Made by a program: the position numbers and the translations under genes. Under the pieces are notes generated by a model. It did no database searches. It was not told the origin of the DNA and was given only the letters and a program-made list of their open reading frames with translations. A stretch of 64,000 nt of DNA, taken from assembly GCA_020628165.1 (NCBI GenBank), contig JAHDFM010000019.1, positions 10,395 through 74,394 of the forward strand, read 5' to 3'. Shown here one piece after another: positions 1 to 64,000 of the stretch (its first letter is position 1; every line of letters starts with the position of its first letter). Source of the stretch: Bdellovibrionales bacterium (GTDB lineage: Bacteria > Bdellovibrionota > Bdellovibrionia > Bdellovibrionales > UBA1609).

Positions 1-1
1 A

Positions 2-3000
2 AATGGTGGCGAAGCTTGCTCCGTCGCCGGCCATGCCGGAATGTTTCGCTACAATTCAGGCAATATGGAGTTTTGTAATGGCAGTGCTTGGCAAACTCTG
101 GGAACAGGAACTGGTAGTGGCGATATTCTCGACGGTGGTAACACCGAAGCTGCTGATATCACTATTGGTACAAATGACAACTTTGATCTCAATTTTGAAA
201 CTAACGGTTCTACTCAATTGACTGTTGATACCTCTGGCAATGTTGGTATAGGAAATACTACCCCCGATCAATTATTACATATCGATAGTGGGGCGGCAGC
301 TACGAGTCAAATTCATATGGAGTCTAATTCAGGGGGCGCGAACAGCTATTTAAAATCTTGGTTTAATGGCACGGAGTATTCATTTTCAATTGGCTCAGGA
401 GCTTTACCAGAGATTCTTACCTTAGGTAATGGAACTGGTCATGTTGGCATTGGAACTCCTACTCCTTCTACACCATTGCATATAGATGCAAACTCGCCAG
501 GGTTATTAAGACTTGAGCGAGATACAACGACAGATAGTTTTGCTGCCATTCAACTTCACAATACGTCTTCTGGAGGAAGCCATAACTCAAGTTTTGGTTC
601 TAAAGCAGAAACAACATTATCTGACAGTTACACTTACATCTCTGGTGATGACACAAGTATACATCTTGCTGTCAGACGAGATGGTCATGTCGGTATTGGA
701 ACAACTTCACCACAGGCACAGCTACATGTACTTGATACGGGGACTGCGGGGACACCAGCAATTGATAGCACCACCGTAGGAGTGTTCCAACGTTCTGGGT
801 CTGCATCAAATCGATCGCGTGTTTCTGTGATTGCTGGCACTAGTGGGAGAGCGGAAATTACATTCGGTGATTCCAGTGATCCATTAGAAAGTGCGATCAG
901 TTATTCAAATACTGCAGACAGATTGCAGCTTGAGATTGCAGGTGCTCCAAGACTTTATATCGCCAACACAGGTCGCACTGGAGTTGGCGAACCAAGTCCT
1001 GACACCCTTTTGGATGTTGCAGGTACCATTAAGGTCGCCGATGGCGGTGAAACTTGCACTATCGCAGCCGATGCTGGGATGTTTCGTTACAACACAGGAA
1101 ATATGGAGTTTTGTAATGGCAGCTCGTGGCAAACTCTGAGTGTTGGTGGCGGAAGTGGTGACATTTTAAATGGCGGTAACACAGGCACAGTGACCATTGG
1201 TTCTAATACCAACAACGAACTGCGCTTTGAAACAGATAACACCGTTAGGATGCGAATGCTCGGCACTGGTGAAATTGGTATTGGTATTACAAATCCAACT
1301 GAAGCTTTACAAATAGGAGCAACGAGTAAGTTTAAGGTTGGTGGCTTGTCCGAGGGTCTTGAAATTGACAAAGACAGTAACTTCTCAAATCTTGTTTCTT
1401 TAGCAAATGGATTTTTATTTCAAATTGATCGTGTTGATGCAAGCTACAGTGATTTTGTATTTAATCATAACAACTCTGTCACTACAGATAATGAATTGAT
1501 GAGACTCACTGGTGACGGAAATCTAGGTATAGGTGTGATTAACCCTAATTCTACTTTAGACATTTTTAGTGCTTCACCAGGAACAAGCACAGACTACGTC
1601 GCTCAAATTGAAGCTTCCGATTATCAATTTGGAATCTCCAATGGCACAGACCTTTGGGGTTTCTCAAACTTTTCAGGAAATTTATACTTTCAACGCAATG
1701 GTGCAAATGCACTCACTTTGGCCGGGTCGGCGGCAGCTGGTTTTGGTGATACTGGGCCTGACGCTCACGTTGAGATCAGTGCCAACGGCACCTCGGGTGG
1801 CGCTGTACTAATGGTGAGTAGTAACGACGGTGGTGATGGTGATTTATTTATTGTCAATGAAGATGGTAACGTAGGAATTGGTATCGTTGGACCTGCAGCC
1901 CCCATTCATGTGAGTTCCACATCAGCTTCTGTTCTTGGTCAATTTGACTCCTCTCTTAATGCAGCTCTCTTAGACATAAACACAAGCAATGGCACTCCAA
2001 ACCGATCAGGAGTTCGCTTCCTCAACGCTGGCACCGTTGCAGGTCAATTTCATTATGATCACGCCGATTCAAGGCTTGAATTATTTAGTGGAGGTTCCGG
2101 GGCTGGTGATCGTAAAATGGTGATTTTAAATTCTGGGAATATCGGTATTGGTAATGACTCTCCAAACTCTACTCTTGATATTGATGGTGACTTCAATATG
2201 CTTGAAATGTCGTCCGCACCGACAGTTTCTGCTGCAGATGAAGGACGTATTTACTTTGATGCTACTGCCAATAAGTTTAAGGTTTCTGAAAACGGTGGAG
2301 CTTTTGTTGATTTAGTTCCAACATCTGGTGCAGGGGCTGGTGATATAATTGATGGTGGTAATTCTGAAGGGGCTGCAGTTACCATTGGTACCAACGACAA
2401 CTTTGATCTCAACTTGGAAGCCAATGGCTCTACTGTCATGACTATTGAAAATGATGGAGACGTCGGTATTGGCCTCACTTCACCAGCAAAGAAATTACAT
2501 GTCTTTGAAGCCGTAGGAGGCGATACCCTTTCAAGATTACAAGTAGGTGATTCTCTTGGTGTCTACCAAGGCTTCCAAAACAGTGCACAGACATGGGTTA
2601 TAGGTATTAACTCAAATGAAGATTTTATTATAAGAGATTCAACCAATGCCAGCGCTATTCCTTTTGAAATTGAAAATGGCGCCCCCGAAGGATCTCTCTT
2701 TGTAGACAGCACTGGTAATGTTGGTGTTGGAACATCCAACCCTTCAAGCATTTTAGATATAGTGAGTGAAGGGACCACTGATGTTAATTACACTATGTAC
2801 TCATCAGCTGCAGCTTTAACAGCTCCTGACTTTGTTTTAAAAAGAGCTCGTAACACCAAAGCTGCTCCGCAAGCCGTGCTTGATAATGACAAGTTAGGAG
2901 GAGTCCGTGGTGAAGGTTATGATGGTTCTGACTTTGGGAACTATACGGGAGTTTTCTTTTTTGCTGATGGCAATTTCTCACCAGGAGATACACCCACTCG

Positions 3001-3922
3001 CATTGAGTTTGATACTATGCCCGATGGCACTTCAACGGCTCAAACACGCATGACTATAAAAAATAGTGGAAACATTGGTATCGGAGAAACAAGCCCTGAT
3101 GAGTTATTACATATTAGCGCTCCTTCATCGGGAACACATTTGAAACTCGAAACACTAAATTCCGCAGGTTCTTTTATCAGATATCAAAATTCTGCCCATG
3201 AGTGGTCAGCAGGTATTAACTCCGCAGAAAACTATGTTATTCGTGACCAAACCAACTCTCAAAATGAAATTGTTGAAATTGAAAATGGTGCTCCTGCGGG
3301 AACATTTAGAATTGATAGTTCAGGTGATGTCGGAATTGGTACAACCTCCCCGGCCTCTCAACTTCATGTCGATGCCACTGGTGCGGGCGGCGGTGTTTGT
3401 GTTACATCAGACGGAACTTGCAGTGCTGTTCCGAACGGGGGTGAAATTTCAGCTGAAACCACCCTCAACACTGGTGCCGACTATGCGGAATACTTTGAAG
3501 CTGAAGAATCTATCGAAAAAGGAGAACTCGTTGCACTTAACCCTAAAACTGGTTTAGCCAGACGATTCCAAGTTGGAGATCAACTCATTGGAGTGGTTTC
3601 TACCAACCCAGGTGTAATTGGTAACTCAGAACTCAAAAACTCTGACAGGGCTGTACTAGTGGCTTTAGTTGGGCAAGTGCCAGTTGTTGATGCACAAATT
3701 TATGATAAAGATGGATATGTCTATACTAAAAGTGGTGAAGGTATTGGTTACCGTTTAGCCAACAATAATGTATATCTGAATATAAGCACCGGCACTCAGT
3801 CGTTGCAAAGAAAAATTAACTCTTTGCAAACAGAACTTAAAAAATTAAATAATAAGTACTACCAAGACATCATAAGCGTTAAAGGTCGTCTTGATGTTAT
3901 TGAAAAGCAACTTACAAAATAA
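2..3922 (+). CDS. Large trimeric fibre/adhesin (phage tail-fibre-like) with C-terminal Peptidase_G2-like intramolecular chaperone; 5' truncated by window
   Basis: Frame is open from base 2 (NGGEACSVAGHAGMFRYN...). Many G(N/D)(V/I)GIG repeats and duplicated modules. C-terminal GADYAEYF...IGVVSTNPGVIGN...VALVGQVPV followed by a coiled coil. Confidence 0.8.
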   Translation, partial: NGGEACSVAGHAGMFRYNSGNMEFCNGSAWQTLGTGTGSGDILDGGNTEAADITIGTNDNFDLNFETNGSTQLTVDTSGNVGIGNTTPDQLLHIDSGAAATSQIHMESNSGGANSYLKSWFNGTEYSFSIGSGALPEILTLGNGTGHVGIGTPTPSTPLHIDANSPGLLRLERDTTTDSFAAIQLHNTSSGGSHNSSFGSKAETTLSDSYTYISGDDTSIHLAVRRDGHVGIGTTSPQAQLHVLDTGTAGTPAIDSTTVGVFQRSGSASNRSRVSVIAGTSGRAEITFGDSSDPLESAISYSNTADRLQLEIAGAPRLYIANTGRTGVGEPSPDTLLDVAGTIKVADGGETCTIAADAGMFRYNTGNMEFCNGSSWQTLSVGGGSGDILNGGNTGTVTIGSNTNNELRFETDNTVRMRMLGTGEIGIGITNPTEALQIGATSKFKVGGLSEGLEIDKDSNFSNLVSLANGFLFQIDRVDASYSDFVFNHNNSVTTDNELMRLTGDGNLGIGVINPNSTLDIFSASPGTSTDYVAQIEASDYQFGISNGTDLWGFSNFSGNLYFQRNGANALTLAGSAAAGFGDTGPDAHVEISANGTSGGAVLMVSSNDGGDGDLFIVNEDGNVGIGIVGPAAPIHVSSTSASVLGQFDSSLNAALLDINTSNGTPNRSGVRFLNAGTVAGQFHYDHADSRLELFSGGSGAGDRKMVILNSGNIGIGNDSPNSTLDIDGDFNMLEMSSAPTVSAADEGRIYFDATANKFKVSENGGAFVDLVPTSGAGAGDIIDGGNSEGAAVTIGTNDNFDLNLEANGSTVMTIENDGDVGIGLTSPAKKLHVFEAVGGDTLSRLQVGDSLGVYQGFQNSAQTWVIGINSNEDFIIRDSTNASAIPFEIENGAPEGSLFVDSTGNVGVGTSNPSSILDIVSEGTTDVNYTMYSSAAALTAPDFVLKRARNTKAAPQAVLDNDKLGGVRGEGYDGSDFGNYTGVFFFADGNFSPGDTPTRIEFDTMPDGTSTAQTRMTIKNSGNIGIGETSPDELLHISAPSSGTHLKLETLNSAGSFIRYQNSAHEWSAGINSAENYVIRDQTNSQNEIVEIENGAPAGTFRIDSSGDVGIGTTSPASQLHVDATGAGGGVCVTSDGTCSAVPNGGEISAETTLNTGADYAEYFEAEESIEKGELVALNPKTGLARRFQVGDQLIGVVSTNPGVIGNSELKNSDRAVLVALVGQVPVVDAQIYDKDGYVYTKSGEGIGYRLANNNVYLNISTGTQSLQRKINSLQTELKKLNNKYYQDIISVKGRLDVIEKQLTK

Positions 3923-4063
3923 ATCTGATTTTGTGAACACAGATTTTAACTCTACTCTTTTCTGCAAAAGGATTTGATTAACTGATTTTTTTTAGGTTAT
4001 CGTTTTTGTGCAAATCTTTTTGCAGAACTGATTCCTCATTCCAATTAAGCAATGAAGAATCAG
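3921..4063. repeat. Three adjacent inverted repeats between convergent genes; probable terminator region
   Basis: Arms 3921-3927/3940-3946, 3960-3976/4011-4027 and 4028-4040/4051-4063. Confidence 0.6.
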
Positions 4064-4074
4064 CTTAGTTTGAT

Positions 4075-4779
4075 TTACTTCACTCTTTTTAAAACGTACA
4101 GGTAACCTTGCACCCCGTTTTCATCGTCACTTTGTCCGATGGTAATTCTTAAATCAGCATCTGTATACACCTCTGACAAAATACCACCTTTGAAAAAGCG
4201 CTTCACAAGTTCACTAGATAAATCTGTTTTTTCGCCTGCTAGCTCGTTGCTCTCTGACAAAGCTGGAAGGTCGACATGCCTTAAGTTTTCAGGAAGTTTT
4301 TTTATGCTAGTTAATTTATTAAATTGAACTTTTAAATCATCGCCGCCGTTAACGTTAAACTCACCACGAAGTAAAGTGACCTTTCTAATGTCTTTACTGA
4401 AGCGATTTAAATTATTGGTGACGTTATAATAGTAGCCATCTGGAAATACTACTTGATAAATATTATTCACGTCTGTTGTTGGATCAACACTGCGATCATT
4501 TTTTCTGTACTCGTAAGGCCCCCAAACCTGTTGCCAAGCTCCAGCAAGAAGATCTAATCTATTTTTAATTGGCTCTTGTGGTGCAAGTTCTAACAAACGC
4601 TCAACATAAGGCATGAGTTCATTTTGAATTTTGAAATCGGGATCGCCCTGCCCGATGTATTGACTTGCCACTTTAACAAGTTCTGTTTTAACGCTTTCAA
4701 CTGTTTTTAATTTTTCTGGAGCCATGCCTGCAAACGCACTAAAGCTCATCGTTAATAGAACAACGATTAATGATTTCAT
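4075..4779 (-). CDS. Secreted PAP/fibrillin (lipocalin-like) family protein
   Basis: Signal peptide MKSLIVVLLTMSFSAFA after a G-rich RBS. Motifs LLAGAWQQVWG, NNIYQVV and EVYTDADLRI resemble PAP_fibrillin. Confidence 0.6.
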   Translation of the reverse strand: MKSLIVVLLTMSFSAFAGMAPEKLKTVESVKTELVKVASQYIGQGDPDFKIQNELMPYVERLLELAPQEPIKNRLDLLAGAWQQVWGPYEYRKNDRSVDPTTDVNNIYQVVFPDGYYYNVTNNLNRFSKDIRKVTLLRGEFNVNGGDDLKVQFNKLTSIKKLPENLRHVDLPALSESNELAGEKTDLSSELVKRFFKGGILSEVYTDADLRITIGQSDDENGVQGYLYVLKRVK

Positions 4780-4905
4780 ATTTACCCCCCTATGAAATGT
4801 TACTAATTGCAACATACTTGAGCAGAACAGATTGTTCAATATATTTTGAACAATCTAGTCCGTGCCAGGTAAATACTTGTAATTGCTTAATATTACAAAA
4901 TGATG

Positions 4906-5829
4906 TTAAGCGTGAGCTTGATCATCGAGCCACCTTTCAGCGTCGATGGCAGCCATACAGCCTGTTCCCGCAGCAGTGACTGCTTGCCTGTAAACATGGT
5001 CTTGAGCATCTCCACAAGCAAAAACACCTTCAACGTTGGTGTAGGTGCAATCTGGCTTTGTATTAATGTAACCGACATCGTTAGTTTCAATAAAGTCTGT
5101 GAAAATATCAGTGTTCGGTTTGTGACCAATGGCTATGAAAACACCCTCTAAATTCATTTCAATGGTTTCATTGGTTTTATTATTAAAGACCTTTACACCC
5201 GTGACGGCTTTATCACCCAACACATCTTTAAGTTCTGTGTTCCAATGAATTTGAATTTTTTCGTGATTCATCACACGGTCCGCCATCACCTTGGAAGCTC
5301 TAAACGATTCACGGCGGTGAAACACATGCACTTTACTGGCAAAGCGAGTTAAGAACAAAGCTTCTTCCATGGCCGTGTCACCACCACCGACGATGCAAAC
5401 TTCTACGTCTCTAAAAAAAGCACCATCACAAGTGGCACAAGCAGAAACCCCGCGCCCTAGTAAGCGTCTTTCATTTTCTAAGCCTAGGTACTTCGCCGAA
5501 GCTCCAGTAGAAATAATGATAGATTTTGACTGATACTCTTTGTCTTTCACCCAAACTTTAAAAGGGCGTGATGAGAAATCAACTTTTGTGACGTTATTAG
5601 AAATAAAACGTGTGCCAAAGCGTTCGGCTTGCTTTCGTGTGATCGTCATTAAGTCAGGCCCCATAACACCCTCAGGAAAACCTGGGAAGTTCTCAACATC
5701 AGTGGTGGTCATGAGCTGTCCACCTACCTCTTCACCTTCAATCATTAATGGATTTAAATTTGCTCTTGCTGCGTAAATAGCAGCAGTTAAACCGGCAGGC
5801 CCAGAACCAATGATGATCACATTTTCCAT
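4906..5829 (-). CDS. trxB: Thioredoxin reductase
   Basis: GSGPAG, GGQLMTTTDVENFPGFP, CATCDG, GGGDTAMEEA, YRQAVTAAGTGC. Confidence 0.97.
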   Translation of the reverse strand: MENVIIIGSGPAGLTAAIYAARANLNPLMIEGEEVGGQLMTTTDVENFPGFPEGVMGPDLMTITRKQAERFGTRFISNNVTKVDFSSRPFKVWVKDKEYQSKSIIISTGASAKYLGLENERRLLGRGVSACATCDGAFFRDVEVCIVGGGDTAMEEALFLTRFASKVHVFHRRESFRASKVMADRVMNHEKIQIHWNTELKDVLGDKAVTGVKVFNNKTNETIEMNLEGVFIAIGHKPNTDIFTDFIETNDVGYINTKPDCTYTNVEGVFACGDAQDHVYRQAVTAAGTGCMAAIDAERWLDDQAHA

Positions 5830-5892
5830 AGTTTTTCCTCTGATAGAATTAAGTCAAATTTCACAGACAAATTAACAAAATATCAGTGTGAA

Positions 5893-6549
5893 TTAAAGTT
5901 CTTTTACTTCGAGCTGATAATGACGAGCACCATCATGGCTTTGTGACCATTTTATAAAAGTTTCAGCAACACAAGCGGGGTCGTCGACCACTTTGCTGTT
6001 ATATACCTTGGCTTTTTTGGGCAACAATGGAGTGCTCATATAACTTGGGCTGAACAAACGCAGATCAAAGGGCACACCTTCTAGCTGAACGGTTTTGATC
6101 AACCCAGCTAAACCATGCTTGGCAGAACTGTAACTAGCTGCGTTTGGATCGGGCAAAGCCTCAGCGACACTTGAGCCAGTAAAAATTAATTGCTCAAGCT
6201 CTAAGTTTTGCATGGCAAAATGTAAGAGCTTTGCTGGAAATAGCAAGTTCAATTGGTAGGCCCATAAGTGATCTTTATACTCTTTTTTTGCAAACGGACC
6301 GAAGGGCCCACCTCCAGAAAAATAATAAATGTGTGTCGGCCCAAATAGTTTTAAGTTTTGTAAAAAAACTGCGTGTGTACTTTCTTTGGTGGCATCAAAC
6401 TTTTGTGTAGTGACTTGGCCCCCTACAACTGACAGTGCAGCCTTAGGGCTTCTTGAACACACTAAAATTTCACTGGCATCCGTTGCAATTTTTTTGAGAA
6501 CTTCAAAACCCAAACCTTTTGCACCACCAATGAGGACATACTTTTTCAT
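5893..6549 (-). CDS. Short-chain dehydrogenase/reductase
   Basis: N-terminal GGAKGLG and YSSAK (YxxxK). Confidence 0.8.
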   Translation of the reverse strand: MKKYVLIGGAKGLGFEVLKKIATDASEILVCSRSPKAALSVVGGQVTTQKFDATKESTHAVFLQNLKLFGPTHIYYFSGGGPFGPFAKKEYKDHLWAYQLNLLFPAKLLHFAMQNLELEQLIFTGSSVAEALPDPNAASYSSAKHGLAGLIKTVQLEGVPFDLRLFSPSYMSTPLLPKKAKVYNSKVVDDPACVAETFIKWSQSHDGARHYQLEVKEL

Positions 6550-6591
6550 AGACCATCTTCTAAAAAATAAGTTAAACTAATTTAGTCTTTT

Positions 6592-6873
6592 ATGTTTAAA
6601 ATTAAAATTCCACAACTAAATAAAACGATCACAGCAGACCCTCATCAAACACTGATGTCGACTCTTCTTCGTCATGAAGTCCCAGTAGCTAGTTCCTGCA
6701 ATGGAGATGGTATTTGTGGTAAATGTGTTTTACAGGTTAAAAGCGAACAAGAAGTGCCTGATACGGAACTTGCTCAAAAACTTCGTCACAAACACCAATG
6801 GCAGCCATCACAAAAAGCCAGCTGCCAAGTTGTTGTCGACCACGACATCACAGTTCACAGCACCTATTGGTGA
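6592..6873 (+). CDS. 2Fe-2S ferredoxin
   Basis: CNGDGICGKC plus distal KASCQ. Confidence 0.85.
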   Translation: MFKIKIPQLNKTITADPHQTLMSTLLRHEVPVASSCNGDGICGKCVLQVKSEQEVPDTELAQKLRHKHQWQPSQKASCQVVVDHDITVHSTYW

Positions 6874-6874
6874 T

Positions 6875-7417
6875 TTACTGATTGTTCTTAGTCATTTCAC
6901 AAACCAGCCGGTGCTGATATCCCCAATGAGCCAGTAATAGCAAACGATCGTCACAAGTCTTAAACCAGTACTCAATTTCGCGATCGGCCTCTTCATTAGG
7001 GTAAATCAAATATCCATAAGCTGGATCGTACTGAGTGACCGTATGACTTTTTTGCTCCAGCTTGCCGGCAAAGCTTTCTTGTGCTTCAGCCACAGTCATA
7101 TCCTTAAAAGGGTTTTCACCAGTAAAAAAAGCATAACGACCTCCAAAGCGAAGGTCTCCGTCTCTAAGATCAAAATATGACACTCCAAATTGCTCGTTGT
7201 AACTATCATTACCACGACCAACATGATAGCACGAGCCGCTGACGACAAAGTCACTCACTAACACCCGTGAATCAAATTTATTACAAGCTTGAAATTTATT
7301 AAAAATAGCCTCCTGAGCTGGTGAACAAAAGCCAGGAAAGGAACAAAGGTTGAATGGCTTTTTAGCAAATGCAAAACTTGTAAAAATGGTGACAATTAGA
7401 ATGATCAAAGCTTTCAT
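6875..7417 (-). CDS. Secreted Cys-containing hypothetical protein
   Basis: Signal peptide ending SFAFA, GGGGAG RBS, 180 aa. Confidence 0.7.
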   Translation of the reverse strand: MKALIILIVTIFTSFAFAKKPFNLCSFPGFCSPAQEAIFNKFQACNKFDSRVLVSDFVVSGSCYHVGRGNDSYNEQFGVSYFDLRDGDLRFGGRYAFFTGENPFKDMTVAEAQESFAGKLEQKSHTVTQYDPAYGYLIYPNEEADREIEYWFKTCDDRLLLLAHWGYQHRLVCEMTKNNQ

Positions 7418-7573
7418 AAAACTCTCCCCTTAAATATGAGCTCTTATATGAAATTATTACTAACTTTCAGAGAGTTGAAAAGATAATTCTGTGAAGAGTG
7501 TTCAAAGTCTTTCTTTTTCAGGAAATTGCCATTTTTTTTAAGTATCAATAATGAAATGTTTTTGGGAGGGCAA

Positions 7574-8335
7574 ATGAAGTTTTCAACATCTATAGTTTTA
7601 TGGTTTACACTGCTTTTGACTCACTCGTTGAATGCCAAAATTTTTGAAGCTCAGTACCAAGACAAAACTTCCTCTGAAATTGAAGCTGAAAATGTGCTCT
7701 TCTTAGCACATGCCACCAAATATTGGGACCCAAGAGAAGCCACTGAAACTGCCACACTAAAAACACTGCAGTTTGCCAAAGACAATAATTACTACAAAAT
7801 TGCTACTATCACTGCCGGGCAAATCGATCACCCGCAATTAGCTCCAATGTATTTTTTCAGGCAACCCGATATTGATTCGATCATTGAAAGTCAGTCTGGC
7901 ACTCATCGCATCACATTTCGTGGTTTGAAGAAAATTTTGTTTGTAGGTGGCAACGTAAATCGCTGCATGTGTGAGTCTTTGCGCGATGTTGCTATTGAAC
8001 TTTATAAAAAAGATTTGCTGAATAACATTGATTTTTACATTGTCACAGATGCTTCTTTTGCAACCTACAATGACTACTCACCCATCACTGAAGTCAGTGT
8101 GGCAGAACAGTTCGCAACCACTTTTTTTGTACCCGCATTTAACTGTCCCAGCCAAAACTGGGGGCGTGCCATTGAACGACGAACGGCCATGCCAGAAGTC
8201 AATATGTCAGTTTACTTTCGCGGAGACTTTATTGGAAAGTACAACTTAGAAAAAAAAGACACCAATGAATGCAAAGATTGCAACCAGATCAATATGCACT
8301 TCATAACCTCTAATGATTTACATCTTTTAAAGTAA
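7574..8335 (+). CDS. Secreted hypothetical protein, possible isochorismatase/cysteine-hydrolase fold
   Basis: GGAGG RBS before MKFSTS and a signal peptide. ILFVGGNVNRCMCESLRD...YIVTDA resembles the cysteine-hydrolase nucleophile region. Confidence 0.5.
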   Translation: MKFSTSIVLWFTLLLTHSLNAKIFEAQYQDKTSSEIEAENVLFLAHATKYWDPREATETATLKTLQFAKDNNYYKIATITAGQIDHPQLAPMYFFRQPDIDSIIESQSGTHRITFRGLKKILFVGGNVNRCMCESLRDVAIELYKKDLLNNIDFYIVTDASFATYNDYSPITEVSVAEQFATTFFVPAFNCPSQNWGRAIERRTAMPEVNMSVYFRGDFIGKYNLEKKDTNECKDCNQINMHFITSNDLHLLK

Positions 8336-8529
8336 TTTCCTTAGACATTACTCAGTTAAATTAGATTTTAAAAGAAAGGTCTATAAATTTAAACTTCGTA
8401 ATATTAAAAGCTTTTTTGTAATAATCATATTTTAATTTCATTCAACTTAAAAGAATAAGTAGATTGTCTTAACTAATTCAACATCGCTCTTATGGTCGGC
8501 AAATTTATTATTATTTCTGAGTTATATAC

Positions 8530-9225
8530 TTATCGCTTATAAGCTTTCAAATAATTGATTTTGATATCTTGTTTTATAAATATCTTTTCAAAGTGTGTTA
8601 CAAAATTTGTGGATGCAAATTTTGAGCTGTGAAGATCATAGGTTAAATCTTCAATGACGTACTCACTGGCTTTAAAAAATTCATGGGCCCAAATAAAATA
8701 ATCGAGACTATCTGTTTTGAATTCTATAAAAGAATTCTCTTTTTGTTTTTTGTGCATCTCTAAGAGAAACTTTGCATTGATCAATCTGTTTTTCTTTTTG
8801 CTGCGCTTCACCCATGGGTCTGGAAAGTGAATGTAAACATTGTCGAGCTCATTGTCTTTGAACAACTCCCAAATGTAATTGGCGTTGTATCTAGCAATGC
8901 GAGCATTTTCACACCCTTGGCGTAAAGCTCGGCGTATAGATTGAATCAATGGTTTGTATTTTATTTCAATTCCTAGCAAACATCGCTCTGGATAAGAGAT
9001 GGCATGATGAGCGAAGTAAAAGCCATTCCCAGTTCCAATTTCTAAATCAAAAGGCACTGACTCATTCACTTTAAAAACATCTTCACGCCACTTGCCTCTA
9101 AAAGCGTGGGCACGCTCTTCGTTGAAAGAATAATTGGCAAACTCACCATCGATGGCTGCCGCATAGTAAGTGGGCTTTGGAATGTTCTTAGTCAATCGAA
9201 TGTGTAAGTTGAGGCCTTCTTTCAT
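8530..9225 (-). CDS. trmB: tRNA (guanine-N7)-methyltransferase
   Basis: LEIGTGNG, IHFPDPW, FKTD, THFEK. Start placed at MKEGL (9225), just behind a promoter. Confidence 0.92.
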   Translation of the reverse strand: MKEGLNLHIRLTKNIPKPTYYAAAIDGEFANYSFNEERAHAFRGKWREDVFKVNESVPFDLEIGTGNGFYFAHHAISYPERCLLGIEIKYKPLIQSIRRALRQGCENARIARYNANYIWELFKDNELDNVYIHFPDPWVKRSKKKNRLINAKFLLEMHKKQKENSFIEFKTDSLDYFIWAHEFFKASEYVIEDLTYDLHSSKFASTNFVTHFEKIFIKQDIKINYLKAYKR

Positions 9226-9231
9226 AAAGCT

Positions 9232-9260
9232 TTGATAGCAAATCAAGACTTGAGTGTCTA
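9232..9260 (-). promoter_or_regulatory. Sigma70-type promoter of trmB (leaderless geometry)
   Basis: TAGACA-17nt-TATCAA with extended TG, 6 nt before the ATG. Confidence 0.55.
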
Positions 9261-9627
9261 TTGTTGTGGTAAATTCTATAATTTTTGCGGGCTCTATCCT
9301 CATTGAAAAAGTTATTTAAATTCAACACCTTACATGTTATCCATTCGACTTCTAAGGGCTTGATTGACGTATGGTCATATGAATATGAATTAAAGCGGCT
9401 TAAGTAAAAAAACCTTAAGAAGCTTAGCGGCTTAAGTTCGGTCATGTGCAATGTATTTCACTAAAAGGAAACGAACATACGAAAGCAAATAAATTCAATT
9501 ATTGTGGTTATTTAGGTTTGAAATCTTGACTCTTTTTGAAAACATAATAGAGAACATCATGACTTGCCTAACATCTCTTATCGGCATAAATATCTTCTTT
9601 AAAACAATTCAAAAACTGGTGATCACT

Positions 9628-11292
9628 ATGTCAAAATATCTGTTCGTTATAGTTAACGTTCTTTTTCTCTTAACGCTTTCAAGCACTGTGCAGGCTGTAC
9701 CCTTTGAAGGTTCGAAATTGTTAATCTCCTGCCAATCGCCCTATGCCGTGCAAGCTGGTAAAAAAATAGCCGCTCGTGGAGGCAATGTTGTTGACGTTGC
9801 AGTGACCGTAGCTTTGGTTGAAGCAGTAACCTCACCTTACTTTGCAGGTCTCGGCGGAGGTGGGTTTGCTTTGATCCGAGCCAAAGATAAAACTGAAGTT
9901 TTAGATTTCAGAGAAACGGCACCAAGTGCCACTCATCCTAATTTTTACTTGAAGCTAGGAAAAAAAGCATCGCAAGTGGGCGGAGCTGCTGTTGGAATTC
10001 CTGGTATCCCTGCCGGGCTTTGGGAGATGCATAAAAAGCACGGCAAGCTGCACTGGAGCCGTTTGTTTGAAGACGCCATTAAGTATGCCAACAAAGGATT
10101 TGAAGTGTCTGGCGAATGGGTCAACCGTACCAAAAAATCTGAAAAAAAATTCAATGCTGCCGGTAAAAAGTATTTTTTTAAGAAAGGTGGCAAACCCTAT
10201 AAGCCAGGCGAAACTCTAAAACAAAAAGAATTAGGCAAAGTTTTAAAAGAAATGCGCAACCGCAATGTCGTGCCTTTTTACCGAGGAGTCGTCGCTAGAG
10301 ATATTGTCGAAAGTGTAAAAAAAGCCGGTGGTGTGATTACCATGGACGATATGAAGTCTTACAAGGTAAGATGGCTTGAGCCGATGACCACCCAATATAA
10401 AGGTCACAAACTTTATTTAATGCCACCGCCAAGCAGTGGTGGAATTGTCATCACCTCCGCTTTGAAAATGCTTGAAAAAATGAAAGTAGATAAAATGACG
10501 CCTTTTTCAGGAAAAGAGTTGCATCACATTGGTGAAATCTTAAGTCGCTCCTTCAGAGGGCGCGCCCTTTTAGGTGACCCCAAGTTTCACAGCAACCCGA
10601 CCGACTTTTTACTTTCTGATAAGTACATCACCAAAATGATCAAAAGCATTGATGACGATGAAACTGAAAAGATCAAACCTTTACTAGACAAAGACATCGT
10701 CAATGAAAGCAATGAAACCACACACATTTCAGTGATGGACAAAGACGGTAACGCTGTATCAATGACGATCACTTTGAATGGCAACTATGGCTCAGGTGTT
10801 GTGAGTGAAAAGTATGGTGTGGCCCTTAACAATGAAATGGATGACTTTACTACCAGGCCTGGACAAGCAAATATGTTTGGCTTGATTCAAGGTAAGGGCA
10901 ACTATGTTCAACCTGGTAAAAGACCTTTGAGCTCAATGAGCCCCACTCTAGTCGAAAAAAATGGCAAAATCATTTTAGCCATCGGCTCCCCAGGTGGTCC
11001 TAAAATCATCAGTTCTGTGATTCAAGGTTTGTACCGTATTCTTGCTAAAGACATGGACCTTGACCGCGCTTTACAAGCCCCAAGGGTTCACCATCAGTTC
11101 CTTCCACATAAACTATTTATTGAAAAGAATTTCAAACCCTCGAGCTATGCCATTGAAGAACTTAAAGATTTTGACCACATCATTGAAGAACACAAGTGGT
11201 GGGCCCGCCTCTATGCTGTGCGCTTGCGAAGTGATGGTATCTTAGAAGCTGCTTATGATTCACGCGGTGAAGGTGCCGTTGGCGGTTTATAA
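9628..11292 (+). CDS. ggt: Gamma-glutamyltransferase (exported)
   Basis: DFRETAP, NETTHISV autoprocessing Thr, NNEMDDF, RPLSSMSPT, GSPGG. Signal peptide from MSKYLF. Confidence 0.95.
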   Translation: MSKYLFVIVNVLFLLTLSSTVQAVPFEGSKLLISCQSPYAVQAGKKIAARGGNVVDVAVTVALVEAVTSPYFAGLGGGGFALIRAKDKTEVLDFRETAPSATHPNFYLKLGKKASQVGGAAVGIPGIPAGLWEMHKKHGKLHWSRLFEDAIKYANKGFEVSGEWVNRTKKSEKKFNAAGKKYFFKKGGKPYKPGETLKQKELGKVLKEMRNRNVVPFYRGVVARDIVESVKKAGGVITMDDMKSYKVRWLEPMTTQYKGHKLYLMPPPSSGGIVITSALKMLEKMKVDKMTPFSGKELHHIGEILSRSFRGRALLGDPKFHSNPTDFLLSDKYITKMIKSIDDDETEKIKPLLDKDIVNESNETTHISVMDKDGNAVSMTITLNGNYGSGVVSEKYGVALNNEMDDFTTRPGQANMFGLIQGKGNYVQPGKRPLSSMSPTLVEKNGKIILAIGSPGGPKIISSVIQGLYRILAKDMDLDRALQAPRVHHQFLPHKLFIEKNFKPSSYAIEELKDFDHIIEEHKWWARLYAVRLRSDGILEAAYDSRGEGAVGGL

Positions 11293-11294
11293 AC

Positions 11295-12140
11295 TTGCTG
11301 AAAACTCTATTTAGTCAAGGTCAGTGGCACATGCTACTGGCAGTTATCTTTTTTTCGATCACTCATGTCAGTGTTAAGAAACTCGCCCACATTCCATTTT
11401 TTGAACTGGTTTTCTTCAGAGCACTGATCTCTATAGTCATATGCATTTATGTATTACAAAAAAATAAGATCAATCCTTTGGGGGTGCGCAAAGGCTTACT
11501 TTTTTTAAGAGGGCTGTTTGGCACCTTTGCACTGTGTTTATATTTTTACCTTTTGCAAGTGATCCCATTAGCCACCTCTGTGTCATTGCAATACTTGAGC
11601 CCAATATTCACGGTGATCATTGCTAGCTTCTTGCTCAAAGAAAAGCTTAAGCTCTCATCTTGGTTTTACTTTTTATTGGCTTTTTTAGGCGTTTTACTGA
11701 TTAAAGGTTTTGATACTAGCATCACTCTTAATCATATTTTAATTGGTTGTGCGTCGGCTATTGGGTCTGGCTTTGCTTATAATTTTGTACGTATGCTTAG
11801 AACCACAGAACACCCCATGGTAGTGGTTTTTTACTTTCCTTTTGTGACCATTCCTTTTGTACTTCCACACACCATCAAGTATTGGGTGACGCCCATTGGT
11901 TGGGATTGGTTTTGGGTGCTGTGTATTGGCCTGTTCACGCAAGCCGCCCAAGTCTACATGACCTATGCCTACCAAAGCGAAAAAGCCTACAAGGTCAGTG
12001 TGATCAATTATGTTGGGCTACTGATTGCCATAGCTGTGGGTTATTTATTTTTTGAAGAATCATTAAATGCTTTATCTATAACTGGAATGTTATTAATTGT
12101 AAGTTCAGTATTTTTAGTTTCGAAGAACAAGCAAAGTTAG
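11295..12140 (+). CDS. DMT/EamA family transporter
   Basis: About 10 TM segments, ELVFFR, LKEK motif. Confidence 0.9.
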   Translation: MLKTLFSQGQWHMLLAVIFFSITHVSVKKLAHIPFFELVFFRALISIVICIYVLQKNKINPLGVRKGLLFLRGLFGTFALCLYFYLLQVIPLATSVSLQYLSPIFTVIIASFLLKEKLKLSSWFYFLLAFLGVLLIKGFDTSITLNHILIGCASAIGSGFAYNFVRMLRTTEHPMVVVFYFPFVTIPFVLPHTIKYWVTPIGWDWFWVLCIGLFTQAAQVYMTYAYQSEKAYKVSVINYVGLLIAIAVGYLFFEESLNALSITGMLLIVSSVFLVSKNKQS

Positions 12141-12322
12141 TTTAAGTAATTAGAACTTTAAAGGTATTAAAATTTGATACGTTTTCTAAAAGTTTCATTT
12201 TTTAAGCATCTACTCACCTTTTATGGTACGTTTTTTGTAATTGAGTAATTTGGAAGTATTTTTAAGCAACTCTCAACGAATTAAGATGTCTATTTAATTT
12301 ACATGAAGGCGAAAATTGTAAA

Positions 12323-13090
12323 ATGAAAACATTAGTTTACTTACTACTTACTAGCATGACCTTCTTATCTATACCTTTGAAGGCTGCGGATAGTTGTGAA
12401 GACAATATTCATATCATTTCACCTTATGAGTATTTCTCACGCGATAATGGCTTAGATGATGACGAAAAAAGACCTTTTTTAGAACAAAACCCTGATTATG
12501 CAGATATTGAGTATGTTGCCAAAGGAAGTGAAGTAACAACTTATGAGATCGATCTTAATTCAGGTGCGAGAAAAGCATTAAAGCTATTCCACAACCCAAT
12601 GCACCCAATTTATAACTTTAGAAGGACTTTTCTTGATTTTTCACTTTTACAAGCAATTATTAGTGAGCTTATTGAAGATTATGGAATTGCTGAAAATCAA
12701 ACTTTTCAAACTTACAAAGAAATAGCACCATATCAACAAGATAAAGGCTATGTGACAGACTTTACTGAAGGCAGAACTCTTCATGATGTGTTAAGTGACC
12801 CTAGTGTTGATCCTGAATATAAAGAAATATTACACAAAAGCTTTTTACAGAAAAGAGACTTAATACTTGAATATATAAAAATAAAAAGTAGTGAGTATGA
12901 CATACAAATAAATACACAGCCAGAAGTTGTCAAAGCTACAACTTATAGAGCTGGTGACAATGAGCTAAAAACTGATTACTTGGAAGTGTCTTTTATTTTA
13001 GAAGGAATAGATTTTCAGTTCACATTCAAAACCGATAATGTTGTTGTTAATACGGCAACTTTTGCATTGACTATTATAGATCCAAAATAA
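12323..13090 (+). CDS. Secreted protein with degenerate protein-kinase-like fold
   Basis: Signal peptide, VAKGSEVTTY (Gly loop), ALKLF (VAIK Lys), VTDFTEGRTLHDVL (hinge), FKTDNVVV...IID. Confidence 0.55.
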   Translation: MKTLVYLLLTSMTFLSIPLKAADSCEDNIHIISPYEYFSRDNGLDDDEKRPFLEQNPDYADIEYVAKGSEVTTYEIDLNSGARKALKLFHNPMHPIYNFRRTFLDFSLLQAIISELIEDYGIAENQTFQTYKEIAPYQQDKGYVTDFTEGRTLHDVLSDPSVDPEYKEILHKSFLQKRDLILEYIKIKSSEYDIQINTQPEVVKATTYRAGDNELKTDYLEVSFILEGIDFQFTFKTDNVVVNTATFALTIIDPK

Positions 13091-13128
13091 AATTATCAAA
13101 AACCTATTGGTACTCTCTATAATACTTT

Positions 13129-13236
13129 ATGACATTTATCACTATTAATGACATAGAAATTCGCTACGATTTTCATGCTGAAAATATAATTGTAGATCCA
13201 AAAACTCTAGAAATAACTCTAATTGATTTTTACTAG
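13129..13236 (+). pseudogene. Orphan fragment paralogous to the C-terminus of the upstream kinase-like gene
   Basis: MTFITINDIEIRYDFHAENIIVDPKTLEITLIDFY aligns without gaps to the last 32 aa of 12323..13090. Confidence 0.65.
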
Positions 13237-13249
13237 TCATATGACTTTT

Positions 13250-14272
13250 TTATTTATTAGTAAACCAGCTCCAAAAATTAGGTCTTTGTTTAGAGATATC
13301 AAAGTGATTACCGTTAAACTCTTTGTAATTCAGTTTAACTTTATAATTTTTTAAAATATTTTTTAACTTTCTAGCTCCGTACTGAAGATTGAACTGATCG
13401 TATTTGCCAACTTCTAAATATATACCGGATAGCTGTTCTATATTTTTTTTTCGTTTTTTTACAAAATGAATGGGATCGTGTTTCAACCAATGCTTCCACT
13501 CTTTGGTGATCAGCTCGCCCATCTTTAAAGAAAAAGGAAACTTTGGTTGTCCTGATTTGGCGCTGGAGTAACAGTGAGCCATGGCGATCACATTGATCAC
13601 AGTGTGAGACTCACGTCGCCTAAAAAATGCACCACTCTTAAGTTCTTCTTTGATTTTTTTTAACCCACCCCATTTTTCTATCAATGGTAAGGCGTGATAA
13701 ATCTCCGGAAGTAAACTCAAAGCAAAATCACAGTCTGGGGCGATAGCGGCTACTTTTCCAAAAATATGAGGGTGATTGCTCCCCAAGTGCAAAGCCCCGT
13801 AACCTCCTGAGGAGCCGCCAGTCACACAAATGTCTTTGGCATGTTTAGAAATATTAAACAATTCATGAATTTTGGGCAGCACTTCTTTAATTATGTAGTT
13901 TTCATAATTACCTACTAGGGGTGAGTTTATAAACTGAGACCCACCCCAAAATGTGAAGGCATCAATAAAAACAACAATGCAATCATCTACTTTTTTTTCA
14001 AAACACCATTCATCTAGGGTTTGTGGGTAGTTTTTTTCAAAAGGCTTGTGACCAAAATACTTAGTGCCGTTGCTGGTAAAGCCCGACAAAACTATCATCA
14101 GATTGTATGACTTTTTATCATTATAGTTTTTAGGTTTTAAAACGAGATTGAATCTTTGGTGAGAGTCTTTGAGGGGATTTTTCTTTAGTTCGTCACTATC
14201 AATAACGAGGGTTTGAATGTCAAATTGTTTGAGGGCGTATGCATAGGTGTTGTTGAGCAATTCGTGATTCAT
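13250..14272 (-). CDS. Alpha/beta-hydrolase esterase (Fes/putative esterase family)
   Basis: GGSSGG nucleophile elbow, GGSQFINS, FNGNH. Confidence 0.85.
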   Translation of the reverse strand: MNHELLNNTYAYALKQFDIQTLVIDSDELKKNPLKDSHQRFNLVLKPKNYNDKKSYNLMIVLSGFTSNGTKYFGHKPFEKNYPQTLDEWCFEKKVDDCIVVFIDAFTFWGGSQFINSPLVGNYENYIIKEVLPKIHELFNISKHAKDICVTGGSSGGYGALHLGSNHPHIFGKVAAIAPDCDFALSLLPEIYHALPLIEKWGGLKKIKEELKSGAFFRRRESHTVINVIAMAHCYSSAKSGQPKFPFSLKMGELITKEWKHWLKHDPIHFVKKRKKNIEQLSGIYLEVGKYDQFNLQYGARKLKNILKNYKVKLNYKEFNGNHFDISKQRPNFWSWFTNK

Positions 14273-15262
14273 TTAGGATGATTTTCTAAGTATTTTTTTA
14301 TCTTTGGGCTCGAGAAGCACTGACTCATCTTTATCAAAATCATAGTAATGAACTCGGTTGCGTCCGTTTTCCTTAGCGTCGTAGAGGGCTCGGTCGGCAT
14401 GTCTTACAAAGGTTTTAGCATCTATGCCTTGAGTGCCACTGAACACAGCAAACCCCATACTCACGGTCAGCTGAATTTCATAATCGTTGCTCTTAAAGGT
14501 GTTGCTTTCTATTCTATCTCTTAAACGTTCAGAAAAAGATTTGGCCCCTTCGAGGCTTGTTTCAGTAAGTACAACCAAAAACTCATCGCCTCCGTAACGG
14601 GCAGCGAAGTCAATTTTACGTATGTTCTCTTTGATGATTCGCCCTACTTCTGAAAGAACAAAACTTCCAAACAAATGATCATGACTGTCGTTCACTCGTT
14701 TAAAATGATCCATGTCCATCATAATCACACACAGGCCACGCTCATATCTTGAGGCGCGTTCAATTTCGTGATCTAATTTTGAATACAGTGATCTCATATT
14801 AAAAAGGCCCGTTAGATCATCTATATCGACGAGCTCTTTGAGCCTAGCGTTGGCTACGCGCAAGTCATCGTGTAGTTTTTTAATGCGAAGCTGAGTACGC
14901 ACTCTGGCGAGCAGCTCACCAGTGTCATACGGCTTACAAATATAATCATCAGCACTTGCGTCTAAGCCTCTGATGATGTCTTCTGTATTAGATTCTCCTG
15001 AAACAAAAATAGTGGCTACGTACTCGTTGTTTGCTCTTAAATACTTCAAAGTGTCCAAACCGTTCAGACCTGGCATATTGATGTCTAATAAAACTAAGTG
15101 TGGGTTGTAGTGATTAATTTTGGTAATCGCTTCACGGCCTGAGTTAGCAGACTCCACTGTGTAACCTTCCCACTGGAGGGCTTTTGTTACTATTTTGATA
15201 CACTCTGGGTCATCATCAACTACTAAGATCTTCTGTCCAAAACTCTCTAACTTCGTCACCAT
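14273..15262 (-). CDS. Response-regulator diguanylate cyclase (REC-GGDEF)
   Basis: REC domain (VVDDD, LLDINMPG), RKID I-site and intact RYGGDEF. Confidence 0.95.
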   Translation of the reverse strand: MVTKLESFGQKILVVDDDPECIKIVTKALQWEGYTVESANSGREAITKINHYNPHLVLLDINMPGLNGLDTLKYLRANNEYVATIFVSGESNTEDIIRGLDASADDYICKPYDTGELLARVRTQLRIKKLHDDLRVANARLKELVDIDDLTGLFNMRSLYSKLDHEIERASRYERGLCVIMMDMDHFKRVNDSHDHLFGSFVLSEVGRIIKENIRKIDFAARYGGDEFLVVLTETSLEGAKSFSERLRDRIESNTFKSNDYEIQLTVSMGFAVFSGTQGIDAKTFVRHADRALYDAKENGRNRVHYYDFDKDESVLLEPKDKKILRKSS

Positions 15263-15268
15263 GTCTAA

Positions 15269-15296
15269 ATAATATAATAAATTTGGCAGATTGCAA
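15269..15296 (-). promoter_or_regulatory. Sigma70-type promoter of the diguanylate cyclase gene (leaderless geometry)
   Basis: TTGCAA-16nt-TATTAT, 6 nt before ATG 15262, no SD. Confidence 0.45.
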
Positions 15297-15399
15297 AATC
15301 ATTGCCCCATTACAGGTCAATAAACTGGGCAAATTTTGCTCTTTTATATAGGTGTTTCTAATTAAGACTAGACCAAATGAAAAAACTTTTACTTAACTC

Positions 15400-15431
15400 A
15401 AAAGAGAGCACTCCTTAGATGGAGTGCTCTC
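15400..15431 (-). terminator. Intrinsic terminator downstream of the lipoprotein gene
   Basis: Perfect 11-bp stem GAGAGCACTCC/GGAGTGCTCTC followed by TTTT on the minus strand. Confidence 0.75.
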
Positions 15432-15477
15432 AATAACACCAAGCCCTCAAAATTGGCTCACTCATTTATAAATTCTA

Positions 15478-16746
15478 TTAAAAGAGGAAGCCTCCATGGG
15501 CCAAATGGAATTTTTCAATGGCTGAGCGACATTTTGATGTATGTTTGTAGGGATGCATAGGACCATAGTCAAGAAATTCAAAGTCTGAAAATTCAGTATA
15601 CCCCTCAATATTTATAGCTTGAAAGGCTTGCGAATCTGATGAAGAAAATGGGTAGAGTTTTACCTCTTCAAACTTATAGTTAAAGCCTCGGTATTTTATT
15701 TTTTTATACATTGCTTTGCGCGATTTAGATAACTTTAAACAATCAAATTTTTTATAAACAGGATCTTTTAACCCCGGTAAATACAGGCTCATAGATAACT
15801 CTTGTGTTGATTTTGCAGCAACCCTTACAATGTAAAAATCATCTTTCTCTTTTATAAGACTGTTCTCTTCAAATGCAGCGACTAACTTTAGCTGATCGTA
15901 TGCAATGGTCCAATTTTTACCTAAAAAGAAGTGAGTGTAGACATTTACACTTAAAAACAAGTCTTTTTTATAAATCAAATATTCCCTAGCAACACCTTCA
16001 TCATTGGTAATTTGCAAGTCACCCATATCAATGGTTGTGTTTGGCTCGTATTTTTTCTTATGAAGCGTTGGTTGAAAATGCAAGTTTGGTCTTTGTATCT
16101 GTTGGTTGATTGTGAAAGGCTTAGAGATAATGATTTTGTCTTTTTCTTGACCATACAGCAAACAATCGTACTTTCTGAGACTCACACCAAAATCAATGTC
16201 TAATTTGTTGTAAACGACCCCGCCACAACTCACAGAATAAGGTGTTTTTTTAATATCATCCATCGATATAAAACCCTTTTCGGCGATTGTTTCCGGAAGA
16301 GTTTCAATATGATTGATATTGTTTTGCTCAATTGAAACTCTCAAGTCTTGTAATGAAAATAAGTGTTGATTGTTATTTTTATCAGTCAATTCAAAATTAA
16401 ACGAGCAAGGTTTGATCACATTGCTGTCATAATTAGAAATCATTTTTTTCGGAACAAGTTCATAAATATAAAAGGTGGTCTTTAAATCCCCTGAATAATA
16501 TTCGATCTCATCTTCACAAGTAGTTACAATTTTTATTTGAACATTTTTAGTTTTTTTAAACTTAATTTTATCTGTCAATGCTAAGACCGATTGAGGCTCA
16601 AAATCACTCAGAAGCAATTCACTGTTATTTTCGCCCTCAATGACAGGCTCAGTCACGCCCCAGGGCTGTTTTGAATCTGTATTTTTTTTGTCTTTACTAC
16701 AGCCTATTAAACTTAAGATCATAAATAATAAAATAATACGGTTCAT
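15478..16746 (-). CDS. Hypothetical lipoprotein
   Basis: AAGGAG RBS, then MNRIILLFMILSLIGC lipobox. Confidence 0.75.
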   Translation of the reverse strand: MNRIILLFMILSLIGCSKDKKNTDSKQPWGVTEPVIEGENNSELLLSDFEPQSVLALTDKIKFKKTKNVQIKIVTTCEDEIEYYSGDLKTTFYIYELVPKKMISNYDSNVIKPCSFNFELTDKNNNQHLFSLQDLRVSIEQNNINHIETLPETIAEKGFISMDDIKKTPYSVSCGGVVYNKLDIDFGVSLRKYDCLLYGQEKDKIIISKPFTINQQIQRPNLHFQPTLHKKKYEPNTTIDMGDLQITNDEGVAREYLIYKKDLFLSVNVYTHFFLGKNWTIAYDQLKLVAAFEENSLIKEKDDFYIVRVAAKSTQELSMSLYLPGLKDPVYKKFDCLKLSKSRKAMYKKIKYRGFNYKFEEVKLYPFSSSDSQAFQAINIEGYTEFSDFEFLDYGPMHPYKHTSKCRSAIEKFHLAHGGFLF

Positions 16747-16906
16747 CTTATCTCCTTTTGTAGAAAAGAAGACCTGTGCAACATTTGGCCTGTCGCTAGA
16801 AGGTGATAAGGACGCTTTCAAAAACAATGCATTCAAAGACTGACATATGTGTTCGAATATTGTATTTAAAATACTCATTTAATTTATATTATTGAAGAGG
16901 TGATTC

Positions 16907-17572
16907 ATGAAAAATATCGCAATTGTCGGCTGTAACAGAGGCATTGGCCTTGCCTTAGCTAAAAAATATAAAGATGAAGGACATCAAGTCTATGGGTTTT
17001 GCCGTAAAACTTCTAATGAACTTAACGAACTCGGTCTCGCCCAAGTGGTGGAAGGCTTTGACGTTTTAAATCCACAGGAACTTGAAAAGCTTATTCAAAC
17101 TAATATTGATGTCAAATTTGACCGACTTTTGCACGTGTCTGGAATCTTAACCTCAGAAAGTCTTGATAACTTCAACTATGAACAAGTCAAAAAACAATTT
17201 GAAGTGAACACCATAGGCCCAATAGCTTCAGTGAAAAGTTTTTTGAGCACCTTGAATGAAAATAGCAAAGTTGGTCTGGTTACTAGTCGCATGGGATCTA
17301 TAGAAGATAACTCGTCTGGCGGCAGATATGGTTATAGAATGTCTAAAGCCGCTTTAAACATGGCTGGAAAAAGTATGGCAATTGACCTAGAACCACAAAA
17401 AATTGGTGTTTATTTACTACACCCGGGATATGTACAAACAGATATGACAGGTAATAATGGAAATATCAACACCACAGAATCGGCTGACGGACTTTTCAAT
17501 GTTTTTGAAAGTAAAACTCTTTCAGACAGTGGTACTTTTTGGCACATGAATGGTGAGCAATTGCCTTGGTAA
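16907..17572 (+). CDS. Short-chain dehydrogenase, CsgA/C-factor-like
   Basis: GCNRGIG, TSRMGSI, YRMSKAALNM, LHPGYVQTDM. Confidence 0.9.
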   Translation: MKNIAIVGCNRGIGLALAKKYKDEGHQVYGFCRKTSNELNELGLAQVVEGFDVLNPQELEKLIQTNIDVKFDRLLHVSGILTSESLDNFNYEQVKKQFEVNTIGPIASVKSFLSTLNENSKVGLVTSRMGSIEDNSSGGRYGYRMSKAALNMAGKSMAIDLEPQKIGVYLLHPGYVQTDMTGNNGNINTTESADGLFNVFESKTLSDSGTFWHMNGEQLPW

Positions 17573-17587
17573 GCATTAGGTTAATTT

Positions 17588-18091
17588 ATGCTCTCATATA
17601 ATTTTTTAAACAAAAGAATGTCTCGTTTACTGCTGCACACTTTATTTTATGTGATGAGCTTTATGTCGGCATCCACTCTTGGGTTATGGTTTGGTGTTCG
17701 CAGCATGGGAGATAATCCAGGAGCCTTGTTTGGGGTATTTGCAGTCTTTATCTATACCTACCTACTGCTACTTGGAATTGAGTTCATCTTTAATAATGGC
17801 CTGCCCTATTTGTGGAAATTTAAAACCGTCACAGTTAAGTCTTTTTTTAACTATGTCATGAATGGTTTGCTACGAATCGTTAGCTTTTTTATTGCCATGA
17901 CCCTCAGTCAGTTTATCTATTCCCTTTTTTATAACGAATATCTCTTATTCATCAACAATGGGTGGCTACAGATTTTACTAGTTTCGGTCAGTTTTTTAAC
18001 TACTGAATTTTTGATCAATCATTTTGTTATGCATACAAATCTGTTTCAGCCGAGCCAACTCAATCATACAAACAACTTTAAAACCTCTTGA
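17588..18091 (+). CDS. Hypothetical 4-TM membrane protein
   Basis: Four hydrophobic segments. Confidence 0.6.
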   Translation: MLSYNFLNKRMSRLLLHTLFYVMSFMSASTLGLWFGVRSMGDNPGALFGVFAVFIYTYLLLLGIEFIFNNGLPYLWKFKTVTVKSFFNYVMNGLLRIVSFFIAMTLSQFIYSLFYNEYLLFINNGWLQILLVSVSFLTTEFLINHFVMHTNLFQPSQLNHTNNFKTS

Positions 18092-18567
18092 ACACTATCT
18101 TGAGTTTCATGTAATGAGGTGTCGATAATCTGTAAATTGCGCTCAGTGGCTTGCACCCTTAGTAATTGAGCCCAATTCATCATATGCTCGTCAGCTAATT
18201 CAGACTGTCCTCTTTCCGTTAGGCGCTTTTTTCTGACCTCATTATTACAGTCAATCAAAACAAGAGTTATAAATTGTTTGCTGTTCACTTTGTTTATTTT
18301 TTCAGTCAAGTACTTAAGGTTCATCTGTCCTTCTAGCAGAATATTTTGATGTCTTTCAAACTCTTGGTCTATTTTATTGAGCCAATAATCTGTAGTTTGT
18401 TCTTGCCAGGCTTGACCGCTACCATACTTTGCTATCATTTCTTCATTAGATGGCACACCCACAGAGTCAAAAAAATAACATTGTACAGATTTTTTTAGTT
18501 TACCAACTTCTTTGCAAATAGTTGTTTTTCCAGACCCTGAAGCTCCTGCTAATATTAATACGGACAT
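18064..18567 (-). CDS. Small P-loop kinase/AAA family protein
   Basis: GASGSGKT, FDSVGVPS, LLEGQ. Confidence 0.8.
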   Translation of the reverse strand: MSVLILAGASGSGKTTICKEVGKLKKSVQCYFFDSVGVPSNEEMIAKYGSGQAWQEQTTDYWLNKIDQEFERHQNILLEGQMNLKYLTEKINKVNSKQFITLVLIDCNNEVRKKRLTERGQSELADEHMMNWAQLLRVQATERNLQIIDTSLHETQDSVQEVLKLFV

Positions 18568-18588
18568 TGTTTACTCACTTTTTATAAT

Positions 18589-19092
18589 TTATTTAAAATG
18601 GTTCACTTCTGGCTCTGAATTCGCCTCTTCAACTATTTCTGGTATAAACTCAAAAGCACTAACACCGTAAGAGTTGAACTCCATACCAAGACTTGTGATT
18701 TGACCAGAGCCATTCATCATTAGTGAGACAACAATCTCTACACCGTTGTTTACAATTTGAATAGACCCTTTTTTTATATGAGTCTCTTTTTCAAAAATTG
18801 ACAATAGTATTGGCTCCTCAATTATCAGAGTCCCAATTTCAGGGTAAGAAGCCCCTTGAAATCCACCTTGTCGAAAAAGAAGGAGATCTTCTGACCACTC
18901 TATAATATCAAAAGCCCCTTGTTCTTGGTGGTTCAAATCAAGCTGTCTGACCTCACCGTTAAACAGTTTCACTTTAATGCCTGTCCCCTGAAATTGTGCC
19001 TCGGAAGACAAGCCCCCTTCATTGAGGTCTTAGGCAAAGGTGATTGAGCTTAGGCAAATTAAAAAAACGACAATCATTTTAAGTGTTTTCAT
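18589..19092 (-). pseudogene. Secreted hypothetical protein interrupted by an in-frame TAA after its signal peptide
   Basis: MKTLKMIVVFLICLSSITFA*DLNEGG runs in frame into ORF 18589..19011. Stop at 19030-19032. Confidence 0.7.
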
Positions 19093-19182
19093 GCTTTAAA
19101 AAATATGCAAATAAGAGACCAACCGTTGCTAAAACCTGTCCATTGCATTTAAAATCATACGAACACAAAAAAAGAGGCGACA

Positions 19183-21582
19183 ATGGCTTACAAACACCTA
19201 GAAATCGAAGATAAATGGCAAAAAGCATGGGACGAAAGCAGGTGCTATGTGGCAGAAGATCAATCTGACAAACCCAAATACTATGCCCTCAGTATGTTCC
19301 CATACCCCTCTGGAGCTGGGCTACACATGGGACACATTGCCTCTTACACCCCCACCGACATTGTCGCTCGCTATAAAAGATCCAAGGGTTTTAATGTCCT
19401 TCACCCAATGGGTTACGATGCCTTCGGCTTACCGGCAGAACAGTACGCCATCAAAACGGGAGTGCACCCGGATGAAACCACTCAAAAGACCATTGCCGGG
19501 TTTAGAAAACTTCTCCAAGATTTTGGTTTTAGTTACGACTGGTCTCGTGAAGTGTCGACCTGTGATCCTAACTTTTACAAGTGGACGCAAAAAATATTTT
19601 TAAAGTTGTTTGAGAAGGGCTTAGCCTATCAAAAAGATGCACCCGTCAACTGGTGTCCTGCTTTAAAAACAGTTCTCGCCAACGATGAAATCATTGACGG
19701 CAAAAGCGAACGCGGTGGCCACCCCGTCGTGCGCAAGCCAATGAAACAATGGATGTTAAAAATCACAGACTATGCCGACCGCCTTCTTGAAGATCTCGAA
19801 AGCATTGATTGGCCCAACAAAACAAAAGAGGGGCAAAAAAACTGGATCGGCAAAAGTGTTGGCGCAAAGATTCAATTTAAAATTGATGGCTACGATGAAT
19901 CGTTCACAGTTTTTACCACTCGCCCCGACACTTTGTTTGGTGCGACCTTTATGGTTCTTGCACCGGAACATCCACTCGTTGCTAAGATTACAACTGATGT
20001 GCAAAAAGAAAAAGTGAATCAATACATCAGTGATGCCAGTAAAAAAAGTGAACTCGACCGAAAATCAAATCTGGATAAAACAGGTGTGTTCACTGGCGCA
20101 TACACTCTTCACCCATTCACTGATGAGAAAATTCCTATATGGATTTCTGATTACGTGCTCATGGATTATGGCACGGGAGCGATCATGTCAGTCCCTGCCC
20201 ACGACACACGCGACTTTGATTTTGCCAAGCACTTTGAGATTCCAATTAAGCAAGTTCTTAATTCTAGTGGTGAGCCCCTTCCTTTTGAAGGCGACGGCAC
20301 TTTAATAAATTCTGACTTTTTAAATGGCCTCGATAAACAAACGGCCATTCAAACCATGATTAAAAAGCTTGAGGAGCTTAAAATTGGTGAAGCTCAAACT
20401 CAGTACAAATTGAGGGACTGGCTTTTCAGTCGTCAAAGATATTGGGGTGAACCTTTCCCGATCATTCATAGTGAGGACGGCACGAACATTCCAGTGAGTG
20501 ACGATGAACTTCCGGTCACTTTGCCAGAGGTGGCTGATTACGAACCTTCTGATGCCGGTGAACCACCGCTCGCTCGTGTTGATGATTTTGTGAACTATGA
20601 CGGCCCCTCTGGGAAGGGCAAAAGAAACACCGACACCATGCCTGGAAGTGCTGGTTCCTCGTGGTATTTTTTGCGTTACATCGATCCGCACAACTCAAGC
20701 CAAGCTTTCAGTGATGAAGCCCAGAAGTACTGGATGCCAGTGGATCTCTACATAGGTGGTCCAGAACACACTGTGGGTCACCTTCTTTATGCGCGTTTTT
20801 GGCAGAAAGTTTTATTTGATGCTGGACTTGTTGATCACAAAGAGCCGTTTGATAAACTTGCCCACCAAGGCACTATCATGGGGCCTGATGGACGAAGAAT
20901 GTCTAAGCGTTGGGGCAATGTGATCAACCCAGGAGACCTCAAACAAACTCACGGCGTTGATGCCACTCGTGTCTATGCCATGTTCATGGGACCTTTTGAA
21001 AAAGACAAACCTTGGGACACTAACGGCATTGATGGAGCTCGTAGGTTTTTAGAACGAGTTTGGAGATTAGTCGCTGATGACAACGGTGACTGTGTGGCCG
21101 AAGACGTTTCGGTCTCTGACAACTTAAACAAAATGCTGCACAAAGCGATTAAAAAAGTGGGAGAAGACATCGAGAAGCTCAGCTTCAACACGGCCATTAG
21201 CACCATGATGATTTTAGTGAATGAAGTCTACAAAGAAGGCGTTAAACCAAAAGCACTTTTAACAACGCTGTCACAATTATTGATGCCTTTTGCACCACAC
21301 ATCAGTGAAGAGATCTGGCAGAAACTCGGGCAAGACGGACTTGTGGCTCAATCGACCTGGCCGACCTACAACCCTGATTTGATTGTTGATGATGTCGTGA
21401 CAATTGGTGTACAAGTCAGTGGGAAAATGCGAGGCAAGATTGAGATCAGCGTAGATTGTGATGAGTCTGAAGCCGTTGCCAAGGCCAAAGAGATTCATGC
21501 TGTGCAAAATGCCCTCGACGGAAAAAATATTTTTAAAGTGATTTACAAGGCTGGGAAGATACTAAATATCATTGCTAAATAG
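19183..21582 (+). CDS. leuS: Leucyl-tRNA synthetase
   Basis: MFPYPSGAGLHMGH (HIGH), RMSKR (KMSKS variant), FTTRPDT editing domain, SRQRYWG. Confidence 0.98.
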   Translation: MAYKHLEIEDKWQKAWDESRCYVAEDQSDKPKYYALSMFPYPSGAGLHMGHIASYTPTDIVARYKRSKGFNVLHPMGYDAFGLPAEQYAIKTGVHPDETTQKTIAGFRKLLQDFGFSYDWSREVSTCDPNFYKWTQKIFLKLFEKGLAYQKDAPVNWCPALKTVLANDEIIDGKSERGGHPVVRKPMKQWMLKITDYADRLLEDLESIDWPNKTKEGQKNWIGKSVGAKIQFKIDGYDESFTVFTTRPDTLFGATFMVLAPEHPLVAKITTDVQKEKVNQYISDASKKSELDRKSNLDKTGVFTGAYTLHPFTDEKIPIWISDYVLMDYGTGAIMSVPAHDTRDFDFAKHFEIPIKQVLNSSGEPLPFEGDGTLINSDFLNGLDKQTAIQTMIKKLEELKIGEAQTQYKLRDWLFSRQRYWGEPFPIIHSEDGTNIPVSDDELPVTLPEVADYEPSDAGEPPLARVDDFVNYDGPSGKGKRNTDTMPGSAGSSWYFLRYIDPHNSSQAFSDEAQKYWMPVDLYIGGPEHTVGHLLYARFWQKVLFDAGLVDHKEPFDKLAHQGTIMGPDGRRMSKRWGNVINPGDLKQTHGVDATRVYAMFMGPFEKDKPWDTNGIDGARRFLERVWRLVADDNGDCVAEDVSVSDNLNKMLHKAIKKVGEDIEKLSFNTAISTMMILVNEVYKEGVKPKALLTTLSQLLMPFAPHISEEIWQKLGQDGLVAQSTWPTYNPDLIVDDVVTIGVQVSGKMRGKIEISVDCDESEAVAKAKEIHAVQNALDGKNIFKVIYKAGKILNIIAK

Positions 21583-21589
21583 GTGAGTT

Positions 21590-23470
21590 ATGAGTTGGGA
21601 TTATAAAAAAAGTGTTGAGCTGTACGGAATCAATGAATGGGGTCGTGGTTACTTTGGCGTTAATAAAAAAGGCAATGTCATTATTAACCCAGAAGATGGA
21701 AAAGAACTCGACCTCTATGAACTCACTAACGATTTGATCGAACGTGGGGTTCGCCCACCAATACTCATTCGCTTTCCCGACATCGTTAAAAAAAGAATTG
21801 AGCTACTTTCACAGTGCTTTGCTAATTCCATTAAAGAAAGTAACTATCAAGGCACTTACTCAGGTGTTTACCCCATCAAAGTGAATCAGCAAAAGCATCT
21901 CGTTGATGAGATTGTCAGTTATGGGTCTGTGCACCGACTAGGACTTGAGTGCGGCAGTAAGCCTGAACTTTTAATTGCTTTGTCGGTTATGAAAACGCCC
22001 AATGCTTTAATTATTTGTAACGGCTTTAAAGATAGTGAGTACATTGAGACAGCTTTGCTTTCACAAAAGCTTGGGCGACAAACATTTATCGTCGTTGACC
22101 GCATGAAAGAGCTCGAATTAATTATCAATGCCAGTAAAAAGCTAAACATCCAACCCAAAATTGGTTTCCGTACAAAGCTTGATAGCAAAGGGGGCGGTAA
22201 GTGGGTGGAGTCTAGTGGCGCCAGATCAAAATTTGGTTTAACTCCTACGGAAATGGTTTTAGGAGTCAACAAACTCAAAGAAGAAGGTATGCTTGATAGT
22301 TTGCAGCTTTTGCACTTTCACATTGGTTCACAAATCCCGTCCATTCAATACATTAAAGCCTCTATGAAAGAAGGTGCTCAAGTTTTCAGTGAGATGTACC
22401 GCATGGGTGCACCGCTTAAGTACATCGATGTTGGCGGAGGTCTTGGAGTTGACTACGACGGCTCTGGAAGCAGCGACAGTTCTATGAATTACGAACCACA
22501 AGATTACGCTAATGATGTTGTAAATATCATTCAAAATATTTGTGCAGAAAAAGAAATCCCACACCCACATATTATCACCGAGTCTGGCCGATCATTGGTG
22601 GCTCACACATCTATTTTAGTTTTTGATGTGCTTGGTAAAAATCAAGTGGCCAAAAGCAAAGTGCATTTTGACGTCGATCACCATGACTCACGCATCGTGC
22701 AAGAGATGTACGAAATGTATTCAACAGTGAACTCTAGCAATGCCAATGAATTCTATAATGACCTCATTGAGAAAAAACGCGACAGTTTGCAAATGTTCAC
22801 TTACGGAGTGCTGTCGTTAGAACAGCGTGCAAAAGTGGAAGATCTTTACTGGTCAACACTCACTAAAATTTATCCATTAATGAAAGAGATCGATGAAGAG
22901 ATTTTCTGGGAGATCGAAAAAAACTTATCTGACACTTACTTCTGTAACTTCAGTGTGTTTCAATCTCTCCCCGATTCGTGGGCCATTGGGCAGCACTTTC
23001 CAGTGATGCCCATTCATAAGCTCAACGAAAAACCCACCAAACAGGCCACGATTGCAGACCTCACTTGTGACTCCGATGGAAAAATCGATAATTTTTACGA
23101 CAATGAAACCTCTTCCACTCAAAGCTATTTAGAAGTTCACCCTGTGAACCCAGACGAGCCTTATTACTTAGCTGCCTTTCTCACAGGTGCTTACCAAGAG
23201 ATCTTAGGCGACTTACACAATTTGTTCGGTGACACAGATGCCGTGCATATCTCGATTCATAAAAACGGCTACAACGTCGATCACGTTGTCGTCGGAGATT
23301 CCGTGTCAGAGGTGCTCAGCTACTTAGAGTACAATAAGTCTCAACTGATCGAAAACATACGCTTAGCCAGCGAAAACAGCATCGCCGCCGGAGTCCTAAC
23401 TCGCCAGGAGAGTAAGCTCCTAATGAAGCACTACGAAGAAGGTCTCTCCGGCTACACCTACCTAGAATAA
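21590..23470 (+). CDS. speA: Biosynthetic arginine decarboxylase
   Basis: YPIKVNQ (PLP Lys), HFHIGSQI, DVGGGLGVDYDG, TCDSDG, GAYQEILGDLHNLFG. Confidence 0.97.
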   Translation: MSWDYKKSVELYGINEWGRGYFGVNKKGNVIINPEDGKELDLYELTNDLIERGVRPPILIRFPDIVKKRIELLSQCFANSIKESNYQGTYSGVYPIKVNQQKHLVDEIVSYGSVHRLGLECGSKPELLIALSVMKTPNALIICNGFKDSEYIETALLSQKLGRQTFIVVDRMKELELIINASKKLNIQPKIGFRTKLDSKGGGKWVESSGARSKFGLTPTEMVLGVNKLKEEGMLDSLQLLHFHIGSQIPSIQYIKASMKEGAQVFSEMYRMGAPLKYIDVGGGLGVDYDGSGSSDSSMNYEPQDYANDVVNIIQNICAEKEIPHPHIITESGRSLVAHTSILVFDVLGKNQVAKSKVHFDVDHHDSRIVQEMYEMYSTVNSSNANEFYNDLIEKKRDSLQMFTYGVLSLEQRAKVEDLYWSTLTKIYPLMKEIDEEIFWEIEKNLSDTYFCNFSVFQSLPDSWAIGQHFPVMPIHKLNEKPTKQATIADLTCDSDGKIDNFYDNETSSTQSYLEVHPVNPDEPYYLAAFLTGAYQEILGDLHNLFGDTDAVHISIHKNGYNVDHVVVGDSVSEVLSYLEYNKSQLIENIRLASENSIAAGVLTRQESKLLMKHYEEGLSGYTYLE

Positions 23471-23504
23471 AAAACTTACCCCCCACCACTAAAGACAACC
23501 CACA

Positions 23505-23620
23505 AAGGTGGTCCGTACTTTTTTGCGAAACGCTGTGTTAATTCGTCTCATCTATTCATCACCAGTAATCCTGAGCCGCTCAAATAACGCGTAGTTTCGC
23601 AAAAAGGTACGGACCACCTT
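23505..23620. repeat. 116-bp palindromic REP/MITE-like element
   Basis: 27-bp arms 23505-23531 and 23594-23620 with one mismatch. Confidence 0.8.
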
Positions 23621-23669
23621 AATGCGGGGGGTTGGTTTTGTTGGAGAGGGTGTGGTATTTTTATTTACT

Positions 23670-24938
23670 ATGGCTTTAACAATGATCGGCATCGCGCTTT
23701 TGTTTTTTCTTGGACACGGACTTAATTGGTTTTTTGAAAAAACAAAAATTCCTGACTTACTTATTCTTACTATTATTGGCTACCTGCTTGGACCTGTTTT
23801 TGGAGTGATCAGTGCGGAAGACTTCGGTAAGGCCGGCCCTGTTATTTCCACCATGGCTCTGATTGTAATTCTTTATGAAGGTGGTCTTCACCTAAGTGCC
23901 AAAGACCTGATGTCGTCAAGCTTACCCTCGGCTGCTCTTTCTATAATGAGCTTTGTTTTTATTGCAGTTTGTGGAAGCTTGCTTTCCTACCTAGTGCTTT
24001 TTAATCCGCTTCCCATCTCTATACTATTTGGAGTTGCCATAGGTAGCACATCTTCAGCAATTGTTATTCCCATGGTTAAAAAACTTTCCATTCAAAATAA
24101 AAATAAAACCATTCTATCACTGGAATCAGCGTTCACAGATGTCCTAACCATTGTTGTTTTTCTCGTTTTAGTTGAATCTTTTGCACGTGGACACTTTGAC
24201 CTGCAAGAACTGTTAGTGGGTATTGGTCCAAAAACTGGGCTCTCTGCAAGCATAGGTATTTTTGCGGGCCTTCTTTGGGCTTTTTTTAAAAAAAGGTTTT
24301 CACCCATCTTAACCATGGCCTTTGCTGGTGAAGCATGGGCACTATTACTCTTTGGCCTGATGGAGCTATTCACTCTCAACGGAGCCATTGCAGTGCTTAC
24401 TCTTGGCTTTACATTAGCTAACTTAAACCTTGTGCCTAATTGGCTATCAAACAACTTTAGCTCAGTGCCCGTCTCTTACAAGGACATGTCTATCTTAAGT
24501 GAACTCACATTTTTACTGCGCACTTTCTTTTTCATTTACCTTGGCCTTCTCGTTCAATTTAGCAATATCAATGTAATTCTGTTTGCTTTACTTATTACTA
24601 TCGTCATTTTACTGACTCGCTATATTGCGATCAAAATTTTATACAAGCCTAAGAACTATAATTTACTCGATGTACTTGTTGCTACGGCTATGGGGCCGCG
24701 AGGCCTAGCTTGTGCAGTGCTTGCGACCATCCCTCTCCAAAAAGGCATTCAAGGTGGACAATGGTTGCAAGATACATTGTTTGCTCTTATTCCAATTACA
24801 ATTGCATTTACGGCTATTGCTGTCTCTCTCAGTGAATCTAAAAAAGGACGACAAAAGCTGTCTTTCTTATACAAAAGTCACCTTGAAGAACTCACTGCCA
24901 ATGATCAAGCGAACATAGAAGTAAAAAAAGACAACTGA
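23670..24938 (+). CDS. Cation:proton antiporter (CPA1/NhaP-like)
   Basis: Multi-TM protein with STSSAIV, LESAFTD and GPRGL. Confidence 0.88.
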   Translation: MALTMIGIALLFFLGHGLNWFFEKTKIPDLLILTIIGYLLGPVFGVISAEDFGKAGPVISTMALIVILYEGGLHLSAKDLMSSSLPSAALSIMSFVFIAVCGSLLSYLVLFNPLPISILFGVAIGSTSSAIVIPMVKKLSIQNKNKTILSLESAFTDVLTIVVFLVLVESFARGHFDLQELLVGIGPKTGLSASIGIFAGLLWAFFKKRFSPILTMAFAGEAWALLLFGLMELFTLNGAIAVLTLGFTLANLNLVPNWLSNNFSSVPVSYKDMSILSELTFLLRTFFFIYLGLLVQFSNINVILFALLITIVILLTRYIAIKILYKPKNYNLLDVLVATAMGPRGLACAVLATIPLQKGIQGGQWLQDTLFALIPITIAFTAIAVSLSESKKGRQKLSFLYKSHLEELTANDQANIEVKKDN

Positions 24939-24961
24939 ATTGAGTGAATATCTGTTTTCAT

Positions 24962-24990
24962 ATGACAGACCGTAAACACCAAACTACAAT
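24962..24990 (+). promoter_or_regulatory. Sigma70-type promoter of the VOC gene
   Basis: ATGACA-17nt-TACAAT, 8 nt before ATG 24999. Confidence 0.55.
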
Positions 24991-24998
24991 TTCTGATC

Positions 24999-25360
24999 AT
25001 GTTTAAAGAATTTGTAACAGCACTTTACTTTGTCGAAAATGTTCAACAAACCAAGAACTGGTATACAAAACTTTTAGGAATTTCACCCATTGAAGACTCT
25101 GAAAGCTTTGCATCTTTTAAAGTTGGTTCGTCTTTTCTAAATTTCCATTTAGCAGATAAGATGTCACCCGTCTCTACCGGAGGATGCGTTGCTTATTGGG
25201 CGTCTCTGACTTACAAGACATCATAAATAAAGCAACTTCTTTAGGAGCAAAGATTTACCGTGGCCCATTATTTATAAATGAAACTGGTCGTACAGTTTGT
25301 CAACTGCTCGACCCTTTCGGTAATGTCTTTGGTATAGAGGTAAATAATCAAGTTTTATAA
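24999..25360 (+). pseudogene. Glyoxalase/VOC family gene with a single frameshift near 25197-25201
   Basis: ...GGCVAYW continues in the -1 frame as VSDLQDIINKATSLGAKIYRGPL...LLDPFGNVFGIE, stop at 25358-25360. Confidence 0.85.
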
Positions 25361-25382
25361 AAAACGCTTAAGCAGAAACAAA

Positions 25383-25946
25383 TTATCTAGATGAATCTTC
25401 ACCCAAATAACTTTCAGTAGATACACCCACCAATGGAACCTCAACAGAGCAGTCATTACCACTGCTATCTGTGTAACTAATTGTCATACTGTCGTTGTAA
25501 CTTTTCACTGCCCGTGGCCTGAACTCTAAGTTGAGAGAGCAATCTCTTGAAAGTGAATTCATCGAGCAAAGATCATAGTTGTGATAGGTCGCCTCACCTG
25601 GAAACTCACCTGAATTATAATAACCAAAAGGTCTCGAGAAGGAACTCACATTTGTAATAGTGTGACCAGAAGATTTAATTCTCAATCTTCTAAAAGCTCG
25701 ACTTGTCACTTTTGGAGACCCAAAATCTATCTTTGTTCTGTTTAATTTGGCGTCACATGCTACAGAGTTTGATTCGTCATTAACACTCTCATCGACAACG
25801 GAATTAACTGGCTCTTTTAAGTCAGCCATAGTTTCTTGGGCCTGCTCTGAAACTTGATCCTTAGCTTGCTCAATATCTTCTTTTTTATCTGAACTAGAAC
25901 AGGATACAAAAATAAGTAAAGATAACACAACTAAGATTGATTTCAT
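25383..25946 (-). CDS. Lipoprotein with a C-terminal Ig-like (choice-of-anchor D-like) domain
   Basis: FVSC lipobox; PFGYYNSGEFPG...CSLNLEFRP...TISY. Confidence 0.65.
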   Translation of the reverse strand: MKSILVVLSLLIFVSCSSSDKKEDIEQAKDQVSEQAQETMADLKEPVNSVVDESVNDESNSVACDAKLNRTKIDFGSPKVTSRAFRRLRIKSSGHTITNVSSFSRPFGYYNSGEFPGEATYHNYDLCSMNSLSRDCSLNLEFRPRAVKSYNDSMTISYTDSSGNDCSVEVPLVGVSTESYLGEDSSR

Positions 25947-26119
25947 TTCATAACTCCTTGTAAGTAACTAATAATTTACATAGAAAATAAAAATCCGTAC
26001 ATCTGTTGAAAAAAGAACTCGTCAAAAACTCGACCTAAGTCCTTCTTAAAAAACAATATCTTCAGTAAAATTATTTAGATCAGTCAACAAAATAAAGGTG
26101 ATCAACCTAATTACAGCAA

Positions 26120-27142
26120 CTAAGACTTTCTAGGATCAAAGGCATCTCTAACACCGTCACCAATTAAATTCATAACTAGCAAAGATATAAAAAGAGCAAT
26201 CGATGGGAACACCGCAAGCCACCAAGCAATGGTAAAGTTTTTCTGCGCCTGTTGTAGCAACTCACCCCAACTCGGCGTTGGAGCAGGCAAACCAAAACCA
26301 AGGTAGTCTAAAGCCGCTAAGCTTGAAATACTACTTGAAATCACAAACGGAGAAAAAGTAATCACTGGCCCTAACGAGTTGGGCAAAATATGCTTGAAAA
26401 TTTGTCGGAACTTGCTACCACCAATAGACTTGGCAGCTTCAACGAACTCTAGACGCCTTAGCTTTAAAAACTCAGCTCTAACATAATAGGAAATCCCCAT
26501 CCATCCAAGAGCCGCTGAAAATATCACCAACAATGACATGCTCGCTCCAAATACAGAAACTAAGGTGATTAACATAATTAAACCTGGCAAGGATTCAATG
26601 ATCTCGACCACCCTTTGGCCAATCAAATCAACCCAACCACCTAAGAAGCCCATCAATGCCCCTACGACAATTCCAATAAAGTAGGAAAGCACCCAAACTA
26701 AAAGAGCAAAACCAAAGCTATATCTGAAGCCATAAAGAAGACGTGCAAAAATATCTCGCCCTCTGTCATCAGTTCCAAACCAATTCTCGGCTGTAGGTGC
26801 TGATGGGTACGATTCAATAGCTACGTTGGACTCATAAGGATCCCACTTATTGATAGGCCACAATTTCCAATCACCATCATTTTTTAACTCTAGTTTTTTG
26901 TATTGAGTGACAAACTCATCCTCAATACCAAAAATTGTTGGATGATAAGTTTTTATAACCGGGAAATATATAGAGCCATTAAACTTCATCATTAAGGGCT
27001 TACTATTAGACCAAAAGTTAGCAGAAACACTAAAAGCTATTAAAAATAAGAGCAATAAAATCGCAAACACAGCAATTTTATTTTGCTTAAAGCGACGATA
27101 TCTTTTTAGTGTTAAATCATTCTTTATTAAACTCTCAATCAC
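26120..27142 (-). CDS. Peptide ABC transporter permease (OppC/YejE-like)
   Basis: GTDDRGRD, EFVEAAKSIG, LDYLGFGLP...SWGELL. Confidence 0.92.
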   Translation of the reverse strand: MIESLIKNDLTLKRYRRFKQNKIAVFAILLLLFLIAFSVSANFWSNSKPLMMKFNGSIYFPVIKTYHPTIFGIEDEFVTQYKKLELKNDGDWKLWPINKWDPYESNVAIESYPSAPTAENWFGTDDRGRDIFARLLYGFRYSFGFALLVWVLSYFIGIVVGALMGFLGGWVDLIGQRVVEIIESLPGLIMLITLVSVFGASMSLLVIFSAALGWMGISYYVRAEFLKLRRLEFVEAAKSIGGSKFRQIFKHILPNSLGPVITFSPFVISSSISSLAALDYLGFGLPAPTPSWGELLQQAQKNFTIAWWLAVFPSIALFISLLVMNLIGDGVRDAFDPRKS

Positions 27143-27153
27143 AACAATCGCCT

Positions 27154-28176
27154 TTAATTAAAATCAATCCGTGGATCAACAACTAAATATAACAAATCAC
27201 TTATAATGCGACCGACGACCATCAATAATGACGAAACAAATATAATTGCCATCAACACATTAAAGTCACGGTCTAAAGCTGACTGATAAGCCAGCAAACC
27301 AATTCCGTCTAAACTAAAGATTTGTTCTATGATTACTGAACCTGCCAAGAAAAAGGCAAGAATACCACTTAAACCTGTCACAATCGGAATTAAGGCATTT
27401 CTTAGAGCGTGCTTATACACAACCACTTTTTCAGAAAGACCCTTAGCTCGTGCAGTTCTCACGTAATCAAGCTTAATCACATCTAGAAGTGAGTTCTTCA
27501 TAAGCATGGTCAATACTGTAAAGCTACCAATCATGTAACAAGTCATTGGCAGAATAAAATGATGAACCCGATCTTTGATTTTACCCCAAGTAGTGAGGTC
27601 ATCATAGTTATCAGACATAATATCTGACATAGGAAATAGATCCCAGAAACTTCCACCAGCAAAAAATGTGATCAACAAAATACCAAGCATTAGCGCTGGT
27701 ATCGAGTACATAACAACTAACAATACTGTAGAAACAACGTCGAAGGCCGAGTCTTTTTTTACGGCCTTTATTACTCCGAGAGGAATACATATGAGATAAG
27801 TAAATATCAGTGACAGTATACCAAACTGCAAAGACACTGGGAGCTTGCTTTTAATAACATCTATCACAGGCTCTTCTGCACTGAAACTTTCGCCAAAATC
27901 TAACTTAACAATGTTCTTTAGCCAAATCCCGTATCTAACGTGCACAGGCTTATCAAAACCATATTGCTTTTTTAAAGCTTCAATAACTTCTTCAGAAACA
28001 CCCATGTTGTTACTTGATGTCGCTGAGGTGTCACCGGCACCAGAGAATCTAATTTTTTGAATGGCTTGCTCGACGGGACCGCCGGGCGCCATATTGATAA
28101 TTAAAAAACACACTAATGTGATACCAAGCAAAGTTGGTATCATCATAAGAAGTCTTTTAAAAAAGTACATTAACAT
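27154..28176 (-). CDS. Peptide ABC transporter permease (OppB/YejB-like)
   Basis: APGGPVE, YVRTARAKGL, HALRNALIP, DPRIDF. Confidence 0.93.
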   Translation of the reverse strand: MLMYFFKRLLMMIPTLLGITLVCFLIINMAPGGPVEQAIQKIRFSGAGDTSATSSNNMGVSEEVIEALKKQYGFDKPVHVRYGIWLKNIVKLDFGESFSAEEPVIDVIKSKLPVSLQFGILSLIFTYLICIPLGVIKAVKKDSAFDVVSTVLLVVMYSIPALMLGILLITFFAGGSFWDLFPMSDIMSDNYDDLTTWGKIKDRVHHFILPMTCYMIGSFTVLTMLMKNSLLDVIKLDYVRTARAKGLSEKVVVYKHALRNALIPIVTGLSGILAFFLAGSVIIEQIFSLDGIGLLAYQSALDRDFNVLMAIIFVSSLLMVVGRIISDLLYLVVDPRIDFN

Positions 28177-28194
28177 GAGTGAAGCCTGCCTAAA

Positions 28195-29826
28195 TTATTT
28201 AGTGATGTACCAGTAATTTTCACCAATTCCGTACGTGTAAGTTGGCTTTTCATACTTCATTCGGTCAGTGTAACCGTAAAAATCATAGTTGGCGTTGAAT
28301 AAGAACACGTATGGAGCATCTGCAGCGATCAATTCATAGATCTGATTCCATACTTTAATTCTTTCGTTGAAATCTAAAATCTTACGACCATCAGTGATCA
28401 ACTTATCAACCTTTGGATTGCTGTAACTAATAAAGTTAGACCCTTTATTTTTAGCGCTATCTGTGTGCCAAATTTGTTTTGGATCATTTTCAATAGAACC
28501 ACGGCCCCAGCCCAAGCTAACGGCTTCAAACTTTCTGTCATCAAGAGCTTTGATGAAACTGTTCCACTCGATCACCTTGAGGTCCATGTGGATACCGGCC
28601 TTCTTCAAGTCTTCTTTATATATAGTGAAGTACTTCTCACGGTCTTTACTTGGAAACATCAAAGTGAACTTAAATTCTTTTTTTGCTCCATTGATTGTTT
28701 TTTCTAAGACTCCATTTTTATCAGCATCTTTCCAGCCCGCTTTCTTCAAAAGCTCTTTCGCTTTTTTAGGGTTAAATGCTAGAGGCTTTACTTTTTTAGA
28801 TGCAAATGGGCTCTGTTGATACCAAGGACCTGTCGCTAATAAAGATTTACCAAAGTTGAACTTTTTATTCATAAGTTCTCTGTTCATAAGGTGAGCTAGG
28901 GCTACGCGAACATCTCTGTCTTTAAAAAGGTCATTTTTGAAGTTCCAACCTACAAATCCGTAACCTTTAACACCAGAGTTTTTAACTTGGTTTTTATGAA
29001 CTTTTGTTCCCCAAACTTTGCCTTTTGCCTTTTTAACATACTGCTCAGGAGACAAGCCCATAAAGTCAATTTTGCCTTTTTTGAGCATTTCTAAACGCAC
29101 ATTTTCATCCTTTACAAAGCGGATCTGAATTTTGTCAGCGTTGTAAACATATTTAAGTGAAGGTAATGATTTTCCCCACCAGTCTTTGTTTCTTTCAAGA
29201 ACTAAGCTTTTTCCTTTTTTGTACTGACCTAATTTATACGGTCCAGAGCCCATGATAGTTTTGTTTAATTTTTTCTTAGGATCACCATAAAAGTGTTTTG
29301 GTACAATATCTAGGCCAGCGATAATGTTAAAGTTGTTAAAGTATTTTCTTTTAAATTTAAAAACAACGGTTTGTGGATCTTTGATCGTTGCTGATTCAAT
29401 GTCTTCGTAATATGACTTGTATTGAGCGTTTTGATATTTCCCGTTCACACGACATTCAAAACTAAATTTAACATCTTCAGCAGTGACCGGCTTTCCATCA
29501 TGCCATTTGGCACCCTTTCTTAGCTTAACAGTTGCCGACATTCCATCTTTATTAAGGACAACACTTTCAGCTAAGCGTGGCTCGAATTTGTAAGTATCTA
29601 CATTTCTCACCATCAACTGATCAATTACATAATCTTGTATCATTGATGCATAAGCATCAGAACTTGTGATTGGATTTAACTTTTGAGGCTCAGCACTGAA
29701 TACTTTGTAGAATGTGCCTCCTTTCGTTGCTTTTTTTGTACCCAATGTTTTAACTGGGTGCTGTAAAGAAAATGCCAAAGAAGAAATAAATAGTGTTGAT
29801 AAAACAACAATCAACTTTTGAATCAT
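28195..29826 (-). CDS. Peptide ABC transporter substrate-binding protein (OppA-like)
   Basis: Signal peptide, WHDGKPVTAEDVKFS, GSGPYK. Confidence 0.92.
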   Translation of the reverse strand: MIQKLIVVLSTLFISSLAFSLQHPVKTLGTKKATKGGTFYKVFSAEPQKLNPITSSDAYASMIQDYVIDQLMVRNVDTYKFEPRLAESVVLNKDGMSATVKLRKGAKWHDGKPVTAEDVKFSFECRVNGKYQNAQYKSYYEDIESATIKDPQTVVFKFKRKYFNNFNIIAGLDIVPKHFYGDPKKKLNKTIMGSGPYKLGQYKKGKSLVLERNKDWWGKSLPSLKYVYNADKIQIRFVKDENVRLEMLKKGKIDFMGLSPEQYVKKAKGKVWGTKVHKNQVKNSGVKGYGFVGWNFKNDLFKDRDVRVALAHLMNRELMNKKFNFGKSLLATGPWYQQSPFASKKVKPLAFNPKKAKELLKKAGWKDADKNGVLEKTINGAKKEFKFTLMFPSKDREKYFTIYKEDLKKAGIHMDLKVIEWNSFIKALDDRKFEAVSLGWGRGSIENDPKQIWHTDSAKNKGSNFISYSNPKVDKLITDGRKILDFNERIKVWNQIYELIAADAPYVFLFNANYDFYGYTDRMKYEKPTYTYGIGENYWYITK

Positions 29827-30155
29827 AACCTTATCCTTTAGTTAGATTTTTTATAGATAAACACACCACTAACGCTTAGTGTTGCTGGGCCTCAGATAAC
29901 ATGTTATAAGTGGTTAATTTTTTCAAGGTTTTTGAATTTTTAAATCTATTTTTATAAACTCATTTTGCAACGCAAAATGGATAATCTCGTGACCTTAAAA
30001 ACTTCGATAAGTTATTAAAATATATCTACTTTAACTAAACCCACAAGCATATTAACACGTTTTTCGATAAGACCTCTTTATAACTGTTATAATTTTTATA
30101 AACCTTGAAAGGAAAATCCTAGTCGATAAAGCACCTTCCCTGTAGTTTATTTGCA

Positions 30156-30746
30156 ATGAAAGCAATAATAGAAATGCCACGAAAACTCTATGAATGGACG
30201 ATCAAATGGGCCTCTCACCCTAAAGGAGTGATTGCCTATGTTATCATCTCGTTCATTGAGTCTATATTTTTCCCCATTCCAGTTGATCCACTAGTGATGG
30301 CACTTTGTTTGTCTAATTATAAAAAGTCACTTTATTATGCTTTTATTGGTTGCGTGGCCTCTGTGCTCGGCGGAATCGTCGGTTATTACCTTGGTTATGG
30401 AGCCGAATCTTTTGTGATGAGCTCTCTTGGCGATAATGATTTTATTCAAAAAGCCACTGCCATGTTTCAAGAGAACACTTTCAATGCCATGTTCATCGCA
30501 GGCTTTACCTTTCTTCCTTTTAAAGTCTTCGCTATTTCGGCTGGCCTCTCGCAAGTTCCACTCATTCCATTTATATTAGGTTCGCTGGCCGGTCGAGGTC
30601 TACGTTTTTTCTTGGTAGGAGGCCTTATCTATTTTTATGGCCCGCCGATTAAGTCTTTCATCGACAAATACTTAGAAAAAATATTTTTAGCCATTGTTAT
30701 TATATGTGTCGTAGCTTACGTCGCTTTAAAGCTCTTAAAAGGATAA
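30156..30746 (+). CDS. YqaA/DedA (VTT domain) membrane protein
   Basis: ESIFFPIPVD, FLPFKVF, GRGLRFF. Confidence 0.9.
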   Translation: MKAIIEMPRKLYEWTIKWASHPKGVIAYVIISFIESIFFPIPVDPLVMALCLSNYKKSLYYAFIGCVASVLGGIVGYYLGYGAESFVMSSLGDNDFIQKATAMFQENTFNAMFIAGFTFLPFKVFAISAGLSQVPLIPFILGSLAGRGLRFFLVGGLIYFYGPPIKSFIDKYLEKIFLAIVIICVVAYVALKLLKG

Positions 30747-30750
30747 CTGC

Positions 30751-31737
30751 ATGTCCGAAGCTCTCTTTGGTTTATCTACTAAATATGAAGATGCTCACAT
30801 TGTTGTTATTCCTGTTCCATGGGAGGTCACAACCTCATATGGGTCTGGTGCCTCACTAGGACCTGAAGCTATTTTAAAAGCTAGCCCACAACTTGATCTT
30901 TATTCTTACGATAAAGACAATAAAATTAAAAAATCTCCGATTTTTTTTCTAAGCATCGACAAGACTTTAAAAAATAAAAACTTAGAAATGAAAAAACTCT
31001 CACAAGACATCATTGCCACACTCGATAAAGGTGAGTCTTTAAGCCCTCAACAGCATAACAACTTAAACGCTATTAATGGCGAGAGTGAAAGTGTAAACAC
31101 TTATGTTTATACTCAAGCTCAGAAAATTATGGAAGATGGAAAAACTCCAGTTGTTGTTGGTGGCGATCATTCCTCTCCATATGGACTCATTAAATTGCTG
31201 AGTGAAAAACAGGAAGCCTATGAAATACTACACATTGATGCTCATTTAGATTTGCGTGATTCATATCAAGGGTTTAAACACTCGCATGCCTCTATTATGA
31301 AAAATGTTCTTGGCCTTAACAACCCACCCAAAAACATAACCTCAATTGGTATTCGAGATTTTTGCGAAGAAGAAATGAACATCGTTAAGTCAAACAAACT
31401 CAACTGCCTCACCGATTTTGAGCTCGCAAACCAACTCTTTGCTGGTAAAAGTTTTCAAGCCTGCATTCAAGAGCACTTAAGTGTTATAAAACATCCGGTT
31501 TATATCTCATTCGATATTGATGGTTTGAGCCCTGATTTTTGTCCCAACACGGGCACACCTGTTGCCGGTGGTTTGAGTTTTAACCAAGCTCTCTTTGTTT
31601 TAAACTGGGTTAAACAGCATCACAAAGTCATTGGCTTTGACCTTTGTGAAGTTTCTCCTAGCCCCGACCTTAACGATGAGTGGGACGGCAATGTGGGAGC
31701 TCGCATTTTGTTTAACTTGTGCAGCACTTTGTTTTAA
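30751..31737 (+). CDS. speB: Agmatinase (ureohydrolase)
   Basis: GGDHS, DAHLD, SHAS, SFDIDG, TGTP. Confidence 0.85.
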   Translation: MSEALFGLSTKYEDAHIVVIPVPWEVTTSYGSGASLGPEAILKASPQLDLYSYDKDNKIKKSPIFFLSIDKTLKNKNLEMKKLSQDIIATLDKGESLSPQQHNNLNAINGESESVNTYVYTQAQKIMEDGKTPVVVGGDHSSPYGLIKLLSEKQEAYEILHIDAHLDLRDSYQGFKHSHASIMKNVLGLNNPPKNITSIGIRDFCEEEMNIVKSNKLNCLTDFELANQLFAGKSFQACIQEHLSVIKHPVYISFDIDGLSPDFCPNTGTPVAGGLSFNQALFVLNWVKQHHKVIGFDLCEVSPSPDLNDEWDGNVGARILFNLCSTLF

Positions 31738-31820
31738 CTGCAACTCATTTTTTTGTTGAGTGCATAAGTTTTTTCTCTCTACTTTTGCTATAGGGTTTGG
31801 TGATCAAAACTTCTTCAGCA

Positions 31821-31946
31821 TTAAATCCTCATCTCAACAACTCTTTACTCGTACTCAAACAGCCATGGGCAGCACCGCTCGCCACTGGCGAGCACCGCAC
31901 CCACGGAACTCCGTGCGAGCAAAGTGTTGTTGAGATGAGGATTTAA
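31821..31946. repeat. 126-bp nested palindromic element (MITE-like or structured RNA)
   Basis: Perfect 21-bp arms TTAAATCCTCATCTCAACAAC and a GC-rich inner hairpin GCTCGCCACTGGCGAGC. Confidence 0.8.
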
Positions 31947-32197
31947 AATTGAAAATTTTTTTGGGTTTCTTAACTTTGACGTTGTTCTGGTTTGGTTTGG
32001 TTTCGCTGCTTATTTGGCGCTAATGCTCATTGTGTACTTTTTATACATAAGTCATTAACCTTAACTAACTTATAAAATAATTGTGTTTCATTTTTATGAT
32101 TTAACTTGTTTATGATTTTTTTATTTTTAAGTTCAAGAAAAGCAATGTAGCTCTACTTTTTTGATATGCCAACTAAAAATTATATTTATGTATTTCT

Positions 32198-33571
32198 TTA
32201 TCGGCTTAAGAAAGTTTCATCTAGTAGACCGTTTTCTAAAAACTCTAGTAGGTCGTCTTTTTGTTCTTGTGTGAGGTTGAGGCCCTCTTTGTATATGTTT
32301 AATGGGACGCGGCTCAGCTTGTCTTCCATCCTGGCTGCGTTTTTATCTGTAATCAATTCTAGTTCGTAATGTTTCCTAAAACTTTGTGGAATTTCGTAAT
32401 TTAAATTTCCTTCGCGAATATTGTTTTTAAATTCGATAACATCCCTCAATGTCTCGAAAGCACCATTATGCATGTAGGGAGCTGACAGCTTTACGTTGCG
32501 TAAGCCTGGAACTTTGAACTTGTACTTATCGCTATCGTTATTTGTCACTTGCTCTCTACCCGTGTCGTTTATAAATGGTTTGAAACCTAAAAATGGCGTT
32601 GCGATATTTTCAAAGCTCTCTCTGGTGAACATTGTTCCCGTATGGCAGAATTGACATTGTCCGACGCCGTAAAAAACCTTCATGCCTTGTTTTTGTTGTT
32701 CGTTCATTGCCGTTAAATCACCATTTAAATAACGATCAAATGGAGTGTCGTTGGCTAAGAACTGAGTTTTGAAAAAAGCTTTTATAGCTCTTGCAATATG
32801 ACCTGGGTGAATTTCATCAAGAGGTGTGTTCGGAAAAGCATTTCTAAAAAACAACTGGTAATTACTTTGCGATAGAACTCGTTCGTTTAATACTTTGTCC
32901 CAAATAGCAGCATGGTTTTCTTTGCCCAGATTTGCAATCTCATTGTCAAAACCTAAGAACTCTACCGGTGTTATGATTGGAAACAATGGCTGTATTCCAG
33001 GACCAGTCTCCATCAGTTCTGGAATGTCTGGACGAAATGGTGAGGTGCCCGAAATTTCTGGAGCCGGTGTTTGCACCACACCAGGCGACACTAATTCAAT
33101 GCGACCATCCCACAGAGCAAACTTTTGCCCCTTTAAACCTTTGTTGAATAATGCAGGAGCATGTCTAGGCATAGGCTCACTTTTACCATTGATTTGTTTT
33201 CTATTGGGAAACTCACCCTCTCCGCCAGTTCCAATAGGAAGAGGTAAGCCGTCACCTGTTCCGGCCTCATTGAAGTGGCAAGTTGCACACGACGTGTCTT
33301 TGTCACCGCTCAGTAAAGTTTCATTAAAAAGTGCTTCACCTAAAATAATAAGAGCTTCATCTTCTTCTTCAACATTAGGAAATGGCGTTAACTTGTTTTG
33401 ACTGATAATAACTTGCAACTCACTGTCTATAGGTGAAATCTGTAATAACTGACTTGAGTTTCCAGCTGTATCTAATAAGTCAAATTGTCCGCAGTTAGTA
33501 AAGTTAAACGCAACAAACAGCAAACCAAAGATGATACCAACTAATGCAATGTATCTCACCATCATACTCAT
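32198..33571 (-). CDS. Diheme cytochrome c peroxidase/MauG-family lipoprotein, copy B
   Basis: CATCH, CQFCH, LWDGR, FKVPGLRNV, APYMHNG; FTNC signal. Confidence 0.9.
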   Translation of the reverse strand: MSMMVRYIALVGIIFGLLFVAFNFTNCGQFDLLDTAGNSSQLLQISPIDSELQVIISQNKLTPFPNVEEEDEALIILGEALFNETLLSGDKDTSCATCHFNEAGTGDGLPLPIGTGGEGEFPNRKQINGKSEPMPRHAPALFNKGLKGQKFALWDGRIELVSPGVVQTPAPEISGTSPFRPDIPELMETGPGIQPLFPIITPVEFLGFDNEIANLGKENHAAIWDKVLNERVLSQSNYQLFFRNAFPNTPLDEIHPGHIARAIKAFFKTQFLANDTPFDRYLNGDLTAMNEQQKQGMKVFYGVGQCQFCHTGTMFTRESFENIATPFLGFKPFINDTGREQVTNNDSDKYKFKVPGLRNVKLSAPYMHNGAFETLRDVIEFKNNIREGNLNYEIPQSFRKHYELELITDKNAARMEDKLSRVPLNIYKEGLNLTQEQKDDLLEFLENGLLDETFLSR

Positions 33572-33577
33572 ACTTAC

Positions 33578-34912
33578 CTATCTATTTTTAAAGGTTTCAT
33601 CCAACAATCCATTTTCTAAGAAGTCGACTAAATTTTGTTGTTCCTCTGGTCTTAAATTAATTCCTGCTTTTAATCGTGGATCACTCACTTGATCGATACG
33701 TTCTTGGTTGCGAGCACTGTCGTTGTCAAAAATTAAAGTCAACTCATAGTGTTGCTGAAAACTTGGTGGAATAGTGTAATTGTTAATGCTACTTTCTACG
33801 TTACTGTAATGTGAGATAACACTCTCTAAAGTATCAAAAGCACCATTGTGCATATAAGGAGCCGACAACTTTACATTTCTTAAACCTGGAGTTTTAAAGT
33901 GGTATCTATCAGCAGGGTTGCCCGTGTCATCTTCACGACCGCGATCATCTTGAAAAGGCGCAAACGTTAACTGCGGAACAGCAATGCCCTCAAAGTCATT
34001 ATTAGTGAAAGTATTGCCTGTGTGACAAACGTTGCAAGCGCCGTTGGTATAGAAAGTTCGCATTCCCAATTTTTGATTTTCTGTAAGTGCGTGGATATCA
34101 CCGGCGATGTACTTATCAAAAGGTGAATTGTTAGCTACAAATGTTGTCCTAGTGTAGGCACGGATCGCCCTGGAAATATGACCAGGATTTAAGTTATTAG
34201 TAGCAACATTTGGATAAGCTTGACTAAACAAGGTCACATATTTGGTCTGAGTTAATAACCTTTGAAAAAGAACTGTGTCCCATATCACTGATGGGTTGCC
34301 AAGATTAGCTAAAGGATTGTTAACCCCTAAGAATTCAGTTCGGTTAATTATTGGAAACAGTGGCTGAATATCAAAAGCGTTCTCAAACATGCTGGTAATG
34401 TCAGACCGTTGCGGATTGGGGCCGGAAAGAATCGCTAGAGGTGTACTTGGGACACCATTAATTAAATTCAAACGTCCGTCCCACAAAGCGTGAGTCCTTC
34501 CATCTCGGCCCGTATTGAACAAAGCCATCGAGTGGCGACGCATTGGTAAAACCCCGGCGACCTGTCTTCGATTAGGAAAGGTGCCCGTTGTTCCAGAACC
34601 CAACGACAATGGCAAACCATCACCACTTCCAAGGTTAGGACTGTGACAAGAGGCGCAAGATACATCATTCAATCCACTCATACTTGTATCAAAAAATAAT
34701 TCCTTTCCCAGCGCAACAAGTTGTGGACTTTCTGCAGAGGGAGACTCCAAGGGAACAAGATCATTTGCCGCGATAATTAAATCTAATTGCTTGTCCAAGT
34801 CCGACTTAACACTTGTGACAAAACGACGACTGCTTCGGCCACAGTTTGTAAATGTAAAAGCAAGTAAGCTGATGCCAGTTATTAATACAATGAATGGAAA
34901 TAACTTTTTCAT
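33578..34912 (-). CDS. Diheme cytochrome c peroxidase/MauG-family lipoprotein, copy A
   Basis: CASCH, CNVCH, LWDGR, FKTPGLRNV, APYMHNG; FTNC signal. Confidence 0.9.
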   Translation of the reverse strand: MKKLFPFIVLITGISLLAFTFTNCGRSSRRFVTSVKSDLDKQLDLIIAANDLVPLESPSAESPQLVALGKELFFDTSMSGLNDVSCASCHSPNLGSGDGLPLSLGSGTTGTFPNRRQVAGVLPMRRHSMALFNTGRDGRTHALWDGRLNLINGVPSTPLAILSGPNPQRSDITSMFENAFDIQPLFPIINRTEFLGVNNPLANLGNPSVIWDTVLFQRLLTQTKYVTLFSQAYPNVATNNLNPGHISRAIRAYTRTTFVANNSPFDKYIAGDIHALTENQKLGMRTFYTNGACNVCHTGNTFTNNDFEGIAVPQLTFAPFQDDRGREDDTGNPADRYHFKTPGLRNVKLSAPYMHNGAFDTLESVISHYSNVESSINNYTIPPSFQQHYELTLIFDNDSARNQERIDQVSDPRLKAGINLRPEEQQNLVDFLENGLLDETFKNR

Positions 34913-35286
34913 AGATGTCCCCTATCTTCATTATAAAATCGGAAAAAACCCTTTAATAGTTTAGCTTTAATTGAACAATTCCTCGACTTTTGATGGGCCA
35001 TTGTGTTTCATATCGAGACGAATTTTAAAGTGGCGAAAGAAAAAAGGTGATCGCGAGCAGAATCATTACCGTTGCAATGACTTATCCCAGCAAAATGATC
35101 TCATCAGAACTAATGACCTTTTCATTCAAAGTTCATAAAAATGTTCAAAGACAAACGCATATATCTATGTCAAATAAAAGACTGTGCGCCTCCAACTTTA
35201 ATAACTAAATAAAATATTTAAATATGAGTACCTGGATGAACATTTTTGATGTTTAGAAAAAAATTAATTTGTGTTAAATATTTATT

Positions 35287-35712
35287 ATGGATTCTTGGTA
35301 TAAAAATGGATTAAAATTTGAATGTCAGGGTTCAGGAAAATGCTGCACCTCTCATGGTGAGTATGGCTATGTTTACCTTACAAATAAAGACATAAAAAAA
35401 GCCAGTCAGTTTTTAAACTTAACTGTGAAAAAATTTATAAATGAATACTGTGAACTTGATCACGACAGTGAAAGTTACTTTTTAAATCAAGGCTCTGACA
35501 AAGATTGTCTTTTTCTTCAAAACAAGAAATGCAGTATTTATACTGCAAGGCCAATGCAGTGTAAGACATGGCCTTTTTGGCCAGAAACAATGAACGCTAA
35601 AACATGGAAAAAAGAAGTGGCCAACTTTTGCCCTGGCATAAACAAAGGGCGCCTATATAGCGCCCAAGAGATCGATAATATTGTTAATGAGCAATTGCTC
35701 AGTGAGATTTAA
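35287..35712 (+). CDS. YkgJ-family cysteine cluster protein
   Basis: CQGSGKCC, CLFL, CSIYTARPMQCKTWPFW, CPG. Confidence 0.9.
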   Translation: MDSWYKNGLKFECQGSGKCCTSHGEYGYVYLTNKDIKKASQFLNLTVKKFINEYCELDHDSESYFLNQGSDKDCLFLQNKKCSIYTARPMQCKTWPFWPETMNAKTWKKEVANFCPGINKGRLYSAQEIDNIVNEQLLSEI

Positions 35713-35743
35713 AAAAGCGTAGTTATCATCCTGATAAAAACGC
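35711..35743 (-). terminator. Probable intrinsic terminator of dksA
   Basis: Imperfect hairpin GCGT..TTATCA/TGATAA..ACGC followed by a T6 tract on the minus strand. Confidence 0.5.
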
Positions 35744-35758
35744 CCCCAAACACAAATT

Positions 35759-36130
35759 TTAGCGCGCGTAACGCTTACCCATACTTTCTCTAATTTCAGC
35801 ACCTTCTATGCTTAGGCGTGTCCACGGGATGGCCAGTAAGCGCTCATTTTCGATAAGCTCTTCTGTTTCTTCGCACACACCATAGGTGCCTGATTCAATT
35901 CTGGCTAAAGCCATTTCAATTTCAACAAGTTGTTTTCTAAAACGCTCGTTAAGACGCAAAAATTGGCTCTCTTCCAAGGCTCTAACCGTGAGGTCACCCT
36001 CATCGCCACCTTTATTGTCTTCTCTGTTGAAGTTCTCTCTCGCCTCTTTGATGCGGTTCAGTATATCTTCTTTGGATAGCAATAGCTTCTGTTTGCATTT
36101 TTCGACCAAGTCTTTTGGTAGTGTAGACAT
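35759..36130 (-). CDS. dksA: DksA/TraR family transcription factor
   Basis: Coiled coil with DEGD tip, ALARIESGTYGVCEET, RLLAIPW. Confidence 0.85.
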   Translation of the reverse strand: MSTLPKDLVEKCKQKLLLSKEDILNRIKEARENFNREDNKGGDEGDLTVRALEESQFLRLNERFRKQLVEIEMALARIESGTYGVCEETEELIENERLLAIPWTRLSIEGAEIRESMGKRYAR

Positions 36131-36421
36131 AATTCCCTCCCTGTCGTTCCGTTAGCAACTTGTTAGTGCCAAAGTGGAACTGAACTATTTACACACTGAC
36201 CAGGTAATTTTTGCAAGAACTTTTTCTTAAAAACCCTTAATGTGCTTAAATATACTACATTAGTCTGGTTCAACCGATTGGACGAAAGTAAAGCCCATAG
36301 GGATTTTCAAAAACTTAAATTATCTAAAATTATATTATCTGTATGCGTCACGTTGCGACAATTAAAAACATTCTACACTCCCTTAAAATGATTATCTCAA
36401 AAAAATAAGTTACCTTCGGCT

Positions 36422-37369
36422 ATGACATTAATTACTGCGCTATTATTACTATTATTAGGTTTTGTATTACTTGTTTTTGGTGGAGACTTACTTGTTAAGG
36501 GCGCCATTGGCCTTGCGGAGAAGCTAAATGTCTCCCCATTAATAATTGGCTTAACAATTGTAGCCGCTGGCACATCAGCCCCAGAAATTATCACTAGCTT
36601 CATGGCATCTATGAAAGGCAATCCTGACATTGCCATTGGCAACATCGTCGGCTCGAACCTTTTTAATATGTTAGGTATCTTAGGTGTTACTTCATTATTA
36701 ACAGTGAACATCATTAGTAAAACCATTATCAAATCTGAATTTGTACTGTTGGTCTTTTTTACTTTGGCTTTTATGGGACTCACCTGGGACCAGCAAGTAA
36801 CGATGACTGACTCTTCAATTTTTATAGCCTTGTTGGTTGGGTTTATTTTATTCACCATCTACAGAGCCAAAAAATATAAGTTACAACCTGTCGACGAAGA
36901 AGAACTTGAAAGTTACTCAAACTTTAAAGTCACCTTACTCGCACTCATTGGAGGCTTTGTTTTATTAATAGTTGGTTCTGAATTTGCTCTTCGAGCAGGG
37001 ATTCGCCTTGGGCAAATAGCTGGCCTCTCAGACAGAATTATTGGGCTTACCATCATATCGGTTGGAACTGGTTTACCAGAACTTGCCGCCTCAGCAATGG
37101 CTGCTCTTCGCAAACAAGGAGATCTAGCTTTTTCTAATATTATTGGGTCAAACATTATTAATACCCTGGGCATTCCTGCCACTGCAGGCTTATTTGCTAC
37201 GGCGCAAATTGATGCCTCTATTGTACAATTTGACTCACCTATTTTGCTTATATCTACTTTACTGATCTTCCCACTAGCTTACATTTGTAAATTTAGGTTT
37301 TCTAAAGTGAGTGGGCTCATACTCACCATTGCTTATTCAAGTTATATTGCTTATTTGTGTTTTAATTAA
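36422..37369 (+). CDS. Calcium/sodium antiporter (YrbG-like)
   Basis: Alpha repeats GTSAPE/GNIVGSN and GTGLPE/NIIGSN. Confidence 0.92.
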   Translation: MTLITALLLLLLGFVLLVFGGDLLVKGAIGLAEKLNVSPLIIGLTIVAAGTSAPEIITSFMASMKGNPDIAIGNIVGSNLFNMLGILGVTSLLTVNIISKTIIKSEFVLLVFFTLAFMGLTWDQQVTMTDSSIFIALLVGFILFTIYRAKKYKLQPVDEEELESYSNFKVTLLALIGGFVLLIVGSEFALRAGIRLGQIAGLSDRIIGLTIISVGTGLPELAASAMAALRKQGDLAFSNIIGSNIINTLGIPATAGLFATAQIDASIVQFDSPILLISTLLIFPLAYICKFRFSKVSGLILTIAYSSYIAYLCFN

Positions 37370-37596
37370 TTGCCATGGCCCATATTCGTAAATAGGCATT
37401 AAAATTTATAGTGGAGATAGGGTCTTAACTATGTTGAAAAAATAAAGTTTAATTTTCAATCATAAATTGTTGAGCTTGCAGAATGGAAATCCTCAGCGAA
37501 TTCTTAATTGAGCCTATTTTTTTAAGGTAATGGTTCATTTTAAACTTTCTATCATTCAATATCGTTTATAATAAATTTGATATTATGATGTATGAT

Positions 37597-38091
37597 TTAC
37601 TTATTTCTGTAAGAGGAAATATCTATAACATCTGCGTCTTTTTCAAGTGTTCGCTTCTTTTTAACAGGTTCGCTCTGTGAGCCCCTGTTTTCAAATGGGT
37701 TTCCAGTGTAAACATGAATTTTGCCAATGTTGATGCCTTTTTGAAAAAGTTTTTTCAAACTGATCACCCAAAAGTTTCTGGCAAAAGGAAGAATGAAGCT
37801 CATACCCAAAGCGTCGGTAATAAAACCAGGAGCGATCATCAAAAGTCCACCTACAAAAACCAAAAGGGCTTCGATAAAAAAAGTCGATGGTTCTTTGCCT
37901 GAACGCAATTGCGATTCAATTTGCCCTAAAACCTGCTTGCCTTGTGTTTTAGCGGCATAAGCACCGATGATGCCAGATACAATGATCAGCCCGACGGTGT
38001 CCCACGTACCGATCACTTCACCCACTTTTAAAAGCAGATAAATCTCAGCTAAGGGAACTAATGTAAAAATCGCAAATAAAATAAAAAACAA
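37597..38091 (-). CDS. fxsA: FxsA family membrane protein
   Basis: VPLAEIYLL, GGLLMIAPGFITDALG. Confidence 0.88.
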   Translation of the reverse strand: MFFILFAIFTLVPLAEIYLLLKVGEVIGTWDTVGLIIVSGIIGAYAAKTQGKQVLGQIESQLRSGKEPSTFFIEALLVFVGGLLMIAPGFITDALGMSFILPFARNFWVISLKKLFQKGINIGKIHVYTGNPFENRGSQSEPVKKKRTLEKDADVIDISSYRNK

Positions 38092-38859
38092 TCACAACTC
38101 CATTTCTATAATGACTGGGCAGTGATCAGATCCATGTTGGTCTTGTAAGACTTGAGCTGAACTGACCTTGTCCATTAGACCCTTTGTAGCACAAATGTAG
38201 TCAATTCTCCAGCCCCTATTGGTTTTCCTTGCGTTCTCACGGTAAGACCACCATGAAAATTGACCTTCTTTGTCCGGGTGGAACTCTCTAAATGTATCGT
38301 AAAATCCAATACTTAAAAAATAATCCAGCCACTCTCGCTCTTCCGGCAAAAAGCCACTCACTCGTGACAACTTTACAGGGTCATAAACATCATGCTCTTT
38401 ATGAGCCACGTTGTAGTCTCCCAAAACAATAACTTCTTCACCAGAGTCAATGAGCTTCTTTAAGTACTTAGTGAATCTTTTTAAAAAATCTTGCTTAAAC
38501 AAATGCCGTTCTTCACGTGCTGATCCGTTGGGGAAATAAACATTAAATACAGTGAAGCCCTTATGTTTGGTCACAACAAAACGGCCCTCCGTATCAAATT
38601 TTCTTATGCCTATCCCATAGTTTTGTTGTAAGCAGTCCTCTTTAAGAAAAGTGGCTGTTCCTGAGTAGCCCTTTCTAAAAGCCGCTGACCAATATGAAGT
38701 TCGGCCGTTTAAGTTCACTAACTCCGGCTCTAGTTGACCCGGGTGAGCCTTAGTTTCTTGCAAACAAAATATGTCGGGATCCTGTTGTGTATAAAAATCT
38801 AATAAACCCTTCTGAGCACAAGCTCTAATTCCATTCACATTCCAAGATATAATTTTCAA
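38092..38859 (-). CDS. xth: Exodeoxyribonuclease III
   Basis: SWNVNGIRA, LQETK, GDYNVAH, GWRIDY, SDHCP. Confidence 0.96.
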   Translation of the reverse strand: MKIISWNVNGIRACAQKGLLDFYTQQDPDIFCLQETKAHPGQLEPELVNLNGRTSYWSAAFRKGYSGTATFLKEDCLQQNYGIGIRKFDTEGRFVVTKHKGFTVFNVYFPNGSAREERHLFKQDFLKRFTKYLKKLIDSGEEVIVLGDYNVAHKEHDVYDPVKLSRVSGFLPEEREWLDYFLSIGFYDTFREFHPDKEGQFSWWSYRENARKTNRGWRIDYICATKGLMDKVSSAQVLQDQHGSDHCPVIIEMEL

Positions 38860-38922
38860 TGGGACCTCGTCTTTACTTTAAATACATGTTGCTTCTGAAC
38901 CAGATAATTTATAAAAAAAAAT

Positions 38923-40083
38923 ATGTCTGATCTCAGTTCTTTTCATATGAAAATTAAGCAATCGTTACAAGAAAATTATCCAAATTTAAACACTGACCTT
39001 GATAAATACTTAAATGTTTTTAGTCCGAACACAGTTGAGCTTGACCATTCTATTTTGCAACAAATAAAAAACTTTGTAAGTGTCGCCTTTAAACTTTCAC
39101 GCCATGAAAATTTACAAAAGCAACTTTTTGAACTTTACCCAGAAAAAGCAAATAACATTTATAAAAAAGCTCCAAACCAATCTGTTTTGATGTCTTATGA
39201 TTTTCATATCACTGATCAACATATAAAACTGATTGAAATCAACACAAATGCTTCAAGTTTCACTATTGGCAATGTTATATCAGAGTTGCAGCACAAAAAA
39301 TCACATATAGAAGCGATTAAACAGAGCTTTCATCAAGAAATCAAACACACCGGTAAAAAACAAGTGAACCTTGCTATCATTGATGATTGTCCGTCAGAAC
39401 AAAAACTATATTTGGAATTTTTACTTTACAAAGAGCTCTTTAAAAGATGGGGACACACTTGCTCCATCATAGATGTGGATCAACTGCAGCTTAAAAATGG
39501 TGTCCCCATTGACTCATCAGGCACTCCTATTGATTTTATCTACAATCGCTACTGTGACTTTTACTTAGAAGAAGATCGATCAAAACAACTGCTGGAGGCT
39601 TACCTTAATCAAAAAGTGATTTTGAGCCCGCAACCCAAAGAGTATTTTTTACTCGCAGACAAACAAAGAATGACCGACTGGCAAACACTAAATCTCGATG
39701 AGTACATTAACTCTGAAGAGCAAGATATCTTGTTTTCGACGCTTTTAGAGTCACGACTCATCAAACATTTTGATGCTGAAACACTTTGGCAAAATAAAAA
39801 GAAATATTTTTTTAAACCAGCACAGTCCTTTGGTGGCAAGTCAGCCTATCGCGGTAAAAACATCACCAAAAAAGTGTTTCAAAGATTACTCAATGAAAAC
39901 ACTCTCGTACAAGAGTATGCAGCTCCTGGCACCATTGAAGCACAAGACCAAAAGTGGAAATACGATTTAAGAGTTTATTGTTATCAAGATAAAATAGATC
40001 AAATTGTCGCAAGAACCTACCAAGGTCAAACAACCAATGCTTCCACCCTGGGAGGGGGCATAAGTCTAGTCACATTTAATTAA
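38923..40083 (+). CDS. Circularly permuted ATP-grasp ligase-like protein
   Basis: YDFH...LIEINTNA, IYNR, ADK, FKPAQSFGGK, VQEY, YDLR. Confidence 0.75.
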   Translation: MSDLSSFHMKIKQSLQENYPNLNTDLDKYLNVFSPNTVELDHSILQQIKNFVSVAFKLSRHENLQKQLFELYPEKANNIYKKAPNQSVLMSYDFHITDQHIKLIEINTNASSFTIGNVISELQHKKSHIEAIKQSFHQEIKHTGKKQVNLAIIDDCPSEQKLYLEFLLYKELFKRWGHTCSIIDVDQLQLKNGVPIDSSGTPIDFIYNRYCDFYLEEDRSKQLLEAYLNQKVILSPQPKEYFLLADKQRMTDWQTLNLDEYINSEEQDILFSTLLESRLIKHFDAETLWQNKKKYFFKPAQSFGGKSAYRGKNITKKVFQRLLNENTLVQEYAAPGTIEAQDQKWKYDLRVYCYQDKIDQIVARTYQGQTTNASTLGGGISLVTFN

Positions 40084-40189
40084 AATACAGCAGGACCAAA
40101 GTTATATTAGGCCTAAATATTTTATGACAAAAGTGTGTTTATCACCAGCAAACGTAGAGTTAAAGCTGATTTAAGGCGATAATACACTT

Positions 40190-41998
40190 ATGGGTTTAAA
40201 GTCAGTCAAATCAAATACTAAGCAAAAAGATCTCTATAGAAAATTTGATAAAATCAATGGCACGCATCCTTGGAGTGACATCGAAAATGGTCACGTCAAG
40301 TATCAAGTCCGAGAGCTTGATAAAGGACAAACCATTTACTTTAACTTCAACTTAGCTAAAGAAATGGGACTTATTGATAAATGTCATCCCCACAAAATGA
40401 ATGCTAAACTCAATAAAAAAATTCTTTCGACCTTTAATTTACGTATCATCAATGAATACGATGTTGAAAATAATTTATTCACTAATGAAGTGACAAAAGA
40501 GCACGCATACATTGCCTCCAGATATTTACAATTACAGCACAAAGACAAGCGTGGTCTCTCATCTGGAGACGGCCGTGGATTGTGGAATGGGTATATCAAA
40601 CACAAAGGTGTTACCTGGGATGTTAGCAGTCGTGGGACAGGAGTCACTTGCTTAGCTCCAGGTGCAGTGAAGTCAGGCCGCAACTTACAAACTGGCACTG
40701 AGGAGTTTGGTTATGGTTGCGGACTTGCTGAGATAGATGAACTCATTGGTACAGCCATTATGTCTGAAACCATTCACAACTATGGCTTTGAAACAGAGCG
40801 CATGCTTGCCATTGTCGATTTTGGAGATGGATGTGGTATCGGTGTGCGAGCTGGTAAAAACTTAATTCGACCGGCCCACCTATTTTTACATCTCAAACAA
40901 AATAATCTTGAAAGCCTCAAGCAAGCTGTCGACTATTATATTGATAGACAAATCAACAACAAAGACTGGCAATTTGGCCCTAAAGAAAACAAATACAGTG
41001 CTATGTTAGACTATATTTGCGATAGCTTTGCAAGATTCAGCGCACGCTTAGAAAGAGAATATCTTTTTACTTGGCTAGATTGGGATGGTGACAACGTCCT
41101 TGCCAATGCTGGGCTTATTGATTATGGCAGCATTCGGTGGCTGGGCTTGAGACACGATAAATATCGCTACGATGATGTTCAACGTTACTCAACAACTCTG
41201 AACGAACAAAAAGGGAAAGCTCAACTCACTGTGCAAGTCTTCGCCCAACTCATAGATTACATAAAAACAAAAAAGAAAAAACCGCTGGTTGATTTTAAAA
41301 GCCATAAAATCATAAAACAGTTCAATGACCAGTTCGATGAACAGATTAAAAAACATTTTATGTATCAAATAGGATTGAATTCGAAAAATATCGAAAAACT
41401 TTTTACACGTCATAAAAAAATCATTGATGACATCTATTTTGATTTTCAATTTTTTGAAAAATTAAAAACAGAGCAAGGAGTCGTCGAAGTTGAAGATGGC
41501 ATAAACCACCCGCCGATTCTAAATATGCGTTATTTTTTATTGAAACTGCCACAATATCTTTTGATAGAAAATTTTGAACTCGACAATCCAAAAATTGATA
41601 GCTTTATTTATGAGACTGCCAGTGAATTTGCCACTGAACACGACATCAAACACCTCAGCAAATATGAAGATCGTTTTATGAATTTAATTCGCAATTATTC
41701 TCAATTGATGACTCAATTTAATTCAAAACAAATTGATAAACTTATACAACGATCAAAACAAATCAATAAACAAGAACGAATGACAGGGAACGCTCTGATT
41801 TTTATTGTTCAAAAAATAATGAAATTAAAAGGTCACGTAAGTCATATTTCTATTCAAAAAATCATTGAAGCTTTGATCACAAAACAAATGCTGAATCTCG
41901 ATGATGAAACCAGTTTTAACTACCGATTGAATCCAAAAGAAAAACAAGCTTTAAATAGCTTTGACAACTTAATTCAGATTTACAAAGAAGATCTTTAA
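40190..41998 (+). CDS. Divergent SelO/YdiU-like protein adenylyltransferase (pseudokinase)
   Basis: YLQLQH...SGDGRG, SRGTG, DGDN...IDYG. Confidence 0.65.
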   Translation: MGLKSVKSNTKQKDLYRKFDKINGTHPWSDIENGHVKYQVRELDKGQTIYFNFNLAKEMGLIDKCHPHKMNAKLNKKILSTFNLRIINEYDVENNLFTNEVTKEHAYIASRYLQLQHKDKRGLSSGDGRGLWNGYIKHKGVTWDVSSRGTGVTCLAPGAVKSGRNLQTGTEEFGYGCGLAEIDELIGTAIMSETIHNYGFETERMLAIVDFGDGCGIGVRAGKNLIRPAHLFLHLKQNNLESLKQAVDYYIDRQINNKDWQFGPKENKYSAMLDYICDSFARFSARLEREYLFTWLDWDGDNVLANAGLIDYGSIRWLGLRHDKYRYDDVQRYSTTLNEQKGKAQLTVQVFAQLIDYIKTKKKKPLVDFKSHKIIKQFNDQFDEQIKKHFMYQIGLNSKNIEKLFTRHKKIIDDIYFDFQFFEKLKTEQGVVEVEDGINHPPILNMRYFLLKLPQYLLIENFELDNPKIDSFIYETASEFATEHDIKHLSKYEDRFMNLIRNYSQLMTQFNSKQIDKLIQRSKQINKQERMTGNALIFIVQKIMKLKGHVSHISIQKIIEALITKQMLNLDDETSFNYRLNPKEKQALNSFDNLIQIYKEDL

Positions 41999-42022
41999 TT
42001 TTTTATATCAAATAATGATCGC

Positions 42023-43135
42023 TTAATCAGTCTCAATCATTGTCAGAGCGTACTTAAAAGCAAACACCGTTGGACAGAATATAGACTGATTTCTTATATA
42101 ATTTTCTTTTTCTTTGTCTGTTTTTATATCGTTATTTGGACAAGCTCCTAAATTATAAGGTTGTTCTAGCGGGGTCCAAGTTTTTTCTGTGTATAAGCTG
42201 TGGTTAAAAATTTCAGTATAACCCATTTCTGTGACCTCTGAGGGCGAACTTCTTTTGAGATCAATTCCTTCTTGTCCTTCAAAACTGCCCTTTAATGCCA
42301 CCCTGTGTCTGTCGACTTCACAAGCCTTCATTTGTCTTAAAATTATGTCTTCGTAATCTTCATCTGTGGGGGTCGGTGTTTTCAAACATATTTTAGGATC
42401 ACTGTCTTGATTGTTAGTGTGCATTTCAGCACTCTGCCAATCACCTATGATAAGAGTTGGATAAGTTTTAAATAACCTTGCTGGCACAGAGCTTGCCATA
42501 TATTTTCTAAGATTTTTAATTTGTACTGTTCTTAACCCATCTCCTTTATTGCCATCAAAATCTCGCTCCATTAAATTGAGTGCCACTAAATTAAAAGCAA
42601 ACTTATTAGATTTTTTTCGAATCACACCATGAAAACCATATTTTGTAGCTGATCCTAAATTAATTTTGAATTCATCATCTTCGGGAGCAGCAATCTCAAA
42701 GTATTTATTTGAAAAGCAAACGACAATATTACTGTCATTACTTTCACCGGTGGAAACACATTTTAACTGCACACCATTTAAAATTTGTAAGAGATGACTT
42801 GCACCACGATTGCCATGAACATTGTTAAAAATGGCTATATTTGTTTCACTTTGTTCAAATATCTTTTTTTGCACAGTTGCTTTTAAGTAACGAACCTTAC
42901 CAGCATCCTCGTCATCTTTGTCTTTTGGGTTGTCTGGATCGGGAATATTAACGTTGTTACCAAGATCATCAAAACTAAAAACAGTAAAGTTAATTTCACC
43001 AGGCTTTGGAATTACAACCTTACCACTTGCTTGAGAGCCATTACCTCCGGGCGGTGTTTTATAAACACCTGGAGAGGTGCTGTTTCTGTCACATGAAAAT
43101 AAGAATGGGACCAAAAAAAGTATTAGTAGGCGCAT
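42023..43135 (-). CDS. Lipoprotein, possible degenerate endonuclease/exonuclease/phosphatase fold
   Basis: LFSC lipobox. TVFSF, LIIGDWQ and C-terminal SIFCP echo the EEP GDxN and SDHxP motifs. Confidence 0.5.
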   Translation of the reverse strand: MRLLILFLVPFLFSCDRNSTSPGVYKTPPGGNGSQASGKVVIPKPGEINFTVFSFDDLGNNVNIPDPDNPKDKDDEDAGKVRYLKATVQKKIFEQSETNIAIFNNVHGNRGASHLLQILNGVQLKCVSTGESNDSNIVVCFSNKYFEIAAPEDDEFKINLGSATKYGFHGVIRKKSNKFAFNLVALNLMERDFDGNKGDGLRTVQIKNLRKYMASSVPARLFKTYPTLIIGDWQSAEMHTNNQDSDPKICLKTPTPTDEDYEDIILRQMKACEVDRHRVALKGSFEGQEGIDLKRSSPSEVTEMGYTEIFNHSLYTEKTWTPLEQPYNLGACPNNDIKTDKEKENYIRNQSIFCPTVFAFKYALTMIETD

Positions 43136-43564
43136 CCAAAAATCCTTTTTTGAATTTAAATTTATGCAAAGAAAATCTCTTAATTTTTATGACTACAATT
43201 AAAACTCAACTACAAATGATAACAGATTTATATTGGGCTGGGTTTTACAAATATTCAGTAGCTGGAGTCATATTTACGAGACAGACTTTACTCACATTAC
43301 TTTTTAATTATACAAATAAAAAAGTAGACCAACAAGAAATTAAGATGATACCGGAACAGATTCTGTTTTTTCACACTCGACTTGTTTCTACTTAAAGTGT
43401 GGATTTAAAAGTGTAAGCACAATCTTGCAATTCATATATGTTTATTTTATAAGCAATTTATTGATTAAAAAATTAAATAATTACAGTGCTTTACGGGTTA
43501 TCCGCTGTCTTGCTATTCAATTTGATTAATATTATATTAGCAAACGATAAAGAGGAGCTATAGT

Positions 43565-45289
43565 TTGCCTGGGAAAATACCAAAGCACTTACAGAAGTAC
43601 GTTGTAGAACAAAAGCTGAACCAGTACACAGCTAAAGATCATGCTGTTTGGCGATTTTCTATGCGCCAGCTTTATCATTACTTAAAAGACAATGCCCATG
43701 AAAGTTATGTTGAAGGCTTAAAAAATACAGGCATAGAAATAGAAACCATTCCTAGCATTTCAACTATTAACGAAAAGTTAAATCAATTTGGATGGGGCGC
43801 CATTCCTGTGAGTGGTTTTATACCACCGACAGCTTTTATGGAGTTCCAGTCACTAGGCTACTTACCGATAGCCAGTGACATTAGAACCATGGACCATATT
43901 TTATACACACCAGCTCCCGATATTATTCACGAAGCTGCTGGGCACGCACCTATTATTTTTAATCCAGAGTTTTCTTCTTATCTAAAAAAATACGCAGAAG
44001 TTGCCAAAAAAGCGTTACTCAACAAAGACGACATTGAACTGTACAAAGCCATTCGCGAGCTGAGCGACATGAAAGAGCACCCTAGCTCAACAGCTGAGCA
44101 AATAGAGCAATGTGAAACTAAGTTACAAAATGTCTCAGACAACTTACAGGCCCCTTCAGAAGCCGCGTTGCTCAGTCGCATGAATTGGTGGACCGCTGAA
44201 TATGGCTTAATTAAAGACGATAACGACGATCGAATCTACGGAGCAGGACTACTTTCATCAATAGGTGAATCTGAAAATAGTCTCAGAGATGATGTAAAAA
44301 AAATTCCTATCTCGATTGATTGCATTAACTACAGCTATGATATCACTGAAGAACAGCCACAATTGTTCACTGCTCAAAGTTTTAAACAGCTCGAAGAAAT
44401 TCTCATAGAATTTAGTGAAACGATGGCCTACAAAATAGGCGGCCCTAAGTCCGTTGAAAAGGCAATTCAAGCTGAAACCGTAAACACTTTTGAATTGAAC
44501 AGTGGTGTACAAATTTCTGGTCTGATCACTCAGCAAATCTTCGCCGATCAAAAAACCTGTTTTGCTAAAACAGAAGGCCCTACACAAATCTCCTTCAACA
44601 ATCAACAGCTTGAAGGGCATAACAAAGAGTTTCATTCTCATGGATACAGCACCATTATTGATACTATCAATGGCAATTGTCTGAGTGAATTGTCGAAAGC
44701 TCAGCTCTCTGAAGTTGGGTTAGCACTCAATAGCGAAGTGAATTTGACGTTTGACCATGGCTTTAAGTTATCAGGCAATGTAAAAGACATTTTGTTTATT
44801 AATGACACTGCAAAGCTGATCAAATTTGTCGACTGCACCATCACTTATAATGACGATGTTTACTTTCAGCCGGATTGGGGTGATTTTGATTTAGCTTTAG
44901 GAAGTTCAGTCGTATCTGTCTTTAGTGGAGTTGCCGACAGCGTTAGCTACGGTGAACTCTATAATTTTGAAGTACAGACAGTGCCACCCATTGCCATAAC
45001 ACAAAAAGATCAACTCACCTTTAATTTTTACCAAGAAATTCGAGATTATAGAATTCAAAATAATGATGACTTAAATTTATTGAATGAGCTTATAAGTAAG
45101 TACCAAAAAGAATACAGCTCCGAGTGGCTTGCCGGGATAGAGCTTCTAGAATTAATTCAAAAAGTTGACCCGAACAATGACAAAGTTGATGAGCTCTTTT
45201 TACAACTACAAGATCAAGCTGCTAATAACGTAAATATATCTATTTGTATTTTAAAAGGTTTACAATTGTCAGAACTAGAATTTCAATAG
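43565..45289 (+). CDS. phhA: Aromatic amino acid (phenylalanine 4-) hydroxylase, long form
   Basis: YTPAPDIIHEAAGHAP, WWTAEYGL, YGAGLLSSIGE. Confidence 0.9.
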   Translation: MPGKIPKHLQKYVVEQKLNQYTAKDHAVWRFSMRQLYHYLKDNAHESYVEGLKNTGIEIETIPSISTINEKLNQFGWGAIPVSGFIPPTAFMEFQSLGYLPIASDIRTMDHILYTPAPDIIHEAAGHAPIIFNPEFSSYLKKYAEVAKKALLNKDDIELYKAIRELSDMKEHPSSTAEQIEQCETKLQNVSDNLQAPSEAALLSRMNWWTAEYGLIKDDNDDRIYGAGLLSSIGESENSLRDDVKKIPISIDCINYSYDITEEQPQLFTAQSFKQLEEILIEFSETMAYKIGGPKSVEKAIQAETVNTFELNSGVQISGLITQQIFADQKTCFAKTEGPTQISFNNQQLEGHNKEFHSHGYSTIIDTINGNCLSELSKAQLSEVGLALNSEVNLTFDHGFKLSGNVKDILFINDTAKLIKFVDCTITYNDDVYFQPDWGDFDLALGSSVVSVFSGVADSVSYGELYNFEVQTVPPIAITQKDQLTFNFYQEIRDYRIQNNDDLNLLNELISKYQKEYSSEWLAGIELLELIQKVDPNNDKVDELFLQLQDQAANNVNISICILKGLQLSELEFQ

Positions 45290-45290
45290 T

Positions 45291-47183
45291 TTAGGCTTTC
45301 TTCTTAAAGAAACCTGTCACAACAGTGCTAATATCATTAGAAAGAATACTGTCAGCCTTACCAGCTTTTTCTAATTGGCTCTTTAAATTCATGATTTCTC
45401 TTCGAGCCGGTAAAAAGTTTTTATTGTAACCGAGCGACTTTTCGAATTCATCCAAGGCATCTTGATACTTCTTTGATCTTTTATAAAAGATTCCCATAAC
45501 CAAAGAATAGAGTTCATTTCTTTTATCTTCAATTTCAAAGGCGATCAATTCATTATATATATCTAAACGCTCTTTTTTATCTTCAATTCTTTTATGTACT
45601 TTCAGATAGCACCAATAGTAATAAAGAGTCAGCATAGGCTCATCATGCATAGACCTTGCTTTTTCAAACTCATGAAGGGCCTCTTTGTACTTTGAACGAC
45701 TCAGGTATGATTGGCCCTTTTCCTTAATACTCTCAGCCATAAGAATTTTTTCAGTCTCTTTGCTTTTAATCTCGTTCTCATATTTTTCTTTTCTCTTAGG
45801 ATCAGTCAATATCCCATGAGCTTCTGACACAATTGAAAAGACTTTTTGATTTAAATCAATTAGACTTTGCGGTGCTGCTGAAGGAATTTTATCTGGATGG
45901 TTCAATTTAGCAAATGTTTTGAAGAAGGTGGCCACAAATATTGCACGAGAGTCATCAACTCCTAAAAATTTAAAAACTTGCTCAGGTGACTTCCCTTCGA
46001 CACCCTTTAAGATAAGACTAAGTCGATTAGCTAAATTTTCAAGCTCTTTTTCCGAAACTTGAGACTCACCAAATGTGATATACCCTTTTACCGTTAATAA
46101 GTAAAATAAATCAAACATCTCCTCTTGAGTGGTCTCATGAAAAAGCTCATTTACATTATTATGTTTTTCCATCTCAGGAATTAAACCTGCATTCACTTGA
46201 AATATGGGAAATGAAAGTAGCTCTCTATCGTTCTTATAGGCATGGTTTACGCTATAACCAAAGTTCAAAATAGATTTTTTATAAGACTCTTTATCTTGGT
46301 CCGTCATTTTATTGATGTAGTCTAAATAAATAAAATTTTCATTTTTAATTGTCAATTTTGATTTTAAATTACTTTGATTGAGTGGCGCTAGTCCCATATC
46401 AAAATTGATTGTTGTTTCATCAAATAAAAAATCATTCAACGCCGAGTTTAGAATATCGTTCTGAATGTCAGTAATAAGGTGTGGACTTACTATAGACCTA
46501 GATATCAACTGTTCACAAATCTCATCATTTTTATTGACATATCTATTCAGAATATCTTGAGTCGTATAGTTTAGATTTAAAATTTTCTGAACAACTGTGT
46601 TGTACTTGCCTTTAGCATCAATATTAACAATTTCACCGTCGAGCATATCAATACGATAATCTAAAAAATGTGTTTTAACAGAGGCTGATTGTTTCTTTAA
46701 GAGTGTTAAGAGGGGTAATATATCTGACTTGCCAATACTTATTATAAAACGCTCTTGCTCATAAGTTTTGTTAAGTATTTTATCTAACCAATCAGAAGCT
46801 CCACCTGAGACTGAATCTTCTTCTTGCTTAAAGATGGCAACTAACTTATCAAGGTCAAGAGGCTTGAATAAAAAATCTGTAGCTGCAGCCTTTTTAATTG
46901 AACTGTCTGCAAACTTTTGGTCTTTAAAAATCCCAGAAATTAAGACAATGTTTTTTTGAAAATTAATTTCTTCACGCATTTTTGTGGCCAAATCAACGCC
47001 ATTAATACCTGGAATCATACAATCAACAACAACACCGTTGATTTTCTCAACTCTCAAAGTGCTTAATGCTCTTTTACCTTTTGTTTCAATGATAGTTTCA
47101 AAACCACTACGGATGAAAGCTTCAGAAATAGCTGTAGCTACCGTATTGTCATCATCTACAATTAAAATTTTTGACTTTGCCAT
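45291..47183 (-). CDS. Response regulator fused to a J-domain and TPR repeats
   Basis: N-terminal REC (IVDDD, DCMIPG), HPD motif (AKLNHPDK), C-terminal TPR-like helices. Confidence 0.8.
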   Translation of the reverse strand: MAKSKILIVDDDNTVATAISEAFIRSGFETIIETKGKRALSTLRVEKINGVVVDCMIPGINGVDLATKMREEINFQKNIVLISGIFKDQKFADSSIKKAAATDFLFKPLDLDKLVAIFKQEEDSVSGGASDWLDKILNKTYEQERFIISIGKSDILPLLTLLKKQSASVKTHFLDYRIDMLDGEIVNIDAKGKYNTVVQKILNLNYTTQDILNRYVNKNDEICEQLISRSIVSPHLITDIQNDILNSALNDFLFDETTINFDMGLAPLNQSNLKSKLTIKNENFIYLDYINKMTDQDKESYKKSILNFGYSVNHAYKNDRELLSFPIFQVNAGLIPEMEKHNNVNELFHETTQEEMFDLFYLLTVKGYITFGESQVSEKELENLANRLSLILKGVEGKSPEQVFKFLGVDDSRAIFVATFFKTFAKLNHPDKIPSAAPQSLIDLNQKVFSIVSEAHGILTDPKRKEKYENEIKSKETEKILMAESIKEKGQSYLSRSKYKEALHEFEKARSMHDEPMLTLYYYWCYLKVHKRIEDKKERLDIYNELIAFEIEDKRNELYSLVMGIFYKRSKKYQDALDEFEKSLGYNKNFLPARREIMNLKSQLEKAGKADSILSNDISTVVTGFFKKKA

Positions 47184-47191
47184 TAATGAAT

Positions 47192-47217
47192 ATATCGGTG
47201 ATTCTTCTGTTTTTTTA
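47192..47217 (-). promoter_or_regulatory. Possible sigma28 (FliA)-like promoter
   Basis: TAAA-14nt-ACCGATAT, 8 nt before ATG 47183. Confidence 0.35.
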
Positions 47218-47453
47218 AAGATATTAGTGACGTTTAACTCGACTTATGTCAGATCATAAAACCAAAAAAATGAATCTTGATTGAGTATTAAAGTGATTAT
47301 TTCTCTACGTTAGACTTCAGTTCAATTTTTAAAACTTTCGTCGAGGTTATTTTTTTAATTAAATTTTTACCATATTGATTTGAAACACTGCTCACAACAA
47401 CAAATCAACTTGTTGGCCTAAGTTTTTCATAAGATTTATGTAAGAGATCAAAC

Positions 47454-48590
47454 CTACTCTAAAAAGGCTGAATACAAAATATCATCATCAAATTTAATTA
47501 AGTGACTCTTCTTCAAGCTAATTTTATCTTTAAATTCTGAGATGCTTAGGTCGCTGGTCCACGAAAGCCCGAGTTGATCCCCTAGTAAGTACGGCGTTAT
47601 AAAGTTTTTTATGCAATTAAATGCTTGTTGTTGCAAAAATTGCGACAAAGTGTGAGCCCCCCCTTCCACCAATACACTTTTTATGCCTAGTTCAAAGAGG
47701 TTTTGTCGCAAGACATTTAGATCAATTTGACCATGTTTGTTCATTTCATAATTAACTGTTTTATAATCTGCAGTTTTCTTATTGGTTACAATAAAAATAT
47801 TTTCAGACGAATGACTCTTTAACAAATTAGATTGTTCTAAAAGAGGAATGGTCTCAAGTTGTGTATCAATCAATATAACCTTGTTCTCACGTATCAACTC
47901 ACTTTCTAAATAGCGCACATTAAGACTCGGATTATCAATTAAAAAAGTATTTTTTCCAACGAGAACAGCATCGTGACCATTTCGCAACCGGTGTGTGTAA
48001 AAACGACTCTTTTCATTAGATAACCATTTGCTCTCACCACTTTTAGCTGCCAAGTAACCATCTAATGTGGTGGCCATTTTTAAAGTGATGTATGACTTTT
48101 TTGATTTAGCCAAAAATAAATATTTATCTAAAACATTTTTGATATCAGTCTCTAAACCAAAAGTATTCTGTTCAACAACAGTGCCTCTCGCTTCAATGTC
48201 TTTTAAGCCTTGATCATCAAATAATGGGTTTGGGTCACTCACAGCATATATAAGGCGTGAAAAGTTATATTGATGCAATATCTGCTTACAAGGAGGTGTT
48301 TTTCCAAAGTGCCCACACGGCTCCAAAGTGACTATCATTTGCGCTTGTTCTAATAACTTTTTATCACTCACAGAGTCGATAGCGTTCACCTCAGCATGAG
48401 CCTTGCCGTACTGCTGATGATGTCCATAACCAATCAATGCATTGTCTTTACTTAATAAAACACAGCCGACAGGCGGGTTGGGCTCAACATAGCCAACCCC
48501 CTGCTCTGCTAACTGCAAAGCAAGTTTCATTGCTGATTTCAAGGTGTACTTTTGATTGAGTAAAGGTGCTAGCTCTTCCAAGACTGCCAA
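47454..48590 (-). CDS. ribD: Riboflavin biosynthesis deaminase/reductase
   Basis: PNPPVGC, HAE, TLEPCGHFGKTPPC, SKW, VEGG. Exact start uncertain. Confidence 0.95.
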   Translation of the reverse strand: MAVLEELAPLLNQKYTLKSAMKLALQLAEQGVGYVEPNPPVGCVLLSKDNALIGYGHHQQYGKAHAEVNAIDSVSDKKLLEQAQMIVTLEPCGHFGKTPPCKQILHQYNFSRLIYAVSDPNPLFDDQGLKDIEARGTVVEQNTFGLETDIKNVLDKYLFLAKSKKSYITLKMATTLDGYLAAKSGESKWLSNEKSRFYTHRLRNGHDAVLVGKNTFLIDNPSLNVRYLESELIRENKVILIDTQLETIPLLEQSNLLKSHSSENIFIVTNKKTADYKTVNYEMNKHGQIDLNVLRQNLFELGIKSVLVEGGAHTLSQFLQQQAFNCIKNFITPYLLGDQLGLSWTSDLSISEFKDKISLKKSHLIKFDDDILYSAFLE

Positions 48591-49666
48591 TAATCACTCA
48601 CTTCCACTGACTGCAACACTTCATCCCTGAGAAGTGGCCAGCGACTGTCAATCATAACTGCCGTTTCATCGGTACGCTTTTTAGTTTGCACTGTGTCCAC
48701 AGCCTTCGGATGTGGCCCGTGAGGAAAGCCAGCCGGGTGAAATGTCATCATTCCAGCATGTAAATTATCTCTCGAGAAAAAATCACCATCATGATAAAAA
48801 AGCACTTCATCATAATCAATGTTCTGATGATAAAATGGGACTTTTAAAGCGTCAGCATCTTCTTCTAAAGGGCGCGGTAAGAACGTACAAATCACAAAAT
48901 CCTTAGCAACAAATGTTGTGTGCGCGCTCGGAGGTAAGTGAGAACGATGGCTCATCAATGGCATCATGTTGTCTGTATGCAATGTAAATGGGAAAAGATC
49001 ACCTTTCCAACCGATGACATCATATATAGGCTCAGAGTAAGTAAATTTTGTATGCTCGTTGTTATGCTTCACCGTGATCAAATCCGTATTGACTTCATTG
49101 TCTTTTACAAACTGGTTGAGCTTGTCTAAATTTGGTTTACCAATGGTTTCTATGTCATAAACAGCGTGCCTACCAGCAATGCCTCTGTCTGGCTCTTCAT
49201 AGTGACTGGTTTTATTCTCAATAATCAAAAACTCGGTCTCTTCACCTACATAGAACTCGTAAGTTAAGCACTTAGGAATAACAATGTAAGAGCCTTTTTT
49301 GTAATCTAATAAACCATACTCTGTGAGAACGTGACCAGAGCCCTGATGACAAAAGAAAATGGTATCTGCATCGGCATTTCTGTAAGCTTGATTCTTTAAG
49401 CCTGGAGACAATTTGCTAATGTGAACCGCTAATTGATGATTGTACAAAAGACGTTGCCACTTATTACTTTTGCTCAATTCTACTAAGTCAAAAAGCCTTG
49501 GCTTTAAAGGCCCCTCGATAGTCTCCCAACGTGTGCTCGGCTTTTTTTTGATGAGGTGAGAAACTGGCCCAAAAAAACCTTTCAGCCCCTGCTCTTCTTC
49601 GTAATAGCCTTCTGGAATTCCTTTATGTGCTTGTCGTGTTGGTTTTCCTTGGCTGTAATGATGCAT
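48569..49666 (-). CDS. hmgA: Homogentisate 1,2-dioxygenase
   Basis: HLPPSAH, PFYHQNIDYDEVLFY, HPAGFPHGPHP. Confidence 0.92.
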   Translation of the reverse strand: MHHYSQGKPTRQAHKGIPEGYYEEEQGLKGFFGPVSHLIKKKPSTRWETIEGPLKPRLFDLVELSKSNKWQRLLYNHQLAVHISKLSPGLKNQAYRNADADTIFFCHQGSGHVLTEYGLLDYKKGSYIVIPKCLTYEFYVGEETEFLIIENKTSHYEEPDRGIAGRHAVYDIETIGKPNLDKLNQFVKDNEVNTDLITVKHNNEHTKFTYSEPIYDVIGWKGDLFPFTLHTDNMMPLMSHRSHLPPSAHTTFVAKDFVICTFLPRPLEEDADALKVPFYHQNIDYDEVLFYHDGDFFSRDNLHAGMMTFHPAGFPHGPHPKAVDTVQTKKRTDETAVMIDSRWPLLRDEVLQSVEVSDYWQSWKS

Positions 49667-50710
49667 TTATAAATATCCTCTGCGGCGTTGATCTTCTTCG
49701 ATAGCCTCAAACAGTGCTTGAAAATTACCTTCACCAAAACCCTTGTGACCTTTTCTTTGAATAATTTCAAAAAAGATCGGACCTATGAGGTTCTTGGTAA
49801 AGATTTGTAAAAGATAAGCTGAACTGTCGCCATCAACTAAGATTTTTAATTTTTTGAGAGTTTCTAAATCTTCGGTCACACCTGGAACACGGTCTAAGAG
49901 GTTTTCATAGTAAGTGTCTGGTACGTCGAGGAACTGAACACCTTGCTCTCTTAAGGCTGCCACTGTGGCACAGATGTCATCGGTGCGCATAGCTAAATGT
50001 TGAATTCCAGACCCATCATACTCGTCTAAGTACTCTTGGATTTGTGATTTCGTATCCGTTGGTTCGTTGATAGGAACGATAATTTTTTTACAAGGTGACA
50101 TCATTACTTTAGAAACCAAACCAGTCTCCATTCCTTTGATGTCAAAAAAACGAACTTCTTTAAAGTTAAAAATCTTTTCATAAAAATCACACCACTGATC
50201 CATCGCACCAGCAGGAACATTGTTAGTCATGTGATCTACAAAGCTTAACCCACAACCAGGCTGATCCGTGTTAGTATCAATAACAAAGTCTTGGGCAAAT
50301 ATTTTTTCAGAACCTTTTTCATCGATAAAGTAAATCAACGAATCACCAATTCCATAAACAGCCTTAAAACTGTGACCTTCACCTTCGTAAGGTTTCGCTC
50401 CTCTAGCGACAGCTGCTTCAAAAGCTTTTTCGGCATCATTCACGCGAAAACCTGTTGCACAGATAGAAGGACCATGTGCTGAGTTAAAAGAATCTGCAAA
50501 GCTATTCACTTCTTTATTCAAAATAAAGTGCACGTCGTTTTGTTTATAAAGATCTATGTTCTTACTGTGATGGCTACCAATCTTTTTAAATTGAAAATTT
50601 GCAAAGAGCTGCTCCATAGCTTCAGGGTTTTTAGTGCTATACTCAATAAATTCCATTCCGTTCAGGCCAACTGGGTTTTGGTCCGTTTGTGGTTCTCTCA
50701 CCATTTCCAT
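49667..50710 (-). CDS. hppD: 4-hydroxyphenylpyruvate dioxygenase
   Basis: DHMTNNV, GIQHLA, FFEIIQRKG, GFGEGNF. Confidence 0.96.
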   Translation of the reverse strand: MEMVREPQTDQNPVGLNGMEFIEYSTKNPEAMEQLFANFQFKKIGSHHSKNIDLYKQNDVHFILNKEVNSFADSFNSAHGPSICATGFRVNDAEKAFEAAVARGAKPYEGEGHSFKAVYGIGDSLIYFIDEKGSEKIFAQDFVIDTNTDQPGCGLSFVDHMTNNVPAGAMDQWCDFYEKIFNFKEVRFFDIKGMETGLVSKVMMSPCKKIIVPINEPTDTKSQIQEYLDEYDGSGIQHLAMRTDDICATVAALREQGVQFLDVPDTYYENLLDRVPGVTEDLETLKKLKILVDGDSSAYLLQIFTKNLIGPIFFEIIQRKGHKGFGEGNFQALFEAIEEDQRRRGYL

Positions 50711-50878
50711 TTCATCTCCTAAATCATTAAAAACAATATAAATCTATATATTTACAAGTTTTATCCCATTTTAAAATGAGATACAATAGCAATTGTATAA
50801 AATAAAATGACTGTAAGAATATGATATCTTTAGCTTTTATGAAGGATGTTTGTTTTTATTTAGATAAGTTGATAATTT

Positions 50879-51448
50879 ATGAATATGCAAACAACTGCCT
50901 TTATAGAAACTCTTAGCTCAAAACATAAAGATAAGTTCTTAAGCTTTTCAGATTTATTCATTGGTAAAAATTACTTCAATGAGAATAATTTTAATAAACT
51001 GTTAGAACTGTCTACTTTACAAAATTTAACGGCTTCATTTGTTTTACTAGACACCAAGTCAGAAATCATAGGTGTGCGTGTGACCTATGTCCCCGGCAAA
51101 TGGATGAATGAAATCTCAATGACTCACCTAAAAAACATCAACGTCCAAAACAAAGAGATCGCATATTTCAAATCTTTATTTATCCACAAACAACATCAAG
51201 GAAAAGGCTACGGCCCAATGCTTACCAACAAATCAATGCAAGTTCTTAAACAAATGGGAGCGAAAGCCATCTTGACTCACTCTTGGCTTGAATCACCTAA
51301 CAACTCGTCAGTCAAATACTTAGAAAACATGGGTTTTCAACAACTAGGACTTGTCAAAAACTTCTGGATAGACTTTGACTACACCTGCAGTGGCTGTGGT
51401 TTACAAAATTGCACATGCACAGCGGTTGAGATGATTCTTATGCTATAA
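50879..51448 (+). CDS. GNAT acetyltransferase with C-terminal CxxC...CxC
   Basis: HQGKGYG motif A, MGF, CSGCGLQNCTC. Confidence 0.85.
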   Translation: MNMQTTAFIETLSSKHKDKFLSFSDLFIGKNYFNENNFNKLLELSTLQNLTASFVLLDTKSEIIGVRVTYVPGKWMNEISMTHLKNINVQNKEIAYFKSLFIHKQHQGKGYGPMLTNKSMQVLKQMGAKAILTHSWLESPNNSSVKYLENMGFQQLGLVKNFWIDFDYTCSGCGLQNCTCTAVEMILML

Positions 51449-51612
51449 GCTCAGTTGACACTTCTTAACTTTGATTAAGATTCTCCATGCTTTTTTAGCT
51501 CAGCTGGACAAATCAACCATCTTTAATTTTAACTTCAAAAAACCTAGCCTACTGATTGAGATTCAACTAGGATCCTTTTATAAACTATTCACACAACTAT
51601 AAGGACTCATTT

Positions 51613-52671
51613 GTGAAAGAATTATTTGCAGACACCCATTTTCACTTAATTTCTCAACAAATCACAATGCTTATTTTTTACTTCTTAGGATATGTATTGG
51701 CTTCTTTTATTTTCAGTGGTGTCTTTGGTTGGGCTTTAGAAAAAATAACTCCAGTTAGATGGGGGCTTCATATTAAAAGATTCAAGCACCCTGTTGTTTT
51801 ATTGCTCTTACTCCCCGTTCTTTGGTTTCTGTTCACAAGGTTAGACCTAGCAAACAATTATAAGAAAGTCTCTTTGGCTTTATTAAAATCCGTTCTTTAT
51901 GTCAGCGTTTTTTGGATTCTGTATTCTGCTTCAAATTACTTATTCTCAGGTTTTCGCATCATCACTTCAAAGACTTCCTCAAAACTTGATGATCAGCTTT
52001 TGCCTGTGCTTGAAAAAATCACACGCTTCTTAATTTTAAGTTTAGGCTTTTTATTGATCTTACAGAGCTTTGGACTAAATGTATTTTCACTCATAGCAGG
52101 TTTAGGCTTAGGTGGACTAGCGCTTGCTCTCGCTGCTAAAGACACGGCCTCTAATTTTTTTGGCTCATTGATGATTCTTCTAGATCAGCCTTTTAACATT
52201 GGTGACTGGATCAAAACAGGAGAGATTGAAGGCACCGTTGAAGACATTGGCCTACGCTCCACACGTATACGTACATTTTATAATTCAGTAGTGGTCGTGC
52301 CAAATAGCGTGATCGCGATGAGCACCTTAGATAACTTAGGAGAACGCAAATACAGGCGCTTCAGACATATCATTGGCATCGAGTACGGAACTCCTGAAGC
52401 AAACGTAAAAGGTTTTATGTCAGAGCTCAAACAAACTATCAATGACAACCCTAAAACTTGGAATGAAAAAAATGAAGTTTCACTCAATCTGCTAGAAGAT
52501 AGTTCCATGGGAGTTCTCGTTTATGTTTTTTTCTCAGTCGAGGACTGGTCTGAAGAATTAGAGGAACGAGAAAAGCTCATTTTTAAAATCATGGAGCTTT
52601 CTAGTAAACACGATGCTAAATTAGCATTCCCTACACAAACTGTTTATTTGGCCAAAGATTCGCAACAATAA
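51613..52671 (+). CDS. Small-conductance mechanosensitive channel (MscS family)
   Basis: GLGLGGLALALAAKD, PFNIGDWI, GLRSTRIR, VPNS, AFP. Confidence 0.93.
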   Translation: MKELFADTHFHLISQQITMLIFYFLGYVLASFIFSGVFGWALEKITPVRWGLHIKRFKHPVVLLLLLPVLWFLFTRLDLANNYKKVSLALLKSVLYVSVFWILYSASNYLFSGFRIITSKTSSKLDDQLLPVLEKITRFLILSLGFLLILQSFGLNVFSLIAGLGLGGLALALAAKDTASNFFGSLMILLDQPFNIGDWIKTGEIEGTVEDIGLRSTRIRTFYNSVVVVPNSVIAMSTLDNLGERKYRRFRHIIGIEYGTPEANVKGFMSELKQTINDNPKTWNEKNEVSLNLLEDSSMGVLVYVFFSVEDWSEELEEREKLIFKIMELSSKHDAKLAFPTQTVYLAKDSQQ

Positions 52672-52728
52672 CTACCAACCTATTATTTTACTAATGGTGG
52701 TAGCCAGTAGAAAAAAGGTACTTTTTAC

Positions 52729-53430
52729 TTAGTTTGGGATTTTGAACAATTTATGACTGTCTTTTATATCGGCTACTTTTTCACCATTTACTGAGTACCA
52801 AGAGGCTTCACATCCCCCCACTTGCAAGACCTTTGATTTTTCTAGGTTTAAATCAACTATTTCACACCCTTTAAATTCATACTCTGCAATTTCACCATCT
52901 GATTGGTTAACTTGTGCAATAACATTTACTTTTACTTGATGAAGAGAGCTCTGGTTGGTTAGCAATGAGGTTATACGAATACTTTCTTCATCCAAACCAC
53001 TAACTTCAGGAGTTCTAATAGACCGTTTTACAAAAACAACATCAGAACTTAAGGTTCTGTTTACATCGTCTCTATAAATTTCAATTTCAGCTTTATTATC
53101 CACAGTGGTAAACTCTTGAGTGCAACCTTTTTTTATTGCAATTTTTTGGACACCATACTCGTACCCCAATCGATAGTCTTCCTTTTGTGCATCATTTTTA
53201 ACAATAGCAATCCACTGACTCATAAAATTTTCTACCTCTGCTCTAGATACATAACTTGAATGAGATAGAACAAATTGATTTAAATCAGTTCCATTTAACA
53301 CGTTAGCAAGATCCACTGCCTGTTCAGCGTTTTGGCCAGGATCACAAACCGATTCACTCACAGGGCTTGCGTACAGACTGAAAGTTAAAACAAAATAAAA
53401 TAATGGTATTAACATAATTTTCATAAACAA
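52729..53430 (-). CDS. Secreted hypothetical protein
   Basis: Signal peptide ending SLYA, 233 aa. Confidence 0.65.
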   Translation of the reverse strand: MFMKIMLIPLFYFVLTFSLYASPVSESVCDPGQNAEQAVDLANVLNGTDLNQFVLSHSSYVSRAEVENFMSQWIAIVKNDAQKEDYRLGYEYGVQKIAIKKGCTQEFTTVDNKAEIEIYRDDVNRTLSSDVVFVKRSIRTPEVSGLDEESIRITSLLTNQSSLHQVKVNVIAQVNQSDGEIAEYEFKGCEIVDLNLEKSKVLQVGGCEASWYSVNGEKVADIKDSHKLFKIPN

Positions 53431-53719
53431 TATCCTTGTACAAGTTTGTGTCTAATCGTTCTTTTACTCTCTACATCAGCAACTAAGACGTTTATTCTTT
53501 TAAAATAAAGACTATATATTTTTATGAAATATAACATGTTTTTAGTTTAAAGATCTCTTCATTGAAAAAAAGTTAAGGTGTCTAATATTTTGACAGAAAA
53601 AATCAAAGCTTAAAAAAATAATATTCAATAAGTAATACTCACTGAATGAAAAAACATATACTTGGAATCACTATAATTTTTTTAACTAAACACGATACAA
53701 AAAGAGTGAGGACATTTTA

Positions 53720-55309
53720 TTAATCTTGAGCTAACTCGTTCAAGTACTCCTCAATATTGAGGTAGCCATCACCGTCAAGATCTTCATTGCCATCTTTTGG
53801 ATTGTTTTTGTTCAACCCGACTCTGTCTTCCCAATCATCAGGCAAGCCATCGTTGTCTGAATCAGTTGGTGGGGCTGTACTTTTATACTCCGGCCAGCCA
53901 TTAACGACATTTTGATGGTTAATGATAGAGCCAGTTCTATCTTTGACTGAGTCAATCGCCCTTTGATCGGGACCATCTCTTTTGGGTAAATAAGCACCTG
54001 CAAATTTTAGGAGCTCATTCTTAACCAAATTAGTAGGCATCATTGTGACTACAAAGCTCGATGTTGTCACCGGCTTTGTGCTTTGCATACTTTGTGGAGC
54101 TTGCACTGTTAAATAATCAGATCCAACTTCAGCTCTACCATCACCAATAATATCCCATTCTAGCTGACGACTTTGAGTTCTTTGCTGACTATAATTATCT
54201 TTTAAGAAAATCAGAGGTGATAATGGGAAGCTATTAAATACAGCCACTGGGTATCTAGAGATATTACTGTTTGCACCAGATTCATAAACATTGCCAATGA
54301 CATTGATCGCAAAACCGCCTTTTTGCCCACTGATTTCAAGTCCAGAGTTTTTCCAGTTATATACATAATTATTAATGAACTCAGCCACTCCGCTTTGAGC
54401 CGCAAACATAGCACTTCTCTCAATGTTGTGAACAAATAAATTATGGTGAACACTCACATTGCCTTTATCACCGCCAAAAAGAGCCCCTTTGCCATATGGC
54501 TTTCCCGCTTGATATTTTAACTCTGCAAGAGCTTCTGAAAATAGACTCCATTGAAAAGTTATATTTTCTGCCGCATACCAGGTGTCTATATTTTCATCCT
54601 CAGCCCATCCAAAGGAGCAGTGATCAAAAATAATATTCTTCGCTGTGCCACCGATACTAACACCATCACCACAACAACCAACAACATTTGAAGCTCCTGG
54701 ACGAACTCTCAAGAATCTAATGGTCACGTTGTTAGCTTCCACCATAATAATTGGGTTATTAAAGTTTGGATCTCGCCGAAGTGATATGCCATCACCTGGA
54801 GCGGTTTGTCCGGCAATGGTGATATTTGAGTTGGTGATTTTTAAAGATGATTTCACCGTGATAAGACCTGAAACTCTAAAAACAACAATTCTTGGACCAC
54901 TTTGTGAGATAGCCTCTCTTAAACTTCCGGGCCCAGAGTCATTTGTGTTAGTCACAAATATCACGCGACCTCCACGCCCTCCAGTAGAGGCTGCCCCGAA
55001 ACCCTCAGCACTTGGAAATGCTTTCAACGGAGTATTTCTTATATTAACTAGTAAACCTTCAAGTGCGCCAGGGTCTGGAACACTTGGGTCCATATTCTCT
55101 TCAGAGCCAGGTTCGTTTTCAGGACTGGGCTCTGTGATAGGAACATCGTTAATAGGATTTTCTATTTGTTCATCTTCGTTCAAATCACTCGTAGAAGGAT
55201 CCTTATTACTATTTGTAAAGTTAAAGAAACTTTTTTGCTTAGCAGAAAATGGACTGCAGTTTTGAAAGGAAAGAACAAGAACCACAAACCCTAATGTGTA
55301 TAATGTCAA
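53720..55309 (-). CDS. Pectate-lyase-like (PL1 beta-helix) lipoprotein
   Basis: FQNC signal, AFPSAEGFG..TGGRGG, IAGQTAPG, IIFDHCS, C-terminal DSDNDGLPDDWE and DGDGYLNIEEYLN. Confidence 0.85.
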   Translation of the reverse strand: MTLYTLGFVVLVLSFQNCSPFSAKQKSFFNFTNSNKDPSTSDLNEDEQIENPINDVPITEPSPENEPGSEENMDPSVPDPGALEGLLVNIRNTPLKAFPSAEGFGAASTGGRGGRVIFVTNTNDSGPGSLREAISQSGPRIVVFRVSGLITVKSSLKITNSNITIAGQTAPGDGISLRRDPNFNNPIIMVEANNVTIRFLRVRPGASNVVGCCGDGVSIGGTAKNIIFDHCSFGWAEDENIDTWYAAENITFQWSLFSEALAELKYQAGKPYGKGALFGGDKGNVSVHHNLFVHNIERSAMFAAQSGVAEFINNYVYNWKNSGLEISGQKGGFAINVIGNVYESGANSNISRYPVAVFNSFPLSPLIFLKDNYSQQRTQSRQLEWDIIGDGRAEVGSDYLTVQAPQSMQSTKPVTTSSFVVTMMPTNLVKNELLKFAGAYLPKRDGPDQRAIDSVKDRTGSIINHQNVVNGWPEYKSTAPPTDSDNDGLPDDWEDRVGLNKNNPKDGNEDLDGDGYLNIEEYLNELAQD

Positions 55310-55512
55310 TCTTACTAGTTTGATAACAACCCCTGCATATTAGACTTATATTGTCTCACGCTACGCATGATTCATGTTCATAAAAAATTAATTCAGAGAG
55401 CAAAAATCTCAATTTGAGTCATTTTTGTAAGTGCTAGAAATAAACTGTAATGTTCTTAATATATTTAAACATGACAACATTGAATCATGCTCTATCAAAT
55501 AGCCAATATCAG

Positions 55513-56742
55513 TTAAAGTTGATTGTACCATGAATTAACTTGTTCATCAGCTTTAATAGATTTTTGTGTCCAAGATTTTATGAAGAGGTTTTCTGGGTTA
55601 GTGATTCTACTTAAGGCGACGTAGGCCTGGCCGGGCTCCCATAAATTGGCAAGATCAACAAACAGTGTATCGAGAGTCATCCCCTGTGATTTATGAATCG
55701 TTGTTGCGTAAGCAAGGTCCATCGGGAAATTGGTGACACTGGCTACAGCATCGCCTTCGGCATTGTGTAAAGACAAACTGACTTTTTCGACTTTAACCAT
55801 ACGGCCATTGATCAGTTCTACTTTGATGCTTTCGTCTTCAATGGTTTGAACGATTCCTGAACTGCCATTGACCCACCTTTGTTTAGGGTCGTTGTTTTTC
55901 AACATTACAAGAGCACCAATTTTTAATTTAAGAACTTCTTTTAATGGCGACACACGCTTAAGAACATCAATGAATCTTTGTGGACCAGCATAGTCTGACG
56001 TGACTTCGATGAGATCTTCATTGATTTCGTCGAGCTTACGCAAATTAAATTTCTCAGCCTGATTTCTTCTTGGAAACAAACGTGTTCCAGTAAAGTCCTC
56101 CCCTGGATCGATGGTGCGATCATTTAAAAAATCTGAAACTAACTCTGTGACCTCGCCTTTTCTGACGGAATTTAAAACCTGTAAGAAGTCTTGATTTTCC
56201 GTCCTCATGTTTTGCTTTAAAGACACAACCTGAAAGTGTGAAGATTGCCAAACTTTACTTTGAAACACCCATTTTCTAGGCCCATATTTTTGCACAGGCG
56301 GCAACTGGGCAAAGTCTCCCACAGCTATCACACGCAAACCACCCCATGGCTCAAGGTCTTTGCCTCTTGCCAAGCGACAGATTTGTTCAGCCGCAATAAA
56401 GGTGTCTTCAGAAATCATCGAGACCTCATCCAAAACAAAGCCTTTGATTTTATTTATTCTTCGAATCACTTTTTTATCTTTGAGCGCTTTGCGAACCGTT
56501 TTTTCAATTCCCCCTTCCATGATGCCTAAACCCATAAAACTGTGAAAAGTTCGCCCTCCAATTAACACGGCAGCAGCACCAGTGCTTGCCAAAATGGGAA
56601 ATTCTTTCGGATTGTGATCTTTCATATAGTGTTCAATGAGAAAACTCTTACCACTTCCGGCTTCGCCGGTGAGAAATACGTTGCTATTGGAGCACAAAGC
56701 AGCAAGTGCACTGAACTGAGAAGAGGTGAATTCTAATGCCAT
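55513..56742 (-). CDS. Pif1/RecD-like SF1B DNA helicase
   Basis: GEAGSGKS, DEVSM, GDFAQLPPV, TIHKSQG, GQAYVALSR. Confidence 0.92.
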   Translation of the reverse strand: MALEFTSSQFSALAALCSNSNVFLTGEAGSGKSFLIEHYMKDHNPKEFPILASTGAAAVLIGGRTFHSFMGLGIMEGGIEKTVRKALKDKKVIRRINKIKGFVLDEVSMISEDTFIAAEQICRLARGKDLEPWGGLRVIAVGDFAQLPPVQKYGPRKWVFQSKVWQSSHFQVVSLKQNMRTENQDFLQVLNSVRKGEVTELVSDFLNDRTIDPGEDFTGTRLFPRRNQAEKFNLRKLDEINEDLIEVTSDYAGPQRFIDVLKRVSPLKEVLKLKIGALVMLKNNDPKQRWVNGSSGIVQTIEDESIKVELINGRMVKVEKVSLSLHNAEGDAVASVTNFPMDLAYATTIHKSQGMTLDTLFVDLANLWEPGQAYVALSRITNPENLFIKSWTQKSIKADEQVNSWYNQL

Positions 56743-56885
56743 AATATCCTAATAATTTTAAGGTTTTATCGTGAAGATAACTCTATTTTAATCAAGTTTA
56801 ATAAGTTGTACAATCTACGACTCAATGTTAAATTTTAATACCTATTACAGCTTGGTACACCCAAGTAACAAACAAAGGGAACAAC

Positions 56886-57248
56886 ATGTCTCAACATATT
56901 GAATTTGAAAGTAAAACTGTAAACCCTGATAACGAAGGCGTTTATGACATCACACCCGATGAACTCCTTGCTAAAAAAGACCTTGTTAACTTAGTAGACG
57001 TGCGCGGAGAAGATGAATACACAGGAGAACTCGGACACATACCAGGAGCTAAACTTTTATTACTGAATCAGCTGCCTATGCGAATTTCTGAAATTGAACA
57101 AGATAAAACCACCGTATTTATTTGTCGGAGTGGTGGCCGCTCTGGAAGAGCGACTCATTTTGCCAAAGAAAATGGGTTCACATCTGTTTACAACCTTAAG
57201 GGTGGCATGCTGCTTTGGAATGAGAAAAACCTACCAATAGAAAAGTGA
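56886..57248 (+). CDS. Rhodanese domain protein
   Basis: VDVR, GHIPGA, CRSGGRS, LKGGM. Confidence 0.92.
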   Translation: MSQHIEFESKTVNPDNEGVYDITPDELLAKKDLVNLVDVRGEDEYTGELGHIPGAKLLLLNQLPMRISEIEQDKTTVFICRSGGRSGRATHFAKENGFTSVYNLKGGMLLWNEKNLPIEK

Positions 57249-57255
57249 TCTAATT

Positions 57256-58626
57256 ATGAAAAATAAAGTTTTTGCCAACAGAACATTGAATCTCAAAAAA
57301 ATTAAGTACATCGGTCTCGACATGGATCACACTTTGATCCGTTACAAAACCGAGAACTTTGAACGCCTTGCTCACAGGGTGATGGTGCAAAAACTCGTCA
57401 ACAACTTAGATTATCCAAAATCAATTTTAAATTTAAAATTTGAATACAATCGCTCTATCAGAGGTTTGGTCATTGACAAAGTGGCAGGCAACTTACTTAA
57501 GCTCTCTCGCTTTGGTGGCATAAAACATTGCTACCACGGCCTAAAAGAGATTGAGTATTCAAAACGTAAAAAGTTATTTGCCGATACATTTATTGATATC
57601 AGTGATCCTAATTTCGACACCATTGATACAAACTTTTCTATTTCATTTGCTAATTTATTTTCACAGCTTGTGGAGCTCAAAGACACCACAGAAATTCACA
57701 AGCTTCCAGAATACAACCAAATTGCCGACGACATAGCCTCTGCCTTAGATACTGCCCACCAAGATGGCAGCCTAAAAGATGTTGTGCGTGAAAACTTATC
57801 GGATTATATCATTCAAGATGAGAGTGTTGTTCGCGACATTGAAAAGTTCATTAAGCACGGAAAAAAAATATTTATACTCACCAACTCTGAGTACCCTTAT
57901 ACAAAGCTGCTTCTTGATTATGCTATCAACCCGTATTTGAAAGATCATTCCTCTTGGATGGACTTGTTTGAGTTCACCATCACAGGCTCTAGAAAACCAC
58001 GCTTTTTTTATGACAGCCTTCGCTTTATGAAGATTGATACAGAAACAGGACAGATGACCAATTTAAAATCTAAACTCACACCAGGAGTTTACCAAGGTGG
58101 ATCTGCAAAGGTTTTTACTGATGATCTCAATTTAGACCCAGGTCATATACTTTACATTGGTGACCACATTTACGGTGATGTTGTTCGCCTCAAGAAAGAT
58201 TGTGCCTGGAGAACTGCTTTAATCTTAGAAGAGCTCGAAGACGAAGTTAACAATAATGAAAAATCTGAAGCCATCAACAAAGAGATTGAAAGTTTGATGA
58301 GCCAAAAAATCCCCGTTGAAAAAGAAATCGATCGTTTAATTTCTGATGAGATTGAAAACAACCACAAAAACAACAAAGAAAAGATCAATCAACTGCTCAG
58401 TCAAATCAACGAGCTCGATCAAAAAATCTCACCTCTCATTGAAAAGATTCAAAAGCTCTACAATCCCTACTGGGGCGAGATCATGCGCACTGGTATTGAA
58501 GAGAGCTACTTCGGCTATCAAGTAGAACGCTTTGCAGATATCTACATGGCCAAGATCGGTGATTTCTTTGCTGAATCGCCAAGGTCGTACTATCGCAGTC
58601 AAAAAAGGTTGATGGCTCACGATTAA
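57256..58626 (+). CDS. HAD-superfamily IG 5'-nucleotidase (cN-II type)
   Basis: DMDHTL, LTNS, RKPRFF, YIGDHIYGD. Confidence 0.92.
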   Translation: MKNKVFANRTLNLKKIKYIGLDMDHTLIRYKTENFERLAHRVMVQKLVNNLDYPKSILNLKFEYNRSIRGLVIDKVAGNLLKLSRFGGIKHCYHGLKEIEYSKRKKLFADTFIDISDPNFDTIDTNFSISFANLFSQLVELKDTTEIHKLPEYNQIADDIASALDTAHQDGSLKDVVRENLSDYIIQDESVVRDIEKFIKHGKKIFILTNSEYPYTKLLLDYAINPYLKDHSSWMDLFEFTITGSRKPRFFYDSLRFMKIDTETGQMTNLKSKLTPGVYQGGSAKVFTDDLNLDPGHILYIGDHIYGDVVRLKKDCAWRTALILEELEDEVNNNEKSEAINKEIESLMSQKIPVEKEIDRLISDEIENNHKNNKEKINQLLSQINELDQKISPLIEKIQKLYNPYWGEIMRTGIEESYFGYQVERFADIYMAKIGDFFAESPRSYYRSQKRLMAHD

Positions 58627-58809
58627 ATATCAGTAATTATTCATCAAAATATTAATTTTAAAAATTTAAAGCTTGTCTAGTAAAGTGTCTAACTTGTTGA
58701 CAGGCATGTTATTTTTTAACTTAATTTCAATCACTATATAATTTCAAATAATATCTGATAAATTCTTATTTAATTTTAAAATTAAAGAATACATGGAGAC
58801 CCAGAAATT

Positions 58810-59859
58810 ATGAAGAATAGTAAACTTTATATAAAAATGTTTATTGTACTAAACATTGCCCTAGTTATTGGCTTAGCTCAGGCAACAAGTTACACCACGA
58901 TTTTAAGCCAAACTCGTCAACTCCTGCTATGGCCGACTAAGTTTGGTGGCACTAATGTTACAGGAGCTCAAGTTTTTAACGTTTTAAAGGACAAGGTGTT
59001 TCCGCCAGGTTTATCTATAACTTCTAGACTTAAGGATGATGTCATTTATGCTATTAATCAACCGATTGGAACTTTTAAAAACTTGTCGCCATTTTCTGTA
59101 GAAGCTGAGAGACCTCTAATAAATTTATCTATTTTTAGTAGAATCGCTCCCGATTACACAACTGACATCAGCTCAGACCTTGTAGGGCTTAGATTCACAG
59201 CTCTAATTTTTAAAGATATGACAGAAAGAGTGACCGCTGTTGGTGGGAACGCTAAAGATTTTCTTAGCCAATCACTCCCAAGAGTTTCAACTTTATGGGA
59301 TGAAGCTGCCAATAAAGGCTACTTAACTGGATCAGATGATATTATGAAGTCTGCAGAAGACTTTTATGCTGTGCTCGCAAGAACTTCCAACAGAGGGATG
59401 TCTAGGCACCTTCGTATATATTTGAAAGATTTAGGTGATCTTAGTTCCAGTGATGTTGGAAACTTCATCAAAAGTGTTAACGCCTTAAAAGATGAAATGG
59501 CTCAGTACATTGCTGATGACCCTAATCTAGCTCAAAGAGTCTTAGGCTCTTTTCATATGAACCCAGCTAGTTTAATTCCAGGTTCGAAGACTATGGCTGA
59601 AAATATATTAAAAAAGTTAGATCTCTCCAAATTAACCCAACTTGACGACGGTTTTATAGATAATTTAGTTAGAATGGCTTATTTAAATCCAACCACTCGC
59701 GGTGCACCTAGAGTTTTTCACCTAAATAAAGTTGTTAGACAAGCTGTAAGAATGTCACAAAATGGCAACAATCAAATGTTACAGAAACTCATGGATGCTT
59801 CAAAAGATCATGATTTAGTAGCTCGTTCTTTGGAAAGAATTGTCACAGTAACTAGGTAA
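58810..59859 (+). CDS. Secreted hypothetical protein
   Basis: GGAG RBS, signal peptide ending AQA, 349 aa. Confidence 0.7.
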   Translation: MKNSKLYIKMFIVLNIALVIGLAQATSYTTILSQTRQLLLWPTKFGGTNVTGAQVFNVLKDKVFPPGLSITSRLKDDVIYAINQPIGTFKNLSPFSVEAERPLINLSIFSRIAPDYTTDISSDLVGLRFTALIFKDMTERVTAVGGNAKDFLSQSLPRVSTLWDEAANKGYLTGSDDIMKSAEDFYAVLARTSNRGMSRHLRIYLKDLGDLSSSDVGNFIKSVNALKDEMAQYIADDPNLAQRVLGSFHMNPASLIPGSKTMAENILKKLDLSKLTQLDDGFIDNLVRMAYLNPTTRGAPRVFHLNKVVRQAVRMSQNGNNQMLQKLMDASKDHDLVARSLERIVTVTR

Positions 59860-59906
59860 CTACAATTTACTTATTAAAAATATATTTTATACTAATCACG
59901 TCAGCA

Positions 59907-61166
59907 ATGCTGTTCTCAAGTGTAAGCAGCATTGCAGAAGTAAAATCAGACGAATATATATCTAAAGAGCTCTCAAAATTTATTACTGAACTTTACGATA
60001 CATTAAGAATAGCAGATTCATTTTCAGACTTATACATTGCCTGTCTAAAAAAAGACAACGATTGGTTTGAAAAACAAGATTCTCCTACAAAAACTCTTCA
60101 GTTTTGTGAAATGCATTTAAATTTTATTAAAAGAGATCTCAAACCAAAGTACGAAGCTATGGTTGATTCTCTTGCAATTTCAACATTTGAGTATTACGGA
60201 GACTCTCGCCCTACCTTCAATCTAGAAAATTTAAATTATCTTATTGAAAATAATTTTGCCAGCCATTACCTAAGCCCAACTGTCAAGCACCCATATAAAG
60301 GCTTTGCTAAAATTCCTGACTTAGATGAAAATGACCTCAAACGAGCTACACAAAGAGTCCATAATGATCTGCAACAAAGAGTTTTTTGGTTAAATGAAGA
60401 AGATCTTGATACGAGTAACTTAACATTTAATTGCGTAAGAGATTCTCCATTAACATATATGTTCACAGGAACTTCATGTTATTATGAAAGCTACAAAAAC
60501 CTGATTTTTGGTAGCGACGAATATAGCATAAAACCGACACCATTATTGGCATTTATTCAATCTGCTACTCCCTCTGATCTAGAGTTAGCTAATGCTATCG
60601 AAAAAATAAAAGAAAAGAATGCTAAAATCCGTAAAGAGTTTAAAGAAAAATATTTAGTAGAACACTCTGATGGTAGTATAAAAGTTAAAGATCAGTTATG
60701 GACTATAGATAATAACTTAGATTTATTTTTATTTAGAAGCTTCACTGAAAAATACACTGAGAGAAATCCGAGTTTTAATTGGTTTGTTGAGGAAGCTGAA
60801 AATAAAATCAAAAATAGACAATGGCTAAAAACTGGAACTGAGATAGGACTTTCTTTAATCATTTACTTTGGATGCGACTTTGCGACTAAAAGACTAAAGC
60901 TGTTTATAAAAATAAGCTGTATTGCTCCTCTTATGCTAGCAAACCAAAATTTATTTTTATTTTTCGATACAAAATTATTAAATCATATCATTGACCTATC
61001 CGTTTATAGAGCAGATAGAGCTAAATCTATAGGTGCGAATGTTGAGCTACTCAGTGAGTTAGAGTTTAAAGCGCACTTTAGAAAAGAACTCATTCCATAC
61101 ACTTTAGGGTTTCCACTTAAAGCTCTTATTGGAATTGCTTTATCTAACCACTTTATAGATTATTAA
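59907..61166 (+). CDS. Hypothetical protein with C-terminal hydrophobic segments
   Basis: 419-aa ORF. The frame is open a few codons upstream (LLKIYFILITSA), so the start is uncertain. Confidence 0.65.
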   Translation: MLFSSVSSIAEVKSDEYISKELSKFITELYDTLRIADSFSDLYIACLKKDNDWFEKQDSPTKTLQFCEMHLNFIKRDLKPKYEAMVDSLAISTFEYYGDSRPTFNLENLNYLIENNFASHYLSPTVKHPYKGFAKIPDLDENDLKRATQRVHNDLQQRVFWLNEEDLDTSNLTFNCVRDSPLTYMFTGTSCYYESYKNLIFGSDEYSIKPTPLLAFIQSATPSDLELANAIEKIKEKNAKIRKEFKEKYLVEHSDGSIKVKDQLWTIDNNLDLFLFRSFTEKYTERNPSFNWFVEEAENKIKNRQWLKTGTEIGLSLIIYFGCDFATKRLKLFIKISCIAPLMLANQNLFLFFDTKLLNHIIDLSVYRADRAKSIGANVELLSELEFKAHFRKELIPYTLGFPLKALIGIALSNHFIDY

Positions 61167-61185
61167 TATTTACTTAGACTTCATT

Positions 61186-62130
61186 TTAAATATCAATGAT
61201 TTTAATGTTCTTCTTTTTTAAAGACTTAACATTGCTCGGCAAGTTTTCGATGATTTCCTCTTCTAAAGCTTGTAAGATTTCTTGTTTATAAAAACTACGA
61301 CTGTGCACCAAGCTCACCTCTCGGGTGGGCACAGGTTTTGTGAACTCTTTCAAATTGTTTTTCTTTTCAGTCGTAGTTAAGTTTGCTGTAGCAAGCTCTG
61401 GCAGAAGGGTATAACCATCTCCCTTGCGTATTAAGTTAATCAGTGTTTCTAAGCTGCCACTTTCAAAATTAATGTTTTGTAAAACTTGATTCTTGCGATC
61501 TAAAGAACACACCTTCACAACTTGCTCACGAAAACAATGCCCCTCCTCTAATAACCAAACAGACTCAGAGTCTAAATCTTTTTCGCTCAGTTTTGACTTT
61601 TTATAAAGAGCATGATCATTCGAACAAAAAACCATGAACTTTTCGTAGAACAAAGAACGTTCAATGATCTTATCATCATAAAGTGGAGTCACTAACAATC
61701 CACCATCAAGCTTATCATCATATAGTTCTTCTATAATTTTATCAGTTTTCACTTCACTCACTTGCACTTGCACGCTTGGATATTTTTTGGCGAAAGACTC
61801 TATGAATAAGGGCAAAACATAGGCCGACAAAGATGGAATCACTCCCAATTTAAAGTGCCCTTTCAATTCACCATTATCTGAAGCAATGTGAGATAATTTA
61901 TCGTGCTCACGAAGAATCACCTTAGCCTGCTCAATAAAGTTCTTGCCTTTCTGAGTGATCATTATGGGTTTTTTAGAACGGTCAAAGATGACAATTTCAA
62001 TCAGATCTTCCACTTTTTGGATCTGAGCCGATAACGAGGGTTGACTCACATGGCAACTTTTAGCTGCACGACTAAAGTTTTTATGTTCTGCCACAGCTAA
62101 TATATATTGTAATTGTGTTAACGTCGGCAT
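61186..62130 (-). CDS. oxyR: H2O2-inducible LysR regulator
   Basis: LysR HTH, EEGHCFREQVVKVC two-Cys redox motif, GGAGG RBS before MPTLTQL, divergent from ahpC. Confidence 0.93.
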   Translation of the reverse strand: MPTLTQLQYILAVAEHKNFSRAAKSCHVSQPSLSAQIQKVEDLIEIVIFDRSKKPIMITQKGKNFIEQAKVILREHDKLSHIASDNGELKGHFKLGVIPSLSAYVLPLFIESFAKKYPSVQVQVSEVKTDKIIEELYDDKLDGGLLVTPLYDDKIIERSLFYEKFMVFCSNDHALYKKSKLSEKDLDSESVWLLEEGHCFREQVVKVCSLDRKNQVLQNINFESGSLETLINLIRKGDGYTLLPELATANLTTTEKKNNLKEFTKPVPTREVSLVHSRSFYKQEILQALEEEIIENLPSNVKSLKKKNIKIIDI

Positions 62131-62205
62131 ATAACCTCCTAAAATCATTGATAATATACAACAAGCAATAAATATAGCCCGTATATATAGATTTTATTTA
62201 ATACA

Positions 62206-62241
62206 ATAGTTTTAAACTATATTAACATAGATAACAAGTAT
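62206..62241. promoter_or_regulatory. Putative OxyR operator
   Basis: ATAG-N7-CTAT (62206-62220), 6 nt, then ATAG-N7-GTAT (62227-62241), lying between oxyR and ahpC. Confidence 0.7.
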
Positions 62242-62317
62242 TGGATAAAACACTTGAAATGGGCGAATATTTATTCAACTTTACAGTTATTAAACTTCAA
62301 TTAACAAAGGAGAAATA

Positions 62318-62884
62318 ATGAACACATTAATCAACACAAAATTACCAGAGTTTAAGTTACAGGCTTTTCACAACGGTGATTTTACAGAAGTGACTCATGA
62401 GAATTTAAAAGGCAAATGGTCTATTTTATTTTTCTACCCAGCTGACTTCACATTCGTTTGCCCAACAGAGTTAGGTGATATGGCTGACAAATACCCTGAG
62501 TTTAAAGAAATCGGCGCTGAAGTTTATTCAGTAAGCACTGACACTCACTTTACTCACAAAGCATGGCATGATGCTTCTGACACAGTTAAGAAGATCAACT
62601 ATCCAATGCTTGCTGACCCGACAGGTCACTTAACACGTGCTTTTGGTGTGCACATTGAAGAGGCTGGTCTTGCTTACAGAGGAACATTCTTAATCAACCC
62701 TGAAGGTGATATTAAGCTTGCAGAAGTACAAGACAACAGCATCGGAAGAAACGCTGATGAGTTATTTAGAAAGGTTCAAGCAGCTCAATTTACTGCAGCT
62801 AACCCAAGTGAAGTTTGCCCAGCCAAATGGACTCCAGGCGCTGAAACTTTAAAGCCAGGTCTTGACTTAGTTGGTAAAATCTAA
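62318..62884 (+). CDS. ahpC: Alkyl hydroperoxide reductase C (peroxiredoxin)
   Basis: FYPADFTFVCPTE and EVCPAKW. Confidence 0.97.
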   Translation: MNTLINTKLPEFKLQAFHNGDFTEVTHENLKGKWSILFFYPADFTFVCPTELGDMADKYPEFKEIGAEVYSVSTDTHFTHKAWHDASDTVKKINYPMLADPTGHLTRAFGVHIEEAGLAYRGTFLINPEGDIKLAEVQDNSIGRNADELFRKVQAAQFTAANPSEVCPAKWTPGAETLKPGLDLVGKI

Positions 62885-63202
62885 AGAGTGCCTGGTTCTT
62901 TTTTTGTAGAAACGCACATTCATTGATTGTTTCAACGGTTGAATCAAAAACTTTTTAAATACCAGTGCCTAGCTATTTGTAGCTAGGTGCTTTAAAAAGT
63001 GTCCGTTTTTTGTGTTTTTTTTTAAATAAAAAATACTAGAATCAACGGATATTTTTTAAAGCACTAAACACGAGCTCAATTTAGTCTAAAAAGTGCCCGG
63101 TTCTTTTACTGAAATAAAAATTGATTTTTTATTTCAACAGTTGAACTAAAACACTTTTCAATATAAGTGCCTAGGTCTTTGTAGCTAGATACTTTTGTAA
63201 GT
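62880..63202. repeat. Two ~120-bp degenerate direct repeats flanking a 21-bp-arm inverted repeat
   Basis: Copies at 62880-63000 and 63085-63202; IR arms 62987-63007 and 63044-63064. Confidence 0.75.
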
Positions 63203-63269
63203 AACGATATATTTTTAACTTTAATACGCTTTAACTTTTGTTAAGTACATTCAAACAAAGGAGAGACTC

Positions 63270-64000
63270 ATGTTAGATCAAAACATTATCACTCAATTGC
63301 ACCAGGTTTTTAAAAAACTCGACGACAATGTTGAGCTTAGCTATCTCAAATCGGATCATGAAAAACAAAACGAACTCGTTGAAATGCTCACCGGAGTAGC
63401 TTCAACAAGTGATAAAATTATTTTGACAGAATCAAACGCAACGAGTCCTGCTCCGGCCTTTATTGTTAAATCTAAATACACGGACCGCATCAAGTTCACT
63501 GGCATACCTGGAGGGCATGAGTTTAGCTCATTGATTCTTGCCATTTTAAACTCAAACCTCAAAGGTAGGCTGCCTGATGAGTCTTTGACCGACCGTATGA
63601 AAAACATCAAAGGACCAATAAAGCTACGAACTTTCATTTCATTATCGTGTGAGAATTGCCCAGACGTGGTTCAAGCACTCAACTTGATGGCAATTCTCAA
63701 CCCAGATATTCACCACGAAATGGTCGATGGAGAGTACGTTCAAGATGAAGTCAAAGAACTTAAAATTCAAGGTGTGCCGGCGGTCTTTAATGAAAAAACC
63801 ATGTTTAACTCAGGCAAAACCAACTTAGCGGATCTATTAGATAAGCTTGAAAAAGAGTTTGGTATCATCAGTGAGCCTACTGGCGTTCGCGACCTAGGTG
63901 AATTTGATGTCGCCGTTATCGGAGCGGGACCTGCTGGTGTGTCGTCAGCGATTTATACAGCCAGAAAAGGTTTAAAAACAGCTGTGATCACTGACCGCAT
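63270..64000 (+). CDS. ahpF: Alkyl hydroperoxide reductase F, 3' truncated by window (absent from ORF track)
   Basis: AAGGAG RBS; MLDQNIITQL...GIPGGHEFSSLILA...SLSCENCPDVVQALN...IGAGPAGVSSAIYTARKG. Confidence 0.95.
   Translation, partial: MLDQNIITQLHQVFKKLDDNVELSYLKSDHEKQNELVEMLTGVASTSDKIILTESNATSPAPAFIVKSKYTDRIKFTGIPGGHEFSSLILAILNSNLKGRLPDESLTDRMKNIKGPIKLRTFISLSCENCPDVVQALNLMAILNPDIHHEMVDGEYVQDEVKELKIQGVPAVFNEKTMFNSGKTNLADLLDKLEKEFGIISEPTGVRDLGEFDVAVIGAGPAGVSSAIYTARKGLKTAVITDR

Follow-up and report, generated by a model that had tools for sequence, protein, structure and literature searches.

In diheme enzymes of the bacterial cytochrome c peroxidase (bCcP)/MauG superfamily, the distal ligand of heme 2 is taken to set the chemistry: Met makes heme 2 an entry point for electrons at high potential and goes with the detoxification of peroxide, and Tyr gives a bis-Fe(IV) state that carries out long-range protein oxidation (PMC11892367). 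Two adjacent genes from a Bdellovibrionales bacterium, here called A and B, raise the question of what happens when one of two paralogs has Tyr at this position and the other has Lys. We analyzed a window of 64,000 nucleotides around them (assembly GCA_020628165.1, contig JAHDFM010000019.1, forward-strand positions 10,395 to 74,394), in which they occupy the following positions.

33578..34912, minus strand: gene A (444 aa), encoding a MauG-like diheme c-type protein in which the E-heme ligand column holds Tyr
32198..33571, minus strand: gene B, a 457-aa paralog of A with Lys at the E-heme ligand column
33572..33577, minus strand: 6-nt spacer between the A stop and the B start, reading TAG-gtaagt-ATG
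33806..33808, minus strand: codon TAC, Tyr369 of A, in the same column as Met275 of P. aeruginosa CcP and Tyr294 of MauG
32426..32428, minus strand: codon AAA, encoding Lys382 of B, which shares its alignment column with Tyr369 of A
34643..34657, minus strand: heme-1 (peroxidatic) motif CASCH of A, residues 86–90, computed from the ORF start
34022..34036, minus strand: heme-2 (electron-transfer) motif CNVCH of A, residues 293–297, from the ORF
33275..33289, minus strand: heme-1 motif CATCH of B, residues 95–99, from the ORF
32642..32656, minus strand: heme-2 motif CQFCH of B, residues 306–310, from the ORF
34472..34486, minus strand: LWDGR of A (143–147), with the inter-heme Trp144, from the ORF
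33101..33115, minus strand: LWDGR of B (153–157), with the inter-heme Trp154, under Trp94 of P. aeruginosa CcP in the printed alignment
34331..34336, minus strand: Glu193-Phe194 ("EF") of A, from the alignment
32957..32962, minus strand: Glu204-Phe205 ("EF") of B, with the catalytic-pocket Glu retained and the next Met replaced by Phe

A and B are 48% identical across 454 columns (E 2e-153). A preliminary description made from the sequence alone had reported paralogs 6 nt apart, each with two CxxCH motifs, LWDGR and PYMHNG, and a Tyr codon in A and a Lys codon in B; the open reading frames, the junction and the TAC and AAA triplets agree with it. The two genes are likely to be carried on one transcript and to be translationally coupled.

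A and B are diheme enzymes of the bCcP/MauG superfamily

Both proteins match PF03150 (CCP_MauG) well above its cut-off of 25.6 bits (A, 106.6 bits, E 2.4e-30; B, 90.1 bits, E 2.9e-25), and their AF2 models have mean pLDDT values of 94.6 for A and 93.7 for B. Comparing the fold of B by VIA-align, we obtained Z scores of 31 to bCcPs and to MauG alike (N. gonorrhoeae bCcP, 6fu3: Z 31.3, rmsd 2.0, 297 aligned; MauG, 3l4m: Z 31.0, rmsd 2.6, 305 aligned), with MbnH (6e1c) at Z 29.8 and BthA (6nx0) at Z 26.7. Together with two CxxCH motifs, the inter-heme Trp and the pocket Gln, Pro and Glu, these matches place A and B in the superfamily. Neither has the His/Met E heme of a canonical bCcP, since the Met275 column holds Tyr in A and Lys in B; A has the ligand-column Tyr of the MauG-type (His/Tyr) enzymes (Y369) and B does not (K382).

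Narrower family models did not claim either protein. TIGR03791, for MauG sensu stricto, gave 121.1 bits for A and 103.3 for B, under its cut-off of 443.85, and TIGR04039, for MbnH, gave 143.2 and 133.7 bits, under 362.85. The best NCBIfam match was TIGR03981, for the MauG-like protein of the His-Xaa-Ser system (223.7 and 217.4 bits; cut-off 340), and a search for the HxsB/HxsC partners with TIGR03978 gave only generic radical-SAM matches of at most 30 bits (cut-off 370). A search of the genome itself, which is 99% complete, found no MbnP-like gene (TIGR04052), and the genome has no Met-type bCcP. The MADH model PF02975 gave no match there, but it gave no signal in the control genomes either. 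A motif F-T-N-C, invariant in 9 of 9 clade members, follows a hydrophobic N-terminal helix; Asn at −1 of a lipobox Cys is atypical, and A and B are probable lipid-anchored lipoproteins. We take A and B to be periplasmic diheme c-type enzymes of a long MauG-like branch of the superfamily.

Lys382 of B lies in the heme-2 ligand column

Consistent with the initial assignment of the Lys to the heme-2 ligand position, phmmer alignments to P. aeruginosa CcP (1eb7) set both Y369 and K382 under the "m" of "aimgn", which is position 275 when counted from the reported alignment ranges. For MauG (3l4m), the alignment ranges, as distinct from a displayed alignment, put both residues at chain residue 294 on the assumption that the last 3–5 columns are ungapped. 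In the AF2 models, the two residues are next to last in one equivalent helix (B 375–383, A 362–370). The surrounding catalytic residues are kept: in a 74-row alignment (B numbering), E204 is present in 74 of 74 rows, Q194 in 70, P198 in 69 and W154 in 60, and A and B both have the pocket Gln, Pro and Glu and the inter-heme Trp. The same alignment bears out the observation that both proteins read EF where EM is usual, with Met in 66 rows and Phe in 8, the latter being exactly P0001–P0008.

We looked for other residues that might serve as the ligand in B. The His at +13, otherwise common, is Phe in B and therefore cannot stand in. Only 9 columns set the Lys rows apart from the Tyr rows, position 382 among them, and at no other site has the Lys clade a Tyr, Met, His or Cys of its own that could take over as ligand. 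The side chain of Lys, when extended, spans roughly the same distance from the C-alpha as that of Tyr up to its hydroxyl, so that a change from Tyr to Lys requires little backbone change. From the alignment and the helix position, we infer that Lys382 probably ligates the heme-2 iron of B.

The Lys is conserved in relatives of B and recurs elsewhere

To place this residue in the family, we inspected its column in the best 120 and the best 150 of 11,637 superfamily matches. Of the best 120, 110 carry the motif; Lys occurs in 4 of these, which are also the four nearest to B. In a tree of 31 of the best 120, the Lys proteins are nested among Tyr proteins as a single clade (97/93) whose sister is a clade with Tyr (99/97), and a second tree again recovers them as monophyletic (98.1/97). 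Lys is thus present in 4 of 4 members of the clade of B, despite about 50% overall divergence, and a genome of the same genus (G002) carries a Tyr-type and then a Lys-type gene in tandem, in the same order as here. A Lys private to this genome, with Tyr in its orthologs, had been named as an outcome that would overturn the preliminary description, and these results speak against that outcome; the proposed search for Tyr/Lys tandem pairs did yield a second genome, although the arrangement was seen in only two genomes of one genus. Given its conservation in related bacteria, the Lys is probably a real natural variant of a known enzyme family.

Beyond this clade, Lys also occupies the equivalent column in L132, from an Anaerolineae MAG, and in P0162 and P0175, an independent recurrence in three unrelated lineages. 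It is nevertheless rare, at about 1–2% of the long MauG-like branch among the matches listed. His is found in about one third of the members of that branch, and Gln (4 matches), Met and Glu (1 match) also occur, so that the original framing of Met versus Tyr versus a unique Lys was too narrow.

The history of the pair is less tidy. In the second tree, the Lys clade and the other Tyr proteins group together to the exclusion of the Tyr-type copy of G002 (98.7/98), and therefore one duplication followed by a Tyr-to-Lys change is not cleanly recovered. The branch of B is long (0.62–0.69, against 0.16–0.29 for the other Lys proteins), which could reflect relaxed constraint. A metagenome scan for the contigs of two Lys-type proteins, P0002 and P0003, recovered neither, the best identity being 41%.

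These comparisons bear on whether the Lys touches the iron at all. Lys binds iron only when deprotonated and is normally protonated at periplasmic pH, so Lys382 could sit off the iron, with heme 2 of B five-coordinate, water-bound or held by some other residue, making it a second open heme or a rearranged site. Relatives also carry Gln and Glu here, residues that make weak or uncommon heme ligands, and the family may therefore tolerate non-ligating residues and an unligated or otherwise ligated heme 2. We consider this unlikely for B, given a Lys retained throughout a divergent clade and recurring independently three further times, a reach similar to that of Tyr and the absence of a clade-specific alternative ligand.

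The surroundings of the pair do not single out a partner

The neighbors of A and B encode an agmatinase, a DedA/VTT protein, a CxxCxxCC protein and DksA, and no MADH or MbnP gene adjoins the pair, as first described. Pfam scans of 27 neighbors of 15 related loci found no conserved partner gene and nothing recurrent save an arginase-family gene, which is probably merely syntenic, and no conserved substrate gene lies nearby. The arginase-family gene at this locus is the agmatinase (TIGR01230), whose product looks cytoplasmic. None of the small ORFs in the intergenic regions on either side is a convincing candidate for a precursor peptide, Rfam and tRNA searches gave no matches at 30000–37000, and promoter and terminator scans did not rise above shuffled expectation. 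A look-up of sequencing runs gave three DNA entries, all from one study, and no RNA. A search for an inverted repeat that would explain inversion of the cassette found no match at its two borders, only a weak 19-nt pair.

The tandem arrangement itself invites the reading, put forward in the preliminary description, of A and B as a heterodimer or as enzyme and substrate. With an enzyme–reductant pair as a variant, the two would work as a two-component oxidative system. The 6-nt spacing and the order of Tyr-type upstream and Lys-type downstream in two genomes would fit, and canonical bCcPs are homodimers. Adjacency, however, is the default result of tandem duplication for fresh paralogs. In another genome of the genus (G003), the Tyr-type gene directly adjoins the CxxCxxCC gene that flanks the pair, and the Lys-type gene was not found in that genome; L132, which is Lys-type, has no second diheme gene within flanks of about 4 kb. 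Tandem diheme genes were seen at 1 of 160 related loci, where both copies have Tyr. A complex prediction of A (40–444) and B (47–457) that included four hemes scored 0.00 (mark, 0.32), a result that weighs neither way on binding. With the Tyr/Lys tandem seen only in two genomes of one genus, we found no support for the heterodimer or enzyme–substrate idea, and consider a two-component system improbable.

Comparison with characterized diheme proteins

For MauG of Paracoccus denitrificans (3l4m), the likeness extends to the diheme fold, the inter-heme Trp, the pocket Gln, Pro and Glu and, in A, the Tyr at the Tyr294 column. The differences are the lack of a MADH gene near A and B, an insertion of about 40 residues after heme 1, the lipoprotein-type N-terminus of A and B and the Lys in place of Tyr in B. 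MbnH, which is listed with the His-Tyr enzymes that form bis-Fe(IV) (PMC11892367), is likewise a MauG-type superfamily member close in fold (Z 29.8), but A and B fall under the MbnH model cut-off and the search of their genome found no MbnP-like gene. BthA of Burkholderia thailandensis is described as an orphan MauG-like enzyme with a Tyr/His heme 2 and no known substrate, and it also belongs to a paralog pair, BthA and BthB (PMC6405878). That pair differs in lying on different chromosomes and having Tyr in both members, and BthA is described as having neither the inter-heme Trp nor the Ca2+ site (PMC6405878, PMC11892367), whereas A and B keep the Trp.

Canonical bCcPs (1eb7, 6fu3) match A and B best in both fold and sequence (E values near 1e-25 to 1e-28), yet they have a His/Met heme 2 where A and B have Tyr and Lys, and the His71 of the loop that closes heme 1 in P. 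aeruginosa CcP is unmatched, falling on a gap or Thr in the alignment of B. A natural His/Lys heme is known from another diheme c-type protein, TsdA of Allochromatium vinosum, whose electron-transfer heme is His/Lys when oxidized (PMC5146829). TsdA, however, belongs to another family with an unrelated overall fold (Z 5.0 across roughly 100 residues), and its Lys swaps with an adjacent Met on reduction; B has no Met beside K382. Within the superfamily, the hydrazine synthase gamma subunit and RoxA have a heme 2 with neither Met nor Tyr. Heme 2 of HZS gamma-II is bis-His (PMC12607021), which makes N-donor ligation compatible with the superfamily fold, although both proteins stand much farther from A and B (Z 14.6 and 8.5), with His rather than Lys as the ligand.

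A further precedent is PA2077 and PA2078, the tandem diheme enzymes of the P. aeruginosa oleate-diol synthase, for which sequential dioxygenase and diol-synthase roles are documented (PMC4496055). By analogy, A and B might run consecutive steps on a small molecule such as a lipid or another prey-derived compound, as a neighborhood free of protein-substrate genes and a genome free of a Met-type bCcP would allow. This has little chance of being right: A and B are far nearer to bCcP/MauG than to the RoxA-like fold that models PA2077 and PA2078 (Z 31 versus 8.5), Glu, Gln and Pro of the peroxidase pocket are retained, and there is no clue to a substrate. That B is a decaying or non-catalytic copy, as the longest branch in its clade and its being the only member to lose the +13 His might suggest, is scarcely credible for an intact frame that retains both CxxCH motifs, the Trp, Gln, Pro, Glu and PYMHNG, has a confident fold and has orthologs conserved in four sources.

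A model for divergence of A and B

Our preferred reading, to which we give slightly better than an even chance, is that a MauG-type enzyme was duplicated and that the second copy gained a probable His/Lys electron-transfer heme, splitting function between A and B. The duplication would have taken place within one genus of predatory Bacteriovoracaceae and left both genes in one operon. Both proteins would activate peroxide at heme 1, where the CxxCH His and the pocket Gln, Pro and Glu are kept and no loop His is present to close the site, and both would couple their two hemes through the retained Trp. A appears to retain the His/Tyr heme 2 of MauG, MbnH and BthA, and so should be able to reach bis-Fe(IV) and carry out long-range oxidation of a docked substrate.

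In B, the Tyr would have been replaced once by Lys, which all known clade members have kept, and the most likely outcome is a low-spin His/Lys(amine) heme 2. A neutral N-donor cannot stabilize Fe(IV) as tyrosinate does, and B is therefore expected to resemble the Tyr-to-His variants of MauG and BthA: BthA Y463H is described as losing the near-IR bis-Fe(IV) feature while keeping H2O2 reduction, and the same loss of bis-Fe(IV) is reported for MauG Y294H (PMC6405878). B would likewise lose bis-Fe(IV) stabilization and still turn over peroxide by way of a heme-1 intermediate, either compound-I-like or a radical, while its heme 2 would relay electrons at low potential. On this division of labor, A would be the long-range oxidant and B a differently tuned peroxidase or oxidase.

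In the literature that we searched, no bCcP/MauG superfamily member with a Lys ligand came up, nor did any paper joining Bacteriovorax with cytochrome c peroxidase. A bolder extension, which we hold to be a long shot, is that His/Lys is a further natural class beside His/Met, His/Tyr and His/His, and that in this genus the Lys enzyme and its Tyr paralog form a two-component system, for example with the former as a dedicated redox partner, charging or resetting the latter, a bis-Fe(IV) enzyme, on the surface of the predator cell. For the family as a whole, the Met/Tyr dichotomy understates natural diversity, with His common and Gln, Lys, Met and Glu rare within one branch. A Lys enzyme beside a Tyr paralog of 48% identity provides a natural matched pair in which the tuning of high-valent heme chemistry by the axial ligand could be studied with no need of engineered mutants.

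Tandem diheme genes in the long MauG-like branch

Two neighboring diheme paralogs, A and B, lie head-to-tail in the window:

33578..34912, minus strand, gene A, diheme protein of 444 aa (ORF)
32198..33571, minus strand, gene B, diheme protein of 457 aa (ORF)
between 33571 and 33578, minus strand, A/B spacer of 6 nt, TAG-gtaagt-ATG (sequence)

The proteins share 48% identity across 454 columns (E 2e-153) and match PF03150 (CCP_MauG) at 106.6 (A) and 90.1 (B) bits, with a cut-off of 25.6. The preliminary description had placed the genes 6 nt apart, had found two CxxCH motifs, LWDGR and PYMHNG in each, and had contrasted the residues 14 positions after the His of MHNG (+14); all of this was confirmed, with codons TAC at 33806–33808 for Tyr369 of A and AAA at 32426–32428 for Lys382 of B. 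It had also noted EF for the usual EM, a column that is Met in 66 and Phe in 8 of 74 aligned rows, the Phe rows being exactly P0001–P0008, the clade of the closest relatives of B and A. The rows of this alignment were chosen from the best 120 of 1159 homologs; the fused P0032, P0038, and P0044 were left out, as were most of P0068–P0120, which are short and near-redundant. Each protein begins with a hydrophobic helix and then F-T-N-C, invariant in 9/9 clade members, which suggests that A and B may be lipoproteins, although Asn is unusual at -1.

The best NCBIfam model for both is TIGR03981 (His-Xaa-Ser-system MauG-like), with scores of 223.7 and 217.4 bits, short of the cut-off of 340, and both fall far under the cut-offs of the MbnH and MauG equivalog models. 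In the 99%-complete genome, MbnP-like TIGR04052 was not found, and HxsB TIGR03978 gave only generic radical-SAM matches; the MADH light chain (PF02975) had no match in this genome and none in control genomes either. Based on the sub-cut-off scores and these partner-gene searches, A and B are orphan members of a long (400–500 aa) MauG-like branch. A third PF03150 gene (contig C18, L001:1273-2427, 384 aa) is of Tyr type, with 'EFY' at the ligand column, and a Pfam search of the genome detected no Met-type canonical cytochrome c peroxidase.

Proposed placement of Lys382 at heme 2

The assignment of +14 as the heme-2 ligand column held up in phmmer alignments to P. aeruginosa CcP (1eb7), where the Lys of B and the Tyr of A both fall under the 'm' of 'aimgn', residue 275 (B 234–388 against chain 128–281; A 217–371 against 124–277). 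Counting along the same alignment reproduces His55, His71, Asn79, and Trp94, in keeping with the P. aeruginosa CcP numbering. The MauG (3l4m) ranges (B 238–385 against 132–297; A 248–374 against 157–299) put Tyr369 and Lys382 at residue 294, provided that the last few columns are ungapped, and the available part of the BthA paper (PMC6405878) names Tyr294 as the MauG ligand. In AlphaFold models (pLDDT 93.7 for B and 94.6 for A), K382 and Y369 occupy the penultimate position of the same helix.

We infer that Lys382 contacts the iron in B. The main alternative, in which Lys382 lies off the iron, is unlikely in our judgment; the +13 His is ruled out as a ligand in B because B alone has Phe there (His in the others), and comparison of Lys with Tyr rows revealed nine differing alignment columns, position 382 among them, and no new Tyr, Met, His, or Cys in the Lys group. 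VIA-align comparison of the B model showed it to be similarly close to several solved structures; Z was 31.3 for canonical bacterial cytochrome c peroxidase (bCcP; rmsd 2.0, 297 aligned), 31.0 for MauG (rmsd 2.6, 305 aligned), 29.8 for MbnH, 26.7 for BthA, 14.6 for hydrazine synthase gamma, and 8.5 for RoxA, and the Foldseek ranking is consistent with this order.

Conservation and recurrence of the lysine

A homolog search yielded 1159 proteins at E ≤ 1e-20, and 110 of the best 120 carry the motif (regular expression), with Tyr at +14 in 94, His in 12, and Lys in 4; the motif-less ten have Tyr or His where they are within the MAFFT alignment of the first 61 proteins. The possibility that the Lys is unique to this genome, raised in the preliminary description, did not hold, as B's three closest relatives (~50% identity) also have it. 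A maximum-likelihood tree built from the first 31 of these 120 proteins places the four Lys proteins in one group (support 97/93), whose sister is the Tyr group to which A belongs (99/97); both groups are embedded among Tyr proteins.

Across 160 further loci (80 metagenomic and 80 genomic), 142 motif matches comprised Tyr 114, His 23, Gln 4, and Lys 1, the last in an Anaerolineae MAG (L132), where the ~4-kb flanks contain no other diheme gene. An exhaustive representative search returned 11,637 proteins at E ≤ 0.001 (445 at E ≤ 1e-30); the best 150 were examined, and the 148 new ones gave 138 matches in 137 proteins (Tyr 81, His 51, Met 3, Lys 2, Glu 1), with 11 proteins lacking the motif. The two Lys representatives are P0162 ('RHK') and P0175 ('RQK'). 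Judged from the residue counts in both sets, Lys at this column is rare (~1–2%) but recurrent. In the His-rich group, Gln is encoded by CAA/CAG and Lys by AAG, compatible with single-step His-Gln-Lys paths, and TAC to AAA in B's clade takes two steps.

Among the best 150 of the 11,637, about 1/3 have His at the column. Other readings are Gln ('HQ') in four loci, Met ('HM') in three representatives, and Glu ('HE') in one; a further locus has 'QH' (L048, L084, L085, L090, L055; P0181, P0232, P0244, P0259). Fused relatives of 690–1136 aa join the diheme module to a large N- or C-terminal extension (L116, L117, L120, L126, L036; P0125, P0157, P0170, P0195).

Tandem pairs and cassette orientation

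A diheme match occurs in 16 of 41 genomes (this one and 40 relatives). The suggested search for Tyr/Lys tandems turned up a second pair, in the same-genus genome G002, and two adjacent full-length copies are confined to these two genomes among the 41. On one strand, G002 carries an agmatinase-family gene, a Y-type gene ('EHY'), a K-type gene ('DHK'), and a CxxCxxCC gene. Relative to G002 (L021, L005), the Y-K cassette at 32198–34912 has the opposite orientation within the same pair of flanking genes and runs against both; a search of its two borders turned up no matching inverted repeats. Of the other relatives, G001 (64% complete) carries a Y-type gene ending 92 nt from a contig end, where a second copy is not assessable, and the same-genus G003 has one directly upstream of the CxxCxxCC gene, with no K-type found. 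Adjacent diheme genes occur in one of the 160 further loci (L053), both of Tyr type. Including the G002 Y-type copy in the tree leaves the Lys clade monophyletic (98.1/97), and this copy falls outside the group of the Lys clade and other Tyr proteins (98.7/98). The simplest reading of these trees would be a single Tyr-to-Lys change in B's clade.

A long palindromic element occupies 31790–31975, in the intergenic DNA separating gene B from the agmatinase gene that converges on it. Its 49-nt arms show 82% complementarity; the folding energy of the corresponding RNA is -77.7 kcal/mol (z = -10 versus shuffles), and Rfam gave no match for the element. Its core recurs in ~20 copies (81–93% identity) over the genome's contigs, identifying it as a dispersed REP/MITE-like repeat.

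Proposed chemistry and partners

The pocket Glu (74/74 rows), Gln (70/74), and Pro (69/74) and the inter-heme Trp (60/74) are all kept in A and B, and whereas a loop His closes heme 1 in P. aeruginosa CcP, both align without it; on these grounds, peroxide activation would be expected at heme 1. According to the available part of PMC11892367, His-Met ligation is the canonical, high-potential E heme (heme 2, electron transfer), and His-Tyr is MauG-type, giving Fe(IV)Fe(IV)=O. Tyr-to-His substitution in BthA and MauG abolishes the near-IR bis-Fe(IV) feature, and the BthA variant still reduces H2O2 (PMC6405878, in part). By analogy with these variants, a neutral amine ligand would make heme 2 of B a low-spin, low-potential relay without bis-Fe(IV), and A would stay MauG-type; we put this reading as a whole slightly above even odds. 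A natural His/Lys heme is documented in the diheme cytochrome c AvTsdA (PMC5146829, in part).

At the column of the Ca2+-binding Asn79 of P. aeruginosa CcP, A (127, ~34532–34534) and B (137, ~33161–33163) have His, as do 21 of the 74 aligned (N in 51). Going by this column, some of the long MauG-like branch may have a modified Ca2+ site; the site is altered too, differently, in BthA.

Among 27 proteins of 15 related loci, there was no conserved neighbor except an arginase-family gene, which adjoins the diheme gene in this genome (G000), G001, G002, and L113. The window copy scores as an agmatinase (197.7 bits, cut-off 174.3) with no signal peptide by eye. One possibility is that A and B act in sequential small-molecule chemistry, by analogy with PA2077 and PA2078, tandem diheme paralogs of P. 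aeruginosa that process a small molecule one after the other (PMC4496055, in part). The proposed A-B heterodimer drew no support from any analysis run.

In a Halobacteriovoraceae MAG (L106), a Tyr-type gene is flanked by imelysin (Peptidase_M75) and MauE-family genes (2560–3816, 5266–6102), a context absent at the window locus. In a same-order genome (G034), a Cys/Tyr-rich ORF (L007, 3006–3977) lies beside a His-type ('EHH') homolog; it contains a masked stretch and ends in a long PPTSTR repeat run.

The family is already known, as are its fold and heme chemistry. No Lys-ligated bCcP/MauG member was found in the literature searched, beyond whose reach lay many subscription-journal papers, and the combination found here by sequence, a selected Lys in the ligand column alongside a Tyr paralog, appears to be undescribed. 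The ligand column is a natural tuning point.
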